From contig OX597814.1 in assembly GCA_951406725.2 (NCBI GenBank), positions 87,358,001 to 87,422,000 of the forward strand: DNA of 64,000 nucleotides, written 5' to 3'. Shown piece by piece: positions 1 to 64,000 of this stretch (position 1 is its first letter; each line of letters starts with the position of its first letter). The notes below the pieces were generated by a model, which did not search any database, was not told the DNA's origin, and saw only the letters and a program-made list of their open reading frames with translations. Source of the DNA: Octopus vulgaris. Taxonomy: Eukaryota. The position numbers and the translations under genes were made by a program.

Positions 1-75
1 ATTATCTGGACAAAGTGAACGTTTGTTCAAACTAAACCTCTGTTACAGAACTGAGAACGAGTAAGAGACGAAAGA

Positions 76-150
<75 letters not shown>
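76..150. repeat. (ATCT)n microsatellite
   Basis: Pure tetranucleotide run; representative of dozens of (AT)n, (GT)n, (AG)n, (ATGT)n and (AGAT)n tracts in the window. Confidence 0.95.
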
Positions 151-220
151 ATTTCAGCTTTTGCCATAGCAGTATCACAATAACCAGTTGTTGTTTCACT
201 CAAATGTTACCTCTTCATTT

Positions 221-301
221 AGCTCTGAGGAAGCTATAAGACGTCGCACTATCACTCAACTCTGGGTGCACAGTTCATTATAGTAGAAACAGCTGTAAAG
301 T
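221..301 (+). ncRNA. Degenerate type I hammerhead ribozyme-like motif
   Basis: CTGAGGA (225-231); stem II GCTATAA/TTATAGT (233-239/278-284) with inner GCAC/GTGC; GAAAC (286-290); palindromic ACAGCTGT; GTA triplet; stem I poorly paired. Confidence 0.55.
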
Positions 302-759
302 AATGGAAATGGTTGTGTAACTCCTACCCTATTGTCATTCGTTAATATACTATAGTGTGTGAGCCGTAAGGCGGCGAAATTGCTGGCCTTGTGCCAAAAC
401 TTGAAAGCAGTCTGTGTTTTCAAATATTTCTCTTTTTGTTCTACTTAAATCAAGAAATGCATGCATGCAGTGTAAATAGGATAAAGTTGAATGCATAATG
501 CCTTTCAGTAAATTAAATATAAAGGTAATAGTGGGATATATGAAGTAGAATAAATGTAAATAGAAATACGTATAGCGTATTAGATATATATTCGTACACT
601 AGTTCTTACCACTGTTCATACACCAGTCTAACAATATTGTTTACAATAGTAAAGAGGTCTGCGAACTCTTGTGAAAGGTTCGAGGTTCATTACCATTCTA
701 TATTGTAAATCCATGATTGTGTTCCAGTTATACTGGTTTTCACAGTTTTATATGCCGCT

Positions 760-1269
760 CATCTCAATTCTTTTAGATAGAAGAAACAGTAAATTCACAA
801 CAGTCGCCAGTCACATATATCATCTCAAAAATAGAAATATTCACTACATTTTGTCATGGTCCATAATAGATTCAGGGCTTCCATACCAAGGTCAACGCTT
901 AGCTTGTAAGTTATGCCTAAAAGAGGCATTCTACATATTAAAACATAACTCCTCGACATTACTAAATAAATATAATGAGGCCCTAAGTACATGCAACCAC
1001 CGCTTTTTTCATACCTTCAAATTTTACCATAAATCTAAATGCAACCTAAATAACCACACAGCAGATATCCACAACATCCCTTAGGTAATCCCCAACAACC
1101 CTACTTAACTTTCCTTTATCTCCATTTTAATTTTCAACCTTTAATTTTTTAACTCCCTTATCTTTAAGGATCTCAGTAATTTAATATTACACATATGGAC
1201 ATACAAGTGGATACATGTGTGTGTGTAAATGTATGTGCATGTATTTTTATGTATGCATATGTATGTGGG

Positions 1270-1301
<32 letters not shown>

Positions 1302-2654
1302 TGTATGTATGTATGTATGTATGTATTATGTATGCATGTATGTATGCATGTATGTATGTATGTATATACATATACATACATATATATACATGTATGTGTG
1401 TGTATGTATATATACGTGATATGTATATACAAATATATGTGTGTATGTGTATATATGCATACATAAGTACCTGTATGCGCGCGTGCGTGTGACTGTATGT
1501 AGCGCGTGTGCGCCCGCGGGTATGTATATCCTGTATGCACACGCATATGCGTGTATGAATACATTTATGGATAGCGTGAGCATGCACGTGTATACATGTG
1601 GGTATGTATATGCGTATGTATAAATATGTGTGTATTTATGTGTGTGTATATGTATGTATACATATGCGCACATGTATATGCGCATGTGTGTGCGCGCGTA
1701 CGTATGTCATTATACCTTCTTTCGTTTTCTCTGATTTCTACCTATCACACTAACCTATCACATGCCTCCATTTATAGAAATCTGACATCCTTTTTCTTCC
1801 CTCCACTTTAAATTTTACTACTAGAACTACAACTCATTTTGGTATCACCGCACCCATGCCTTTTCTCTTCCCATTCCTTAATACAACCCTATCGTATCAC
1901 TACTACTCATATATCTCACACTTATTCACTCCTTACCTTCTCATCTCTACCTATCTACCCCTCCCCCACTCTTCTCCCATCATCCCCTCACATTATTTTG
2001 ACCACCCACTAACACTCCTTTTCTCACTTCTTTCACCCTTTCTTCACTTTTTCTTTTCTTTTTTTCACTCTTTTCACTTTTTCTTCTCTCTGTTCTGTTC
2101 TCTCTCTTTTTATTATTATTATTTTTGTCCTCTTTCTTTTTTTCTCTTTCTTCCTCTCATTTTCTATTCCTGTCTCCCTTTTGACATATTTTCTCATTCT
2201 AATCACACACCCCCATCTTTCCACAAATACTATCAATACAGTTTCAAATTTTCATTCACACCACAAAACCCCTTCGAATGAGCAAGACAGAATCCACAGC
2301 TCCATATTTAGAAATGACTAAACATGAACTACTATTGGAACTTACATACTATGTACAGGAAACTTTTTTAGCACTTCTATACACCACTTGAATAATGGAA
2401 CTGCAACTACAATGTTTTATATTTTATTTCTACTTCTATTCTCTTATTTCCCTCTATATTGCCTATCTTCTCCTTTTCCACAATAATTCCTTATTTCTAA
2501 CTCAAACATTTACCTCTATTTAACCATCACACTTCGTCTCTGATGAAGGGATATCCATAATATCCCAGAAACAGCTGTAAGACTATATCTATATCTCTTT
2601 CCTTATAAATGTTCTGAAAACTCTTCACACTCTTGGCTTTGTTATCCCTTTTTG

Positions 2655-2660
<6 letters not shown>
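760..2660 (+). mobile_element. 5'-truncated Penelope-like retroelement (GIY-YIG C-terminus, 3' region and HHR-bearing pLTR)
   Basis: ORF 671-1084 contains SHIYHLK..YILSWSII..Y..CKLCLKEAFYIL..LLNKYNE..CNH, the C-terminal signature of PLE GIY-YIG endonucleases; followed by a pyrimidine-rich tract, an HHR at 2536-2583 and a (TA)n junction. Confidence 0.7.
2536..2583 (+). ncRNA. Minimal type I hammerhead ribozyme
   Basis: GTCT-CTGATGA-A-GGGATAT(CCATA)ATATCCC-A-GAAAC-AGCT-GTA-AGAC: stem I GTCT/AGAC, 7-bp stem II, palindromic stem III ACAGCTGT, GUA cleavage triplet. Confidence 0.85.
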
Positions 2661-2720
<60 letters not shown>

Positions 2721-2820
2721 AACTTATAAAGGAGGGCAAAAGAAAATTAATTTCTATGCCAATATGCTGATAACAGACTTTTAAATCGTCAGTTTCCACA
2801 TATTATATACCTGCTACAGA

Positions 2821-3200
2821 AATACGCTGCCACTTTTTTGATGAAATTTTTTCTGTAAAAAAACTTCATCCTATATATATATATATATATATTATATTAT
2901 ATTATAGATAGATAGATTAGAGAGAGAGAGAGAGAGAGAGAGTGAGAGAAAGAGTGAGATAGAGAGAGGGAGAGAGAAAGAGAGAGAGGGAGAGAGAAAG
3001 TGTTTAGGGACATTTTACAGCAAGAGTACAAAATCTAGAAAAATAGAAAAATAGAAATCTAGAAAAATAGAAAAACGGTTACATTACTCAAATTTGCAAC
3101 TATTCATGTATTCTAATAAAATACGTTGCCACTTTTTTGATGAAATTTTTTCTGTAAAAAAACTTCATCCTATATATATATATATATAATATATTATATT

Positions 3201-3254
<54 letters not shown>

Positions 3255-3440
3255 TGAGAGAGAGAAAGAGTGAGATAGAGAGAGGGAGAGAGAAAGAGAG
3301 AGAGACAGAGAGAAAGTGTTTAGGGACATTTTACAGCAAGAGTACAAAATCTAGAAAAATAGAAAAATAGAAATCTAGAAAAATAGAAAAACGGTTACAT
3401 TACTCAAATTTGCAACTATTCATGTATTCTAATAAAATAC
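2821..3440. repeat. Tandem duplication of a ~300-bp unit
   Basis: 2821-3124 and 3120-3440 are near-identical apart from microsatellite lengths. Confidence 0.85.
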
Positions 3441-4212
3441 TGGATATATAGAGTTTATCTTATGTCACACCCAAATCTGAATGTCAAATAAATAAACGCC
3501 AGTTGCTACAAAATTTCTGTAATTTCTGTTTATCTACAGACTAAGATTGTTTATATTTACTTATATAATTTCCCTATGATGTTTCTGTCATATTTACTAT
3601 GGTCTCTACACTTCTCTCCATGGTTCTGCACCACTAAGAACCTTTTAGCAGTTCACTGCTCACTTATAACTCCGATTTTTCTATCACCATTTTCCCTGAT
3701 CCATATACCTCGACAATGCAATACAGTCTTTTATCTGTTATCTTTTATTTTTTACTTGTGTCAGTCATTAGTCTGCGGCCATGCTGGGACACCGCCTTGA
3801 AAAAAATATGGAACGGTTTACGAATTTGCGTGTCATCCTTGATAATCTTCTCTGTTTCGTTCTACATTTTAGTGCATACACTGCTGAAGCAAGTACAATC
3901 GTTCATATCTTTCATTTAAGATAGTGTTTTCAAACAATCATAACATTTCAAAAGGAAGCATAAATTTTGCCGTACGTTTTCACTCTCACCTTGCTTCACC
4001 AGAGAGGCCTAAAGCGGTATTTGGTTGGGGTCGACCGCTCCTCATTAGATCAGATGTGGCCGAGTGACTTATAAATTTACTTCGCAACCACATGGTTTCC
4101 CGTTCAGTCTTACGACTCTGCACCTTGGGTAACTATCTTCTACTATAACCCCAGGACCGTTCAATACCTTGTGAGTGAATTTGGACGATGGAAAGTGTGT
4201 GTTCCGCACACG

Positions 4213-4271
<59 letters not shown>

Positions 4272-4360
4272 CATGGACTTATTCATCGTTAGATGTCGTA
4301 TGAGGATTCTGCAATTTCTTGTTGAACAACCATACAGTTGATTTGTTTATGATGATCAAA

Positions 4361-4668
4361 TATTGGTCTTTTGCCGAACCGCTGAGTTACAGGGACGTAA
4401 ACACACCAGCATCGGTTGTCAAGTGATGTTGGGGGGACAAACACAGACACACAAACATAAACACACACATACACACACACACACATACACACATATATAT
4501 ATATACATATATACGACACTTCTTTCAGTTTCCGTCTACCAAATCCACTCACAAAGCTTTGGTCGGCCCGAGGCTATAGTAGTAGACACTTGCCCAAGGT
4601 GCCACGCTGTGGGACTGAACCCGGAACCATGTGGTTCGTTAGCACTTACCACACAGCCACTCCTACGC
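4361..4668 (-). mobile_element. CORE-type tRNA-derived SINE with internal microsatellite
   Basis: Reverse strand: GTGGCTGTGTGGTAAG A-box region, GGTTCAGTCCC B-box, GTGGCACCTTGGGCAAGTGTCT CORE-like motif; many sibling copies in the window. Confidence 0.8.
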
Positions 4669-5231
4669 TAATTTCCGTTATTTTGAATTATTCAAGTTCA
4701 AGAGGAGTGTCCACAGTATTTGCTTGTAACTTTGTAAATTTTTAAATACAGATTTGAAATTTTGTCAGTGGGTGCTTTATATACCACTGGTTTATAGTTA
4801 TGTAATTTTAGCTGATCCTGCTGAGTAAATTTGACTTTTATAGGCAGATAAATTTAATTAACTGGTGTAAAAGCAACAAGATTATGGATAAACGCTAAAA
4901 TTGAAATTCTTAATGCATCTTACCTGTTTGATTTGTTACAGATGCCAACCGACAAAAATTTTGCCATTTTTCAAGATGAGGTACATTAATTTAACTTAAT
5001 TAAAATACGGGTATTTTAATTAATTAAAATACGGGTATAGTCAATACTATTGAAAAGGTTGCAAGACGCAACGAAATTTTAGGAAAATAAAAATAAGAAA
5101 TAAGTGGAAATTTTACCGGTGAGTGTGTTAAATTATAAGGCACAAAAAGAAAATGACTCTCCCCAGACACAACAGAATATGCTTCAACACACGAACTCAT
5201 ATAAAGAATCTTGCAAACCAAATCCCAAAAC

Positions 5232-5303
<72 letters not shown>

Positions 5304-6798
5304 CGCGTATGTGTGCATGTATTTGAATGTGCGTGTGTATGTATATATGTATGTGTGTGCGTGTCTTTGTGTTTGTTCCACCGCCGCTTAACAACCGGTG
5401 TTAGCTTCTTTATGTTCCCGTAACCTAGCGGTTCAGCAAAAGAAACCGATAAAATACCAGACTTTTACAAAAAAATATGTCCTGGAGTCGATTTGTTCTA
5501 CAAAACTCTTCAATGCAGAGCCGCAGACGAATGACTTAAGCAAATAAATAAAAGAAAGGTGGTTTTTGTGAATAGCCAGAAAAATTGTCACCAAAGAGAT
5601 AACTCATATGAAAGGGGAATAGTGAATGCAAAGAAAGAGGAGGAAATTATGCAGGTGCTATATTATGCCTTTAAGCAAGGTAATTAATTCTCCATATATC
5701 CATATTTCCAGAATTTTCTGTAACTTTACACTACAATAATAACATTGTGAGAAAAGTATTGTACTACTACCACAAACCAAAAGTCTCAATAAACACTTCA
5801 TCCAATTTGTTTCATAGCATTTCATATCAAACTTGTAGAAGCCTTTTATGAAAGGCATCGTATTTAGCAATTACGAAAGGCTTCGTATTTAGCATTTTAG
5901 TGGTGAAAATAGTACTTGATTTGTGGTTCGAAACAACAGTTGTGTTGTTCAAGCCAAGAGTAATTTAAATGCAACAATTCCGCCATTGATGGAGCCGGTG
6001 ACGCATATTGTAAGATTCAAAATATATGTGTACCATTTTTGAACCACTGTTTTCCGGTTGTCTCGGGGAAGGGGTGTCGTAAGACAGTGATCTTCAATAC
6101 TTTGACAGCCTGCCACAACTCTTGCCAGAAAAGTGAAGAGCAACTATGAAAAGCCAATAATGATAGCTGAGCTACAGATGCACTGAAATAACCGGGCAAA
6201 CTGAAAATTGCTTGCTTTAAGTGGTTTCCTACCTACAAACTTTGTGCCCGTAACTGGTAGCAAACCAGAAGCTTTTCCAGTTATGTGCCCTAAAGAGTGA
6301 TGGCGCTGTGGACGAAGGGCGTGAACTTTATCGAACATTTCTAAGCCAAAAATCTACTAAACGCAGGAGTTAAAGACTTTAGATAAGTTGCGCAGAAAGA
6401 GGGTGTCTCAAAGCTGACCTTTTCGGTATAATCACTACCTCATGCGATACAAAGTAGAGGGTTGGTAATAAAACTAGCTTCGTGGGGTTCGGGTGAGGAG
6501 GGCTCAGTTTATATCAATCTAAAGCTCTTGACAGAATCAACCATTACTACTTGACAGTTGTCTTAGATGAAATCAGTTTTGATACTGTTTTAAGAGGCTG
6601 GATGTTTCTTTGCTTAGTGGCTTCTGCTCAATGGTTAGGCTTAGTTGTTTTTATCGGAACCATTTCAATCGCATGCTCGGTCCTTTTTCATTGGTCTTGT
6701 AAATTTTACTGCTTAAGCATTGCTTTGAAAATCAGATATATTAAAGGTCACTCTACTCGAATTGGGACACAGGACAACCTCATCCGTATACATAAACT

Positions 6799-7146
6799 GT
6801 GTCACCGTCATAGTGTAGGACATCTCTGAAATCATGTCCGACACTATTTCATATGATTGGGTAACAGAAGCAAGTGTATGTAAGATAGTAACTCGGCAAC
6901 TTAAGAAGCAAGTTCATGCTGACCAATATCTGCCACGGGACCAAGGCTCCACTTAAGTTGATTGGAGTCTGGTTAGTTTAAGACCTCCAGCTGGATACAA
7001 AATGCGATTGAGCTATGAGCATGGTGAGTTACTATCCTACGAAGACTTGCTTTAGTTAATGCAGACCTCTGTTACCCAATCATATGCTTTTAGTATAGTA
7101 CCCAACACCATGATTTCAGAGATGTCCTACATTATGGCGGTGACAC
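6799..7146. mobile_element. Foldback/MITE-like element with long inverted arms
   Basis: TGTCACCGTCATAGTGTAGGACATCTCTGAAATCATG is inverted at 7109-7145 (2 mismatches); inner blocks CATATGATTGGGTAACAGA and GATAGTAACTC are also mirrored. Confidence 0.7.
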
Positions 7147-7153
7147 CAAGAAT

Positions 7154-7260
7154 GGACTGAGAAAGAGCTGTCCCTCAAAGGTCGGGTAGTGGTGGTGAAT
7201 ACCTACATTGTTTCAGTAATTTATTACTGCTTTACAGTTATGCCTTTCCCCAGGCCACAT
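7154..7260 (+). mobile_element. L1/Tx1-clade LINE ORF2 fragment
   Basis: Translates WTEKELSLKGRVVVVNTYIVSVIYYCFTVMPFP, matching the post-RT W..R.LSL.GR..V.N motif of Tx1/L1 ORF2. Confidence 0.6.
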
Positions 7261-8567
7261 CTTTCTTGCATGTATGTATGTATGTATGTATGTATGTATG
7301 TATGTATGTATGTATGTATGTATGTATGTATGTATGTATGCATGTATATATGTATGTATGCATGTATATATGTATGTCGCGAGACTGAAATACTTATACA
7401 GAATATCTATCTACAGCCAATACGCTCTGCACGGAGAGCTCGTGATGTCGTAATTAATGATGTATGGGCTTCGACTTATGTAGATTCCTAGATGTGTTGG
7501 TGTGGTCAACTTGAGTCAAGAACTTTTGTCTCTGATGGGGCTCAGTTCTTGCTTAAGCATTAGCAGGAATATTGTCAAACGATATTAGACTTCTACTAGA
7601 CGAAAAATTTAACTGGTGGAACCTTAATTGCATTCTACAAATGATTACTGGCAAGTGTGCTTGCCAATTTTCTGGAGGATGGGTTCTTTGGAAATGACTT
7701 GTTTGGGATCAACTTTATAGGTTACTCTATTCTCTATACTGTATACTCTATTCTACAGGAAGTTCCACGTCCATCTCATTCATCCAGTCACAGTTATACT
7801 TATTTGGGCATATATGAAGTGAAACAACAGCAAATATGAGTAGAAGCTGTGTCATCAACTCAGTTCGCTTGAATATCCTCTCTCCTAATGCGTGTGCCAA
7901 TGTACTTCTATGTGAACACAATTTAGGACATTGACAGGCAAAGAAAGCAAAATGTTTTACAGAGGAATTCAGTCAAACGAAATTTAAGAAAAAAAATTTT
8001 TTTCAGGAAATAAATTATTCAGCACAAATCTTTTTCACAAAAGCAAATACCACTCTATCCTTTGTTTATTAGATCACGAAAATGACCAGGCTTATATGAA
8101 GAGATAACTATGAGAAGTGGAGCAATATAAAAGGGATTAGAAGAATAAGAGTTAGGGATATTAGGTTTTTGGGTAAGTAAACAGTAGGAAACAGTAAAAC
8201 TAGTGTACAAAATTATATGTACAGCCTCAAGGGAGTCGGATACCCTCCTCTTCTAGCCTCTTACTAAAAGAGTTTGGTTAAACGGCAATACTAGGGCGCG
8301 AATTTGCGATACATATATCCTCTTGGTAGTTAAAACAATTTACTACGCTGGTAATTGTAGATTAAAATGAACCCAGGTCACGCATTTTTCAGTTGCTTTC
8401 TAACCTCCCTCTCCTGCTAAAATCAATTTAATATTTTCATTTGTTTGCTAATGCATTTTTTTTCTCTTCTAATTTAATTTTCGAAATAAATGAATTTTTG
8501 TTCTAAATTTAATTCCAAAACTGCGTGTCATTGTATCTACTACATTGTATAAGTATTTCAGTCTCGC

Positions 8568-8938
8568 TACATACATACATACATACATACATACATACAT
8601 ACATACATACATACATACATACATACATACATACATACATACATACATACATACATGCATGCATACATACATACATACATACGTACATACGTACATACAT
8701 ACATACATACATACATACATACATACATACATACATACATACATACGTACGTACGTACGTACGTACATACATACATACATACATACATACATACATACAT
8801 ACATACATACATACGTACGTACGTACGTACGTACGTACGTACGTACATACATACATACATACATACATACATACATACATACGTACATACGTACGTACAT
8901 ACATACATACATACATACATACATACATACGTACGTCA
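8568..8938. repeat. Compound (ACAT)n/(ACGT)n microsatellite
   Basis: ~370 bp of tetranucleotide repeats; source of the YVCM/HTYI pseudo-ORFs. Confidence 0.95.
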
Positions 8939-9340
8939 TAAATTATATATATATATAAATGAATGCATGCATATATGTATGTATATATGAATATAGATAT
9001 ACGTATATATGTGTGTGTGTGTATGTATATGTATATGTGTGTGTGTGTATCTATGTGTGTATATCTATGTATATATATCTATGTGTATATATTTACGTAT
9101 GTATGTAGACACTTGTGTGTCTATATATATATACATACAGACAGCCTGACAAACAATCAGACAGACAGACAGATAGATAGATATGTGCTTCTCAGGGTGT
9201 GCGTCACCTCATCTAAAAACGAAATATTTCTCTCTTAAAATGCTCCAATAAGAACGTCAATATTAATTAATTTAATTATAGCATTGGTGGCAAATGTCTA
9301 TGTGATAAAACAGAATATAAGAATCGCAAACACTATGCCT

Positions 9341-9615
9341 GTGGGCATATGGCATAGTGGTTAAGAGCGCGGACTACTAACCCTAAGATTACGAGTTCGA
9401 TTCGAGACAGTGACCTGAATAATAGTAATAATAATAATATTAATAATAATAATAATAATAACATCGAAAAATACCTTAGGAATGAGAACCCAGGTTCGAA
9501 ATTTTCCCAAGACGCCTGATGAAGGCTGGAAGGTATATCAGCCGAAACGTTGTGTTAACAACAAACTAGATGAGGACAAATATCCGCCAAATGTAAATAA
9601 TGTAAATAATGTATA
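9341..9615 (+). mobile_element. tRNA-headed SINE carrying a hammerhead motif
   Basis: A-box TGGCATAGTGG, anticodon-arm-like GGACTACTAACCC, B-box GAGTTCGATTC, (AAT)n linker, HHR at 9511-9556, 3' tail of AATGTAAAT repeats. Confidence 0.65.
9511..9556 (+). ncRNA. Minimal type I hammerhead ribozyme
   Basis: GACGC-CTGATGA-A-GGCTG(GAAGGTATAT)CAGCC-GAAAC-GTT-GTGTT; stem I pairs with two GU wobbles; self-complementary AACGTT stem III. Confidence 0.7.
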
Positions 9616-9710
9616 TACTAGACCTATATTCCGATACACTCAAGCACATACTGAGACAGTCATAATATCATTTGCACAATATATATATAATGTATATATC
9701 TATCTATCTA

Positions 9711-9864
<154 letters not shown>

Positions 9865-10029
9865 CAGTAACAAAAGTCGGAATTAAATTACACTTGCTTC
9901 TTGTTGAACATCGAGTTAAAGTTTTATAATTTTTTCTCTTTTCTTGTAATTTATTCTTTCTCATATTGAATATGTTGAAATAGTGCATGATCACACACAC
10001 GCAGACAAATACTCACACAGAGGTACACT

Positions 10030-10077
<48 letters not shown>

Positions 10078-10419
10078 GCACGCACACAAATACACATACA
10101 CACACACACAGATTAAATGTATGTATAAATTCTTCTTTTACACACACACACACACACATTTAGATATCAACATATAAATATAGATTCTTTTTTCTTTTAC
10201 TTGTTTCAGTTATTTGATTGCGACCATGCTGTAGCACCGCCTTAAAGTATTTTAGTCGAAGAAATCTAACCCAAAGCTTTGTAAGCCTAGTAGTTACTCT
10301 ATCGTTCTCTTTATGCCGAACTGCTAAGTTTCACGGACATAAACACAGCAGCATCCGTTATTAGCAATGGCAAGGGGAAAAACACAAACGCACATAAATA
10401 TTCACATATATATATATTT

Positions 10420-10705
10420 AATAATATCAGGGTAATAAGATTTTTAAAAGTTTTACTACTAGTGGCCTAGCGTATAGAAAAATTAGTTAATAGACTATAT
10501 ATTATTCACATAAAATACAGTGTACATTTAAACACAATAAGAGGTTTCCATCATAGGAATACTTTATGCTAGAAAGAACAGATAAAGTCCAAACCACTAA
10601 TTAGGGATACATTCTCGAAGGGAATGAAAAATAAAAACATTTACCATCTCTTTCCTGGACTATGGTTTCTGACTTATTTTAGTAAATAAAATAATTTACC
10701 AGGAC
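10420..10705 (-). mobile_element. Diverged copy of the HHR element family at 26607-27516
   Basis: Reverse strand aligns by eye with 26741-26910 plus 27100-27160 (GAAACCATAGTCCAGGA..GAGATGGTAAA..TTCGAGAAT..CCTCTTATTG..GCTAGGCCACT); the CTGATGA half is lost. Confidence 0.65.
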
Positions 10706-10711
10706 GCCAAG

Positions 10712-10893
10712 ATTAAATATATAAACAACGAGGCCAATTCAGCATGTGCTTGTTGCTTATACATTTTAATTTCTTTTCAAATCCACCGCGCAAGCGCAGT
10801 CTTTTTTGTGGGCAGCAAAAAGATGCCGCAAATTCTTCGAACGAATCTACCAGAAGCACATGCTGGATTGGCCTCGTTGTTTATATATTTAAT
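10712..10893. mobile_element. MITE-like element with 40-bp inverted repeats
   Basis: 10712-10751 vs 10854-10893, one mismatch. Confidence 0.75.
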
Positions 10894-11699
10894 ATGGCCT
10901 CACTATGGGGAATGTGTTCGGCATAATGCTCCCCTCAAAATTATTGACCTTGTGTCAAAATTAGAAACGATTATTATAAAGACGGCAGACTAACAGAATC
11001 ATTAGCACGCCATAACAAAATGCTTAGCGACATTTCCTAGTATTGCAAAAGCATTTGATTTAGTCCCATTGGACATTAAACATGAGTACCTGGAAGATGT
11101 AGAACAACATATTAACAGGAGAGAACGAAAAGTTACACTCATTATACCACAGATAAGTCTAAAGCAAACAGATAATAAGAAGTAGCGGTATACAGATGCA
11201 TAACATTGACGAGAAATAGACCAGAGCAGGCTGAACCCTGCTAGTCGCACACGCTAGCTAACATGGTTGTGTACGAGTGAATTTTCATTCTAAGATCCTG
11301 GGCTAGAAGTACTCCCCAGTCCTATGCAAAAGTCAGTTATTTACTGAGATACCAATTAACCTGGGCTGGAGAGTTATTGGCGCACGACTTATGAAACATA
11401 TCTCCTGATATGTTGAAAGTTGTTGTATTGGAGGACAGGAGAATACTGTCAGAAACAAAAGGATTTCGAAAGTAAAATTGCTTGCAGATCCTGATTCATG
11501 TAAAACCTGAGTACTGGACAGGATCCCCGACCCAACAGAGATCCCTGACGAGTAGCAACTTCAGATTGTTGTAAAGGCTAGATGCTACAATTGTCGATCA
11601 TGTGGTATTTTTTGAGGACGAAGGTTCTTCTGCTGCTTTTGTTGCTGTTGCTTCCAGTGTTGTTTTTGTTGTTGGTGCTACGTTGTTGTAATTGCTGCT

Positions 11700-12030
11700 G
11701 TCGTTGTCACTGTCGATACGAACAGTTGTTGTTGCATGAAGGACGGATCCGATTTTCGACCGAATCCATCGCGAAGATTGCCCCGCCACTCTCCTTTAAC
11801 AAGGTTGGGTAAGCAGCGTTCCTCTGCCTAATGGCTATGGTCAAAAATAATGAAAAGATTGAGGGCAGAGACCGTCCTCTTCAGTGAATCCCTTATTGAG
11901 TTTTTCAAGTTCGACATAGAAAGGAAATTGAGAGTGGAAAAATATAGGTTCTCCTCCCGCAGTGAATTTGTCAAATTGTGGCTAACTGTAGTGAAAATGG
12001 CTGGGGTTAGGATCTGCTCTAAGCATGTCC
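11700..12030 (+). mobile_element. L1/Tx1-like LINE ORF2 3' remnant
   Basis: YEQLLLHEGRIRFSTESIAKIAPPLSFN..FFKFDIERKLRVEKY..EFVKLW; homologous to 50930-51230 and 52810-53200. Confidence 0.55.
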
Positions 12031-13614
12031 CTTAGAGTTGTTCCCTTCTTTTAGACTAGGAAAACAATAGGTATTTGAGGAATCATGCTCTTGGTTAAAT
12101 CTGTGGCCTCTTGTGTCTATATTAGAAACCAATATTTCGTTAGGTCCCTTTATGGCTTTGATTTAAATGGTCCTGGGTCGACTTTAGCTTTTGTCTGCTA
12201 TAGATCGATAAAATGAAAACTAATACCAATGTGGTAGATTGGTAGAACCTTTAAGGCGTTGCGCTAAATGCCTTGTGATATTTAGTTACATTGATTTACC
12301 TTCAGTGTTTAAATCCTGTTGAGATTTTGCTTTACATTCTTCTGCAATCAATAAAATATTGTATTAATGCAGTATTTGGGTTGATTTAATCAACTATACT
12401 CTTACTTGAATTTTTGCCCTTGTGTCAGTGTCAGCAATCAATATTATATTGAGAGTTGAGCCATAACGGTAGCGATAGGAAGGGCAAAAAGAAACGGTGT
12501 ATCTGCGAATTAGTGTTTGTAACATTGTTGGTTTGTATATGTTGGGAGGAGTCGAAGAGGATGTTGCTGTGCGTAGCAGTTGTATTGTTTCTGTCAAGTA
12601 CAGAGCAACTGATCAGTGCAGAGCAGCGAATGTTTATAAGAAATAAACATTTATATGGCAAGGAAAAATACTTTGTACCTTAATTACAGAATTAAGTACG
12701 AATTCTGTGATTCCATTACCCAGAAGCTTCGCTCCATCTTCTGTGTCTCTGTAGCGTCCATGCATTCTTTTTCTTTTTTACATAGAGTAATGGAGGCAAA
12801 ATGCATCAAGGATCTAACTCCATATTTGAAGTAACAATGTATATAAAACATCTAGTGCAAAATGAGGGCATTATCGAAATGAATTGAAGGATTCTATTCT
12901 TTATTATTTTACCCAAAGCTAGATATTCACAGCTAACTGACTAAGAAACAATCAGAAAGTTATTGCCTGAAGGCCACGGCATAGACTTAGTAAATCATAT
13001 TAGCATTCCTTGCCTCATCAACTCAAGTAAGGCTTCCACCCCTAAAAGATCGGGAAATGTATAGTTTGAACAAGCAATCCGAGATTTCAATGAACTTTAT
13101 AATGAATATCTAGTAACCGACAACACCCTTGATATACCAGAAATCAATCCTCAATCCTTCCTTACCCACCAATCCTCGTTTGTATTTTGACGTTAACCAC
13201 ATTTACAGCCTAAAACTGCATAAGAGAATTCTTGTACCGATCCTTATTACATTTTAAAGATAATATAGAAACACGAAGCTAAAATGCAACAACGTTATTC
13301 AAATTCACTAATATACAGTCTTGTTAGCAGAAGTTATAATTATCCCTGTCTTCTCCTGACATACAACTCTTATGCAAATTTGCTTTGGTCTAACGTTAGT
13401 CAAACGTTCAAAAATGTATAATATTAATTTAACCTTTTGCCTGTTCAAAGCATTTTAATGAGTTTGTCCTCAGTGTCCATACTTGTTTTCAGAATTTTAG
13501 TTAGCCCTTGTTTCATACGCTCTGAGCTGTCCTTTTATAAGTCTGAAGTTACTCTGGTGGTTGAAAAAAATTGGAAATATGTATTATATACGCTGCTTGT
13601 ACAACAGGGAAATA

Positions 13615-13831
13615 CGAGGGGCGACTTAAAAATCTTGGCTTTAAGGGTATCGCGAAAGATTTGGTTGGAGGTCCAACCTTCCGAGTTCTTTTACAGGGCT
13701 TAGAAAAATTGAAAGACCACTGTAGTAAGTGTATGAATCTGAGATGGGGAATATATTGAATAAAATTACGATTAACTGATCCTCCTGTATTTTCTTTAAT
13801 CCAAAGCCGGGAACTCTTCGGCATCTCCTCG
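13615..13831 (+). mobile_element. Internally deleted mariner (MITE)
   Basis: TA-CGAGG...CCTCG-TA ends; internal GLEKLKDHCSKCMNL resembles a mariner C-terminus. Confidence 0.7.
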
Positions 13832-15152
13832 TATATCCTGTGTATCACGTGAGATACTCAAGACATGCAAAGTGCTAAGCTTACTTCTAGTATAGTTCAG
13901 TTTAACGGCATACGGTAAAAGCAGAAACTGCATACAATAGAATGTTTCTTATTTGTTTTTGAATCGTAATTTGATTTAATGGGAATGTGTAGCATAATGT
14001 TTTCAATATATTAGTAATAATCTAATTAGTTTAATCGATCTTATATATGAAAAGAATAATAAACCTCATTTATTGCATGACTAGTTTAATACATAGAAAT
14101 AGAGATATAGAATGGGAAGTCCATTAACATCCGACAAAATGAAATAAATCTGCCCAGTTATTGTAATTTGTTTAATTAAAGTATATTGGATCGAGCTTAA
14201 ACATTCAGTCGTTCATAGAAGTTGAAGGCAGAACAGTGCGAACGTATTGAGTGCAAAACTCATAAAAAATAATGGGGCCCGTAGCATTTGCTACTCTTGC
14301 TTCTGGGTTGATACTGCATATCACTTTAGATGCGTTGTGGATCCACAATGAAGCGGCAAATGGCAATGGGGTTGTATGGGGAATGCTAGATATTTAGAAG
14401 GCTCGTGATTTTTGTTAGGGAACTTCTAAGTTAACTGAAGTTGTGTGTATAAATGACTGAGTATTCCACAGTCATATGTACTCTTAATGTAATTTCTATG
14501 CGCCGCAATGAAGCATAACAAGGCTGCACCGTTGAATAACAGATATAACTCGTCTGATGAGCTTCCACACATTTCTCGTTAACCAATTTTCACTCATGAG
14601 GAATGGGTAAAATGCTGGTCATAAAAAATAACGATTGCACGAGATGCCACGTTGTGAGATCGAACCTGGAAGCCCGAGATTTCGAAACAAACGTTTTAAC
14701 CATTTTATTATACTGAACTCGCTTTGCAAGCCCGTGGTTTCGGGTTCAGTCCTCCGATGCTGCTCCTTGGGCGATTGTCTTCTTTTATACTCCGGATGAC
14801 CAACGCGTTGGAGTTGTGAGCGAATTTGGTTGACGGAAATTGTGTGGAAGTCCGTCGTGTGCACACACACATACACACACACGCGCGCACACACACATGC
14901 ACACGTATATTGTTGCTATTATGTTAAACTGTCGTATGTCCAAATTTGGGCAAATGCGTTTTTTCAAAATTTATTTTTACTTTCATTAACCGGTTCTTTT
15001 GGTCAAACTGTCGTATCTCCTGCTGCTTCTGATGCGAAGATATCAAAAATTGTCAAAGTGTAGTACAATGGATTTGCTATGGAATAGTGAAGCTATTTTT
15101 TCGTTTTCTGAAGAAGCAACGTTTTGGACTTAGGACACTTTTGCATAATAGA

Positions 15153-15189
<37 letters not shown>

Positions 15190-15239
15190 CTCCAAACATG
15201 AACAAAGAGAAAACACAACAACGCGAGGACGTGGAACAC

Positions 15240-15383
15240 GTCATAGAGTGACCATTGGTTGTGTTCAGCTGTATAGGCGACTCGTCAGACTCAAATTACT
15301 GAAGAGGCTATCCGCCTTCAGCCATTTAATTGTGATGAGTCGCCTGTACTGCTAAGGTGCGAAACCAATGGTTACTCTATGAC
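15240..15383. ncRNA. Head-to-head pair of degenerate hammerhead motifs forming a foldback
   Basis: Minus copy GAGT-CTGACGA-GTCGCCT..AACC-AAT-GGTC-ACTC; plus copy GTGATGA-GTCGCCT..AGGTGC-GAAAC-CAATG-GTT-ACTC; outer 21-bp arms with one mismatch. Confidence 0.6.
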
Positions 15384-15413
15384 CGGCCAATGTTTTAACT
15401 TCCTTATATATAT

Positions 15414-15445
<32 letters not shown>

Positions 15446-15879
15446 GCGTTAGTGAAAGAGAGAGTGTATGTGTGCGTTCACGTGCGTTCGCGCATGCGTG
15501 TCTTAGTATTTGTGGGTGTTCCTCCCAGACTGTTGACAACGGGCGTTGGCTTGTTTACGTCTCCACAACTTAGGGATTCGGCAAAAAAGACCAATAGGAC
15601 ACGAAGCAGACTTCAAATAAAAGTACTGGAGAAATATGTTCTACTAAACCCCTCTAGGCAGTACCCCAGGATACCTACAGTCCAATGAATGAAACAATGA
15701 AGAAAAAAAAACATACGAAATTTGCTTGAAAATACATATCTAAACAAACATTTGTAGGTCAGTATGTATGTTTGTGTATACGTGAATGTGTGTAATATTT
15801 GGCTTATATTTGCTTATATGCATACGTATGTACAGCGAGATATCTATGATATATTGTATATGTATATATACATACACAC

Positions 15880-15944
<65 letters not shown>

Positions 15945-15958
15945 GATAGATAGATAGA

Positions 15959-15994
<36 letters not shown>

Positions 15995-16040
15995 TATACA
16001 TACATACATACATATATATGTGTATACACACACACATATA

Positions 16041-16951
<911 letters not shown>

Positions 16952-17035
16952 CTTTTGTGTTGACTGTCGGAAAAAATAATTTCTTACTCCTCTGAGTTTC
17001 GCTTGTGGGTGGACAGGGTCTGAAGACAATGTGTG

Positions 17036-17190
17036 GAGGTGCAGGCGTAGTAGTGTGGTAAGAAGCTTGCTTCCCAAACGCATGGTTCCGGGTTCAGTCC
17101 CACTGCGTAGGACCTTGGGCAAGCATCCTCTAGTAAAACTAAAGCACTGTGAGTGGTTTTGGCTGACGGAAACTGAAGTAAACCCGTCAT

Positions 17191-17260
<70 letters not shown>

Positions 17261-17441
17261 GTGTGCGCGTGTGTGTGTGTCTTTGTGTTTGTCCTCCACC
17301 ACCGTAACATAGCGGTTCGACAAAAGGATCGATAGAATAAGTACCAGGCTTAAAAAATAAGTGCTAGGATCGATTCATTCGACTAAATATTTTCAAGGCA
17401 CTGCCCCAGCATGGCCGCAGTCTAATGATTGAGACAAGTAA
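17036..17441 (+). mobile_element. CORE-type tRNA SINE
   Basis: GTGTGGTAAGAAGCTTGCTTCCCAA, GGTTCAGTCCCACTGCG, ACCTTGGGCAAG, internal microsatellite, CAGCATGGCCGCAGTC tail. Confidence 0.8.
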
Positions 17442-17947
17442 TATATATATATATATATATATATATACGAGTGAGTGGACAAACGAAAGAAAGGCACTCA
17501 ACCAATTCTTGGGAGTTACATGTATGGATGAAAACAGCTTGATTCAAATTCGTTGGTACTATTGAGTTTCAAGCACGATGCTTGTCGTCAGCCATTTTGA
17601 ATTTATAAATATATATATAATGATGTTTTATAGTTTTATGTTGGTTTACATATATTTAATTTCATTTGTTTGTATTTGTACAGCTAACACGACTTTTTCA
17701 AGTAGCACGGTAGATGTAGCCAAGTCAACATTTTGGGAAATTCGTTTGACTTATAGATGCGAACGCGTGTACACAAACATATACACACACACACGCACAC
17801 ACACATACACAGAGAGGCAAACACACACACACACATACACACACAGAGGCAAACACACTCACACACACAAAAAAAAACATAAATAACAAACAAAAGGTAA
17901 CAAAACTATAACAGACGTTCACAATTTTATATTTTTAGATTGAGAAA

Positions 17948-18170
17948 AGGCGGCAAGCTGGTTGAACCGTTAGCACGTCAGGCAAAATGCTTAGCGGCTA
18001 CATTTCGTCCGTCTTTACGTTCTGTGTTCAAATACCACCGGGGTCGACTTTCCCTTTCATCCTTTTTGTGATAAACAAAAATAAGTGCCAGTTGAGCAAT
18101 AGGGTAGATTTAATTGACTAGACCCCCTCCTGCCAAATTTCTAATCTTGTGCCGAAATTTGAAACCGATA
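17948..18170 (+). mobile_element. Meta-type tRNA SINE
   Basis: GGCGGCAAGCTGG..GTTAGCACG head, GTTCAAAT B-box, GTCGACTTT-CCTTTCATCCTTT MetaSINE-like core. Confidence 0.7.
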
Positions 18171-18171
18171 T

Positions 18172-18608
18172 TATAAGGTCGGAATACAAGGTAAGAACTG
18201 AAATAGTATAAATTATAGAGTAAAAGTTATAACATTTCGGATACCAGAGGAAGGGCAAGATTCATTTTCAATGCCCCCCCCAACCCCTCTTTTTTATTTA
18301 TTAAATTTTTTCTACACAAACCCCCGTTTTTGGCTCGGAGAATACGAATCTGCAAAAAAATTGGCAAAAATCGGCATTTTCAAATTACTCCCACTTCCAC
18401 CCCACCCCCTAATTTCTTCATTTTTAAAAACTTTTTCAGAATTTTTTTTTTTTTTTTTTTTTGAAAATATGCAGAAAAATACGGAGATTGTGATTCTGAA
18501 ACAAAAATTCCAAAAAGTTTTGTAAAATTTCAATTTAAAAAAAAAAATTACCTCGACCCGACCAAAAATGATGGTGGGGGGCGAGACGGGAGGAAGTCTT
18601 TCCGCTAG
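18172..18608 (+). mobile_element. Putative non-autonomous Helitron-type element
   Basis: Ends in a GC-rich hairpin (CGGGAG..TTTCCG) followed by CTAG; body non-coding. Confidence 0.35.
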
Positions 18609-18892
18609 GTTCATTTATACGTACATATGCTATCAAATCTTTCTTTCTTACATACACTCATATATAATATACATTAACTGCTTTAAGAATAATACATATT
18701 ACATATATGTGTGCGTGTGTATGTATGTGTATGACTGTTTATGGAAACATAATGAAAACTATTCTTTACTATAAAGTAAATTGTGATAAAAATAGTAAGA
18801 GCGAGGTTTTAACGGCTGTTGAGTCAGAGCTTTTTTGTCGCTGCTTATAATAAAAACATTACACCTTTTCTCGCTTCACTTCTTTTATTTTC

Positions 18893-18965
<73 letters not shown>

Positions 18966-19060
18966 CATCTATCTATCTATCTATCTATCTAAATATCTAT
19001 CTATCTATGTGCGTGTATATGTATGTGTATATATATATATATACATATATATATATTTCA

Positions 19061-19108
<48 letters not shown>

Positions 19109-19113
19109 GTATG

Positions 19114-19149
<36 letters not shown>

Positions 19150-19177
19150 TGTATGTATGTATGTATGTATGTACATA

Positions 19178-19292
19178 GAAAACAAAAGACGAAGATAGGT
19201 GTATGAAGAACAAGCAAGTGTATTGTTTTGACGCTCGGGAAAAATGAAAAAGTCGTTTACGTTTCGAGACTACCCTCTTCAACAGAAAAAAA
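19178..19292 (-). mobile_element. pLTR-like repeat with HHR-like motif (variant core)
   Basis: Minus strand TTT-CTGTTGA-AGAG(GGTAGT)CTC-GAAAC-GTA-AA; same family at 38448-38630 and 49569-49705. Confidence 0.55.
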
Positions 19293-19429
19293 TATTACAT
19301 ATATATATATTTCATTTATGTATTTATGTATGTATGTATGTATGTATGTATGTATGTATGTATGTATGTATGTATGCATGTATGTATGTATGTATGTATG
19401 TATGCATGTATATATATATGTGTGTGTGT

Positions 19430-19812
19430 GGTTTGCTTCCCAACCACATGACTCTAGGTTCAGTCCCACTGCGTGGCACCTTGGGCAAGTATCTTCTACT
19501 ATAGTCTCCGGCCGATCAAAGCTTTGTGAGTAGATTTGGTAAACAGTAATGAGTTTGTCACCCACCATTGCTTTCACAACCGGTGTTGGTGGGTTTTCGT
19601 TCCCGTAACTTAGCGGTTCAGCAAAAGATAACGATAAAATAGGGACCAAGCTAAAACACAAAAGCAAAAAAGTACTGGTGTCGATTCGTTATATAACCCA
19701 CTGCGTGGCATCTTGGGAAAGAGTCTTCCACTATAGCCTAGGGCCAACCAAAACCTCGTGAGTGGATTTGGTAGATGGAAACTGAAAGAAGCGAAACCCG
19801 TTGTATATATAG

Positions 19813-19843
<31 letters not shown>

Positions 19844-20125
19844 TGTATGTATGTATGTATGTATGTATGTATGTATGTATGTATGTATGTATGTATGCAT
19901 GTATGTATGTGTGTATATGTCTGTGTGTCTGTGTTTGTACCCCAACATCGCTTGACAACCTTTGCTGGTGCATCTACGTCCCCGTAACTTAGCGGTTCGG
20001 CAAAAGAGACCGATAGAATAAGTACTAGGCTTAGAATAAGCCCTGGGGTCGATTTGCTCGACTAAAGGCGGTGCTCCAGCATGGCCGGAGTCAAATGGCT
20101 GAAACAAGTAAAAGAGTAAAAGAAT

Positions 20126-20128
<3 letters not shown>
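19430..20128 (+). mobile_element. Two adjacent CORE-type SINE copies
   Basis: GTGGCACCTTGGGCAAG / GTGGCATCTTGGGAAAG cores and the shared ..GGCGGTGCTCCAGCATGGCC.. tail. Confidence 0.8.
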
Positions 20129-20176
<48 letters not shown>

Positions 20177-20181
20177 GTATG

Positions 20182-20287
<106 letters not shown>

Positions 20288-21179
20288 CACGCGCACACAC
20301 TCACACATGCACACACATACTTTGTGTGTGTGTGCGCGTGCGCGTGCGACACGGTAACTGAACTAACGAGAGAGCTTTCACGCGGTCGAATGATCTGTTA
20401 GAAATAGCACTCAAATTCTAAATATATATATATGAGTGTAGACATGACTGGAAAGCCTTTGGTCGTGGGTCTTTGAAACAATTTTCACCTGGGCTACAAA
20501 AACAAAAATAAAAAACTGCAAATGCCGCAGCAGCAGCCGTCCAAGAATTTGGACCTGGAGATCTCCATTTCCAGCGACTTCGAGGGCCACTTCCCAGTGG
20601 TGTCGGGCGTCAACGAAGAGCCCTCGACTACAATAAGACAACCAAAGTTTTTTGGGTTTTTTTAAGGTCTGGGGTCTCCCGCCCCTAAGCCCTAACCATC
20701 ACCTAATCCCCCTTACTCGTCTTGTTGCTTAACAACAACAACAGCCGCAGCAGCAGAGGCAGTCGAAACAGCAACTATACCAAGACAAATGTATACCCAG
20801 ATTAATTGAGTTTAGAATAGTTGTCACTTGATGCCCCAGACTTTATTGGGAAAGAAAAGGGGGAGTTTTCTTATCCTTTGCCCTTTTTTTAGTATTCTTA
20901 CAATGGAAATAACAATTATGTAAAAAAACAAAAGTCTTTTCCAAAAATATTTTTACCGCCCCCTACTTCCGTTCCCTTTTTTTTCTACAAGTATACTAGA
21001 GAGAATACTTATTCCCAAATCTCGTCAATGGATGAATGTATGACAATTTAGATATGTCGATATGTGGACCACATTACAAGCACATAGACTGACCGGTAGA
21101 TAGATAGATAAAGAGAGAGAGAGGGAGAGACAGAGCAGGAGAGAGAGAGAGACAGAGCAGGAGAGAGAGAGAGAGAGCC

Positions 21180-21232
<53 letters not shown>

Positions 21233-21291
21233 TACACACACATGTACACACACACACACGTATATAAATATATACCCATACATACATATAT

Positions 21292-21341
<50 letters not shown>

Positions 21342-21380
21342 TATAAATATAGATATATACACACATACATACTTATATAC

Positions 21381-21433
<53 letters not shown>

Positions 21434-22909
21434 TAAAAGTAATTAAGTTAATGTCTGGTTATAATGGGCAATGGTTTCTACAAAGGCCTTACCCCCTCGG
21501 GCGTATATGTGAATGTATGTGTGTGTGTCTATAAGTATGTATCTATGTATGTATGCATGAGTGTATGTATGTATGTGTGTATGTATGTATGTATGTATGT
21601 ATGTATGTATGTATGTATGCATGTATGTGTATGTATGTATAATTGTATGTATGCATGTATGTATGTATGTATGTATGTATGTATATATGTGTGTGTATGT
21701 ATGTATGTATGTATGTATGTATGTATGTATGTATGTATGTATGTATGTATGTATATATGTGTGTGTATGTATGTATGCATGTATGTATGTGTATGTGTGT
21801 ATGTATGTATGTATGTATGTATGTATTATGTATGTGTGAATATCTTTTAGAAAAAATAAAACGCCTATGAACACGATAAAGGAGTACCTACCCTGCATAT
21901 GTGACATTTTGCCACGATTCTTCTGTCGGGTAATAATTACTCCTGTCTGCGACATAAGCATGACCAAGTATTCCGCCTGCAGCCGGCCAGAAAATAGTGA
22001 GAACAAGTAAATATATTCGCATTTCTTCGTACCCCTGCTTACTCGAAGTTCCTCAAGCTGTCACTGACTTTTGATTGGTGACAAAGCACACTCGTATATA
22101 CTCACACGCGCGCACGGTTCTTACTCAAAGGCTTGATCGAGCTGACTAGGAACTTCTCATCTAACGCAAGCCCTTCTCATCAGCCAGCGTGTTCGCGGGT
22201 TAAATAATTAAGAAACAAAAAAAAATTTGGAAATAAAAAAGAAAAAGAAAAAGAAAGAAAAGGAGGGAGAAAAAGAAAGTAAACAAATAGAAGCCTCGTA
22301 CATCCGCGCATATCCACGCACGCACGCACACACACACACACAACACATATGCGTAAACATATATTTATTCATGTAAAAGCGCTCAAACACTAAGAAAAAT
22401 ACGCACAGATGCGGTGGACACACACGCGCGTGGGACTGTAGTATTTACATATATTTGACGTGAATAGTTATATCGAGAATGCTATGTACACACACACTAT
22501 CGACATAGCGACATCTTTACGCACTCATTCACACATACAACGCATGCACACCCACACACACATACACAAACATCCACACACACCCCCACACACACACACA
22601 CATACACAAACATCCACAACCCCCACACACACACACACACAAACACACACATAGACACATACACACCACTCACACACATGTGTACACATGCCTTTAATTT
22701 GTAGGGAGTGATACAATCGGAAGTTGTCAAGATCGCTGTGCCAACACACGCGCGCGCACACACATACACACGTACACACACATACATAATACATACATAC
22801 ACCTATGGAGATATAAATGCTTCATGTAATGTGCATGTAAAGATATATGTGTGTGTGTGTGTATGTTTGTATGTATGTATGTATGTGTGTGTATCTATAT
22901 ACATATGTG

Positions 22910-22954
<45 letters not shown>

Positions 22955-22972
22955 TTTTATATACATACGTAC

Positions 22973-23010
<38 letters not shown>

Positions 23011-23508
23011 TACAGACTCACACACATACATATAATGGTTATCCTACTGTTGTATATGCATATCTAAGGAATAACCTTAGTATATAGTATTAATATACTG
23101 CAGCTCAATGTGACGTTTCGCCAAATGGCTATTTACAAACATTCTGCCCCTAAGACTGTTGACGATTTTGTGACGTAGCTAGAGCACATGCCACCCAGGC
23201 CAGTCCTCGTGTTTGCTTCTTCCCTCCTCCGGCAACAGCTTATACAAACTTATACCGCAGAACCCCAAAAAAGTGTCACCAGGGTTCACCGCCCACTCGT
23301 TGCCGAGTGTGTTATTATCTAATATGTTCTAAAACTACACCATGCAGCATGTGCTTGACTCCTTTTAGACAATTGCACGGACTGTAGTCTCTGTTTTAAA
23401 TGTTTATGGAAATTGCTAAAGAGGAGGATTTATATAATGTAATTATACTTTTACCTTGGTACACCATCAGCATGGTTCTCCACACAGATAATATGACACC
23501 CTAGTTTA

Positions 23509-23710
23509 AGGCGGCGAGCTGGCAGAATCGTTAGCACGCCGGGCAAAATGCTTAGCAGTGTTTCGTCTGTCTCGTCGTTCTGCGTTCAAATTCTGCTGAG
23601 GTTGACTTTCCTTTCATCCTTTCGGAGTCGATAATATAAGTACCAGTTGAACGCTAGGGTCGATTTCTCCCCTGGAATTACTAACCTTGTACCAAAATTT
23701 GAAATCAACA
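23509..23710 (+). mobile_element. Meta-type tRNA SINE
   Basis: GGCGGCGAGCTGGCAGAATCGTTAGCACGCCGGGC head; CCTTTCATCCTTTCGG core. Confidence 0.8.
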
Positions 23711-25150
23711 TAATACCCTACTTAAACATTAATCGCAGCGACATTTTACCTTTTCTTGAAAATGTGTTTAAGATACTCATATTTTGTTTAAAAATACTAT
23801 TTCTAAAGCAAAAAAAAAAAAAAAATCACGGATTCTTTAGAAACACCCAACACCCTATATAGGATAGGATCCCCCTAACATTTGCCTCTCTTCGACATTT
23901 TCGGCCCCATTTTGAGCTCACACTGCCTCCAAAGTGCTGCACCGTCCGGTTTAAGAATCACTGCTGTATACAAATCCAAAGCAATGTTCATACCTATATT
24001 AAATGTGTGGGATATTTTCTACATGTGTGTGCGAAGTGTGTGCGTGTGCAACGTACGTGCGTGCGAGCCTTGTGTGTATGTGCGCATGCGCATGTGTGTA
24101 CATACATACTAACTGGCCCTTCCAGACAGATGAGATTTATGCTATTTATGTTCCTCTTAAACTATTACAATTCAACACTTACGAGAAAGACATAAGCAGG
24201 GAGCTCCCGGAGGCCAATTTTTTTCAAAGGAAGGGATGGGTTTAGAGATCATTGCAGAACCTTGAGAAATTGGACACATTCAGTGATGAGAGAAGAAGAG
24301 ACGAGTGAACTGTGAACGACTGAGTGGAAGTAGCGTTTGTAAATAGCTCAACTCACTCCCAAGAGCAGGGTCCATTATTGGAGTGGTAGAAAAAGCATAG
24401 AGAGTAGACAGGTCACCTGTTAGTCAGAGGCTGGAGCGTGTATGCGAGTACTTTAAGCTAATCATTCAGGAGACTTTTTTCTGGTTACGACTTAGAATGT
24501 CTAAGTGCGCAGCAGCAGCACCCTACTAAGTGAGGAAGCAGTATTCAATTTTGGAGTTCCCTTGAGCTTAGTTGAGTGTGAATATTTGTTGGCACTGAAG
24601 AGAATGAATATATCATGTTCCTGGAGAGAAGGCCAAGTTGTTGGAAATGCAGTACTTAGCAATGGTAAAGATATGGTTTCACCAGGAGAGATCTTCGATG
24701 AGAGGCTCAGCATTTGGGACAATCATGAGAGGACTGGCTGCGTGATGGTCATGTTTAAGGGACAAATACTGAGGTAATATTTTTTTGATATGAGTAGCGT
24801 TTGTGTTTTCTTGCTGTTCAGAGAAATAGGATTGACGTATCCCCCTAATGGAGGACCCTGTCGAAATCTCTGTTCCTGGAAACGGTGCGCGAATTTGGCA
24901 TATGGTATCTAGTTTTGTGTGGATGATAGGGACAGAAAGAGCTCGTACACACACACACACACACACAGCAGCGCAATTCGAGAGATAAAAGGTGGATGGA
25001 ACCCGAGGCAGGCAGATTCGACGGGAGATTTTGCTACCTGACACAGATGAAAGCTTCCGAGGGCGCGAGTCAGTCGGTGGTTCACATAGGAGGGTAGGAC
25101 ACTGGTGGATTTGACTTTACGGAAACCAGAGGATAGATAGATAGATAGAG

Positions 25151-25226
<76 letters not shown>

Positions 25227-25308
25227 GGGAAGAGAGACAAATACCTACATATATCCATATTGCAGCTGCACATATATACATATATGTTTGTGCATGCTTG
25301 TATGCATA

Positions 25309-25351
<43 letters not shown>

Positions 25352-25527
25352 GTACTGTTCCGTGTTGGTAAGATCAACAAAGTATTCCATCTGATGAGTG
25401 ATAGATATTATTTAATAAACACAATATATGTTTTTTTGTGCTACTATAAGTTTTATGCAATGAGAGCATGCCAGACAGTATTTTTTTAACACGTCTGGTG
25501 TCTCAGCGCAATCTCCAAACACTGTCC

Positions 25528-25745
25528 GGCAGAATCGTTAGCACGCCAGGCGAAGTGCTTAGCGGTATTTCGTCTGGCGTTACGTTCTGAGTTTATACTC
25601 CACCGAGGTCGACTTTGCCTTTCATCCTTTCGGGGTCGATTAAATAAGTACCAGTTACGCGCTGGGGTTGATGTAATCGACTTAAACCCTTTGTCCTTGT
25701 TTGTTCCCTCTATGCTTAGCCCCCTGTGGCCAATAAAGAAATAAA
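25528..25745 (+). mobile_element. Meta-type tRNA SINE
   Basis: GGCAGAATCGTTAGCACGCC..GTCGACTTTGCCTTTCATCCTTTCGGGGTCGAT. Confidence 0.8.
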
Positions 25746-25953
25746 AATAATAGCATATAATGGCGGTGACCCAGCATGGCCACAGCTCATGAGCTGAAAC
25801 TAGATAAAATACAATAAAATAAAATATAAAAGCATATATCGTGTTTATTAAATAATAAAATAAAATAAGATATATATATATATATATATCGGGAATTTTA
25901 TCCGCCCTATATATATATGTGTGTATATATATGTATATGTATATGTATGTATG

Positions 25954-25987
<34 letters not shown>

Positions 25988-26001
25988 TGTATGTATGTAT
26001 G

Positions 26002-26032
<31 letters not shown>

Positions 26033-26119
26033 GTATGTACTAGCTGAGTAGCCCATCGTTGCTTGTTAATTTTTACAATAGAATACCATTTTTATTCCAT
26101 GTCAAACCATATCTTCTCC

Positions 26120-26465
26120 AATTATAACCTGGGGCGTACCAAAGCCTTGTGAGTGTATTTGGTAGACGGAAACTGAAAGGGTCCAGTCGTATATATATGT
26201 ATTTGTGTGTGTATATGTATGCGTGTTTGTATGTGTGTGTATGTGTGTCGGTGTTTGTCCCTCTACCATCACTTAACAACCGACGTTGGTGTGTTTACGT
26301 CCCCGTAACTTTGCAGTTCGGCAAAAGAGACCGATAGAATAAGCACTAGGCTCACAAAGAATAAGTCCTGGGGGTCGATTTCTTCGATTAAAACCCTTTA
26401 AGGTTGTGCTCCAGCAAGGCCACAGACAAATGAGGGAAACAAGTGAAAAATAAAAGAATAAAAGA
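26120..26465 (+). mobile_element. 5'-truncated CORE-type SINE
   Basis: CCAAAGCCTTGTGAGTG..GGTAGACGGAAACTGAAAG..GGCAAAAGAGACCGATAGAATAAG. Confidence 0.75.
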
Positions 26466-26500
26466 ATATATATATATTCTTTTAAATATATATATATATC

Positions 26501-26590
<90 letters not shown>

Positions 26591-26687
26591 TATATATAAC
26601 ACTATAATACATAGTGTAATAATACATTATTATTAGTTAGTTCTACATGTGGATCTGGCTGTCTGTATGTCTGAAATCTAAAGGCTA

Positions 26688-26757
26688 TCCCACTGATGAA
26701 AACTGGCCTTCAGCGAATATTTTTTTGCTGGAAATAGTTAGAAACGATGGTCCGGGA
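26688..26757 (+). ncRNA. Type I hammerhead ribozyme, copy 1
   Basis: TCCCA-CTGATGA-stem II (AACT/AGTT and TTCAGCGAA/TTTGCTGGA)-GAAAC-GATG-GTC-CGGGA; one stem I mismatch, loop III not palindromic. Confidence 0.75.
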
Positions 26758-27322
26758 AATAGTTGAGATGGTAAACGTTTTTAATTTTCATTCCTTTCGA
26801 GAATTTATCCTTTTTGTTGTGGTTTTGAGATTTCTACTGTTCTTTCTAGCACAACGCTTTCCTATTTGGAAGCCTCTTATTGTATTTCTATATGAATAAT
26901 ATATAGTCTAATCGACCCCGAAAGGATGAAAGGCAAAGTCGACCTCGGTGGAGTATAAACTCAGAACGTAACGCCAGACGAAATACCGCTAAGCACTTCA
27001 CCTGGCGTGCTAACGATTCTGCCGGACGGTGTCTGGAGATTGCGCTGAGACGCCAGACGTGTTTAAAAAATACTATCTGGCATGCTCTCATCGCATGAAA
27101 CTAATTCGTTTTTTGTGCTAGGCCACTGGTAATAATAATTTATTATTACCCTATGTATTACGTTTAAATATTGTTTGATAAATTTGTTCGAAATTTTTAC
27201 CGGCATCCTCTCTGTTGCCGGGTATAATCTGCGTCTACGCAGTGGTTTGAAAAGTTAGGATATACAAACCGTTAGTTCTACATGTGGATCTGGCTGTCTG
27301 TATGTCTGAAATCTAAAGGCTA

Positions 27323-27390
27323 TCCCACTGATGAAAACTGGCCCTCAGCGAATATTTTTGCTGGAAATAGATAGAAACCATGGTCTGGGA
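27323..27390 (+). ncRNA. Type I hammerhead ribozyme, copy 2
   Basis: TCCCA-CTGATGA-stem II (TCAGCGAA/TTTGCTGG; base of the stem has mismatches)-GAAAC-CATG-GTC-TGGGA; perfect stem I, palindromic ACCATGGT, GUC triplet at 27383-27385. Confidence 0.85.
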
Positions 27391-27523
27391 AATAGTTGAG
27401 ATGGTAAACGTTTTTAATTTTCATTCCTTTCGAGAATTTATCCTTTTTGTTGTGATTTTTGAGATTTCTAATACTCTTTCTAGCACAACGCTTTCCTATT
27501 AGGAAGCCTCTTATTGTATATAA

Positions 27524-27594
<71 letters not shown>

Positions 27595-28753
27595 ATTCAG
27601 TATATAGCATATCTGTTCATATACTTCATCCACAAATATAATCCTATGAGATTATACATAATCTGCTTACGTATCTAGTCCTCTTTGTCCTTCCTGATAC
27701 TCTATTCTGTACTATTTACAGATGTAACTGTCAATGCTCAGAGTAAACCAAACAATATTTGAGAAATTCTTTTGCGTTGTGGTCGAGAGAGTTCGTCTGC
27801 ATGTCGAGAACTCTAGATTTACTGGACTGCAATTATTTTAGAGGCATTAACTTCAAGCTACATATCCTACAGTATGCGCCACAACGTGACCATCCATTGT
27901 CACTACTTAGCATTTTCTAAATCCGTTGAATTCGAAACTGTGAAGTCTGCCTTACCAAAATTTCTAAGTTCTACAGAATTTGACATTTTGAGGACTTAAC
28001 CTTTTGAAGATTGTTCACCATCTTCTGTAGCCGTAGCAAGCCTTTTTCCAATGAATTGTCGTATATCCATTATATGTTGGACTTGCAACAAAGCATTAAT
28101 AAGTTGTTTATAGGTAACTTTGTCTTAAAAAATTACAAAATGCTTGCTAACACAGTAGTTTGACATACTAAAAAAAATTAATGATTATTTTTGCAACGTG
28201 GTAATTTTTATCTTTCCATCCGTTCAGAATTACTTCAATTTTGTTCAGCCTACAAAAATAGCTATATTTTGTGTATTTGGAGGGTGGCTCCCAGATGGGC
28301 GATAACCGGAACCAAAGAGTCAAGAATTGGGCGGCGTTTGTATATTCATAATAAACATTAGGAAGATATTATTTACCGTCTTTATCCGCTGATTTCTGTT
28401 TAACAAACGCACAACAACGACGAATTTGTGAGGAAATACGGAAATACTTCGCGAGAAACGTGACCAACGCGAAAGTAATATCACGAACGAGGACTAAATG
28501 GAATATTTATGGAATTACATTAAAATTAAATTTTGGTGATTTGAACAGAGCCATTGTAAGCATGGGCAATGCCTAAGTTTGCTTTGACCTGGTGCCACCA
28601 GTATATATCTGTTACTTGTTTCCGTCATTTAACTGCAGCCATGCTGGAGCGCAACCTTGAAAGATTTAATCGAATAGATTGCCCACAGTACTTATTTTTT
28701 AAAGTCTAGTACTAAGATTAATTACTTTAGATTACTTAAAATATGTTTGTAAA

Positions 28754-29166
28754 ATACTGTAATTTTTAAAGACAAATTCACTGCAGTTACGGTAAAAGGT
28801 ATGAAAACACCATATCTGCTTAATGTCACCCAGGCGCATTTCCATATCCTTAGCCTTCCTCAGTAGAAGATACCGCGAGAGACAGATTTTAAAGCCGTGA
28901 TACCACTGTGTTTATTCTGAGCAGGTGGTCCGCGAGCGCAACCAGTCATTGATATTGATTATTCTAAGATAAAGCTACAGCTTTAGAATCTGCCCGGAGT
29001 TGTCTCTCTTCGGTATCTTCTACTGATGAAGACTAAGGAGGCGGAAACACGCCTGAGAGTCCACTAGAAGGAGACACTAAGAAGATATAGTGTTTTTACT
29101 CCTTTTGCCACAAGAGAGAATTTCTTAACGGTAACTGCAATGAATTTGCCTTTAGAAGTTAAAGTA
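28754..29166. repeat. Long imperfect inverted repeat
   Basis: Arms ~28754-28887 and ~29001-29166 (e.g. CAGTAGAAGATACCG/CGGTATCTTCTACTG; AAATTCACTGCAGTTAC/GTAACTGCAATGAATTT). Confidence 0.75.
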
Positions 29167-29539
29167 TGTCACTCGGCTTACTGTAAGAAATGACAGCTAG
29201 ATTCCATTCAAACCATAGCTTATTATGTACCAACTTGAAAATGAGGACATACTAGATGATAAAGTCCCAGATCCTTAAAAAACTGGAAATTATTATGAAT
29301 GAAATGCCTTTGATTATAGATATGCTTAATCAGGTTTGGTTTAGAACTGAACAACATATACGTTATAACTCTCTTTCTGTCTCTCTATCTCTCGTTTAAG
29401 GTTCTCTCTATATATATAGCAGTCTCCTCATACACACACACTCACTCATACACGCATGCATACATACATACATACATGCATACATACATACATACATACA
29501 TACATACATACATACATACATACATACATACATGTATAA

Positions 29540-30920
29540 TGGTCGTCCACTCGTGACCGAGGAAAACCATTACTGATCATTAGGAACATTGTGCGCTCAA
29601 GACTACCTTATACCTTATACTTGCGATTCTGTTGGTGACTAACGAGCCCTGCTCTTGACAAACATACACGGCTAGCAGTGCGTTTTCGAGCAACACGCTT
29701 AAATTAGTCATAAAGAATACGTGCCCTTTCAAAGGTATCGACTTCCTTCTTTATCTTTTTCCTCCATCCGTGGAGACGACGAACATTACTCTCCCAGTCA
29801 GCCTCCCGTATTTCACAGGCCTTTAATGAGGACTTTATATAGTCCTTAAATCGCAAACTTGGCTTCTGCCGAGGTAGCTGGTTCCACATATGGGTTTCCT
29901 GGTGCAGGCTGGAACCTTACAACAGTCTTGTGCTGTCAAATGCTGATTCCAGAGGCCTTAAAAGAAGCAGAAATATGATTTACAAGTATTTGCAATCATT
30001 CGTTGTATGAGTGACTAAGTCACAGTCATTTGCATAAATGAGGTGACGAATAAGAAACTGGAAAACTTTTGAATTGGCAGTAAATCGATGCATGTTAAAA
30101 AGACGGCCACAGCAAAAGCATGAGTAAGAGTAGCAGCAAAGTACAGAGGAAAGAGAGTTGGAGCAAGGATATCACCCTACTTGACACCATTCTCTACAAG
30201 AATGGGTCCCGCCATGCCACCACCAACATTGACCCAAGCCTCCATCCCATCATGAAATGATTTGATTATTGATACAAAGTGATCCGGACATCCAAGTTTA
30301 CCAAGTATTTTCCATTGGGAGACCCTATTCACAGCATCAATGGCTTTGGTTAAATCAGTGAATACCTGGACAAGATCCATATTCTGTTCATAGCACTTTT
30401 CCTGCATCTGTCTTGCTGTGAAAATCATATCAATCGTTCCTCTTTCGGATCGGAAACCACATTGAGATTCAGATAGGACCTCATTTACAAAACACCTATT
30501 CAGGCGGGTTAGAAGAATGCTTGCTAGAATCTTGCCAGCATTGATAGTAGAGCAATGCCTCTGTTGTCGCACTCTACTCTGGCTCACTTTCCTTTATAGA
30601 GAGGGAGAATAATTGCATCCTTCCAGTCTTTAGGTATTGCACCATCCCTCCAGATTACACTAATAAGTTCATGAAGAGACTGTGTGATGTGATCACCACC
30701 AAATTGCAGGACCTCAGCACAAATACCATCCTTACCAGGAGACTTACTAAGATTCAATTTACTTATTGCTGTCATTACCTCATCTATTGAGGGCGTGGAA
30801 TTTAAGGAGCTAATGACAGGTCTCTGTTGCATAGTGTCAATCACTGCTTCATCAACAGGTGACTCATGGTTTAGGAGTTCAGAAAAATGTTCAATCATGG
30901 CACGCCCACGCCCCTGAGCA
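29540..30920 (-). mobile_element. RTE-clade LINE, degraded (RT domain to 3' end)
   Basis: KSPGKDGI, IPKDWKDAIILPLYKGK, SESQCGFRSERGTIDMIFTARQMQEKCYEQ, DLTKAIDAVNR, LRFKDYIKSSLK; frameshifts and deletions. Confidence 0.92.
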
Positions 30921-30943
30921 TGCAACATACATACATACATACA

Positions 30944-30979
<36 letters not shown>

Positions 30980-31065
30980 CATATGTATGTACGCACATAC
31001 ATACGTACATACATATAAACATACATATTCTTTCTCTTTTTCTATCTTTCTTTTTGATGTACACA

Positions 31066-31100
<35 letters not shown>

Positions 31101-32734
31101 CCTCTCTCTGTCTTTCTCTGTTTCTTCTAATCCACTGCCTCTTTCTTCTCCATCCTTTAACGCTCTTGATTCAAATATCCTTCCCACCTCCATTTTTTTC
31201 TTTTTATTCCTCCTCTTCTCTTTTTCTACTCCTTCTGCGCCCTTCGTAATTCATCTCTTTTGTCCTCTTTTCAATCTCTGGCTGAAAGACCATATCTTCC
31301 TATTCTTTTAAAGTTATATGTGAACTCTCCCAATCTCCGTACTCTTTAAGTCCTTTGAAGTATATTGGCTACAAGACATAAAGGATGTTATTTACCATTA
31401 CACTTCACTTGCAAGATGAACTACAAGAATGCAAAAGACTCCTTCCAGCACGAAGCGGTCTGACATGGCTCTGTATGTACCACATACACTATATAGTGTA
31501 GTCCTAGATATCCTTGAAAAACAAAACGGTGGTGTTATGAGTGGGATGTCTTTGAAAATACGTTTGTTCGAAACACGGTTGACTTAGAACTAAACACACA
31601 CACACACACACAAACACAGTGAATGAGAGAAAGAGAAGGGGAGAGAGAGAGAGAGGGGAGAGAGAGTGAGAGAGAACAAACCTCCTCCGCCTCCTCGACT
31701 CTTTTTATCCATTCCATTTGTTTAACATCGAGATAGTAGCAGACGAGCCACGTCTCAAGACTTTGTCATGAGTCTCACTACTTTACTCATAATCTCATGC
31801 TTTCTCATTTTTACAAGCAATTTCACACTCTTTCTCCAAAAGTAAAATAAAAGACAATTTTAGAACATCTGAAGACTTATCATAGTCCTGATGCGCATTT
31901 TTAGCCTACTCGTAGACCATTCTGCACGCAGCAACAGAATCTACAGTTTGTATTATCGTACCATTGGGAAATATTTATTACACTTGCGGCTCGCTATAGC
32001 GACAGACAGCGATTATGCACATGCTAGGCATTTTGGGGCTCGTGTCTGCTCCAGTGCAGTATAGAGGTTAGAAACAGTGTGGCTATGAATTACATTTGTC
32101 CTTTCTTATCACAAATAGAAGAATACTAATAAAAACCATAAGGACTACATTTTACTATAGATATCATGTGACATTGAATCCCAACTGCGCTTACACTAAA
32201 ACCAGTTCTACTAGAAAATTTGCTAGTTTTTATAATTTCTCACCACTTTTTTAGTTCCAGGTTTGATTTCTCATGACTTTTGACTTTTGAGGATTGGTAA
32301 AACTGTAGTATCATTCTAATCTAACAAGGCAGCCGATTTCTACGTGTCTCTTCTATTAACCTCAATTCATTTCTTCAGCGAGAACGGAGGCTTCCGCCCA
32401 CTTTTTTCTCTACCGGCATCACCTTACAGTATTTAAGGTTTAAATGAACCCCTTAGATCTTACCAGTTTTGGATGATTTGCAAATATCATAAGAACTGTC
32501 TTCCTTCAGACTAAATAAGAAAATCAAATCACATCCATGGATGCTACTGAAAGCTTGAGAAAGCTAATAATTTACTTTTTGCAAGAATGTTGTACACAGA
32601 GCTTGTGACTGTGAGTTCAATTGGCATGGAAAAACTTTCGATTGCTATTGCAGTTGTTAAAAACAACAGAAACATATACTTAACAAATCACCTTTTGAAA
32701 ACTAGAGTATTTTATATATAATATGAACAAGAGA

Positions 32735-33330
32735 GGCACAGGCGAGGCTGAGTGGTAAGGAGTTTGCTTCCCAATCACTTGGTTTCGGTTACAGTCCCAC
32801 AACATGGCACTTTAAGCAAGTATCTTCTACTATAGCCCGGCTATAGATGGAAACTGAAAGAAACTTGTCATGTATGGATGTATGTATGTATGTATGTATG
32901 TATGTATGTATGTATGTATGTATGTATGTATGTATGTATATGACCAAATAAAGTTTATTTTTCAACATTGTCCTCTTTTCGACCACACATTGTCCTCCTT
33001 TCGACCATTGGTGTTGTGCTTGAATCTCATTAAGGAATAAGCTTTCAACCTGTTCGTCAAAAATGTCAACAACAGCATGTATGTATGTGTACGTGTGGTG
33101 TGTGTAAGTATCTGTGTGTATGTATGTGTGTGTGTGTGTTTGTACTTTCCCCTACCACCGCTTGACAACCGGTGTTCGTTTGTTTACGTCCCCAATTGCT
33201 TGGTGGTTAGGCAAGAGAGACCGATAGAATAAGTACTAGGTTTTAAAAGTTCTGAGGTCAAATCGTTCGACTAGAACCCTTCAAGATGTTGTCCTAGCTT
33301 GGCTGCAGTTCAATGACTGAAACAAGTAAA
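32735..33330 (+). mobile_element. CORE-type SINE, degraded
   Basis: GGCTGAGTGGTAAGGAGTTTGCTTCCCAA head; AGAGACCGATAGAATAAGTACTAGG tail. Confidence 0.65.
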
Positions 33331-34709
33331 AAAAAAGTATTAAAAATATCATACAAGTACGAAACATTTCTATGTCTCATGCAAAATTTAGATTGTTTTG
33401 GAGTTTAATATGAGGATGTGTTATATATTCGAGCGACAGGAACATATATTTCCTCGTGTTGTCATGCTTTCTCAAAATACTTTATTATTACACTAGTAGT
33501 TTTGAATGTAATTTTATCTTGAAAACTTTATAATCGAAAGTTATTCATTTGGAGACCGTCAGAATGATGTAGACGCCTCTGATAAGGTTCCAAAACAGAT
33601 TAAGGTTATTCACCATTTTAAACGGTGGTGCATCAGCATGGCCGCAGTTCTGAACTGAAACTACAGAAAAAATATTTGACTTGCGCAATCGATGTTCTTG
33701 AGACAGATATGAACATCACACAATCTTATTCCTCTACTCCTCTTAAATAAATCTGTCATTGTCTCTCAAAAAAATTTATATGATATTATCAGTGATGTCA
33801 ATATTAAATCTAGTTTATTCTTGAGATAGAAAATTATACTTCTGTACATTGATCACCAAAATGCATGTCGGTTTTATGGAGCTCAAACATGTAAATCGTC
33901 AAGAAGACAACACCTTGCCCATTGGACTATCATATCACCTCTCAACAATAGATATATTATACAGGTTAGGCTGTAGTGGTAAAAATTACCAATAATAAGT
34001 TTAGAATTCGATGGCTCTAGATTTTACTGCAAGTGTCTCGTTAAACTTCTGATCTGAACATTTTTACCTTTCTTGTCTTCAATTCAGTTTACTGTGAGCT
34101 TTAGATGCCAGGCTTTCTGTGAAAATTATTGGTGTTGACGATATATTGATTTCGTTAGTTCAGACAACTAGCTCTATTTATCACACCAGCATACCAGTCA
34201 CAATACAGTATATTCTGTTTAATTCGGGCAACGCTAAACCGAGCCGATATTTGTGAGGAATCTAAATTATAAAAGTCGACCGAGAAAATATTAAAATCTG
34301 ATTTGTATCTTTTTAATTCATAACTTAAATCTTGGAGTAATTAAGAAATGCTGTTTAATTAGGCTACTATGTGCTTGTCCTGATGTCTCGCACTTAATCG
34401 TTTCTCATCATTCTACATAAAGATGGATTGGATATTTACTCAGGCTGCCACTAGAAAGACCATTTATAATATAATATTATGATGTTGTGCTTAAAAATCA
34501 TATTTTCACGCAATTCTCATACTTCAATAGTTTCGTGAGTAAAGCAACCAGGAAAATTTTAGTTTCCATATTTCACATAGTAAAGATTATCGATACCTTG
34601 GGATACTAGAATTGAAAACAAGAATGAAGAAGTTAAGAACTACTTTGATCTCAAATTTTGCATTGTAAATATTTGATCCTTTTATGAGAATATATACAAG
34701 TATCAGTTC

Positions 34710-35020
34710 TTCCGTCGTTGAAGACGATGACCAAAGACATCGCATGGAAGAAGAAAACAGGTCACGGTGCTTCTAGCTGTGGCTGATCAGGCCGATGCGT
34801 GCTTGGAAGGCTCTGCCGCAGGTCGGGCACTGGTAGTCTGTTGGGACTGAAAGTGAGGCGTTGGCTTCGGATTTGTGTCCCTGCAATCATGTTTTGTTCG
34901 TAGGAGGTGGCACCTCTGTTGGTGCAGCTTCGCCAAGCAGAGCGTCTTGCACTTGCATTTTCCAGGTGTCGAAGTTGAATTCAAAACTCTTCAATGAGGC
35001 CTTGAGTGTATCCTTGACGT
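34710..35020 (-). mobile_element. RTE (BovB-like) LINE 3' end
   Basis: Minus strand translates KDTLKASLKSF..WENASARRSAWR and C-terminal C2H2-like CPTCGRAFQARIGLISH. Confidence 0.85.
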
Positions 35021-35289
35021 ACTCTGTCCACTTTTCTAGAATTGTTTTGCATTTTTGTCAGTGAAGAGAGTGATCCCTTCAGCACTGAGCAGAAGTGATG
35101 GTGTAGGGGAGTGTGACCCGTGGGTAGATTTCAAAGCATTGTAAAAGCGCTTGGAGTTGTTACTGTCAGTGTAAAAAGATAAGTACTCTAAAGCGTTTAA
35201 TTTGGAGCGCTATCGTTTTTACCAAACTTTAAAAGAGGAATGTGATTAGTAGCTACCCAAAAGTGACAATAAGGTACTACATCCCTATG

Positions 35290-35580
35290 TGACAGAGAAT
35301 CCCTCTGTTATTGAATACATGCATCAAAACATCTGGCAAGTGTAAACATATCATGCCGGATATTGTTTGGGAAAGATAAGAAAAAAATATGTAGCGTCAG
35401 AAGTCCAGAGAGAAAGAGAGTAACTATGGACAACTGCTTTGAAGTCTCCAGCTTCTATATTCCATTATAAATTCACATTTATACCAATAATAGTTGGTGC
35501 ATTTGGCTTTATAAATATATGCCTAAGTGACAATCTGGATAAGCTAGGGTTTTCAGAAAAAGAAATCAACTAGCTAACTC
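35290..35580 (+). mobile_element. Restriction-like endonuclease (REL) LINE remnant, R4/Dong/NeSL-type
   Basis: Frameshifted KCKHIMPDIV..EKESNYGQLL..YKFTFIPIIVGAFG..LDKLGF, matching the HNRPD..K..Y..PIVVGALG REL pattern. Confidence 0.65.
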
Positions 35581-35600
35581 GCACAATTGAAATACGATCT

Positions 35601-35740
<140 letters not shown>

Positions 35741-36324
35741 TGTGTGCGTGTGATAGCTGTAGAACCTAAAACAAAATAATGTTTAATTAAATTAAACTTT
35801 GAAAACTCAGAGATTACTCGTTCTCTAATTAACATTCCTGTACGCCACGCGGCAAAAGTTTTATTGGCTTAATAAAGCCACATATTCATATAAAAAGAGG
35901 AATTATTAGTTTCCAAGAATATTTAGAAACCCTTCAGATATCACGCCTTTTCTCCAGAATTCCAGTGGTACTCATTAAAGATATTACGCTACAAAGTAAT
36001 ATCTTTAAAGTTGCATGTCGTCAATCCATTTCGTGTCGTCCTCAAATAATCAGCAATCGAGCCTCTACATGGTCGCTCGCCCTGTTAAAAATGGCAGTTA
36101 AATCTTTTTCAAATGATACCTTAGGAGTATATAAAATCACAGCTAGGAATATATCATTCAATGTAACCTTACTCTTAAAAAAGAAAGGCATACGAAATGA
36201 TGGCGTTCTAGTTATTACACAGGAAAGCTTTTATCATAGGCATGCTCGACCAGAACCGTCTTGGAGTTAAACAGCGAAAACAATCGCCCCCACCCATTTC
36301 GTTTGAAATTATAAACATATTGTT

Positions 36325-36565
36325 AGAGGCTGTGTGGTAAGAATCTTGCTTCTCAACCACGTGGTTTCGGGTTCAGCCCCACTGTGTTTTACCTTAGGCA
36401 GGTGTCTTTTACTACAGCCTCAGGCCAATTAAAGCATTGTGGGTGGATTTGGTAGACAGAAACTGAAATAAGTTCTGGGCTTGTTCGACTAAAAAAACAC
36501 CTTCAAGGCTGTACTACAGCATGGTCGCAGTCAAATGACTCAAGAAAGGAAAAGAATAAAAGAAT
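36325..36565 (+). mobile_element. CORE-type SINE, internally deleted
   Basis: GGCTGTGTGGTAAG..GGTTCAGCCCCACTG..CAGCATGGTCGCAGTCAAATGACT. Confidence 0.7.
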
Positions 36566-37929
36566 AATCGGAAAACCATTCTGATCGCCTTCAGACTAAT
36601 TTTGTGTTTCTTCACCAACAATTATGCAAATCATTTAGCAATGAAAATAACTGTTACACACAAATCAATTATTTATTTCAAATACATAAACTACGTGATT
36701 CTTTACTGCGAGAAACTCTGAATTTGGGATGTAAAAGATAGTCTTAAACCCAACTCAGTTATTAAAATCTAACACCAACCAGACATGAAAATAATTTGTA
36801 CTTGAATTTAGAATTTTTAGAGAGAATCTATGCTTTTGTTAAACACAAACCCTTGTAGTCTTTATTAATTACCTTAAAGCATCTGAGCTTACGAGGGAAC
36901 ATATACGCGGTCATTTGACCTGTTAGAAACCGTAGCCAAATTCCATTAAATCACATCTTATTGTTTTTAAAATGGAAGTTATATTGGACAGTGTAATCCT
37001 AGATATATAAAAAAAACTGAAATGCCTTTGATTACGAGTGTATTTGATCAGAGCTGAGCTCGAGTTAAACAACAACAGGAACGTTAAGCACATGTAGAAC
37101 ACGACAAGAATTTAAACCAAAATGATTAAAGCACAGCTAGAGCACAACTCACTTTTTTCTTCTTGTGCTTCTTTTCTGATGAAGACTTAGAGACCGAAGT
37201 CATTAAAGGAGATATTTGATGACAATAACTATCTTACTAATAAACATATGGCTTCTGTTACTGATAATATGAATGAAGCAGGAAAAAGACACTCTGCATC
37301 TACAAATTTTATTACAAAAATCAATTTTAATCATTTCTTAATAAGCAAAATAACACTAAAGGATTATCTTTATGATAAAAATTAAATGAAACTATTAGCG
37401 GGATAAGCTAACTGTCGATCTGTGTTGCAAAATTATTAAAGCTTGTACAGGATAGCAGCCGACCGATTATGAATCAAATTAGAGCCATATGTTTTATCTG
37501 AATGGTTTATACAATCAAGTGTGAAGCATGAATATTGCTAACTTCAGCATTAGCCAAATATCCTGTGACAGATTGCACAACGTAGTCTAGACACGTCTAA
37601 AAAATTGAGATGAGGAAGGCAGGAGCAAAGCTAGACTAGAGGTTTGCTCAATCAAGACTAATCCGGAACTCAGCAACATTTCTGCGACACTGAAGATGAC
37701 AACAATATGACTAACATCTAAGCTACTCTGTCATCTCTGAAATAGATATTGTAATATACCCTTTTTCTGCATTATACTAATGGCCTGTTTGAGGATATAA
37801 ACGATTCGACATTAAAATTCGTTAACATACTTTCTCCTGTTGTTTATTCAAACAAGCAACACGCTTTCATTCACACTCACTCAGATACATATATGTATGT
37901 GTGTGTTTACGTCTGTAAGTCTGCATCTG

Positions 37930-37966
<37 letters not shown>

Positions 37967-38447
37967 TTATATTTATATTTATGCTTACATACATATATAG
38001 ATATAAATATACATGCTCGTGAGCGCGCGTATACACACACACACACATACATGGACGCGCACACACACTCACTCAAACACACATCACACGTTCATGGAGT
38101 GAACGAGTGAGCAAGAGAAATACTGAGAGACGTCTGTTTATTTAACATTTGTTAGAAGTTTAGTGGCAAGGAGAGAAGAAAACGTAAAGATTGCGATAAA
38201 CTACGAAAGAATGATGCAACGAAATAAATAACAAAAACTACATCTCAAGGATGAATATATTCCCCGGTGATGTCGATGCTCAAGATACTTTCAAATGTTT
38301 CCTCGCTGTAAAGACTGAAAGAAAGTAAAGGCTTTTTATTCTATAGATTGGTCAGTTTTTCTAGAGTATATATTTACATACATCAATGTGTTTATATTCT
38401 CATATATGCAATAATTTTTAGTGAGTGTAGAGATGCACATTTATATA

Positions 38448-38630
38448 GGGAGAATTCACGAAAAAAACAAAAGACGAAGACAGATGGTGTAGAAAACAAA
38501 CAGATGTATTAGTATAACGCTCAGGAATTGAAAAAGTCTTTTACGTTTCGAGCCTACGTTCATCCACAGAAAGGAACACAGAAAGAAACAAGGAAAGAAA
38601 CAAGGAGAGAAAAAATGTGTGTAGTGGCTA
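38448..38630 (-). mobile_element. pLTR-like repeat with HHR-like motif (38538-38573)
   Basis: Minus strand CTTT-CTGTGGA-T-GAAC(GTAG)GCTC-GAAAC-GTA-AAAG; perfect 4-bp stem I. Confidence 0.6.
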
Positions 38631-38664
<34 letters not shown>

Positions 38665-38670
<6 letters not shown>

Positions 38671-38924
38671 GAAATGAGGTAATCAGAAGATCGGATGGTT
38701 TATATTTACAGATATTTATTTATTTATATATTACATTTTATATATATATATCATATCACTTAGATCATTAGCGCATTCTCCCATTCTAGTGGGGTTTTCG
38801 AAAATCCCACTAGAATGGGAGAAAGCGCTAATGATCTAAGTGATATGATATATATATAAAAAATGTAATATATAAATAAATATCTGTAAATATAAACCAT
38901 CCGATCTTCTGATTACCTCATTTC

Positions 38925-38930
<6 letters not shown>
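38665..38930. repeat. Near-perfect spacerless palindrome (~133-bp arms)
   Basis: Centred on TTTTC|GAAAA (38799/38800); the arms differ only by a couple of substitutions and short-repeat indels; flanked by (TA)n. Confidence 0.92.
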
Positions 38931-38982
<52 letters not shown>

Positions 38983-39664
38983 TTTATATTTACATTTACA
39001 TTTACATTTGCACAAAAAAATGTCCGCGTGGGTCGAAGAGAGGAGATATTACTATTTTCTGTCAAGTTTCCTTACCGTTATGGCGACTGCATATTAATTA
39101 TTGATTTGCCTATAATTGGATTCCACAGACAATGTCATGCATCTCTACTCTGCTTTCAAGTATAGCTCCAGAAAATTTAAGTTTTCATCCATTAAAGCAA
39201 CGCATGTAACATTAATGATGAGCTGCTTCAATGTTTCCTTTTTGGATTGGTCTAGAAATACTTCGAATCGAGGAATTTGCATCTTAACTCTGGGCGAAGC
39301 CAAGTAGAGATACTTTACAACTTTATGAACATTTTTTCCTATCAACTTTGTGAACATTGTACCAACGTGATGCAACAGCCATATTTTGGATCTAGAGTTG
39401 AGCGACTATGCTAGCTCTAGTTATAATGTCCCAGTTTAAAACACTTATCTCAAGAAATGGTACTTTGTAGTCTCAGTTTTCAACATCTAAAAAATTAAAC
39501 CAAAATCACTCTCCCCAGCGCACCCATTTGACAGCATGGATCAACGTAAAGAGAACTGGGATGCAGTTATTCATGGCCTATCGCTTGTTGGCTGGTCTTT
39601 CTCAGTCACTTCCTCTAATACCAAAATGTCTTGGTAGCTATTTGGTGACACAATTATCAACATA

Positions 39665-40091
39665 CGAGGTCTACTCAGAAAGTATCGGGGCTGTTGCTAT
39701 GGTAACGGAGCTAAAATGCGCAGTGTGAAGCCGCTTGGCACAGACTGACCTTGAACTCCGCCGGGCATGCACAGTAAGTTATAACGGTCTCGCTCACTTC
39801 CGTTGTTTATAGTAGTTCTTGGAAATAAAGTGTGTAGAGTGTGGTCATCTCAAAAAGAAGATCGGGTTTCGGCAGCATAGAATCTCCTTGACTGTGTCGA
39901 GGGAGACGAACACTTTTTGAAAACGGTCTATAGTTATGACACCAAAACGAAGGCTCAGTCTTCGCAGGGTAAGACCCCCAACAAGATTTTAAGACATCGA
40001 GAAAATCCAAGAGAAGGCAACGGGGCAGTTCCTCGCTATCCCAAAAAAGGAGTTCCAGGGATGCTTCCATCAATGGAAAAGAAACTGGATA

Positions 40092-40100
<9 letters not shown>
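39665..40100 (+). mobile_element. Deleted mariner remnant
   Basis: TA-CGAGG start; VYSYDTKTKAQSSQ and EFQGCFHQWKRNWIKCV mariner motifs; right end replaced by (GT)n. Confidence 0.7.
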
Positions 40101-40128
<28 letters not shown>

Positions 40129-40517
40129 TCTGTCTGTCTGTCTGTCTGTGTCTGTGTGTGTGCACGCGTGTGCTTTGTGGGCACAGTATGGCTGAATGAT
40201 TAAAAACTTCGGAACATTAGTCCTGGAGTTTATGGAGTTGATCTCATTGTGTGCATCTTGGGTAAATGTCTATGGCCGACCTTAATTTGTGAGTGAAATT
40301 GGGCAGACAGAGGCTATATGGAAGCTCGTCGTGTGGAATCTACTCGTAATTCGAAGGTACAAACACTGTGTCAGCTGATTCAGCCTGTGAATTATGTTAA
40401 GAGTACATATGTCTGTTGAATACTCAGCTACTTACCTATCAGTTTAGGAGCAGGTAACTTGATTGATCGAACAACTGAATCCTCGTCTACATACATGTAC
40501 ATACATTCTTATATACA

Positions 40518-41787
40518 CAGACATGCAGGAAGTAAAAAGACACCTTTAATTTTCAAAATTTCTGATCTAAGCGTCTTAATATGTTTTCAGCGGTGTAGAA
40601 TTTACAATGTAATTATTCTTTTTTATTCCAGGTGCCATTATATTAAACATTTGCGAAGAGTAACCATGCCACGCACAAAAACATTCAGCAGAACTTTCAG
40701 ATTTTCAAAGAGGTCGTATTGTTGGGCAATCTGAAGCTGGTCTTAGCCAGCGAAAAATTGCTGAAAATCTTCAAATTCCTCTTGCTACTATTAATAGAAT
40801 TATAGTGCAATTCAAAAGCCAAGGAAAAGAATCAACAGATTCTCGTCCCAGCCGACCTGGGCCCTCGGAAAGGAAGCTTCGCTGTTTGAAGAGAATTGTT
40901 GAAAACGAAGCCCCAATGTCGAAGGCTTCTGACATTGCAAAACAGCTAGAAGTTAGTCCAAGAACGTGTGTTACATATCTGCATAAGCTTGGGTACTATG
41001 GACGAGCAGCTAGAAGAAAACGTCTCCTTCAACCAATTAATATCATGAAAAGAAAGAAATGGGCTAAGGAGATGTCAGAAAAATCCAGTTCATTTTGAGA
41101 TAGAGTGATTTTCTCAGATGAATCCAGATTTGCATTATTTTCAGACAGTGGACGTGTTTGGGTCTGGAGGCTTTCCAATCAACCATTTGATTTGAAACGA
41201 CTCCAACCAACTCTGAAACATGGCGGTAGCTCTGTAATGGTATGGGGAGCTGTCACCAGCAATGGTCGTTCTGAGCTGATCGAATGTGTTGAAACCATAA
41301 ACTCTGAAAAATACATCGAAATACTTAAGCAATGACTACTGCCGGTGTATTCGCACGATAATGTAACGAAAAATGAGTTTTTATTCATGGAAGATGGGGC
41401 TCCATGCTACACAGCGAAAAGGAATTAACAATAGCTGACTGAAAATGGGATAAAAAAGCTTCCTTGGCCGAGCCAATCTCCTGACATGGACCCAATTGAA
41501 AATCTTTGGAGCAGACTAGATAGAACTAAACTTGACTGAAACCTAACTCTAAAGATGAATTGTTTCGATTGTTGCATGAAAAGTGGGCAGAAATTCCACA
41601 AGAGACAATCACAAAGCTCATCAGTTCAATGCCAAAAAGAGTTTCTGAATTAAAAACTGTAAAGGGAATGTCAACTAATTACTAAAGAATGTAGTCCTAC
41701 CTATCGATTACATTTCAATTATTCGCTTTGCGTATTAAATAAAAGATTTTGAAAATTAAATGTGTCTATTTACTTCCTGCATGTCTG
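40518..41787 (+). mobile_element. Full-length Tc1-like transposon with inactivated transposase
   Basis: TIR CAGACATGCAGGAAGTAAA(A/T)AGACAC; motifs [36 protein letters not shown]; stops and frameshifts. Confidence 0.93.
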
Positions 41788-41855
41788 TATACATACATAA
41801 ATACACACACACATACATACATACATAATTAGATATATACATATACATACATGTG

Positions 41856-41929
<74 letters not shown>

Positions 41930-41931
<2 letters not shown>

Positions 41932-42170
41932 GTACTTGGAGAATAAGAACGGAACGAAACGAACGAATCGAATCGACGCGAGGGCGCTCAGTCATACAAT
42001 AGTGTAATAAATAAAATATATGCATACATACATACAGATATGTACGTACCTACATCTACATGTATATATACATGCATATATAAATATATATACGTGAGTA
42101 CAGGACACCACAACTAGACGTAGAACTCAACGAGAAACGAAAACGGAAAAACAAGCATGGAACAAACCAT
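41930..42170. repeat. Interspersed repeat, three copies in the window
   Basis: GATCGACGCGAGGGCGCTCAGTCATACAATAGTG block also at 59030-59245 and 59838-59985. Confidence 0.8.
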
Positions 42171-42201
42171 TTTTTTACATATATATATACATATAGATAT
42201 A

Positions 42202-42330
42202 TCACCTTGATCACCTTGACTGACCAGTCCGTCGGGCGTCTATTTGACACCGCTGGTCACAGCACGCTGTCCACTCCTCTCTGGATCGCGCCTTTCTCAT
42301 CCACGTGATCCCAATCACCCTCTTAATCGA
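42202..42330 (-). mobile_element. RTE-like LINE extreme 3' end
   Basis: Minus strand TWMRKARSREEW motif followed by a (TCAAGGTGA)2 tail. Confidence 0.6.
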
Positions 42331-42370
42331 TATATATATATACACACACAATATATATATATATATATAC

Positions 42371-42446
<76 letters not shown>

Positions 42447-43116
42447 CCTTTAAAAGCAAGGCACACTGGTAGAACATCGCTTTGTTAGCGACTGGCAAGA
42501 ACTTAATTAAAACTTAAAGAAAAAATATATACGTGTACATATATGCCTATATACATAAGTGTCTACCTGTACGTGCATATGTATGTACGTGCACGCGAGT
42601 GAGTGCAAGGATTTGCTGTGCGGGAGTATACATGGAGATACAATGGAACATCTATTGAGATACTCAGATTTTCACTCGCACGAGCACTTGCACAGCTGCA
42701 TACGCGAACATACCCACATACATAGAACTCAGTACACGCACACGTGCATATATAAACACACACACACACAAGATTGCGCGCGCATGAACGCATGTATGTA
42801 TATTAGCAGGATACAGATAATAGTAAACAAATGTGAAGACATCCTAACATTCTTATCAACTGCCATGTGTTTTGTTTCATGTCTGTGTCTGGAAAAGCTA
42901 TTATTGTCTCATAAGAAACTTTGCCTGCTTTCATGTATTTGTTTGTGTGTTATTTCAAACAATATCTGAATGCTCTGTTATATTCAGCATCTATTTGTAA
43001 TTATTTTGTAACGACTTCGTACTTTTACAATCGCTTCCTAAATACTGAAATGGAAAGGACGAGAGCAGGAAACACAGTTATGTAAGTAAACAATATTAAA
43101 CGATGAAGAAGCTGTG

Positions 43117-43208
<92 letters not shown>

Positions 43209-43630
43209 GTGTCTGTGTCTGTGTGTGCGTGTGTGTGTGTACATATACACATATAAACGCAGATACACACACACACAGAGAAAAGTATGTTGGCGGTTGA
43301 ACTAGCTGTCGAGTATGAATGACTGCCTTTAACGCTCAAGTTAAAACTTTAGTACCTTCCTATCATGGGTACTCACTACGACAAAGACGCCAGTGAAGAT
43401 GAAGACTTCACGTTAAACATCTTAGACTCTTCAACGAAGGACGCAAAGGTGTGGGCGACCAGAGAATTTCATGTGCTTCTCGCCTACACAACACCTTCCA
43501 TGCCGCCGAACAAGAGAGGAAACTACTTAATAGCAACAAAATTTCGTTTTCACAAGAGCAGAATGTCCGCCTTCTGTAGATTTCAAGTGAGAGTAGTCTC
43601 CTTCTTGTGCATTTATATACTCGTGTAAAT

Positions 43631-43663
<33 letters not shown>

Positions 43664-44300
43664 GGAATATACACGCACTATTTTATGGTTTGTTGACTAG
43701 AATTAATTTACCTTGTATCAAGTCTTACTGAGAAATATTTACCCAAAAGTATGAGATATCAAGTACGTTTCGTTGGAATATGTTAAACAGACCATTGTGG
43801 GGTTTATTGGGTCATTATGATAGATATTTGGGAACCACTCTATTAAAACATTGGTCATCCCAATTTATTATCCAAAGTATTCTAATGTGGAATACTTTCT
43901 CCGCTTTTTCACAGATTCCTTAGCACTGACCCTAATGAATACCTCCAGCTGTTTCTAGGTTTAATAAATTTTCTCGAGCCTTGGGCGCGATGTAAAATCA
44001 TGACCAACGAGATTTATAAACTTGAGTTATAATGTAAAAAGATTTAGTATATCTTATCCTTAACATCAAACTTTTGCGCAACAGAAAATAGACCGTGTAG
44101 CCTTTGTAAGTTCGTTGTAATATTGTTGAGTCCTATAACCCAGAGGATTGTAGTAACACCACCCAATACTTGATTTCAATGTAGTGTATTTAAAGCCAAT
44201 TTACCTAACAAAACCCATGCTTGTCGAAGCTATACAATAAAATTGAATCCTGCAATTCAAACTAAGTAAGCTCTTATCAATGTCTCCTTGTTGCTGCTTA

Positions 44301-45535
44301 CGAGGACCAGCTTTAAAGCTCATAGGCTGACCAAGATACTCTCATGGAAGGTGACCGAATGAGGTTTATTTTTTTAACATAGTCCCCTTTGCGGTCCACA
44401 CATTACTTCCATCGCTGTTGCAGTGCGTGAATCCCATTGGTGAAGTAGCTTTCATCCTGTTCGTAAAAAAAAAGTCGACAGCAGATATGACGTCATCATC
44501 ATTGCTATACTGGTTTCCATCCAAGTGTTTTTTCATGTTGTGGAACAAATGATAATCAGATGGGGCTACATCAGGAGAATAAGGAGGGTAATCAACCAAT
44601 TCAAAGCCACAGTCATGCTCAGCAGTCATTGACGCCAGGGGCTTGTGCATTAGAGCATATTTCTGATGAAACAAGACACCTTTCGTCATTTTTAATAGCC
44701 GTTTGGTCTTGATAGCCTTTTGTAATTGCCTCAGCAATTTAGCAAAATAATTTCTATTGATGGCGTAGCCCTTTTGAAGATAGTCAATAAACACAATGCC
44801 TTTTGCATCTCAAAACACCGAGGCCATCACCTTCCCTGCAAGTGAAATGACTCAGCATGGATTGTCTTTTTGTGTCTGGTTCAAAGTGGTGAACCCAATA
44901 CTTATCCCGAGTGAGGAAACATTGAAGGAAACCAGCTGGATCTGCCTCAAATAATGTCAGATTTTTCCGTGATGTGATCAGCTTGATGCGCTTTTGATCA
45001 AGTATCACAAGAAGTGGAACCCATCGAGCAGAAATCTTTGTCGTGCCAAGTTCATTGTGCAGAATACTCTCAACTCTCTCAGAGGATATGCTAATGGCAT
45101 TGTTATTTGATTTATAGTCAATCACCTGTCATCCATCAACATGTGGTGAACACGATGAATATTTTTCTCGGTGGTGGCAGTTGCAGGACGTCCAGACGTT
45201 GGATCATCTTCAAGACTCACCCTTACCCTCCTAAATTAAGCTGCCCACTTTTGCGCTGTTGATAAAGCTGGTGCGTCACCCTCTAATGCAGCAATCATGT
45301 CAGCATTAATGTCCTTGGGGGTTAAACCCTTTTTCTGCAGGTTCTTGATAACACCAAGATGACAGATTTTGTTGATTTTCAAGAGAAGTCGCTACTAGTT
45401 ACTTTGAAGGGTCAGATGTCAGCTTACCTGGAAAGAAACAATGCAATTATTAATAAAAAGAGTTGAAATGCAGGATTTCATAGCTCTGGCACCATATCTT
45501 CATTGTCTGCCAATAAACTTTTCAGCCTACCCTCG
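44301..45535 (-). mobile_element. Full-length mariner (DD34D) pseudogenised transposon
   Basis: TA-CGAGG..CCTCG-TA ends; ARWVPLL, WVHHFEPDTKRQSM, YSPDVAPSDYHLF motifs; frameshifted. Confidence 0.92.
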
Positions 45536-45559
45536 TAAAGTGGAGAGCTTTTCCTATCC

Positions 45560-46270
45560 AGGTTAGATTGACGCTTTAACGTTTCTCTTAAAGATGACGC
45601 TTGCAGGAAAAACATGAGTAGAAAGGAAGTTCCAGAGAACCGATGTTCTGTTAAAGAAGGACTGGGAAAAGCGGTTAGTGAGCATCCTTGGGATAGGGCG
45701 GATACTGTATTGATAATGAGAAGAAGGTAGAAGAGAGGTTCGGGAATAGCTGAGTATAGGTGGTACGATACCTACTTGATCCGAGGAACAGAGGCCATTA
45801 TTGTAGTGTTAGGAAAAACAGAGAGAGAGGAGTTACCTATAAGGCCGGAATGTGTTTGTGGAAGTAGCCTGACATCTTTGTGTGTAGCTCATGTTTACGG
45901 GAGTCCCTAAAATAAGTAGGGTTTGTGTGGAGAGAGAGGGTTGTGGTGGTGGATGTTGTTGAAAGAGACAAAATTGGCATAGCCCCTCTGGAGATGCTTT
46001 TGAAATGTCCGTTTATGGGGGTTAGTGCAGGTTTTATACAAGAAGTCAAGTTTGCATGTGTATGATGCGCGGTTGGGAAAAGATGGGAGGAATAAAGTTT
46101 CCTATCAACAAGTAAAATTCGGAATTGTCGGTCATGACAGCAAGCGGGCTATTGATGCATAGAAGTGAAAAAGCGGAGGTAGAGGAAACAGCCAACCAGA
46201 GTTGACTGAGTGAAGAATAAAAAGAGCTCCGCCAGCATATACCGTGGTAGTGCGACCTGAGATGAGAGGT
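45560..46270 (-). mobile_element. L2/CR1-group (Daphne-like) LINE remnant
   Basis: Minus strand NGLCSS..VPP..FSQSFFNRTSVLWNFLSTHVFP C-terminal motif. Confidence 0.55.
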
Positions 46271-46799
46271 TTCCATAGAAAATTGTATGCCAAACACGGT
46301 CAAAAGTTTAGCTTATAACTAGAGTAACGACACTGTTTTTTTCTCCGATACACTAAAAAATAAAACACTTCTATGTCATTCTTCACAATTACATCTACTT
46401 TTTTCAATAAATTGTTTTACAGCAAGTGCAAGACCTTTACTTCTGGCGTTACTATCAAAAACAGAAATTAAAAATAGGCAACATAACAAAAAGTAGCCAT
46501 AATTATAAAAAGAAATAGAACAAAAGAAGTTAACACGAAGAATTAGCATCAACTGAATCATTTGAAAGATTTTAAAAGATTGCTACATTTGGGAAGATAA
46601 ACAAATTCAAATTCACAAAATTTTGAAAGAAATAACAGATTAATCTATATAATGGAATCCTTGCCAATCAATAAAAATTCTGTTGGTTTCTTCAAAATAA
46701 AGCGTTCTCTGGCACAAAAGCGTTTATATCTGACGGCATTTTAAAATAGAATCAGTCAGTATAATGTCTATATATAGTTAACAATTTAAGTATTTTAAG

Positions 46800-48563
46800 A
46801 TGCCGTCAAATGTTGCAATGGTAGAAATATGTTACAGCTGTAAAGAAAAATTTTGTTGTTCTTCATCATGTCCTTATGATAAATTACCTGCATTACTGAG
46901 CTGCCAACATCTAATTTGTTACGGTTGCATCCAACGGATTTGGGTAAATCTTGATATTGACGACAACAACAAGCTCTTGTGTCCCGTATGTAATATTCTT
47001 ACATTTCTATCACCGTCCACACATCATATTTCATTCTACTTCAACAAATTCTGTAGTAACTGCGCTATCAAAAACGGACAGATTAGAAATAAACTTAGAG
47101 AGAAACGTACTGAACAATCATTGATCACAATCCGACCTGAAACAAGCATTGCATTTGGAAGTAGTTCAACTCCTCAGGAGAGAAATGGTTGTGATAGTGG
47201 AAGTAATCTTCGAATTGTACAAGTTGGCATCGGAGATATAAATATTTCTGGCAGACCTTCCCAAAATGTTGAATCAAACTTGGCTAATCAGGAAGCCAAT
47301 AGTAAAGACAAACAAATCGTCACGAAAAGTCGAAACCAATCAAATTCTAAGAAATTATTTAAAAAACAGAAGAAAAATAGCCAACAAAAGACTTCTCATT
47401 CCGGACATTCCCAAATGAAAAACGAGAGAAATTCTCAGAAAACCACACGGAATTCCATCCCGGACACAAAAGCAAAGAAACTAGTACCACCCCACCAAAC
47501 AAGAACGAATTTGAATACTTCTATTGATGGAAAGATAGAGAAAAACTTAAACCAAGATATCAAAAACTCAGCAAATAAAGAAATATTGCCCTCTGTTTCT
47601 GAAAAGAGTTCAATGGGACCACACCATGAACAGGATTCAGAATATGGCCGAGCTTACTCAAGACTTTCCTCCTCCAGTAACTCCAGTGGTGAAACAGACA
47701 TCAAGACTAACAACACTTCTAATTCACAATTAAATAAACTCGATTCCAAAACGGATTCCACTATAGTAAAATCTTCGACTCAAAAAGGTTGCCGAGTTAA
47801 GAATAATAGAACATCAAATAGAGAAAGTAATATTGTCAAAACAACGCAACACACGCAAAAGAAGGATTCACGAAATACCTTATTACCTAGAGAGGGTCTT
47901 CAAATTCCCGTCTCATTAAATGTCGACGATCTTGTTGAAACACGAACAAGCACTTCAACACAAAGCTTACCTAACATGTCATTGTTGAGTTGTTGTAAAT
48001 ACGACGTTGAAGGGAAATCCAAATCCAATACCACAAATGTAACGAGCAGTAATTTGGGACAAAACGGGAATGGTGGAGTGAGAAGAAATGGTGGAAGTTT
48101 AAGTGATGACGCTAGCAATATAAATCAAAGAAAAGTTCGGAGCAGTGGTCGAAACAGGAAACCCGGCAGTAAAATGCATTGGAAAATGAAACCTATCGAA
48201 GATGATTCTGACACTGAGTGCATTCCACCATTACGTAAAAGGGGTTTCCTCTATCGAAGAGAATGTTTTAAAATCCTAGATTGTATATATAACAATGAAA
48301 AGAGCGAACTGTTTCGACACGAGATTAAGTCGAAATACGTCAGTGATTATTACAAAGTTGTCAAGAGAGGAATGTGTTTAGATATCATTGCTTACAAGAT
48401 ACGTAACAATATTTATACCCACGTAAAAGAATTTTCTACCGATATGTATCGGATATTTGACAATTGTCGACTGTACAATCAATATGGATCTGAAGCCTAT
48501 GAGGCTGCTAACATCGTACAAAATTTGTTCAATCAGAAGATGATAGAATGCTTTTCAAATTAA
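46800..48563 (+). CDS. RING finger (C3HC4) + bromodomain protein, uninterrupted 587-aa ORF
   Basis: C11-x2-C14-x20-C35-x-H37-x2-C40-x2-C43-x17-C61-x2-C64 RING; S/N/K/Q/T-rich linker; aa ~488-585 ELF..DYYKVVKRGMCL..I..KI..Y..EF..DM.RIFDNCRLYN..SE.Y..A bromodomain with conserved Asn560; in-frame stop upstream at 46779-46781. Confidence 0.9.
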   Translation: MPSNVAMVEICYSCKEKFCCSSSCPYDKLPALLSCQHLICYGCIQRIWVNLDIDDNNKLLCPVCNILTFLSPSTHHISFYFNKFCSNCAIKNGQIRNKLREKRTEQSLITIRPETSIAFGSSSTPQERNGCDSGSNLRIVQVGIGDINISGRPSQNVESNLANQEANSKDKQIVTKSRNQSNSKKLFKKQKKNSQQKTSHSGHSQMKNERNSQKTTRNSIPDTKAKKLVPPHQTRTNLNTSIDGKIEKNLNQDIKNSANKEILPSVSEKSSMGPHHEQDSEYGRAYSRLSSSSNSSGETDIKTNNTSNSQLNKLDSKTDSTIVKSSTQKGCRVKNNRTSNRESNIVKTTQHTQKKDSRNTLLPREGLQIPVSLNVDDLVETRTSTSTQSLPNMSLLSCCKYDVEGKSKSNTTNVTSSNLGQNGNGGVRRNGGSLSDDASNINQRKVRSSGRNRKPGSKMHWKMKPIEDDSDTECIPPLRKRGFLYRRECFKILDCIYNNEKSELFRHEIKSKYVSDYYKVVKRGMCLDIIAYKIRNNIYTHVKEFSTDMYRIFDNCRLYNQYGSEAYEAANIVQNLFNQKMIECFSN

Positions 48564-48726
48564 CATGCTATGATCAACATAATCTAATAACTTAAGCGAA
48601 ATGTAACACAAAGCCACTCGTTGCTCTAACATTATATTCATGAATATTATCTAACATATACATACATACATACATACATACATACATACATACATACATA
48701 CATACATACATACATACATACATACA

Positions 48727-48757
<31 letters not shown>

Positions 48758-49032
48758 TGGTTGGGGTATTCTACTCACGATTGTGAGTTCGATTCCTGGC
48801 AGCGTGTTGTGTTCTTGTGCAAAACATTTCTCGCTGGCAAAAATGGACTATACCTGTAATTCCAACGACTAGCCTTGTCACATTCTCAGTGATGCTGAAT
48901 GTCCCTGAGAACTATGCTCAGGGTACGCGTGTTTGTGGACTGTTCAGCCACTTGGACATAAATTTCCCGAGCGGGCTGTTCCGTTGATCGGATTATCGGA
49001 TCAACTGGAACACTCGTCGCTTTAACCGACAG
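48758..49032 (+). mobile_element. tRNA-derived SINE, third family
   Basis: GAGTTCGATTCC B-box; body and tail similar to 40180-40490. Confidence 0.55.
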
Positions 49033-49415
49033 TATCAGTTATGTAGCAGTTGAGTATTCAGGTCAATTTTATCGATTATACTTGCTTCCCAAAAAATGTG
49101 TACGTAGCTTTCTACCTGTGTTAGAAATATTTATGTTGGGCCGAAAGAGCGGTTGAATAACAAAGACAGTAGAGTGTATAAAATAATTATTGGGATATTT
49201 ACTTTTATTTTCCTTCTTTATTCCGAGTGTCACACTCATTGTGGCTGAGATATCACTACAACGTGACTCGAACTGACCGATGGAGGTTAATTTCTCGCCA
49301 TATTAAAGACGCCATTATGCCTTTACTTCGCTTTACTTCCGAATGTCTGAAGAAATGGTCGTGTCTTCACGACCACGAAAATTTCGCAACATTAGTTAAA
49401 TGAACCCTGTAACTC

Positions 49416-49446
<31 letters not shown>

Positions 49447-49481
49447 GTATGATTATGTATGTGTATATATCTGTCTATCTA

Positions 49482-49570
<89 letters not shown>

Positions 49571-50213
49571 AGAGAATTCACAAAAAAACAAAAGACGAGG
49601 ACAGATGGTGTAGACAACAAACAGATGTATTTCCACAGGAAGGAACACAGAAACAAGGAGAGAAAATAAAGAATGTGTAGTGGCTAGCGATCTGTCATGG
49701 CGAATGTATGTATACATATATACACATACACACACGCATATTTTTATGCATGTGTCTATGCTTGTATGCATGTGTCTATGCATGTATGCAAGCGAATGTG
49801 CGTGTGCGCGCGCGCGCGAGCGTGTTCGTGTGTGTATGCGCACGCGTGTGTAATTAAATTTATAACTGTACATTCCGAAAATGCAAAAGACTTATTGTAC
49901 TACCTTAGCTTTATCGCAAGGGCATACTGGGCAGGTGCCTATGGTCCTGAAATTAAAATTAAAAATTGAAAATCAAGATCCCTATTGTTGCTGTTATTGC
50001 CTTTTTCTATTTTACATTTTTTTTTCCACATTCACAGTATTTTCTATCCTGGTAAAATCCTTTTACTATTTATACTCTAGATTTCTGCTCAATATTTTTC
50101 ATTCAGATGACGAACAGATACATAAATATAGAAAGATTTGTCGCATGAATGTAGAATGCTTTTCATGACTCTTTCATCCACAGATATAAGCACTTGCAAA
50201 TACACCCGCTCTC

Positions 50214-50244
<31 letters not shown>

Positions 50245-50372
50245 TTCATACACAGACTCACACATGCACACACACACACACACACACACACAAACGCACA
50301 CCCATTCACACTCTCTCTCTCACACACACAAACACACAAACACACAAACGCACGCACACACACACACACACA

Positions 50373-50422
<50 letters not shown>

Positions 50423-50499
50423 CACACACACTCACACAAACTAAAATCAACAATCTAGCACCCGTGAGCGAAAATGTATCACTCATCTATCGGAACCGT

Positions 50500-51230
50500 T
50501 TCGCATCGCACGCTCTGTCCGTCAGAAATTCTCGCGGTCTGCTCGCCCTGAAGCCACTGATGCATCTAAGGGAAACTCTTGGCGTTTACAAAAACTACCT
50601 AGCCAGTCTGTTCCGGAGGATTTCCGGTTGAGGACTATCATGGATAATTTCCAGATGTCCTTGCCCTGACAGTATTGCCGGTGGGGGTGGGTCTACCGGT
50701 TCAAAATAAACTCTACAGACACGGATGTGCTATCAAAATAAACTCTACAGACACGGATGTGCTATCAAAATAAACTCTACAGATACGGATGTGCTATCAA
50801 AATAAAATCTACAGACACGATTGTGCTATCAAAATAAACTCTACAGACAGATGTCTGAGGTGAGCGCAGAGCAACGAAACCGTTCTACTTGCACTCGTTC
50901 AATGTCCGGACATAGCTGACTTATGGGGTTATGCCGAACAACTACTATCGCGTGTGGAACGGATCCGTCTGTTGGCCGAGACTATAGTTATGGTTTCCCA
51001 CCTCTCTCTTTTAATTGAGCAGGAAAAGCAGGTTTCCTTTGCCTGGTGGCTGTGACAAAAGAGGTTCTCTGGTGGGCGATGGAGGACAGAGACATTCCTC
51101 TTTGGTAAAACTCTCATCGACTTGAAAAGGAAAGGAAGGGTGGAGAGGGAGGTGCTGTGCTCGAGTGAATTTATTAAAAGACGAGTGAAAGCTGCGAAAA
51201 TGGCAAGAGTGGATGATACCGCTCTAAGTT
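50500..51230 (+). mobile_element. L1/Tx1-like LINE ORF2 C-terminal remnant
   Basis: LPVQNKLYRHG followed by a decayed zinc knuckle RCLR*..ETVLLALVQC..LWGYAEQLLSR. Confidence 0.6.
50701..50850. repeat. 32-bp minisatellite, ~4.7 copies
   Basis: Unit TCAAAATAAACTCTACAGACACGGATGTGCTA, head-to-tail without spacers. Confidence 0.92.
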
Positions 51231-51552
51231 TAGACCTGTGAGACAGAGAAAAGTAATTGGAGAGGGCACTTTCCCTTGGTGTTCAAGGAGATCTTGGACG
51301 GTGGGGCTCCTCGATTGTCCCTAGAGGTCCTCCTGTATCACGAAGACCACATTACTATCATCCTTTTTTCTTTCTTTTCTTTTACTGTTGTTTATTATGT
51401 ATATTTCCCTTCGTTTTATTGTATACCGTGTAGACTTTTAATCATTTCATTATATCCCCATAATTTATGTCTGCTTTTGTATTATCTTCTTTATCCTTTA
51501 CCCTGCTGACAAATAAAAGAAATTATCATCATCATCATCATCATCATCACAT

Positions 51553-51614
<62 letters not shown>

Positions 51615-52009
51615 TATTATCTTTCAATTTTGTTTCTATTGTTGAATGTCTTCTCGACACATAGGGCAAAGAAACAAACTCACTGTACACATTGGTAGGC
51701 TATTAAAATAAAGACACTAGATTGTACATTTACAAACTCATGTGACAGAGAAAATAGAGGAAGACAGAGAGAAAAAGGAAAGAAAAAGAAAACAAAGGAA
51801 ATAAAGAGGAAAAAAAAGAAAGAAAATTCACAGCGACAATTCTCTTCACAATACGTGTGACGTACCAGTTAAGACAAGCTTTTGCACTTCCTACATGGAT
51901 GTTAAGCCAGAGATCATCCTCAAACAATTTTATTTCGTTTTTTTTATCATTCCAAGTTCTCCTACAATCACTAGTATTGTAATCGTCTTGAGATGCCAAT
52001 TATTATTAA

Positions 52010-52225
52010 GGCAGCGAGCTGGCAGAATCGGTAACACGCCAAGCAAAATGCTCAGCGGCATTTCGTCCGTCTTTACGTTCTGAGTTCAAATTCCGCCGAG
52101 GTCGCCTTTAACTTTCATCCTTTCAGGGTCGATAGATTAAGTACCAGTTGACTACTGAAGTCGATGTGATCGACTTAACCCATCTCCCAAAATTGCAGGC
52201 CTTGTGCCTATAGTAGAAAGGATTA
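52010..52225 (+). mobile_element. Meta-type tRNA SINE
   Basis: GGCAGCGAGCTGGCAGAATCG..GAGTTCAAATTCCGCCGAGGTCG..TTTCATCCTTTC. Confidence 0.8.
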
Positions 52226-52809
52226 TTGTTATTAACAACAATACAGATTCGCGAAAATGAAGCGACTGGCAAATATATGACCAGCAGTTTGCGATGAAAT
52301 TCTGTATATGTAAATCTAATATTTACAATTGGTTTCATATGTAAATCATACTGTTATTGATAACACACTAGCTACTAATTTCCTGGAATTCTACAGTTAC
52401 AGTTTGATATATATGTTTCATTGATTTGTAGTATTAAAAAGAAATGAAATTGAGCTTCATGCGTACTACTGTGTATATTTGATAAGTAATATTAGTTGAC
52501 TTGTTGGTAAGTTGTAATAAGTAGATAATTTCTGAATGTATTGAAATGAATGGACAAGCGATAGTAAAATCTTTATTAAGATCACTACGGATCAAACACA
52601 GAAATGGGGACAGCACAGGACAAACAATTACATAGAATGAGTGAGTTCGTGTTTATAAAAATTTTTTGCGATTATTATTATATACAAAGTATAAATAATT
52701 TACAAATAAATAAAATTTATGACGACTTAAAACTTAACCTTTTTTTTAAAGACGCAAGCAAATTGATTTTTTGACCCGGTAGCCTATAAGGCCTGGCAGA
52801 TTACTTTTT

Positions 52810-53200
52810 ATTTCCTCGATGAGCAATTTGGGTAACTTACACCCGCCTTTTTCACCACTTCCTTCCATCTTTGTTCATATACTCTAGTTGACAGGGTCCT
52901 CTTTTCCAGCCCTATCTTGCTCTTCAGATGGTATCTGAAATAAAGAAGCAATCCACGGCCGGATATATAGGACCCTGTCACAAAACCTTCCATTCTTGTC
53001 CTCCATATACACTCTTTCAACACTGCTACCGTACAGAAAAAAACAAGCCTCACCTTCCTCAGAGAGTCCAGTTGGCGGTATCATCTTTATCATAGATCCA
53101 GCCGACTCCTGTACTCGTCCCAGATGCGACAACATGTGTTTTACGTAAGATATCAAGCTGGAAAGCTGCCGACAATGTACAAAAGCGCACGAAAGATAGT
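52810..53200 (-). mobile_element. L1/Tx1-like LINE ORF2 3' remnant
   Basis: AFVHC..YVKHMLS..KECIWRTR..YFRYHLKSKIGLEK..RW; homologous to 11700-12030 and 50930-51230. Confidence 0.6.
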
Positions 53201-53372
53201 GCATATTTATTACAGATTTTATTCAATTGTTACGTAATCACGCTACTACAACAAATTGGAAAACAACGCAAAAATTTGTATTATGGATGACAGTTAGTTT
53301 ACATCGAAAGTCCCTTGTTCAGTTCTAAATATGTGACAGAAGAAAGGTAAAGGGTTTCAAGGCTCACGCGAA

Positions 53373-53449
<77 letters not shown>

Positions 53450-54724
53450 CTAATTCTCGGTGAGGTTGCTTTGTAGTTGGCAGAAAGGAAACTGTTTGTT
53501 AGTTATAGAATTGGAAAATGTATTGTCTTCCTGACCTTTATAAAGACCGACAAGGATGGAAAACCGAATTCTAATGACTAATGATGGAAATTTACATAAT
53601 GTGATCAAGCCATTACCACACTATCAATTATTCCAAAACTGTGATCCCTACCATGTTTTCAGAGCAGAAGGGATACTTGAATCAGCTATTTTTTTGTTTG
53701 TTTCTGGAAAGAGAAAAAACTAGACTTAATACACTAACATCGCGTTTTTTTTAAAGCCAGCAGTAATGTAACATAAAGGAGATATGGATTCAAGAGATTG
53801 CAATGATATTTGGTCTTTGCATTGACGTTCATAATTGAGGGCCTCAGACCTTCTGTGGAAGGCTAAGATAGGTTATCTTTTACAAAAATTACTTTCTGAT
53901 ACCAGAGGTAAATCAAAGGGGCTCATAATTGCTAAGTTCTACTTCGAAGGCAGGTTATTAACTTGAGATTAGATTATAGCTGCAGCAACAGCTTGAAAAA
54001 CCTGCCAAGCAAATTACATAGAATCAACAATTGAGATTCATGACAACTATAAAGATTCAAGATATACATGCAGATAAAGCAGTGAATCTTACTAAAAATT
54101 GTTGGTTATACAAAAGACATTTTTAGCTCTAGAAATAACAGATGGTTTCAAATAATCTGTTATTATGCGCTGCTTTTTCTTTACTTAACATGAAAAAGAA
54201 AAAGAAAAGAAAAGAAATAAGTAGTAGATAAAGTCGCTAAAATATTTTGTAACGTTTATTGTTATATTGCGTTTATAATTGCTAATTTCTTGCTGAAACT
54301 GAGTAATTTTAAGTAGAGGAAGTACTTAAAATTATTTCCTTGTAAAACCCCTAAATATATTCTATATTTTGCATATTCAATTTAGAGCCTCTCGAGTAAG
54401 TATTATAAAAGTATACGAGTAAGGATAATAAAAGTTGATTGTTAAATTCGACATTGTTATGGTCGAGGTTTTTTTATATTTTCTCTTTTAACAACATAAC
54501 TGTGTCATATCAGTCATTGCTGTCTGGCTCAGAAGTTTGTTTCGCAATCCCATGGTTGAAGGTTTGGTCTCACTATACGGCATTTTAATAAAAAGAGTGT
54601 TTATAAATTTGAGTTGACTATTAGTTTGTGAGCGGAATTTTGAAGATGAAAACTGCAGAAGCTGCTGGTATATATTGCTTCTAGATCTAAGTGCTTCATT
54701 CGCATAGAGTGAACAAACACGGAC

Positions 54725-54890
54725 AGACAAAGAGATTAAGTCGATTACATCGACCCCAGTGCGTAACTGGTACTTAATTTATCGACCCCGAAAAGATGAA
54801 AGGCGGAATTTGAACTCAGAACGTAACGGCAGACGAAATTACGGCTACGCATTTCGCCCGGCGTGCTAACGTTTCTGCCAGCTCGCCGCC
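54725..54890 (-). mobile_element. Meta-type tRNA SINE
   Basis: Reverse strand GGCGGCGAGCTGGCAGAAACGTTAGCACGCCGGGCG head and core. Confidence 0.8.
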
Positions 54891-54926
54891 TTTTACAAAT
54901 TTCACTATAGTACACAAATGAACGTT

Positions 54927-55018
<92 letters not shown>

Positions 55019-55419
55019 GCGCGCCGCCTTTTACAAATTTCACTATAGTACACAAATGAACGTTTCATTACTGTGTGTATGTGTATGTGTGCGTGTGCGC
55101 GCATGTATATCTGTGTGTGTGTTTGTGTTTGTCTGCATGTGTGTATGAGTGTGCCATATGCAGATGCAATGGCTTGAACTGACAATTCCACTCATGACAA
55201 TTCAGTACAAGGAAAATTCAACGCATCATGTTTATGTGTAAATGAAATTTAATTTCATTTATTTTGTTTTCAAAATTTCTAAACTTTTCAAATTCGTGAA
55301 TAAGTGGTAATGTTTTAGATTGTTAACACTAACAACCATTGAATAAGTAGTAGCGTTTCCAATTGTTAATAGTCCAAAAACCTTTTCTTCTATTTATACG
55401 AGTATACCATTTCATTACC

Positions 55420-56250
55420 TATAGAAAATTTAGGTCTCCCACTAATAAAGGGGATCTTCACAGTCAGTCCACTGAAACAATGACGGAAATTTCCTATGAT
55501 ATGGACGAACTGACCATGTACATAACTGATAATATTCCACTGTCATGGAAAGTATTAACAATAATATAGGAGGACTTTATTTCTTAGATGCTCCAGGAGG
55601 TACTGGGAAAACATTTGTGATTAAACTCCTCCGGGCTAAAGTTCGTCAAGAAAAGAAAATAGCTTTAGTTATTGCTACTTCTGGGATTGCAGGAATATTA
55701 CTACCCGGAGGTCGGGCTGCCCACACAACGTTCAAGTTGCCTTTAGATCTATTCTAACAAGGAAGATCCAGTTTGTAATATATTTAAAAATTCTGAAATA
55801 GGTGACCTAATACAACGATGTCACTTAATTGTCTGGGACGAATGTACTCTGGCCCACAAAAAAGCTTTTGAATCTGTGGTCAGAACATTACGGAGATATT
55901 AGAAATTGTAATCCCATGATGGGAAATGTCAGTGTTATTGCCAGGAGACTTCCGACGAACACTACCAATTGTTCCAAGAAGAACCAAAGTGGATGAGCTC
56001 AGTGCTTCAATAAAGTCTTCTGTATTATGGCACCATGTGAAAACACTTCAACTTTCGACAAATAAGAGATCAATCAGTTGAACCATTTGCAAAGCAGCTT
56101 TTGAAACTCGGTAAAGGGAGAACTGCAATTGATGAGGAACAGTTTCTTACACTCAATCCAGTATGTAATTCAGCTGATTCCGTCGATGATTTGGTGGCTG
56201 AAATCTTTCCGAATCTTCTTCATAATTGCAACAATACAGATTGGATACAG
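55420..56250 (+). mobile_element. Helitron RepHel PIF1-like helicase pseudogene fragment
   Basis: FLDAPGGTGKTF (Walker A), ATSGIAGILLPGGRAAHTTFKLPL, LIVWDEC (Walker B), GDFRRTLPIVP; stops and frameshifts. Confidence 0.9.
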
Positions 56251-56334
56251 AAACAAGATCAAAAATAAGAAATAAAATAATTAAAATTAATGGGTTGTTG
56301 TTTTTTTAGGGTTTGTTCTTCGTTTTTTTTTATT

Positions 56335-56384
<50 letters not shown>

Positions 56385-56494
56385 GGTTAAAATTATAAAA
56401 TTATAATTTTAACCGTAAAGGTATTTTAATATGCTGCCACATTTCTTGATGGAATTCTTTTCTGTAGAGAAAAAAACTTCATCGTATATTAGTA

Positions 56495-56610
<116 letters not shown>

Positions 56611-57177
56611 TGAGTTCAAACTTCAGTAAGGCCCTTTCAACCACTCACGTTTGATAAAACAAAGTACTGCTCAAGTACTGTGGTCAATGATATGAACTAG
56701 CATATATATATATATATATATATAGGGAAACTGGTGATCTTTATGATTTTAAAAGGCTGCACGATTAAAAAAAAACTATGAGAAAAACAATAGGACGTCA
56801 TCATTTTGTACAATGAAATAAGCTCTTATTGGCGCATCATCCGGTTGCTCCAAGGGTTGAAGTTGTTATGCTAGTTGTTGTTGTTGTCGTCGTTGTTGTT
56901 GTTTAGCCTCAGATTAAGTCTGATTGAGGAAACCTCAATCTATGACTATCGCATCCTTTATGCGGACATAATGCATTTAGCTCTACACCAACCAATGTGT
57001 ATTTCGTCTTTAGGTTTTGCAAGCCTTGATTTGAAATAGATTTCGTCGTGAGTATTAGGCCTTTCGGCACAGATGTTTTAGCGCCGCTTATTTGGCGTCG
57101 CTTTTTCGACGCTGAAGTATTTAACATCAATCATTTTAATGTTTCTCGCATTTTAATGCTTCTCTCTTCTTTCTTTT

Positions 57178-57226
<49 letters not shown>

Positions 57227-57463
57227 ACTCTATCTCCCGCTGACCCCTCTCTCTCTCTATGAGTATGAAGCATATTTCTCGGTATATGTATGAAGAGAGG
57301 AAAAGTATTTATGTCGATTGTATTCAATTACTCTTTCTGTTTGTATGTACATATTTCTACGTGCATGCGTATGTGTGTATGTATGTGTGTGTTTATTTGT
57401 GTGTAGATGTGTTTTTGTCTTTATGTGTGTTCATGTGTGTGAGAAAGAGAGAGAGAGAGAGAG

Positions 57464-57520
<57 letters not shown>

Positions 57521-58400
57521 CTTCAGCACCGAATGGTACTGTCACCATAACTAAATGTTTCGTCAGCTGTTCCAAATTGTCTGCATTCAAACAACTTGGC
57601 AAAAAATGTCTCATTCCGTTGGCCGCTATTTCTATAAGATGGCAAGATCTATAAGATGGCAAGATCAATAAGATGGGTTATCAATAACAGAGAAGTTAAT
57701 AGTGGAGATCAAAGCTACTTAATTGCACAAGAGATATCGGATAAATGAAATATTTATATCTAATACACACACTACATGACTACCTACAGCAGTGTTTAAA
57801 ATATGACTACACATACAAAAACGTATGAAAACAGCTGTTATCAGACATGAGACAACATAGAAAATTTATGCTATTTTAACAATCTGTCAACTTTACAAAA
57901 AGCAATATGAATTAGTACCTAAGTAAAGTATCGGGAACACACACAAAAAAGGAAAATCGTTATGAGGGTAAATCTATCGTAACGAAGCGTTACAAAATAG
58001 GACAACAGTGGAGGACAACAGTTTCAAGAACGCCTTAGAAAAAAAAAAACAATTTCCTTCAGCAAAATATTGAATTTTAAAGAGATAAGAAGGCTAATCA
58101 TTTTTTCAACCTTTTTTGTTGAAGTTCAGTTGGTAATTACGTTTCAATACCGAGAAAAGAATCGTATTTCTTAGAAGGGTGCTGCTTCATTCTTTGCCGA
58201 ATGGATTTAATGGGTGGGGAATAAAATATACATGCGTACGTATATGTACATGTATATGTATGTATGAATGCTTGTATGTATGAATGCATGTGTGCATGAG
58301 AGCATATATGTCTGTATGCATTTATATATGTGTATGTATGTGTGTGTATGTAGGTTTATATATATACATATATATATATATGTGTGTGTGTGTGTGCATA

Positions 58401-58441
<41 letters not shown>

Positions 58442-58598
58442 GTATGTATACACATACATATGTATGTATGTATGCATATGCTTATAAATATCTACATACT
58501 CGCGCGCACACACACATATATACAAACATTGTGTTTCTGTGTTTTTGTTTGTGTATTTATGTAATATATTTGTATGTTGTACTTATGTATGCATGTGA

Positions 58599-58637
<39 letters not shown>

Positions 58638-59029
58638 CACACGCCGAGGAATATGTTTATATATATATATGTATGTATGTATTACATATATATATGTGTG
58701 TGTGTGTGTGTGTATGCGCGCGCGCGTGTGTGTGTTTCTATATTATTTTATTTTATTTGTTTCACTCATCTGACTGCAGCCATACTGGGTGTATATATAT
58801 ATAGAGAGAGATGGGAACGATGATTTCTCTTCGCAAATACTGATCGGGCACAGACGGTGTTTCGTTACCTAGCTGGAGGAGATGTCTTCCTGGGGCTATA
58901 AACTACAGTGGCATCGTCCCATATGGCTCGGCCACCTTTAGGTGGCAAATATACTTCACGATGTCGTACTGCTACTGTTTACATCTCGCTTAGAGATTTA
59001 TTATTGCTTATATATATATATATATAACA

Positions 59030-59985
59030 AAACTTACTTGGAGATGAAACGAAACGAAAACGAATCGGATCGACGCGAGGGCGCTCAGTCATACAATAGT
59101 GTAATAAATAAAATATATGCATACATACATACATATATGTACGTACCTACATCTACATGTATATATACATGCATATATAAATATATATACGTAAGTACAG
59201 AACACCACAAATAGACGTAGAACTCAACGAGAAACGAAAACGTAAAAACAAACGTGGAAACGGACCTAAACGTAAAAAACAGAGTACAAGACAAACTACA
59301 CAAGGAAAAATCCTCTTCATCAGCTGTCCCTAGTTCAACTCTAGCGTGTTTCGAAGGTTGGACAGAACACGACTCGTGGAACTAATCCTTCCTCCAAAGG
59401 AATTTTAAAAAATTACTTCGCAGAGGGGTAAAAACAAGGAAAGTCAAACATGTGACAAAAAAAAAGATACAAATAAAATAAAATACGAATTAAAAATACA
59501 AAAAATAAAAATACAGAATAAAATTACAAGTACGAAAAATACAGTACAAGAAATAAAACAAACAAGAAAACAGACAATGAGGGGCTTAATGCCGGCCTAC
59601 ACGAGGAAAGATTCTAAGAGCGCTAGAAGAACAGTGTTCACTGTTTGAATGCCAGCGGCGAAAGGAAGCAAACTCACCCGGCTGTGAAAGAGATGAGGAG
59701 GAGTAGGGAGAGAAAGATAGAGGAAGACAAGCGGCTGTGAGAGAGAGATGAGGAGGAGTGAGAGAGAGAGAGGGAGATAGGGAAGGAAGAGAAGGTCAAG
59801 CAAAGAGTTGTAGAGATTCGCGTCACAATTATAAATAACAAAACTTACTTGGAGATGAAACGAAACGAAAACGAATCGGATCGACGCGAGGGCGCTCAGT
59901 CATACAATAGTGTAATAAATAAAATATATGCATACATACATGTATGTACGTACCTACATCTACATGTATATATACATGCATATAT
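59030..59985 (-). mobile_element. Partial-tandem non-coding element (PLE pLTR-like)
   Basis: 59030-59175 repeated at 59838-59985 (~808-bp period); bounded by (TA)n-type repeats. Confidence 0.55.
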
Positions 59986-60033
59986 ATGCATGTATGTATG
60001 TATGTATGTATATATATATCGGGGAGTGAAATA

Positions 60034-60645
60034 ATCATTACAGATATAGGGTAAAAAATTATTAATTTAATAAATTAACAAATTTTACCAAGTACTTTTC
60101 GATAACAAAACTCCGGCTCTTTCTCTGCAGTACTATCTTGTGACGCACATGGTAAACGTGGAGGGAAATACGAATTCACTCGTCTATATAAATTTGGATA
60201 TGCTGATTAAATTTTGTATCTTCTGATGGCGCTTTGTCAGAAATACAAGGGGTAAGTTTTCCTAGCATTAATTCTCGAAATATTATGTTGATGGCGGAAA
60301 TGAATTTTTAAAATTCTAATCCAGAAACGCGTCCATAATTAATCGAAGACTGTTTGATTTCATTATTTTTCTTCTTTTTGCCTATGTGAGTTACAAATAT
60401 TGTTATCTGTGGAGACATATTTTGTAGAAAAAAGAAATAGCAGTCTTTTGGCAGCTATTTCTAAAATTTTCGGTATGTGGTCAAGCAACTTGTTGCTAAA
60501 CCCTTAATTATTGTTATAATTATATATAAAAAAAACTTTTTGTATAAGTTTTTATCGAATATGGTTCTTTTCCATACCTAAAACTACTTGGTAAAATTTG
60601 TTAATTTATTAGATTAATAATTTTTTACCCTATATCTGTAATGAT
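60034..60645 (+). mobile_element. Element with ~60-bp terminal inverted repeats and an internal degenerate HHR
   Basis: 60034-60094 vs 60585-60645 (one mismatch); ATTATG-TTGATGG-..-GAAAC-GC-GTC-CATAAT at 60282-60339. Confidence 0.7.
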
Positions 60646-60687
60646 ATATATATATATAGATATATAGATATATACATATATACATAC

Positions 60688-60788
<101 letters not shown>

Positions 60789-61377
60789 CGTGCATATATG
60801 GGTAAAGGATGTCACCGACGGTGCAAATAACATGAAATACTTCAACAACGAGAAAATGGAAAACAGGACAACTAAACATAGAGAAGGACCCTTCATCAGT
60901 TGTCGGCTGTCTATCTACTCCTCATTTCGAGCATTCAACGACAATAGGAGTCTTCAAAGACAGTTGCTTCCATAAATTCTAAAATAAAATTTAGGACTTA
61001 CAGAGGGTCAAAGTTGGGAACAAAAAAATGACAGTGGCGGCATACAAGGAAACCGAACGAAACCAAATATGGGAGGTCGTTAGACCAGAACGAGAGGAAA
61101 ATAGTGAACGCTGGAAAAAACATTTTTTTTAAATGAGAAAAGATAGAAGAGAGAGAGAGAAAACACGTCCGTGCAGGAAAAGGAAGATGGTAACGTGAAG
61201 AATAGAAAGATGGATGATGGTCACGTGTGAGCAACGAGAAAGAGAGGGAGAAAAAGAGATAGAGGGGAGGAAGAGAGAGACAGATAGAAAACGGTGAAGG
61301 AGGGACAAGGAGAAAAAGGGAATTAGAGAAGGATGGAGGAAGAAAACAGTATAGAATAGAAAGTCGCATCAAATTAT

Positions 61378-61465
61378 TAACACTGTGTATTACTACAATA
61401 ATCCCTAACATATCGGCGAGTCTTTCTTCTTATATGATAGTGATTAATCGGTGAAATTTTCGAAT

Positions 61466-61496
<31 letters not shown>

Positions 61497-61705
61497 TTCA
61501 AAATGTAACTACATGTGGATAGTTGGCGATTTTTTCCCTCTGTCTTCCTTTTCTCTTGGTATTTCCTCCGTTTCCTGCTCCTGACGAAGAGCTTTGCTCA
61601 AAACGTAAAAATTACCTTTCTTTCCTTCCCTAAGCATCTGCTAATACTTTGCATGTACCACGTCCTCGCGTTGTTATTTTTTCTTGTGTTTGTTCTTCAT
61701 TTTTT

Positions 61706-61740
<35 letters not shown>

Positions 61741-61860
61741 AATTCGAGGATGTCAGGTCCTCATTAGGGATTAAATAATTCAAAAGTTTCACTGATTAAT
61801 CACTATCATATAAGAAGAAAGTTTCAACGATATGTTAAGGATTATTATAGTATTGTTAAT
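61378..61860. repeat. Inverted repeat (~80 bp) enclosing a pLTR-like fragment with a decayed HHR
   Basis: CTTTCTTCTTATATGATAGTGATTAATC mirrored at ~61794-61821; CTGACGA-A-GAGC(TTT)GCTC-AAAAC-GTA at 61581-61607. Confidence 0.65.
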
Positions 61861-61901
61861 AATGAAAGAAAGAAAATAGAGAATTATTGATGTATAAATA
61901 A

Positions 61902-62201
61902 CTAGCAGTATCGCCCGGCGTTGCTCGGGTTTGTAAGGGAAATAACTATATAAGCATTTTTAGAGTGTTTCTTCCCTTATATAATAGCAAAAAAATGCAT
62001 TAAAAATGGAAAAAAATGATGGTAATTTTTTTTAAATCGTAGACTCATCGTAGACGCGCGCTAATGCCCAGAAGGGCTCGATATGAATCACGACTATAAG
62101 ATACCCGCTTTTGGTTAAACTACACCGCAAAATCTGGGAGTAGTTAGGAATCTAAATCGTAGGAGACAGACACCACACAACTTCTCTTTTATATATATAG
62201 A
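61902..62201 (-). mobile_element. Non-autonomous Helitron
   Basis: Minus strand begins A|TC-TATATATATAAAA and ends with hairpin CCCGAGCAACGCCGGG then CTAG|T. Confidence 0.8.
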
Positions 62202-62864
62202 TTTATATGTATGATATAATGAGGCTGAAAGTTTTTTTATAAAAACAATACAAATAAATTATAAATTATAAAGCTCTAAAAGAAATGACAGATGCCAAAA
62301 ACCTACGTATATGTTTTGATTCATGCCCTTAGGTGATTCGTAATTCTAAACATTTGGGCAGGGCCATATGCTAAGAATTGGACATCATTTTAACTAAATA
62401 GGGCAGAATCTCATCAGGGCTTTATGAGCTTATACTACAAATGTTAACATATTTCTTAAAAGGATGCAGACAAATTACTAACAAGTTTAAGAAGTTAAAT
62501 CATATATATTATGCGTATGTATTTAGCTAGCGAATTATAGATGTAAAGATAAAATAACATACAAATAAAGTTAAAGTAAGAAGATATAAGATAAAAAATA
62601 AAGAAAAATATAAATGTATGTAAAATATATAGTATATGAATTTAGATAAGAAAAAAGAAAAGTGCTTAAATATGCAAGGGAAGAATTATATGATAAAATA
62701 AATGAAAGATAAGTTAAATAGTAAAAAATTATCAGTCGACCGTTAAAGATGAATTATTTTCATTGGTTTGGTAATAGATATAGTTTAGGAAATCTATGGA
62801 TGTGTAGCGTTCACATCGTATTGTGTCGAATTTAAAATGAAGTATAGACAAAAGTTTGAAAAAG

Positions 62865-63242
62865 TAGTGGTAAGTAGCTTACTTACCAACGACTTGGCTC
62901 CGAGTTCAATCCCACTGCGTGACACCTTGGGCAAGTGTCTTCTACTATAGCCTCGGGCCGACCAAAGCCTTGTGAATGGATTTGGTAGGCGGAAACTGAA
63001 AGAAGCCCGTCGTACATATATATATTTGTGTGTCTGTGTTTGCCCCCCCCCCCTACGTCGCTTGACAACCGATGCTGGTGTGTTTACGTCCTCGTCACTT
63101 AGCGGTTCGGCAAGAGAGACCAATAGAATAAGTACTAGGTTTACAAAGAATAAGTCCTGGGATCGATTTGCTCGACTAAAGGCGGCGCTCCAGCATGGCC
63201 GCAGTCAAATGACTGAAACAAATAAAAGAATAAAAGAAAAAA
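62865..63242 (+). mobile_element. Near full-length CORE-type SINE
   Basis: GTGGTAAGTAGCTT, GAGTTCAATCCCACTGCG, ACACCTTGGGCAAGTGTCTT, family body and AAAAGAAT tail. Confidence 0.85.
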
Positions 63243-64000
63243 GGATATATATATATATATACTCACACTCAAACATATTTATTTAATTTATTTTCATTTA
63301 TTTATCATCAGAAAGGTTAACTTGTTAGAGTTGTGTTATTGGAAGTTTAATATCTAGAATTTATCGCTTAAGAGGTTAAATAAAAGAAAAGCTAAAAGGG
63401 GGCGAAGAGAAAAGGAATAAAATATAATGAAATAAAATGTAGTAGAATATATGGGAGCATATATCGGGTATTTGTTATAATGTCGCATAATGTTTGTAAT
63501 TATTAACTAAATAAATAAGTAAATTGGAGATCAATTCATTATAGATAGGAATATCGTTTAGTGTTGTGTGGTCATCCATTCTAGTAGTAGTTTCCTCTGT
63601 ACCAAGGTTAGGAATAACGAAGGAGTCATTCTTAAACTTCACAATGATTTAATTATAGCTAAGAACAGATACGAGTTCACCAAGAATATGTTTCGTGTGT
63701 AGCTGCTCATAAATGTGAAAAGTTGCATTCAAAATTTTGCCTAGTCGCGTTCTGAGTGAAAGAAATGCAATAGAAAGTGTACGAAGGAAATTAGTACCGC
63801 AAATGGTTCATTAGCAGCGCAAGAGAAATCTGTACGCATGTCGTGTAACATAAAGGGCTTGAATCGCACGGATGCTGCTAGAGACCATTTTCTTAGCTTA
63901 GTCCACGTGTAGACGAGTATAGTTGCTCTCCATAAAAAGGATGTCGACAGGTTGGATTCGGCGTAGCGAAAAGAGAAAAAACGGATCTCTCTGTCCCATA

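What the first reader, a model, noticed from the sequence alone, without database searches (positions are those of the whole stretch)
46800..48563. Intronless RING-bromodomain gene with an unusual architecture
Seen: a 1764-bp uninterrupted ORF amid decayed repeats, with a complete C3HC4 RING (46830-46991), a ~420-aa polar linker with basic NLS-like patches, and a terminal bromodomain (~48261-48555). Established: RING plus bromodomain is typical of TIF1/TRIM24/28/33, but those also have B-boxes, a coiled coil and a PHD. Here no PHD precedes the bromodomain and only a lone CSNC follows the RING. The bromodomain end (DMYRIFDNCRLYN) looks more like BPTF/GCN5/CECR2 than TIF1. Inference: a lineage-specific chimeric or retroposed gene for an acetyl-lysine-guided E3 ligase.
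Basis: partly seen in the sequence, partly recalled or inferred. Interest (0 to 1): 0.75.

Follow-up and report, generated by a model that had tools for sequence, protein, structure and literature searches.

The report
Intronless octopus member, overlooked bromodomain family
This is a real, conserved, single-exon octopus gene for a RING-finger-plus-bromodomain protein; it belongs to an unnamed bromodomain family also present in scallops, snails, annelids, a brachiopod and a horseshoe crab, has likely lost its introns by retroposition, and is predicted to read acetylated chromatin, with ubiquitin-ligase activity untested and doubtful.

Summary
The ORF, RING and bromodomain are real, at the stated coordinates. 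Orthologues exist in other octopuses and Argonauta (domains 82-99% identical, linker 53-91%). Colinear RNA-like contigs cover the ORF without splicing, and the 8 listed differences in codons 1-72 are all synonymous. It is not a cephalopod chimera. Its bromodomain belongs to an unnamed subfamily: 15 rows form one side of a branch (98/92), at 32-51% identity outside octopods versus 25-30% to TIF1, BPTF or GCN5. Members occur in scallops, gastropods, a chiton, annelids, a brachiopod and a horseshoe crab. Two scallop members carry the same N-terminal RING with the same spacing, so the architecture predates the cephalopod-bivalve split. A canonical multi-exon TIF1 lies elsewhere in the genome; TIF1 ancestry of the family is neither shown nor rejected. 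Two relatives appear to have bromodomain introns and no spliced parent was found here, suggesting retrogene replacement. The octopod pocket keeps the acetyl-lysine Asn, but 7 of 15 members lose it. The RING lacks the basic linchpin and one hydrophobic E2 contact, so a chromatin reader/scaffold fits better than an acetyl-guided E3 ligase.

The parts
46555..46799 (+). 5' UTR, colinear with the genome (at least 245 nt in one contig; true start unknown)
   Evidence: X11 contig starts at 46555 and X1 at 46734, both running into the ORF without a joint; X8 piece starts at 46784
46800..48563 (+). Single-exon ORF, 587 aa (P0001): RING + disordered linker + bromodomain
   Evidence: orthologues; unspliced contigs
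46830..46991 (+). C3HC4 RING (C11-C64), TRIM-like; W48 and P62 present, linchpin position N65, TRIM25-L17 position K15
   Evidence: same spacing in two scallop proteins
47052..47063 (+). Lone CSNC (C85, C88); invariant Cys in 4 octopods, absent from the scallop proteins; possible B-box1 remnant or part of an extra zinc site
   Evidence: role inferred
47100..48173 (+). Fast-evolving S/N/K/T-rich basic linker, predicted disordered; tolerates only frame-preserving indels in the data seen
   Evidence: 53-91% identity among octopods; net indels of 3, 9, 12 and 78 nt; pLDDT <35 in a low-confidence model
48195..48248 (+). Family signature before the bromodomain: acidic/Ser patch, E-x-I-P, then basic R/K-R-G-F
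   Evidence: conserved across molluscan, annelid and brachiopod members
48264..48554 (+). Bromodomain of the unnamed subfamily; Y517, Y559, N560 kept; E508 replaces the usual Pro and G-M-C replaces P-M-D; A566 at N+6
48564..48654 (+). Start of the 3' UTR, up to a (ATAC)25 microsatellite at 48658-48756
   Evidence: X1 and X3 contigs reach 48654; repeat

Best explanation
This is the single functional octopod member of an old, unnamed protostome bromodomain family (N-terminal RING, long polar linker, one C-terminal bromodomain), likely made intronless by retroposition with loss of the spliced parent, and it likely works as a nuclear chromatin reader and scaffold rather than as a strong stand-alone E3 ligase. 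Shown: the gene, its conservation, unspliced RNA-like cover, family membership, and the shared RING-bromodomain layout with scallops. Inferred mechanism: the basic linker brings it into the nucleus and onto nucleosomal DNA; the bromodomain (Y517/Y559/N560 intact, ZA loop remodelled) docks on an acetylated or otherwise acylated histone lysine; the RING recruits partners, or pairs with another RING, and ubiquitinates only weakly or conditionally. Approximate odds: family membership 0.9, retroposition as the route of intron loss 0.65, acyl-lysine reading by the octopod protein 0.6, strong autonomous E3 activity 0.25.
For: Family: a profile search of 1.84 billion representatives found long single-bromodomain proteins from three scallops, abalone, chiton, Owenia, Lamellibrachia, Lingula and Tachypleus, plus Gigantopelta. 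A profile built without octopods scores the octopod domains 153-158 bits against at most 93 for any other row (TIF1 87.6, BPTF 86.1). In the ML tree the 15 family rows form one side of a branch at 98/92, with octopods beside scallops at 94/74. The annelid member finds the window gene as best hit in the own genome (4e-28; next 2e-8). RING: the octopod RING profile hits residues 9-69 and 12-62 of two scallop proteins (E 3e-5 and 3e-6 in a 12-sequence set), with the same 17-residue C6-C7 loop and Q-x-x-W. Intron loss: only 1 of 26 bromodomain matches in the genome covers the whole Pfam model in one frame, and it is this gene. Two family ORFs from unnamed contigs match only from VPDYY to two residues past the BC-loop Tyr and read into unrelated sequence on both sides, exactly where the genome's own TIF1 and C15a genes have phase-0 introns. 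Function under selection: 8 of 8 listed X1 differences in codons 1-72 are synonymous (chance 2e-4 with a transitions-only null); the bromodomain is 94% identical to Argonauta against 53% for the linker. RNA-like runs cover the ORF but not unique flanks, while a DNA-like run covers both.
Against: No binding or activity was measured. The acetyl-lysine Asn is Tyr or His in 7 of 15 family rows, and the conserved Pro and Asp of the ZA loop are replaced almost throughout, so the family may not read acetyl-lysine canonically. The RING is found in only 6 of 15 family proteins (4 octopod, 2 scallop). The scallop RING match is weak, and a generic TRIM RING from the own genome scores higher (26 bits versus 14-17). 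Introns in relatives are inferred from read-through ORFs, not from gene models. No poly-A remnant or target-site duplication is visible (by eye). The runs are labelled 'RNA?' or '?' and give no strand or tissue. No squid or cuttlefish member was found, so the date of intron loss is open.
Confidence: 0.6

Rival explanations
1. An acetyl-lysine-guided E3 ligase: the bromodomain targets acetylated chromatin and the RING ubiquitinates a histone or a neighbouring protein.
For: All 8 RING ligands, W48 and P62 are kept; the RING is 85-100% identical across octopods and under purifying selection. Its nearest solved RINGs include TRIM25 and TRIM32. TRIM32 is active with Ser at the linchpin (passage in PMC11992055).
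Against: The linchpin position is Asn (Thr in scallops), and Lys15 sits where TRIM25 has the E2-contacting Leu17, an Arg in inactive TRIM28 (passages; positions). No B-box or recognised coiled coil is there to oligomerise the RING. The scallop RINGs have also lost the Pro of the last Cys pair. Isolated TRIM24/28/33 RINGs show no ligase activity.
Confidence: 0.25
2. The family is an early duplicate of TIF1 (bonus/TRIM24/33) that lost its B-boxes, coiled coil and PHD; the CSNC is a B-box1 remnant. This concerns origin and is compatible with the best explanation.
For: Same terminal domains in the same order. With the family profile, TRIM24 is the best animal single bromodomain in PDB (89.8 bits versus BPTF 83.5) and own TIF1 is the best own-genome row. 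The two inferred family introns match own TIF1 introns and not BPTF or GCN5. Own TIF1 has an F-Y and a CxxC after its RING, as the window protein does. The AU test does not reject family+TIF1 (p 0.41).
Against: The ML tree does not place TIF1 as sister; an 80/94 branch separates them. Yeast Gcn5 scores higher than TRIM24 (92.5). The family lacks TIF1's three-residue insertion and its one-residue-shorter ZA loop. The C15a gene shares both introns as well. The own BPTF and GCN5 rows lacked helix Z, which favours TIF1. Structural Z-scores are tied.
Confidence: 0.4
3. A young cephalopod-specific chimera of a TRIM RING and a BPTF/GCN5-type bromodomain.
For: Word-based searches of the 322-1028 aa range found only octopod proteins. 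The linker has no similarity to the scallop linkers.
Against: The bromodomain is 48-51% identical to scallop members against 30% to own BPTF and GCN5, and the scallop members have the RING. Independent fusion of a RING at residue 9-11 with the same loop length onto the same bromodomain subfamily would be needed.
Confidence: 0.05
4. A non-functional processed pseudogene or transposon-captured fragment.
For: It sits among transposon remnants; a decayed partial copy exists on C14.
Against: Intact in four octopod proteins, synonymous bias, frame-preserving indels and RNA-like cover.
Confidence: 0.02

Closest known systems
TIF1 / class VI TRIM (TRIM24, TRIM28, TRIM33, Drosophila bonus)
   Same: N-terminal C3HC4 RING and C-terminal bromodomain; similar helix Z (C..L/I.....S..F); same two bromodomain intron points inferred in relatives; RING lacks some E2-contact residues, as in TRIM28
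   Different: No B-box, PHD or recognised coiled coil; bromodomain only 28% identical to the genome's own TIF1, which exists as a separate multi-exon gene on C11; single exon
Family I bromodomains (BPTF, GCN5/PCAF, CECR2)
   Same: ZA-loop length and helix B-C sequence similar; top structural matches, Z 19.0-19.6, tied with BAZ2 and TRIM24
   Different: 25-30% identity only; no HAT or PHD domain; different intron points; no aromatic residue at N+6; own BPTF and GCN5 lie on C4 and C9
Database entries for the same family (A0A0L8GMM8, GAB1598222.1, XP_021340651.1, XP_069122075.1, XP_033763372.1, XP_046560879.1, XP_041370808.1, XP_064616354.1, CAH1785602.1, KAI0211515.1, XP_013400130.1, XP_076315741.1)
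   Same: Same bromodomain subfamily, with the pre-domain signature in most; a single bromodomain near the C-terminus; RING in octopods and two scallops
   Different: Labelled inconsistently (uncharacterized, TAF1-like, BAZ2B, GCN5, mucin-17, serine-rich adhesin); non-octopod full-length members are 1,200-2,200 aa; the octopod form is 557-590 aa and intronless
Retrogene replacement, e.g. amphioxus SYCP1 (PMC5803294; search listing and start of abstract only)
   Same: Single-exon functional copy with no spliced parent found in the genome
   Different: Here the parent's introns are inferred from two read-through ORFs, and synteny was not tested

Membership tests
TIF1 / class VI TRIM | N-terminal C3HC4 RING | tested here: met
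TIF1 / class VI TRIM | One or two B-boxes | tested here: not met
   No Pfam or motif hit in the window protein or relatives; only CSNC; contigs add no exon
TIF1 / class VI TRIM | Long coiled coil | tested here: inconclusive
   Linker is polar with few hydrophobics and the model shows no helix over 106-484, but pLDDT is <50 there; no coiled-coil predictor was run
TIF1 / class VI TRIM | PHD finger directly before the bromodomain | tested here: not met
TIF1 / class VI TRIM | Being the genome's TIF1 orthologue | tested here: not met
   A canonical RING-B-box-CC-PHD-bromodomain gene is on C11; its bromodomain exon's best single-domain PDB match is TRIM33
TIF1 / class VI TRIM | Bromodomain descended from the TIF1 clade | tested here: inconclusive
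   Not sister in the ML tree; AU p 0.41
BPTF / GCN5 / CECR2 / TAF1 | Companion domains (HAT, PHD, DDT, tandem bromodomains) | tested here: not met
   Pfam shows one bromodomain and a weak RING only
BPTF / GCN5 / CECR2 / TAF1 | Bromodomain nested with these genes | tested here: not met
   A starred branch joins it to the unnamed family instead; 27-30% identity to own BPTF, GCN5 and TAF1-BD2. Own CECR2 was not identified with certainty; labels of own genes other than TIF1 rest on recalled motifs
Unnamed protostome RING-linker-bromodomain family | Bromodomain clade and reciprocal best hit | tested here: met
   98/92 branch; 153-158 versus at most 93 bits; reciprocal search
Unnamed protostome RING-linker-bromodomain family | Signature residues: Glu at 508, no Asp at 526, E-x-I-P..R-G-F before helix Z | tested here: met
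   E508 in 14 of 15 (Pro in 7 of 7 controls); D526 in 0 of 15 (7 of 7 controls)
Unnamed protostome RING-linker-bromodomain family | N-terminal RING shared outside cephalopods | tested here: met
   2 of 11 non-octopod members (both scallops); absent from the other 9 predicted proteins, some of them short or apparently truncated
Canonical acetyl-lysine-binding bromodomain | Four-helix fold, ZA-loop Tyr, BC-loop Tyr-Asn | tested here: met
   roles of these residues recalled
Canonical acetyl-lysine-binding bromodomain | Measured acetyl-lysine binding | not testable with these tools
   needs peptide arrays or ITC
Active RING E3 ligase | Basic linchpin after the last CxxC, and a hydrophobic residue at the TRIM25-L17 position | tested here: not met
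   N65 and K15; criteria from passages of PMC11992055 and PMC6487577, which also note active exceptions
Active RING E3 ligase | Ubiquitin transfer in vitro | not testable with these tools
   needs E2 discharge assays
Retrogene | Intronless where relatives have introns | tested here: met
   relatives' introns inferred from two read-through ORFs
Retrogene | Poly-A remnant, target-site duplication, spliced parent or broken synteny | tested here: inconclusive
   No A-tail seen by eye; no parent found; synteny not testable

The most novel reading that the evidence does not exclude
A protostome-wide chromatin-reader family that model-organism catalogues missed: a TIF1 offshoot stripped to RING + disordered linker + a remodelled bromodomain whose pocket switches between Asn and Tyr/His across lineages and reads a non-standard acyl mark, kept in octopods only as a compact retrogene with strongly sample-restricted (possibly germ-line) expression.
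Probability: 0.25. Interest if true: 0.75.

Novelty: new variant of a known kind. Interest (0 to 1): 0.5.

Why it matters
Bromodomain families are catalogued from human, fly, worm and yeast. This gene marks a further animal subfamily, with members in molluscs, annelids, a brachiopod and a chelicerate, that databases mislabel as TAF1-, BAZ2B- or GCN5-like. Its pocket differs from the control bromodomains at positions that are otherwise nearly fixed, and it varies at the acetyl-lysine Asn, giving a natural series for testing bromodomain specificity. The octopod copy is short and single-exon, so it is the easiest member to express, and it is a candidate case of retrogene replacement in cephalopods. 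It is not evidence of a cephalopod-specific invention.

Tried and rejected
(1) C14 hit as a spliced parent: rejected. It is a ~230-bp copy with frameshifts and a stop, 80-88% identical, split by an expanded (TA)n at a native TATATA rather than by an intron, and it runs through the VSDYY point unspliced. (2) C3 RING hit as a paralogue: a separate long-frame TRIM-like RING gene, 36% identical over the RING only. (3) The X11 loose end after 48598 as a 3' splice: its letters are in neither the window nor the genome, there is no GT at the joint, a DNA-like run's contig also stops at 48597, and X1 and X3 read through. (4) The X8 joint 47434-47520 as an intron: TC..CT ends, net 78 nt, the same length as the in-frame gap in P0002. 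(5) Whole-protein AF2 model: pLDDT 30, uninformative. Whole-protein ESM Atlas search: no usable hit. (6) RING homodimer prediction: no answer, score 0.00, alignment not used; no evidence either way. (7) Runs: no RNA holder is on record; 9 of 24 listed runs held next to none of the words, which is no evidence on expression. Tissue is unknown. (8) Structure search cannot rank subfamilies; Z-scores are tied. (9) Literature: ten searches; no listing described this family, and six accession/LOC ids gave 0 papers in main texts. The 5 held supplement files of PMC6708199 hold none of the scallop ids; a recalled DOI led to an unrelated octopus paper with no mention of bromodomain. Subscription papers and most supplements are not searched, so prior description is not excluded. 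(10) Earlier scan findings: none. (11) No squid, cuttlefish, insect, nematode or deuterostome member was recognised, but only the best 150 of 1,581 profile hits were listed, most unnamed, and the second search covered 236-2,000 aa by shared words; absence is not shown.

Full report
Observation. The window is G000:C1:87358001-87422000 of a 2.8-Gb animal genome. Bases 46800-48563 (+) are one 587-aa ORF, by far the longest in the window; 100 base-shuffled windows gave at most 208 aa. Pfam finds a bromodomain at 489-571 (E 7e-20) and sub-threshold RING hits. The first 100 residues match mostly TRIM RINGs in PDB (best E 0.001) and C3HC4 clusters in the ESM Atlas (0.93). Of 255 low-repeat window frames of 55 aa or more, 137 plus one further frame were scanned; 5 of 138 hit Pfam, all transposon-type. 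Shorter host exons were not tested.

It is a functional gene. Orthologues are O. bimaculoides A0A0L8GMM8 (94%), an unnamed Logan protein (81-86%) and Argonauta hians GAB1598222.1 (62-67%); this is why I call the animal an octopus. Against Argonauta, residues 1-100 are 82% identical, the bromodomain 94% and the linker 53%. Three runs (two studies) hold one contig over all or nearly all of the ORF at depth 239-282, with no cover of the unique flanks at 43200-44291 and 45566-45747 and no joint listed in the ORF (joint table cut). A DNA-like run covers flank and ORF alike. Four other RNA-like runs gave only low-depth fragments. The runs are guessed or unlabelled as RNA, and contigs show neither strand nor level, so uneven expression is only a hint. 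The 8 listed X1 differences in codons 1-72 are all synonymous (p 2e-4, transitions-only null). A linker stretch in X8 has 9 synonymous and 23 non-synonymous changes over 72 and 279 sites, about 0.66, so it is relaxed. The listed ORF indels preserve the frame.

It is not TIF1 and not a young chimera. A canonical multi-exon TIF1 (RING, two B-boxes, coiled coil, PHD, bromodomain) lies on C11. A profile of the four octopod proteins against 1.84 billion representatives returned, among many multi-bromodomain proteins, single-bromodomain proteins from Mizuhopecten, Argopecten, Pecten, Haliotis, Liolophura, Owenia, Lamellibrachia, Lingula and Tachypleus. Ridgeia came as a cluster member, and a second search added Gigantopelta. 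Over 173 stored proteins, family members outside the training set scored 155-189 bits and the best non-member 83. A profile without octopods scored the octopod domains 153-158 against at most 93. The tree used 56 of 76 rows (20 background rows dropped; P0155, P0085 and P0149 never included; 8 own-genome rows under half filled) and 121 columns. The 15 family rows form one side of a branch at 98/92, octopods beside scallops at 94/74. The annelid member's best hit in G000 is this gene (4e-28, next 2e-8). Mizuhopecten and Argopecten members begin with a C3HC4 RING at residue 9, with the same 17-residue loop and Q-x-x-W as the octopod RING, so the layout predates the cephalopod-bivalve split. Against: that RING match is weak, an unrelated TRIM RING scores higher, and 9 of 11 non-octopod proteins show no RING.

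Where the family comes from is open. TRIM24 is the best animal single bromodomain for the family profile (89.8 bits; BPTF 83.5; yeast Gcn5 92.5). The inferred family introns match those of TIF1 and C15a but not BPTF or GCN5. However, the ML tree does not make TIF1 the sister; the AU test neither shows nor rejects the union (p 0.41); and structural matches to CECR2, BPTF, PCAF, BAZ2 and TRIM24 are tied at Z about 19. Labels of own-genome genes other than TIF1 rest on recalled motifs.

Intron loss. Of 26 bromodomain matches in G000, only this one spans the Pfam model in a single frame. Two family ORFs from unnamed contigs (P0085, P0149; best hits are family rows) match only from VPDYY to just past the BC-loop Tyr and read into unrelated sequence on both sides, the pattern of an exon between two introns. 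The same two points are phase-0 introns in own TIF1. No spliced copy was found in G000 by protein, DNA or annelid query; only a decayed C14 fragment turned up, and the tool scores only its best candidates. Retroposition with loss of the parent is the simplest reading (about 0.65); intron loss in place is not excluded.

How it likely works (inferred). The bromodomain folds canonically (pLDDT 86) and keeps Y517, Y559 and N560, the residues recalled as the acetyl-lysine anchors. The family is remodelled: Glu508 replaces Pro in 14 of 15 rows, the Asp of P-M-D is absent in 15 of 15, and the Asn is Tyr or His in 7 of 15. The octopod N+6 residue is Ala (gatekeeper position recalled). The RING keeps W48 and P62 but has Asn at the linchpin and Lys at the TRIM25-Leu17 position. 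Passages of PMC11992055 and PMC6487577 ('find' passages only) tie such changes to inactive TRIM RINGs, report no activity for isolated TRIM24/28/33 RINGs, and note active exceptions such as TRIM32. I therefore favour a nuclear reader/scaffold: the basic disordered linker gives import and DNA contact, the bromodomain gives acyl-lysine docking, and the RING serves as a partner surface with weak or conditional ligase activity.

Novelty. The parts are known, but I found no description of this subfamily in ten library searches (listings only), and databases label members inconsistently. Subscription papers and most supplements could not be searched. Verdict: a new variant of a known kind; real and moderately interesting (0.5), less exotic than a cephalopod-specific chimera but pointing to an overlooked animal bromodomain family.

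Noticed in passing
G000:C14:9648611-9649128 (L002, L105, L106), minus strand: Decayed ~230-bp copy of the bromodomain 5' part (80-88% identical, frameshifts, stop), split by a ~270-bp (TA)n expansion at a native TATATA; an isolated fragment of the intronless gene.
   Followed up: yes
G000:C3:173665310 onward (L042:1483-3177): Another long single open frame (632 aa) with a TRIM-like RING and a coiled-coil-like stretch but no B-box hit in Pfam; possibly another stripped, intronless TRIM.
   Followed up: partly
G000:C11:75879887-75883051: The first TIF1 exon encodes about 1,000 aa of low-complexity N/T/S/Q/A runs ahead of the RING, an unusually long N-terminus.
   Followed up: no
window 46854-46871, 47025-47027, 47052-47063: Extra C19, C24, H76, C85 and C88 are invariant in the four octopod proteins and could form a third zinc site beside the RING.
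   Followed up: no
window 46652-46750: An upstream ATG opens a short ORF of about 32 codons inside the stretch that the X11 contig covers as 5' UTR (read).
   Followed up: no
window 16236-16475, 30180-30593, 40664-41095, 44369-45128, 55533-55754: Transposon remnants: Mos1-type HTH, reverse transcriptase, Tc1-type transposase, mariner DDE fragment, PIF1-like helicase.
   Followed up: partly
G000:C19:47980842-47986022 and C15:41109090-41111095: Two own-genome bromodomain genes that I could not name with confidence; the C15 one shares both bromodomain intron points with TIF1.
   Followed up: partly
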